Below are positions 1 through 13,273 of a DNA stretch of 13,273 bases, piece after piece. The notes under the pieces are model-generated. The model made no database searches. It saw only the letters and a list, made by a program, of their open reading frames with translations, and was not told the DNA's origin. The stretch comes from Amoeboradix gromovi X-113. Its lineage: Eukaryota > Fungi > Sanchytriomycota. Position 1 is the first letter of the stretch. Each line of letters opens with the position of its first letter. Made by a program: the position numbers and the translations under genes. The DNA lies in the NCBI GenBank assembly GCA_018985225.1, contig JADGIF010000237.1:1-13273 (forward strand), written 5' to 3'.

Positions 1-147
1 TGAAGTGTAATAGTGATATTTTATTTGAAATAAAGATTGGATGAAAGAGTAAGAGAATAGCTGTACAGAATATTTATTTTCCTTTTATACTCGCCAACTC
101 CGCAACTAGCTGAATGTCCACTCGCCTCTTAAATCCATAAAATTAAT

Positions 148-326
148 AAAGCTGAAATAATGTTCCAAGTTGTTACAGAAAGTTTGTCCAGTTTTTATAT
201 TTGATGTCCCGTATGTACTACTCAAACTTCTACAATGCTGTGAAGAAGCCCAATTTATAGAAATAAACATATAAAAGCTTTTGTTCACTAATGAATACAG
301 ACCATTTGACGGCAAGGAACATGTAA
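148..326 (+). pseudogene. Degenerate TnpB/Fanzor C-terminal fragment (Zn finger + RuvC-III region)
   Basis: Manual translation gives KAEIMFQVVTESLSSFYI*CPVC (148-216). After a frameshift it gives AVKKPNL*K*TYKSFCSLMNTDHLTARNM* (237-326). The second part aligns without gaps to the 9802-10054 copies (TLKKTNLESYSCT*CHFEVDMDHMAPRN and TLKRNNLET*TCTKCHLKIDRDHMAARNT). At DNA level, gaccatttgacggcaaggaaca matches gatcatatggcagcaaggaaca. Confidence 0.6.
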
Positions 327-804
327 TGGATTGATTGTTTTATGAGTATCTCTTAGAAAATTCTTGGTACTCTAAGAAACCATGACTTTCAATGAGGAGC
401 AATAAATTACTTTTTATTACTTTCCATCTCATATCTAGTATTCTTCCTATATCATCATACTCCTAGGCAATACCTTCCTCAGTGTTACCTTCAAATACAT
501 CAAATCCGTTTTATCTTTTTCTTTCAATCCTTTACTCCGTGTCTACTTTTTTAGTGGATTAAAATGTTTTCCATATTCAAGATTATTGATCTGCGACTGC
601 AATTAGAAGACGCGGCAATGTAAATGGGCTACAACTTAATAAATTCTGACTTGTAAAAAGCAGGTGCGATAGTAAAGTGCGCTAATTTGTAATGTAAAAC
701 ATTTTGTGTCAATAAAATTGAGTTTGTTTTGCATCATAGATTATGGCTTTTTTAATGTTTTATTCAAACATCTCATCTAAATTCAATAGGCCAAAAGATT
801 CAAA

Positions 805-1947
805 ATGAAGATTCTCAAGAAATTGAAATCTTATTTTGAAGAGCCTAGCGATTTAAACGAAAAAAATAACACCCAAGACACACGTATTACTAATAACATC
901 GATGCGAATGTTTTGCTCATTAATCCTAATGCGCATCCAAAAAAAATTGAAATTCAGAAAACTGAAAAGGTATCAGATATAAGCATTTACGGACAAACAC
1001 CTAACATCAACATCCCAAAGTCTCCGAAAATGGCTGCGCCTATGTCTCATGCCAATCATAAGAAGCCGAAACCATTTTTGAAAGACATATCTGATAGATC
1101 AGAAAAATTCAGCATTGAAGCCAACACCTCATTTAATGAAATTAGTGAAAACGAATTAGAAGTGCTCATTCCCAACATATCGGTAGAAGAGTTAGATGAT
1201 TTTTCGTATGATTCTGTTCATGGGAGCTCAACGCAATCAACGGGACAATCAGTTGCCAATTCAAACAACAAGTTCAACTTTAAGTCTCACAATCAGCCCA
1301 GTCTAGAGGATGAAGACAAGCTTAAATGGATACCTCGCAATGTCGAAATAGACGATAAATTTGACTGTTCTGAATCCAACAGCGAAAATTTAAATAACTT
1401 GATTGCATTGAATTGTTTTGAGAATTTCACTGCTAATAATATCAGGCGAAAGTCTGAGGCTGATTGTGACTTCAAGTTTTACAATCACACACGTGAGCGT
1501 TCTGAGTCGCTTAGAGGTAGTTCCACTGCTGGACTCACAAGCACTTTTGAAAATATCAGTACTTCACATATTGATATAATCTCTACCGGAATCAAAGACA
1601 TTGAGTTCTTGAAGCAACTAGATGAATTGGACAAATTGCGTAACAAGTCTGATTCAGATCATGACTCATACATTGATTACGATGTCTATTTAGAAGATAA
1701 AATCAGATATTTTCAAAAGCGTGGAATCAATCTCCTCGAGAAGTTAGAATCATGCAACCAATCGCAGTTAGATCAAAGTAATGAGCACTCTTTTATGAAT
1801 TCAGGTATCATTGAATTAGAGGAGTATGTGGATTACGACTCTGAACATTCGCTGTTTGACAATCCAAACAGCGTCGAGTTTGAACAGTTCATCGATCCGG
1901 ACAGCAAGCTAGTCGACTCCAAGTGTCAACTAAACATAAACCACTAA
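805..1947 (+). CDS. Hypothetical protein, 380 aa, S/N/D/E-rich, probably largely disordered
   Basis: Long ATG-initiated ORF in AT-rich DNA, ending 32 bp from the convergent Arp3 stop. No recognisable domain. Confidence 0.75.
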   Translation: MKILKKLKSYFEEPSDLNEKNNTQDTRITNNIDANVLLINPNAHPKKIEIQKTEKVSDISIYGQTPNINIPKSPKMAAPMSHANHKKPKPFLKDISDRSEKFSIEANTSFNEISENELEVLIPNISVEELDDFSYDSVHGSSTQSTGQSVANSNNKFNFKSHNQPSLEDEDKLKWIPRNVEIDDKFDCSESNSENLNNLIALNCFENFTANNIRRKSEADCDFKFYNHTRERSESLRGSSTAGLTSTFENISTSHIDIISTGIKDIEFLKQLDELDKLRNKSDSDHDSYIDYDVYLEDKIRYFQKRGINLLEKLESCNQSQLDQSNEHSFMNSGIIELEEYVDYDSEHSLFDNPNSVEFEQFIDPDSKLVDSKCQLNINH

Positions 1948-1979
1948 ATAAATACTATTTTGAATCAATTTTATTTATT

Positions 1980-3219
1980 TTATCCCATTTGTCCAAATAC
2001 TCGAGAATGTCTAACAATTCCAGGCCCGTATTCCTCGTAATCTTTTTTACTGTGACAATATTGTAGAAACTCAGGAGTGCTAGCTAGCAGTGATCCTCCA
2101 AACCAGACAGCGTACCTTTGTTTCTTATGGGTGACCACATTTACATCAATCGGGGCTGGCTTCATTTTAGATACTACGTTAATAACAAGTACTTTGTTCT
2201 GCGTATGCTAATCTCTCATCAACTGATCTCTTAATGTCCCGCTGCAATCTTCTTCCAAAATCCTTGTACATGGTGGAACCTCCACTTAACACAATGTTTT
2301 TGTATAAACCTCTTCTGGTATCAATTGGACAGCTCTGTATGCTATGATCTACACTGTCTGGCAAGCTGGTAGTAAAGTCTGGATTACAAATCTCTGGACT
2401 AAAAAATGATTCAGGTCCCATAAATCGTTCGTAGCCAACATCAATGGTGTATTCTTTCTTTGTTATGCTGTGATAGTCCGTGTGCTGCTTGATATACTTG
2501 TCGGGTTCTTGTTCAAATTTTTTAAACTCTTTAACAACATCAGGGCATGTATAGCTGTAAAGTTCTTTAATTCTTTGACTGATTAAGAGCGAGTCTTCTG
2601 GTGGAATAGGTTCGTTTCTATCTCTTAAGCACTGTTGGATAAATTGGGTGATATCTCTACCAGCAATTGGAACATGTTTAATGGCACTACCAATGACATA
2701 TCCCTCAGCAACAGGTATAACATGGGTAACACCATCTCCACTATCAATAACAGTTCCCGTTAATGAGTAATTCTTTTCTTTGTTTTGGATCCAGGAAGCA
2801 GCCAAAGCCAAAACTGCTTGAACAGCGATATACAAACCAGGTACGTTAAAAGTCTCAAAGAATATTTCGGCAGTATACTCTCTGTTTTCTGGAGGATTTA
2901 GTGGCGGTTCGGTTAGCAAAATATTATGCTGTTCGGGATCACAATGCAATACGTTCATTAACGAATATTGCCAAAATGATTCCATGTCATCCCATTGATC
3001 TACCATGCCATGCTTCATAGGATAGCTAATTTGATAAGTCTTTTGGGCAAAGGCATCGTCACCAATATACATGTCTAAATCATTCAAAGGTCTTTTTGTC
3101 AGCTGGGAGGTAAGCGGCTGTTTACTTATTACAGTAGGAATGATATATTGGGGATCGTTATTCCCAGCATATCCCATTTTAGTATAACCAGTACCGCAGT
3201 CTAAAACAATATTGGCCAT
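1980..3219 (-). CDS. ARP3: Actin-related protein 3 (Arp2/3 complex); exons 3219-2193 and 2173-1980, 406 aa
   Basis: Arp3 motifs [65 protein letters not shown] and [10 protein letters not shown] are present. Removing a 19-nt intron joins the two ORFs in frame ([14 protein letters not shown]). Confidence 0.97.
2174..2192 (-). other. 19-nt spliceosomal intron in ARP3 (GTACTTGTTATTAACGTAG)
   Basis: GT-AG ends, contains the in-frame TAA, has a branch-point-like TTAAC next to the 3' AG, and its removal restores the frame of a highly conserved protein. Confidence 0.9.
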
Positions 3220-3286
3220 ATATTAATGTTTCACAACTGGAGAACAGAAAAATAAATTTGAAATATACTCAAAACTCGCAAGAGCG

Positions 3287-3408
3287 ATAGAGTTGCTTAC
3301 ATCGCAGCATTGCGAGCAATTATTCAAGAGAAAGAAAGTGCTCTTTTGCAACTAGCTAGAGACCGCCTAGAAACAAGGAATGTCTTGAAATACGTGCATG
3401 CCAGTTGA
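3287..3408 (+). pseudogene. Degenerate TnpB/Fanzor C-terminal fragment
   Basis: Frame 1 gives IELLTSQHCEQLFKRKKVLFCN* (E-x-x-T-S-x-x-C motif). A shifted frame gives LARDRLETRNVLKYVHAS*, resembling IDRDHMAARNTYIKYLHPC at ~9800-9850. DNA tgcatgccagttgaatcc resembles tgcatccttgttcaatcc at that locus. Confidence 0.5.
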
Positions 3409-3596
3409 ATCCATTATCAACGCAATCCCCACATTGTAGTTGCTGACACAAGTATTACGTTTTCATTCTCAAATCATAAGAATCCTCATACTGTGTGCAT
3501 CATACCGTGCTAGAAACACGGCTCAATCCAGACATTATGAATTTTTTCAAGTCTGTCATAAACAAAAGGCAAATAAAAATCAAATTTATATTTACT

Positions 3597-6500
3597 TCAA
3601 GAGCAATCACTTGTAACAAATCTAGCATCTTGGCATTCTACCTTTCCTTTAACCAGTTTGCACACAGTGCCATCAGGACAATCTCTCTCCAACCATTTTC
3701 CGACTAAGGAAGAATCGTCGTTTCTCTTCATGAATCTCATAAGCCATTTCTTTTGTGGCGTTTGCAGGCACTGCGCATACCTGTTGTTACTTGCACAAAC
3801 CTCTGGATACTCAAGAGGGTCACATGCCTGTCCGTCGGTTATGCTCAAGCACTTGACATCATCAGTACTGCTTCCATAAACACTGCTCTCTTCCACTTCT
3901 AAGGGACATATTTTTGGTACTTCTAGCATATCGGTAATTGCTATACAACTAAACGGCTCGTTGTTACAAAACGTTCCTTCTCCGCATGGCTGTATTTCCC
4001 ATTTACCTAAATTAATTAACCAATACCATTTACACAAATACCAAAGTCTCTTCCACTGCATTTATATTCGCCTTCTGTGGAGCATGATGAGTGATTTATT
4101 ATTTCGCGTACACAATAATCATTTGACTGTGTGTATTGTTCTCTAGCCGAAGAATAGTGGTTGTAATAGCCCTCCGTGTGATCTGGTAGAGCTACATCCG
4201 TTATCCATGGTATGGTTGAAGACACATCACTAATACCAACATTGCCATCAGTGTTCGTGGCAGCGGCTGTAGTTGTGATGAAATCAATGGTGCTAGATGA
4301 TTCTATGGTTGGCATTGTGTAGTAAGTAGAGTCAGAGCGACTAATACCACTAATTCCAACGCTTCCATATGTGCTGGTTGCCATGGATTCGGTAGTTTTT
4401 ATAGCTACACTGGTAGTAACATCTACATTGCCTTCAGAGTCTGTGTGAGAGCTTATAAAGTAAGTAATAGTCTCAAACACACTTGCAGTTACTGTTTCTG
4501 CAGCACATTGAGTGGTTGATACGTCTGCTACATTTAATTCACCGCTTGTTCCATTTGTAGAAATTGTTGAATTGCAATCCACCTGACTTGGCCAGTCGCA
4601 TATAATTTTAAATAGTGCATCTGGCCTGCATATAGTTCCAGAGCTGCAATCCTTTTCAATCCATTTACCATTGGAGCACTGCACAAACCCATGCCCGTTA
4701 CATTTGTAATCGTTTTCACTACATGTCTCTGTAAGATCAACTAAAGGATTGCAAGACTCAGTTGTTGCAGATGTGTTTTCGTTCGTACCAACATCTGCTA
4801 TGCTAGCTACTGAATCAGTAGCGTTACAGGTAGGACTATAACTACAAGTAGCACCTGCACCTTCTATACTCTCACAAAATAAACCTGCACTACATGATTG
4901 AACAGCCCATCCAGATGTCCCACATATGGCAAAATCAGTCTCACTGACGCATATTGGGGTATCTATTGACCATTCACAAGTAGTACTATTCTTAATGTTC
5001 AGGGATGATTGACAACCCTTATTGGCAGCCCATTCATATGGATTAGACTTATCAATAGGAAGAGCATCAACAGAAGTATTGTTACAAGAGTCTACAGTAG
5101 GATAGCCGCAAGTGATTCCTCCGTCTTGAATAGATTGACAAGCTAGACCAGCTGGACATTTTAGTGCTGCAAAAGTGTTGTTTGGTGTACATTGGACGAA
5201 ATCGACTCCGCTACATTTATAAGTATCGACAGCGAAATCACAAGGGCTATTGTCTGGAGTTATGGCACATTTGTCCTCATTAGAAGCTGGCTCAGTAGCA
5301 GGCTCTAATTCAACTTGAGTTTTGACTGGGGTAGAAGCAGTACTAAATGGATGAACATTTGAACAGCTTGATACCCTACCGCAAATAACACCAGGTCCCT
5401 CCATAGATTGGCAGTAAGTTCCCTCACCGCAAGAACGAACAACGTATCCCTTTGAAGTACATACAGCAAAATCTGTAGAATCCACACAAACAGGAGTGTC
5501 TTTATTCTGATTGCATTCAGTACCAGTTACTATATTGGAGTTGCAATCTAACGGTGGAGCCCAGGATAATGGATTGGATTTATCAACAGCTGTGACGGCT
5601 TTAGCGTCAAATGGACAGGAATCAGCAGTAAGAAACCCGCACTCAACTTCAGAGGCTGACAATTGATTACATTGAGTACCAGCTCCACACAATCTGTTTT
5701 TGTATTTGTTACCAACACACTGGACATAATTTCTGCCACTGCAAGTATAAGAGTCAGTTTCACATTCTGTATCTTCAGGTATAACTTCACAATTTCTATC
5801 CCTCTTGTATAAAGCAGGGCACATTGGTGCTTCTATAGTACATTCAATTTTAAACTCATTCCGTTGCTGACAATGGGTCCCACTAGCACAACTTTTTTGA
5901 ATCCATACGTTGTTATCGCATTGAAAGAATCCGTCACCAACGCATCTATACTCACCTTGTAAACACCCAAGCTGCTTATCAGCAACAGGTAAGCCACATT
6001 TAGCAAATGTCGGATTTTCAGTTGTTTTAGAATCAGTTGCAGCAGTAACACTACTTGCGTCTACACTATCATAATTTGTTGGACACACAGGTCCATTTCC
6101 AGGCCAGTCACATAGAAATCCCAGTCCGTTATTTATAGGTCTACATTGAGTACCAGGTGCGCAAGAAGCTCTCTTCCATAAGAAGGTAGCCTTGTTATTT
6201 ATAACTCCTGGTGCACATCTAATGAAATCAGTACCATAACATCTATCATAGTCGGTACCAGGTGTGCACTGTGTTTCTGGTTCAACAATCGCAGGACAAC
6301 CATTAGGAATGTTAGTAGGAGTCGAAGCTGCTGTAGTTGTAGCTGGCGCAGTTGTGGTAGACTTTTTGGAGGTGCTTGAAGATTTACTTGATGTAGTTGT
6401 AGAAGCCTTAATTGTAGTTGTAGATGCCTTTGTTGTAGAGGCCTTTACTGTGGTTGTAAAAGCCTTTGTTGTGGTTGTAGATGCCTTAATTGTGGTTGTA

Positions 6501-7318
6501 GCACTTGGTGCACCGAGACAGATTTGCTTAGGATTAGAAGAGTCAGCAATTCCTTGTAAATCAGAAGCGCAAAGTGCAGGATTTACACTTAAACTACAGC
6601 CAACACGAGGATCACAGTCATAATTAACAGGTTGCTTGCCAATATCGATATCTACATTTGTTGCCTCAGTTGAAGATGGATCTGCGAAACAGAAATCCCC
6701 AAATTTTGTATTCTTTAAAATAGTTTCCACAGCTGGACCACCACTCTTAACGCATCCAGGCGCACTGTTTGAAGGCAAAGCATTTTTCAAACAAGATTTA
6801 CCAACATAAGGACCATCAGTTTGAATCTCGATTAGGGAGCATCCATAATAAGGAGCAAAGGCATTACCGACTAGGCCGGTCCATTGCAGTACGTATTTAC
6901 CAGCTTTTAGATTCATTGGAATTTTCACAGTGGTGTCAAACCGCTCAATATCAGTAGTGCTCTTTTGGTAATCACAGCCACCACGACCGTTACATGGATG
7001 TACACAGTCACCGTATGCATATCTACCTGGACGTTCATCAATACCATAGCAAGCCAGTTTAAGTACATTTTGTTGGAAAGTTAATTCATTAATGGAGTCA
7101 AAAGGAACAAAACTTAATTTTACATAGCCACCACCATGATTGTTACTAACCCAACCAACTTTTAATCGATCGCCAGGACTAACTTTGTTTGTTGGACTAG
7201 AACTAGTAAAGGCCTCGCAACTAGGAGTTAAAATTCCACCTCTACTTGGATTTGTGTTAAATGGGAGAGGACAGGACATCCATGAATGACCAGACACAAC
7301 CAACAAGTTGAAAAGCAT
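3597..7318 (-). CDS. Secreted multimodular protein (~1233 aa; exons 7318-4027 and 4006-3597): N-terminal His-brace LPMO-like domain, Thr-rich linker, nine Cys-rich putative chitin-binding (CBM19-like) modules, Ser/Thr-rich stretch
   Basis: MLFNLLVVSG|HSW places His at the predicted mature N-terminus. A second His lies in NNHGGG, and YVLQW and YYGC match the LPMO beta-sandwich C-terminal pattern. Modules of the form C..C.G..F.QC....W....C..GT.C recur. A 20-nt intron joins CVNG to KWEIQPCGEGTFC within module 8. Confidence 0.85.
4007..4026 (-). other. 20-nt spliceosomal intron (GTATTGGTTAATTAATTTAG)
   Basis: GT-AG ends, contains the in-frame TAA, has TTAAT next to the 3' AG. Splicing yields CVNGKWEIQPC, matching module 7 CSNGKWIEKDC. 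Confidence 0.88.
6393..6501 (-). repeat. Imperfect coding tandem repeat (~21-nt unit, TTT(I/T/V)KA(S/F)) forming a Thr-rich linker
   Basis: Recurrent gttgtaga(a/t/g)gcctt units, encoding TTTIKASTTTTKAFTTTVKASTTKASTTTIKASTTT. Confidence 0.85.
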
Positions 7319-7555
7319 TCTGTTTGATAAAATTGGGCATCAGTAGCACTTTATAGTCCGACGCAGACATCACATGTTATTCTGGTACACCGTAATCTTG
7401 GCATTTTCTTGGCATACGTCTAAATGACGATGATATTTGGTTTTTACGCAAAAATAGGTCAGTTTAATGGTATTTAGGCTTAAATCAATCTATCTTTTTA
7501 ATTATTTGCTTTACCTTGAAATCTTTACGATATAAACGCTGAAACAATAGGGATA

Positions 7556-7834
7556 ATGGAAAATCTTTTGATTAAATTACACTTTGAGACAAACGTGACT
7601 AAAAACGTGGAAAACATAATACAACTGAACTACCAGCTATCTTCAGAATATTTTAAAATGCAAATGTGGGCAGAGAGTGAAAGACATGCTAGAACTGCGT
7701 ATAATATATGCAGAAGTAACAAAATCGTGAACTTAAATGTTGTCAAGTTATTGATAGAGATATTCCGAGCGACTGGTAATATCTCTCAGGAAAAGATATT
7801 TATTGGAATAGAAACTAAACTATCACAATTGTAG
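7556..7834 (+). CDS. Small hypothetical helical protein (92 aa), TPR-like segment
   Basis: ATG-initiated ORF divergent from the LPMO-like gene. YQLSSEYFKMQMWAESERHARTAYNI resembles a TPR helix pair. Confidence 0.45.
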   Translation: MENLLIKLHFETNVTKNVENIIQLNYQLSSEYFKMQMWAESERHARTAYNICRSNKIVNLNVVKLLIEIFRATGNISQEKIFIGIETKLSQL

Positions 7835-8280
7835 CTTTTAAAAAACGTTGTCATTCATAGTTTAGCGGACTCAACCTTCAGCGACGCAATGATGTTAAAG
7901 TTTAACAATGGAAATTGCAGCTAGCAGTTTCACTGCAAATTGCTTTCTTAGTAGTACTCTCAAAATTGATCGCCTTAGTACACAATGTAATTGATGCTGA
8001 GTCTTGAATAATATCAGAGTACCCATTTCTTTAGATTCTGTCTTGTCCAGAATTATCTTCGAATGACATTCATGTAAACGGCGGTTTAGAGTTTGCGGGC
8101 GTATCCCATCCGTTGATCTTAGTTATACCGAGCAATAAATTGCATCTTCTGGACATATTTTGTTTAAGTTTCTTGTAAATCACTTTAAAAGGTGCAACTA
8201 TTTGATTAATCTGATGGGGTACCAACTCTTGAAATGCTCGATCAAAGTTTAATTCTCAACAGAATAAATTTATTAAAAAA

Positions 8281-9471
8281 CTACGCCGTTCGGGTATATT
8301 CAACTCTTTGTGGAGTTATTGGCGTATTTGGTGATCCAGGTATTCCATATTCATTGTTATGAACAAATATGCCATGTGGTATTCGTCGAGTTGCAATAGT
8401 AGGCGATAAAGTGGCACTTCTACTCAACAGTGCAGCCCTATATCTCTCTTCCCTATCAAAATTGTAACTCAATTCTGCACTTGAAAAAGTAGACTTATAC
8501 AGTTCACGAATGGTTTCATTCCATCCGTAGAAATAAGCATTTAAAGCACCGCTTAATTGTCCGAGAGTTCTATACATCACAAAAACAAACTCGCTGGGGA
8601 ACACATCTAAAATAAAACTGATTTCTACGATTAGCTCAGGGATAGTTACCAACAAGTAGAGAAGAGAATAAGAGGCAAAAAAGAACAGGATTCTATATTC
8701 TTTAAATCTGTTTTGCTTGTTTATATTGGGTTTCTCAATCATCTCTATTTCAAAATTAGAGGCTTTTACTTTTGGGATCGCTCTTCTATAGCCACAAGTT
8801 TGGCATTGCATGGTATGGATAACTAGACGACAATTAGGGCATCTCCTATCATCCTTGTTACCGTGGAATTTGTTTCCTTGGAAAAGTCGCTTCATGTTCT
8901 GTTGATGAGTATGCAGCCATGAAAAACTAAAGAAATAGCAATAAGATAGTATGCAACATGCAATTGACTTTGGGACCACTTTCAAAACTATGCGAGGCCA
9001 AGCCGGAGCGGTAGGTAAAATGCACTGACCCATTTTGCTTCCGAAAGGTATGTTCCAAGTACTACCGATTGTTAGGATTAAAGGAAATATCCAAATCAGG
9101 GGCAAGATATACAATTCTCTATCCTTGAGTAGCTGTAAATAATAATCACTTTTGAACGGCGACTTCAAAATAACAAATGTTAGCAATGCTATTCCACATA
9201 GAGCCACGTCACTTGTGATAACCATCCATGTGTAAAAGGAGCAAAGAATCTTAACAAATATACCAACAAATGCAGCATCTTTGTGTAGAATAACAGTTAC
9301 AGTGCTTAACAAAGATTCAAACAGATTCGCAATCATCAAAATCAAAATTAACCTATGCCTCATATTTTTTAAACTTTTTTCGCTAAACGATAAATAGCAC
9401 ATGCAGATATACATACATAAGAGTATCGATATCAGCCCTACAAAAAAAAAGAATTGTTCATTGAATATCAT
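8281..9471 (-). CDS. 7TM G-protein-coupled receptor-like protein, Git3/Gpr1 (cAMP-receptor-like superfamily); 396 aa from ATG 9471
   Basis: Seven hydrophobic segments. RHRLILILMIANL at TM2, YSLLYLLVTIP at TM6 and GALNAYFYGWNE at TM7 resemble Git3/Git3_C patterns. The third intracellular loop is long. The first ATG is at 9471 (the ORF track used TTG 9480). Confidence 0.75.
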   Translation of the reverse strand: MIFNEQFFFFVGLISILLCMYICMCYLSFSEKSLKNMRHRLILILMIANLFESLLSTVTVILHKDAAFVGIFVKILCSFYTWMVITSDVALCGIALLTFVILKSPFKSDYYLQLLKDRELYILPLIWIFPLILTIGSTWNIPFGSKMGQCILPTAPAWPRIVLKVVPKSIACCILSYCYFFSFSWLHTHQQNMKRLFQGNKFHGNKDDRRCPNCRLVIHTMQCQTCGYRRAIPKVKASNFEIEMIEKPNINKQNRFKEYRILFFFASYSLLYLLVTIPELIVEISFILDVFPSEFVFVMYRTLGQLSGALNAYFYGWNETIRELYKSTFSSAELSYNFDREERYRAALLSRSATLSPTIATRRIPHGIFVHNNEYGIPGSPNTPITPQRVEYTRTA

Positions 9472-9697
9472 TGAGCACAATTTTTCCTCTCCTTTTGTAG
9501 AAGTTATGTTACACAGCCGATCACATTGTTAAATTGCACAATCGGCTAGAAACCTCTAACCTGATACTTGCGCTGCAGCATAGGTAGAAAAAATCCAGGC
9601 TTATTTTAATAGTCATTCAAGCAATTTAACTTCAATTTATGGCCGAAATATTAAAGAAATAGTTATCAGCTAATCGATTTATTCCTCGTTAAAAGAC

Positions 9698-9800
9698 CTG
9701 ATTTCCGAGAAAATCGAGAATTTCCACAGAGAAACTAATGCTAGATCTCCGTTACAGTGATTGCTCCCGCTTGCACTACCCTGAGGCGGGATTGAACAAG
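9698..9800 (-). ncRNA. Candidate omegaRNA scaffold / element right end downstream of the TnpB/Fanzor remnant
   Basis: Three consecutive minus-strand hairpins start right after the nuclease tail: TCCCGC/GCGGGA (9791-9786 with 9770-9765), ACGGAGA-T-CTA-gcat-TAG-TT-TCTCTGT (9752-9726, one G.U pair), and a weaker stem at 9722-9701. They are followed by ...TCAG|G. Confidence 0.4.
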
Positions 9801-9801
9801 G

Positions 9802-10054
9802 ATGCAGATACTTGATGTATGTGTTCCTTGCTGCCATATGATCTCTATCTATCTTCAAATGACACTTTGTACAGGTTCAGGTTTCTAAGTTGTTTCTCTT
9901 TAAAGTACCATACCTCCTACATGGCATCGAATTTGTTCCTTGGTGCCATGTGGTCCATGTCCACTTCGAAATGACACTATGTACATGAATAGCTCTCCAA
10001 ATTGGTTTTCTTTAGAGTGCCACATATTGTCATGTCATCGAATATCCATGCTTG
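9802..10054 (-). mobile_element. TnpB/Fanzor nuclease remnant: two tandem decayed copies of the Zn-finger + RuvC-III segment
   Basis: Copy A (10054-9935): QAW..SMT*..CGTLKKTNLESYSCT*CHFEVDMDHMAPRN. Copy B (9930-9802): SMPCRRYGTLKRNNLET*TCTKCHLKIDRDHMAARNTYIKYLH. Both match the TnpB/Fanzor consensus TS-x-x-C-x-x-CG...C-x-x-C-x3-(I)DRD-x-x-AARN. The pair is visible as a DNA direct repeat with a period of 111-112 bp. Confidence 0.85.
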
Positions 10055-10295
10055 GGCCAGTTCCTCAGTGTTGATGAATGTATGCTGCACCTGCTAGTTA
10101 TTTCTTTAGAATTGATTTACCACTTGTGAAAAGGAATAATATCTAGTATTTAAGCCATTAGAAAAGTCTGGAAAAGTCGTCCAACTGTATAAAAATGCAT
10201 ACAAATTCGCGATAAATGATTTATTCAAGAAAACAATCGAGCTGGTTAATTTGACCCTAATCTTCAGTTATGCGTTGGCCGTGCTCTCATTGGCG

Positions 10296-12719
10296 CTAAT
10301 GCTGATTTCTTCTGTTCTTCAGTTTCATTGCCAAGAAAAGCAATATTGAAAGAGAAATTCCAATAAGAAACATCATCTTAATGGATTTCGTATAATTGTT
10401 CCTGTTATAAGTATGCGCTAATTCATCTAAACTGTTCTCAACCCATTGTCTAGACGTTACCTCTTTTATATAATATGCTTCAATTGCCCATCGTGGTGCA
10501 GAATAATCCCATAACAACCTAAATAATCCATATCCCTTTTCGGGATTATATATCTCATTTAAATCCGGGCTTACTCCGCCAAATAAAAATGACCACAACA
10601 AGGCATTACAAACTATAACAAGCCCAATCGAATTTTTGTCAAAAAGTACACTAAACAAATACCCAAAATTAAATGCTACAAAGTACAGAGACAGCATTAT
10701 TAGTGCTAGACTAAGAAAGTCCGATCGATAATCAACGAACATAATGAGCCCCAGAGTATAAAACAAAGAAGCAATGACAATTTTTGATAGATCAACTGTG
10801 AATTTGGCTAAAATATAAGGAATGGTAGGCATACCAGAGCTAGTATCTCTCCAGTAAACAGGCATCTCATTACCAAATGTGACCAAAGCAGAAGTTTGGC
10901 CGGAAAACAGTACACCAACACAAATTAGCATTCCAGCGTAATTAATGTAGTCAACAGGTGCTCTGCAGGTACTTTGAAGGACCGCAGGGGCCACATCACA
11001 CACTTGAGAGGGTTGAGTCCCCAAATATTGAAATTGTTGAATTGCAATGCTAACAACTACGCCCGCAATGAAATGGTTAATGTCGTCAAACAAGAACTTC
11101 AACCTATTTCTAAATTGTTGCTGCGAAGCCCTCCTTAATAACAGCCAATAAACGATAAATACGTTTGGAGTTTGTCTAATTGGGTCAGCAGTAAATGTAA
11201 TAAAACGGACAAAGGTAACAATGCTATATAGAAGTTCAGTTAAAACGTCCACTCCTGATTCTATAAGATGAAGAGCAAACGAATAAATCGATTTCAACTT
11301 TTTTAAGGACATAAAATTTGATTTGGTACCCATTCTTCGTAATGATCTCTTTTTCATTGTGTATTCGTCAAACCTGACTCTTTGAATTGGTGTTCCATCC
11401 ATATAGCATTCCCAGTAGTCGAACAAATCTTCGGGTCTAAAATCTGGATCCCACGGGCATTCTATCTTTCCACTAATTACATCCATTGCAAAATCCGCCG
11501 GATTCAATTTCTCATCTCCACAATTGAATCCTAGCTCATTAAAATATGGTAGGACGTGCTCTGTAGCTCCAAAGTAAACAACTCTTCCACCTTTTCCCAA
11601 AAATAACACATCTTGAAATTCATAAAATACTCTAATTGATGGAGAATGGACTATAGAAGCTATAGTTATGTTGTTATTCCTAGCTAAATTGTTCAAAATT
11701 TGGAATAGTTCTAATGCGGTGGAGCTGTCCAAGCCACTAGATGGTTCATCTAGAAACAAAATACTTGGGTCAGTAACAACCTCCATTCCAATGTTAACTC
11801 TTTTGCGCTGCCCACCACTTATGCCTCTGTTTTCTACATCTCCAATGACAGAATTGATTACATTTCCAAGCCCAAGAAAATCAATTATTTTGAGCACTTT
11901 CTTGCGTTTTTCAGCATTTGAAATGAAAGTAGACAGCCTCATGTTAGCGCTATGCATTAAAATATTGCTGACGGTTAATTCCCTCAGCATTATATCCTCT
12001 TGTGGACAAAAACCAATTAATTTGTGGTATTTTAACAAATCTTCTTTTTTACCGTTCAAAAATATGGTCCCACCATTTTTTTTTATTTTCCCAGTTAAAA
12101 GACAAAACAGAGTTGTTTTACCAGCACCTGAAGGACCCATAATTGCGCACATTTTACCTGATCTGAAAAGGCCTGACACATTAGACATTACAGTCGAACC
12201 GTCAGGTAACTTGTACTCAAGGTTGTGGAATTCAATGTCAATTGAATGGCTATTAGATATTAATGGAGTTACGGCTAACTCGTTCGTTTCATTTTGTTTT
12301 AATATTTCGATGTAAATTTTGTTTCTTATAGACTGCCGGATGTTCAGCGATGATTTGATCTTGAAAATGGCCACAATTGCCAAGAGGCCGAAAAAAATAA
12401 CAGCCAGCATCCCTATTCTAACTGGTTTGACAGTTCCAGGCGGACAAACAGCTAATCCAAAACAACTTAATGGCATTTGACTACCAGTTGGGCAATAATA
12501 GCCCAAAGGACATCTCTGGATGGTATCTGGGGTGCTGCAATAAAAACCAGGGCAACAATAATATGGCTGAATTGTGTTATTTGGGCAATAAAATCCTGCC
12601 GTGCACAAAACAGGGCTACTAGTCGCGGTTATTTGAAAATAACCAGGCTTTGTTTTCCACAAACTGTTTCCTACAGCCTTGCATGTTTTCGTGTCAAGAG
12701 AAGGCCTAGAACTGTTCAT
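10296..12719 (-). CDS. ABCG (White-like) half transporter with Cys-rich N-terminal region; true start probably further upstream (13051)
   Basis: Walker A GPSGAGKTT, signature ISGGQRKRVNIG, Walker B ILFLDEP and H-loop are present, with NBD before TMD. C.xG.YC repeats and a TM helix precede the NBD. Confidence 0.93.
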   Translation of the reverse strand: MNSSRPSLDTKTCKAVGNSLWKTKPGYFQITATSSPVLCTAGFYCPNNTIQPYYCCPGFYCSTPDTIQRCPLGYYCPTGSQMPLSCFGLAVCPPGTVKPVRIGMLAVIFFGLLAIVAIFKIKSSLNIRQSIRNKIYIEILKQNETNELAVTPLISNSHSIDIEFHNLEYKLPDGSTVMSNVSGLFRSGKMCAIMGPSGAGKTTLFCLLTGKIKKNGGTIFLNGKKEDLLKYHKLIGFCPQEDIMLRELTVSNILMHSANMRLSTFISNAEKRKKVLKIIDFLGLGNVINSVIGDVENRGISGGQRKRVNIGMEVVTDPSILFLDEPSSGLDSSTALELFQILNNLARNNNITIASIVHSPSIRVFYEFQDVLFLGKGGRVVYFGATEHVLPYFNELGFNCGDEKLNPADFAMDVISGKIECPWDPDFRPEDLFDYWECYMDGTPIQRVRFDEYTMKKRSLRRMGTKSNFMSLKKLKSIYSFALHLIESGVDVLTELLYSIVTFVRFITFTADPIRQTPNVFIVYWLLLRRASQQQFRNRLKFLFDDINHFIAGVVVSIAIQQFQYLGTQPSQVCDVAPAVLQSTCRAPVDYINYAGMLICVGVLFSGQTSALVTFGNEMPVYWRDTSSGMPTIPYILAKFTVDLSKIVIASLFYTLGLIMFVDYRSDFLSLALIMLSLYFVAFNFGYLFSVLFDKNSIGLVIVCNALLWSFLFGGVSPDLNEIYNPEKGYGLFRLLWDYSAPRWAIEAYYIKEVTSRQWVENSLDELAHTYNRNNYTKSIKMMFLIGISLSILLFLAMKLKNRRNQH

Positions 12720-13051
12720 TTAGTAATCTTGCGCCTAATAATCCGAACCCCTCAGGTTTAGACTGTTGAAATGCGGAAGCACAAGTGGAGACTAAAGTTG
12801 TCCCATGTGAGCAAGATTCTAAATCAAACGGTTTTCCAATTACAGGTAATTTATTGCGATGATCAATATACTTTAGCAACACTAGCAAATGACAAATTAG
12901 ATATAATAGCTAGACCAAGTGTTGTAAACATTTGGCGACTTGAGTTAAATAACCATTTGTAGTACCTGTATCGCCCAAGTCTACTCTCTTCGTGATTTTC
13001 AAGCTGCGTTAAACCTGTTAATCTTTTTTTATCAATTGCAAATGACTCCAT
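12706..13051 (-). other. Probable 5' extension of the ABCG gene, split over two further reading frames
   Basis: ORFs 13051-12863, 12888-12706 and 12719-10296 overlap consecutively, each offset by +1. Joining them supplies the missing N-terminal TM (MFTTLGLAIISNLSLLVLLKY). Confidence 0.5.
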
Positions 13052-13060
13052 ATTATCTCA

Positions 13061-13182
13061 TGCCGACCATGGGACACACTCTGTAAAAACTAGACTGGGG
13101 GGTAAAAAGCGAGTGACGAGATTAACCCAGTTGAAGTTTTCACAGTAGTGTCCCATATTTCTTCACCTAGGCAATAGGCGAA
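13061..13182 (-). ncRNA. Candidate Fanzor omegaRNA scaffold
   Basis: Hairpin TTCGCCTA-ttgcc-TAGGTGAA (13182-13162) is followed by an 88-nt multi-segment stem (13156-13069): ATGGGACAC/GTGTCCCAT, CTGTGAAAACT/AGTTTTTACAG, ACTGGG/CCCAGT. The single non-Watson-Crick pair in each of two stems is G.U only on the minus strand. The structure begins at the end of a Fanzor-like ORF. Confidence 0.6.
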
Positions 13183-13273
13183 ATTACTTTGTCAGTGATC
13201 CTTTGTTGCCAACCTGGTCTCTCACCATTCGCTAGCAAACTATCTATCACTTGAAGATTATTACAACATGCAT
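13167..13273 (-). mobile_element. 3' end of a Fanzor1-like nuclease ORF, truncated by the window edge
   Basis: Translates as (N/D/H/Y)ACCNNLQVIDSLLANGERPGWQQRITDKVISPIA*. This resembles the Fanzor1 tail after RuvC-III (N-A-x-x-N-x-x-x-I/V...G-x-R-P-x-x-x-x-R) and is followed immediately by structured RNA. Confidence 0.55.

Follow-up and report, generated by a model that had tools for sequence, protein, structure and literature searches.

Our analysis indicates that three intergenic spacers in a 13,273-nt stretch of the genome of Amoeboradix gromovi X-113 (contig JADGIF010000237.1, taken at its full length and hereafter called the window) very probably hold insertions of two Fanzor-derived families: family A, a deletion derivative that multiplied, and family B, which is separate and recent. 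This explanation accounts for the dead Fanzor-derived copies at 213-399, 9682-10245 and 13069-13273 (Table 1). A longer Fanzor-coding element would have undergone one internal deletion, giving rise to the ~620-bp non-autonomous family A, which would then have multiplied to about 460-500 copies. An IS607-type serine-recombinase TnpA encoded in the genome may have mobilized it in trans, and the 3’ segment that was retained would be the part that specifies the omegaRNA in TnpB/Fanzor systems; by analogy with those systems, family A is a candidate on both counts. The assembly (10.5 Mb) is fragmented and of low coverage, and collapsed repeats may conceal intact copies. The ABCG protein lies closest to a cluster rich in Mucoromycota.

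A derivation of the fragments from TnpB/Fanzor had been proposed from the sequence alone, and domain searches agree with it. Searching the genome with PF07282, the C4 zinc ribbon between RuvC-II and RuvC-III by which TnpB/Fanzor homology is recognized, gave 560 candidates; all 150 scored hits passed the cut-off of 26.3 bits, and sibling copies scored 49-74 bits. The window is linked to family A by a DNA profile (nhmmer) built from 25 genomic copies (E 1e-84). As reference protein for family A we used the 671-aa C542 Fanzor, whose best PDB match is the TnpB-like protein L79 of mimivirus (E 1.6e-13); the nearest public proteins were only 37-38% identical. Family A thus appears to be a Fanzor2-like derivative, and the genome holds more than one Fanzor family (A and B), as the sequence-only reading had supposed.

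The genome also encodes possible mobilizing enzymes: a PF00239 search gave 12 hits, and serine-recombinase TnpA genes were found beside Fanzor2-like genes of other families (C459, C542, C578 and C392). The TnpA of C459, which adjoins a Fanzor gene, has a clear Resolvase domain (62.5 bits); its MerR-type HTH match is weak and falls short of the Pfam cut-off. No match to the left end of the mini-elements was found upstream of the sampled TnpA genes, and a search of that end with the C459 protein gave no TnpA remnant (E 0.6 or worse). We did not find a full-length family-A element with TnpA, the four longer copies being partial; neither the 150 scored PF07282 hits nor the four copies of the upstream segment included an intact family-A gene.

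Each family-A element consists of a ~180-bp left end, the last ~144 Fanzor codons, and a right end directly after them, with the fusion point at about residue 551 of the C542 Fanzor. Two longer relics (L056 and L058) have the same tail and right end. In 36 full copies with flanks the ends were sharp (right-flank information of at most 0.2 bit), and neither terminal inverted repeats nor target-site duplications were seen; the left end, which reads (R)CAGCTYGA..., bears no inverted-repeat relation to the right end, which reads ...TTTAACGAGGAG. Family A is in this respect as IS607/IS605-type elements are, and shows the lack of inverted repeats and target duplications that marks the IS607 type. 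Since the minis start at about residue 551, RuvC-I (DPGV, around residue 470 in C542) is absent from them, and they do not have a complete split RuvC domain with the RuvC-I aspartate.

An alternative that we consider unlikely is that the minis are living guide loci, transcribed perhaps by read-through from the upstream gene, whose processed omegaRNAs would carry a guide from the right flank and serve a surviving Fanzor in trans, be it for homing, for element maintenance or for host regulation. It is modelled on Spizellomyces punctatus, in which the omegaRNAs of gene-less “ghost” copies work with SpuFz1 (PMC10432273). Consistent with it, the right end of family A is highly conserved and unique flank follows at once, and the tail shows no codon-position signature and little divergence. 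The nearest upstream ORF was co-oriented with the mini in 13 of 16 loci, and in 4 of 25 the left end began at most 35 nt from the end of the upstream open frame; the orientation of the downstream gene showed no bias (8 versus 11). However, the 130-nt 3’ tail of the mini was absent from the 3’ ends of five sampled intact or near-intact Fanzor genes, and folding argues only weakly for a structured RNA: the tail of the window’s copy folded no better than its shuffles (z -1.1), and the family majority sequence gave z from -1.2 to -3.5, depending on length. The overall divergence of the family, 7-15%, also fits neutral decay.

The genome has undergone a very large expansion, in line with the sequence-only reading. 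Across the genome we counted 463 left and 503 right termini of family A (reversed-pattern controls gave 0 for both ends), hence ~460-500 copies and ~48 right ends per Mb, together with 233 family-B termini. That reading had treated the fragments as fossils that all retain the 3’ part, and here our results point to another history. If many full-length Fanzor genes had decayed separately, their 3’ parts being kept preferentially (for example, through retention of the omegaRNA region), protein searches would recover mostly the C-terminal part, and indeed they return mostly residues ~549-648 of the 671-aa reference. We nevertheless give this explanation very little credence, since the copies have a common fusion point with a conserved left end attached to it: in all 29 fetched loci (reference copy left out) the match began within the last ~120 codons, in 22 of them at C542 residues 550-553, and in none upstream of residue 542. 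Only four places in the genome have the coding segment that directly precedes the fusion point, so that minis outnumber it by more than 100 to 1, and the top 40 DNA matches to family A were all full length (86-93% identity). From the common fusion point, the near-equal numbers of the two ends and this ratio, it follows that the family-A copies all descend from one non-autonomous deletion derivative. The apparent 3’ retention is that of one amplified, internally deleted element rather than of biased decay, given 463 and 503 termini against four upstream segments.

The family-A copies are remnants of an old burst that now undergo neutral decay. For coordinates and substitution counts only, a majority-rule sequence was built from the dead 620-bp mini, with no frame repaired. 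Singletons comprised 30 synonymous, 113 non-synonymous and 10 stop substitutions, spread over codon positions 1, 2 and 3 as 52, 48 and 53, and 19.6% of private substitutions were synonymous (19.2% expected); the frames are dead, because these private substitutions are neutral. Among shared variants, on the other hand, 34% were synonymous, with codon position 3 over-represented: the source of family A was under coding constraint. It might be argued that the ~144-codon frames form a small host protein family, a domesticated Fanzor C-terminal domain, since many copies have open frames of 138-149 aa and the shared variants show some synonymous excess. We regard this as very improbable, for only 7 of 36 frames are intact (29 carry stops and frameshifts), private substitutions are neutral and include the 10 stops, there is no start codon at the frame start, and with the RuvC-I segment missing no nuclease could form.

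Table 1. Features of the window, with positions on the forward strand.
Positions	Strand	Feature	Details
1-216	.	MITE terminal part	Not Fanzor coding; contig starts inside element
213-399	+	Old family-A relic, 5’-truncated	Zn-ribbon/RuvC-III region 213-325; right-end tail 342-399
3287-3408	+	Claimed fragment, unsupported	Unique spacer DNA
7319-8280	.	Spacer with two weaker candidates (7351-7389, 8097-8195), unsupported	Unique in genome
9682-10245	-	Family-A mini with both ends, internally rearranged, two partial copies	DNA profile and PF07282
10079-10245	-	Left end of the 9682-10245 mini	Left-end 25-mer at 10209-10233, 0 mismatches
9931-10036	-	More diverged Zn-ribbon/RuvC-III fragment	79% to family
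9683-9923	-	3’ part (CxxC...DRDHMAARN), tail, right end	92.6% to family
13069-13273	-	Family-B 3’ tip	Last 34 codons 13170-13271; stop 13167-13169; terminal hairpin ~13069-13160

The second family-A site of the window is the rearranged mini, where the two copies read from the sequence at 9802-10054 (-) were borne out. The family-A profile matched the minus strand at 10254-10055 (E 3e-50), 10036-9931 (E 3e-21) and 9923-9670 (E 1e-84), and the peptide CTKCHLKIDRDHMAARN is present at 9802-10054. Family positions ~197 to ~378 are missing, and the two partial copies are only 73% alike. The stop-free piece 9682-9876 (-) matched positions 42-59 of PF07282 (E 0.0012) with 19.4 bits, below the cut-off because only 18 domain residues are left in it. 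In 46 contigs of other copies the break falls exactly at 9683 and in 51 at 10244, and the element boundaries were confirmed by contigs of the genome’s DNA run.

The fragment previously placed at 148-326 (+) proved to be partly correct: the family-A profile detected a remnant at 213-325 (E 2e-8) and 342-404 (E 1e-6), whereas positions 1-216 belong to an unrelated MITE. The two parts of this relic, separated by an internal deletion, are 84% and 74% identical to the family majority sequence (blastn), and gave only 2.4 bits at the protein level. A tblastn search of the window with the 671-aa C542 protein found only the pair at 9775-10027, so that the relic was missed by this single query and found by the DNA profile. 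The MITE, 83-99% identical to copies at other loci (blastn), abuts and truncates the relic. The genome thus also has a true inverted-repeat MITE family, ending at window position 216; its elements are ~460 bp long with ~32-nt inverted ends, and a first look gave 1519 candidates.

Searches of the window with profiles of families B, C and D and of long family-A copies (nhmmer) added nothing to the three sites, and Rfam and tRNA scans were both empty. Three of the four loci named in the sequence-only reading are real (E 1e-84 to 1e-6), while the fourth, 3287-3408, is indistinguishable from shuffled sequence, as are its weaker candidates at 7351-7389 and 8097-8195. Each of the three is unique DNA with no other copies in the genome. 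A Fanzor C-terminal protein profile gave them at most 3.7 bits (3262-3405 (+), 3.7; 7320-7376 (-), 3.2; 7373-7489 (-), 1.4; nothing listed at 8097-8195), and the top-scoring piece across both spacers, 7629-7727 (+), reached 5.3 bits; in 100 shuffles the best score had a mean of 4.3 bits and a 95th percentile of 7.2. Neither a Pfam search of 3262-3405 (+) nor Rfam and tRNA searches of the spacer 7319-8280 returned a match; Fanzor remnants at these positions are not supported. Chance likeness to a short low-complexity motif (CxxC...DRD) holds for these three, but as an account of the confirmed sites it can safely be set aside, given their E values, the hundreds of near-identical copies and the empty reversed controls.

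The remaining site, read from the sequence at 13167-13273 (-), is indeed Fanzor-derived, and comprises the 34 terminal codons of a second Fanzor family: C184 reads ...CTHCDVVVDRDVNACCNNLQVIDSLLA, the window continues from ACCNNLQ, and the C184 frame scores 33.4 bits with PF07282, above the cut-off. This family B is young: the sequence in the window is ~95% identical to at least 40 copies, which mostly lie at contig ends; the family-B terminus matches 13070-13095 without mismatches and has 233 hits in the genome. The terminal hairpin (-38.9 kcal/mol, z -4.2) was matched in stability by 0 of 200 shuffles. Because it is so uniform, family B breaks the assembly: its termini close many contigs, including that of the window, which ends inside the element, and for this reason only the 3’ end is seen here. 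Most probably, family B is an element distinct from family A that was active recently and has a hairpin at its terminus.

To our knowledge, gene-less “ghost” loci have been described in one chytrid only, and the Fanzor2/IS607 lineage is otherwise known mostly from giant viruses. The Spu-1 ghosts of S. punctatus are ~550 nt long, lack a working Fanzor gene, have the right-end/omegaRNA region in common with Fanzor loci and outnumber gene-bearing copies (134 versus 42); they belong to Fanzor1, are flanked by 30-nt inverted repeats, have their omegaRNA after the stop codon, and have been suggested to donate guides in trans (Saito et al. 2023, Nature; PMC10432273). Family A likewise has no working gene, outnumbers gene-bearing copies (~500 ends versus four upstream segments) and shares its right-end region with them. 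Unlike the ghosts, it lacks conserved flanking inverted repeats, keeps a dead ~144-codon gene remnant, groups with Fanzor2/IS607-type elements, reaches ~500 copies in a genome that is not half as large, and has no matching intact gene among the hits scored. In IS607-type Fanzor2 elements (ISvMimi, ACa-1/2) a serine-recombinase TnpA adjoins the TnpB-like gene (Bao and Jurka 2013, PMC3627910; Jiang et al. 2023, PMC10530073); Bao and Jurka (PMC3627910) reported neither inverted repeats nor target duplications for theirs, and terminal inverted repeats have been described for the mimivirus element (Jiang et al., PMC10530073). Chlamydomonas has 20 extra stand-alone guide-RNA copies, and a protein census gave “up to 122 copies” per genome (PMC10530073). 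Family A resembles the IS607-type elements in its non-coding conservation at the 3’ end and in having mimivirus L79 as best structural relative by sequence. Those elements are low-copy, gene-bearing and mostly from giant viruses, whereas the dominant form here is a non-coding mini present in hundreds of copies in a cellular genome. Bacterial IS200/IS605-type palindrome-associated elements are dispersed non-autonomous derivatives in which deletion has spared the transposon ends and the guide-RNA region; family A, with a putative guide-RNA region, resembles them and the Chlamydomonas copies in this, and differs in transposase type, host domain and scale. Like classical MITEs it is small, present in many copies, sited in gene spacers and derived by internal deletion, but it does not have the terminal inverted repeats or target-site duplications that define them.

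The Fanzor-derived non-coding mini-element is thus of a known kind and unusually dense: it adds to the chytrid ghosts a second example that is independent of them and far denser, from the Fanzor2/IS607 lineage and with serine-recombinase genes in the same genome. It illustrates that apparent 3’ retention can signal one amplified deletion derivative. Fanzor-derived repeats account for the fragmented assembly, and gene finders will mis-call them as small ORFs. It is conceivable, though we think it quite improbable, that the ~500 minis form a library of guide loci, in which read-through transcripts from the co-oriented gene immediately upstream would yield omegaRNAs, each with its own right flank as guide, for a surviving Fanzor2 acting in trans. 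Were this so, an IS607-type element would have given rise to an RNA-guided network for homing or regulation that spans the chromosomes of a eukaryote.

The Fanzor-related fragments of the window belong to family A, a Fanzor-derived mini element of ~620 bp, and family B, a second, young Fanzor family, in agreement with the sequence-only reading, which had proposed more than one. Searching the entire genome in six frames for PF07282, the zinc ribbon of TnpB/Fanzor, gave 560 candidates, and all 150 that were scored lay above the cut-off (49-74 bits). The repeat shared by 25 of the positive loci served as the family-A DNA profile. Its matches are listed below with the window's genes; the window is eukaryotic and compact, with introns not evident in the long ORFs, and the nearest relatives of its ABCG protein form a Mucoromycota-rich cluster.

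Family-A profile matches and genes in the window
Feature	Position	Strand	Detail
Family-A DNA-profile match	10254-10055	-	E 3e-50
Family-A DNA-profile match	10036-9931	-	E 3e-21
Family-A DNA-profile match	9923-9670	-	E 1e-84
Family-A DNA-profile match	213-325	+	E 2e-8
Family-A DNA-profile match	344-404	+	E 1e-6
380-aa ORF	805-1947	+	Pfam: no match
Actin-family gene	2179-3219	-	
1100-aa ORF	4016-7318	-	Sub-threshold CBM_19 chitin-binding match at 855-899, nothing else
Git3-like receptor	8281-9480	-	
ABCG transporter	10296-12719	-	

Pairwise comparison of 30 loci delimited a sharply bounded shared core of ~600 bp. Across 36 independent flanked copies, the element starts with (R)CAGCTYGA... and ends with ...TTTAACGAGGAG, information content being ~1-2 bits inside and at most 0.2 bit in the right flank; these copies have neither a terminal inverted repeat nor a target duplication. 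Protein homology to the 671-aa reference, the Fanzor of contig C542, begins within the last ~120 codons in every fetched copy (at residues 550-553 in 22 of 29, upstream of residue 542 in none), and a ~180-bp non-coding left end precedes this fusion point. In two longer relics (L056 and L058) coding homology extends upstream to residues 429-466, and the 3' part they have in common with the mini begins exactly at the fusion point. Counting ends genome-wide with 25-26-mers (up to 3 mismatches), we found 503 right ends and 463 left ends, against 0 for the reversed pattern in both cases; the 246 bp directly upstream of the fusion point, for which this control is not applicable, occur in 4 places. 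The best 40 family-A DNA matches were all full length, at 86-93% identity. Given one fusion point and ~500 ends against four upstream segments, family A is a single non-autonomous, internally deleted derivative, amplified ~500-fold. A set of genes each losing its 5' part is ruled out by the end counts, the rarity of the upstream segment and the full-length top matches. The retention of the 3' part noted from the sequence thus stands, but its cause is one amplified deletion derivative, not separate 5' losses.

Substitutions in the 36 copies were scored against the majority sequence. Single-copy variants (30 synonymous, 113 non-synonymous, 10 stops) were 19.6% synonymous, compared with 19.2% expected from random hits, and fell evenly on the codon positions (52/48/53); with only 7 of 36 frames intact, this shows that the copies are in neutral decay. 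Among variants common to several copies, 34% were synonymous, and codon position 3 was over-represented (76 vs 44-49). Some of the diversity among subfamilies therefore predates the loss of coding and arose in a source gene. The last ~38 codons show little divergence and no coding signature, which would fit an RNA or DNA-end constraint in the source element.

The window copy at 9682-10245 (-) has both family-A ends; 46 contigs of other copies part from the window sequence precisely at 9683, and 51 at 10244. Family positions ~197-378 are absent, and a 106-bp Zn-ribbon/RuvC-III segment (9931-10036, 79% like the family) stands ahead of the 3' part (9683-9923, 92.6%). The two segments are only 73% alike, so a recent tandem duplication is ruled out. 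The two copies read at 9802-10054 (-) were recovered here, the quoted peptide at ~9880-9930 (-) with a stop-interrupted second version adjoining (DNA-profile E down to 1e-84). The left end lies ~50 nt past the ABCG stop codon, and the right end ~200 nt ahead of the receptor ORF. The relic placed at 148-326 (+) is indeed Fanzor-derived but lies at 213-399, an older family-A 3' fragment cut on its 5' side by an unrelated MITE at 1-216. Three further proposed sites, 3287-3408 (+) and the weaker 7351-7389 and 8097-8195, were not upheld: 3220-3600 and 7319-8280 have no second copy anywhere in the genome, and a Pfam search of 3262-3405 (+) gave no match. With a Fanzor C-terminus protein profile of four families, none of the three sites scored above 3.7 bits, and the top-scoring piece of the 3220-3600 and 7319-8280 spacers reached 5.3 bits, within the range of the best scores from 100 shuffles (mean 4.3, 95th percentile 7.2).

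The Fanzor C-terminus claimed at 13167-13273 (-) belongs to family B. Its final 205 bases in the window recur with ~95% identity at 40 or more further sites, almost all of them contig ends, and the assembly (10.5 Mb in 1319 contigs) owes much of its fragmentation to this young repeat. An outward walk reached contig C184, whose open frame passes PF07282 (33.4 bits) and ends ...EFRTSKLCYSCHG...CTHCDVVVDRDVNACCNNLQVIDSLLA; the window's minus strand continues this frame from ACCNNLQ onward to a stop at 13167-13169. Family-B relatives carry intact 734-aa and 685-aa ORFs with PF07282. The family-B terminus TGGGACAYRCTCTGT... has 233 genome matches (control 0), which together with the family-A ends bears out the large expansion that had been proposed. 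At 13069-13160 (-), terminus and inner arm form a hairpin with a ~27-bp stem (-38.9 kcal/mol, z -4.2), long and imperfect, consisting of the terminal motif twice in opposite orientations. Like the window at 13273, many contigs (C953, C951, C648, C413, C700 and others) end inside family B, often no more than a few tens of bases from one common point of the element.

The MITE filling 1-216, unrelated to Fanzor coding, belongs to an inverted-repeat family of ~460 bp (for example L040:2689-3146), whose inverted ends ATGGGACATCAAATATAAAAACTGGACT... are ~32 nt long and for which a first look gave 1519 candidates. At 79% over 28 nt (E 0.004), these ends resemble the terminus of family B, and the MITE may be its gene-less partner. 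Among contigs of the DNA run X1, at least 8 from elsewhere fuse the family-A left boundary (10244) straight to the family-B terminus (13069/13070), and 2 fuse the right boundary to that terminus on the opposite strand; at locus L035 a family-B end lies inside a family-A tail. Families A and B are therefore often nested or adjacent.

The genome holds 12 serine-recombinase genes (PF00239). One of them, on contig C459, encodes a clear Resolvase domain together with a MerR-type HTH match that is weak and sub-threshold, and a Fanzor gene comes after it, which is the IS607 layout. The best match of the C542 Fanzor among solved structures is mimivirus L79, and its nearest public proteins are 37-38% identical, several in brown-alga records. 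On both contigs the TnpA frame overlaps the Fanzor's long open N-terminal extension out of frame for ~600 nt (L054:1212-2826 in C459; L031:1473-3488 in C542), and identity between these two copies is just 33-44%; the ATGs of the two frames in C459 are separated by 7 nt. Such an overlap may offer a route to both proteins from one eukaryotic mRNA. The C542 TnpA is a 210-aa open frame with its first ATG not before residue 127 and most of the N-terminal HTH missing, and ~200 residues of the "671-aa Fanzor" are alternative frame. Family-B fragments and a family-A mini flank these IS607-like gene-bearing loci (L031:4272-4342; L054:364-1005), an illustration of the saturation of the spacers.

A Fanzor gene is thus the source of the elements, family A has been massively amplified, and IS607-type recombinases are encoded in the same genome. 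By analogy with known TnpB/Fanzor and IS607 systems, TnpA would move the minis in trans, acting on both ends, and the 3' segment would be kept for its right end and for a predicted omegaRNA template within it. Present-day use of the minis as guide donors, suggested by the sequence-only reading, is not supported so far, since the 3' end of none of five Fanzor genes, all intact or nearly so, matches the 130-nt mini tail, which also folds weakly. The suggestion that relics serve as terminators has a lead in the placement of left ends after co-oriented ORFs. In a small sample with crude ORF calls, the nearest upstream ORF was co-oriented with the mini in 13 of 16 loci, and ORFs downstream showed no orientation bias (8 vs 11). 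The left end lay at most 35 nt past the upstream open frame in 4 of 25 oriented loci (7, 13, 29 and 33 nt; L002-L028); in the window (10245-10298) the distance is ~50 nt.

Saito et al. (PMC10432273) described 134 "ghost" Spu-1 loci of ~550 nt without the gene, whose omegaRNAs function with SpuFz1, and proposed guide use in trans; these have inverted-repeat flanks, whereas family A has none. In the work of Jiang et al. (PMC10530073), Fanzors number up to 122 in a single genome, and Chlamydomonas carries 20 additional copies of the guide RNA. Bao and Jurka (PMC3627910) connected Fanzor2 with elements of the IS607 type that have neither inverted repeats nor duplications, and family A likewise lacks both inverted repeats and target duplications. 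The Fanzor-derived minis are real and well worth recording, not as a new principle but as a further, very dense instance, in the Fanzor2/IS607 lineage.
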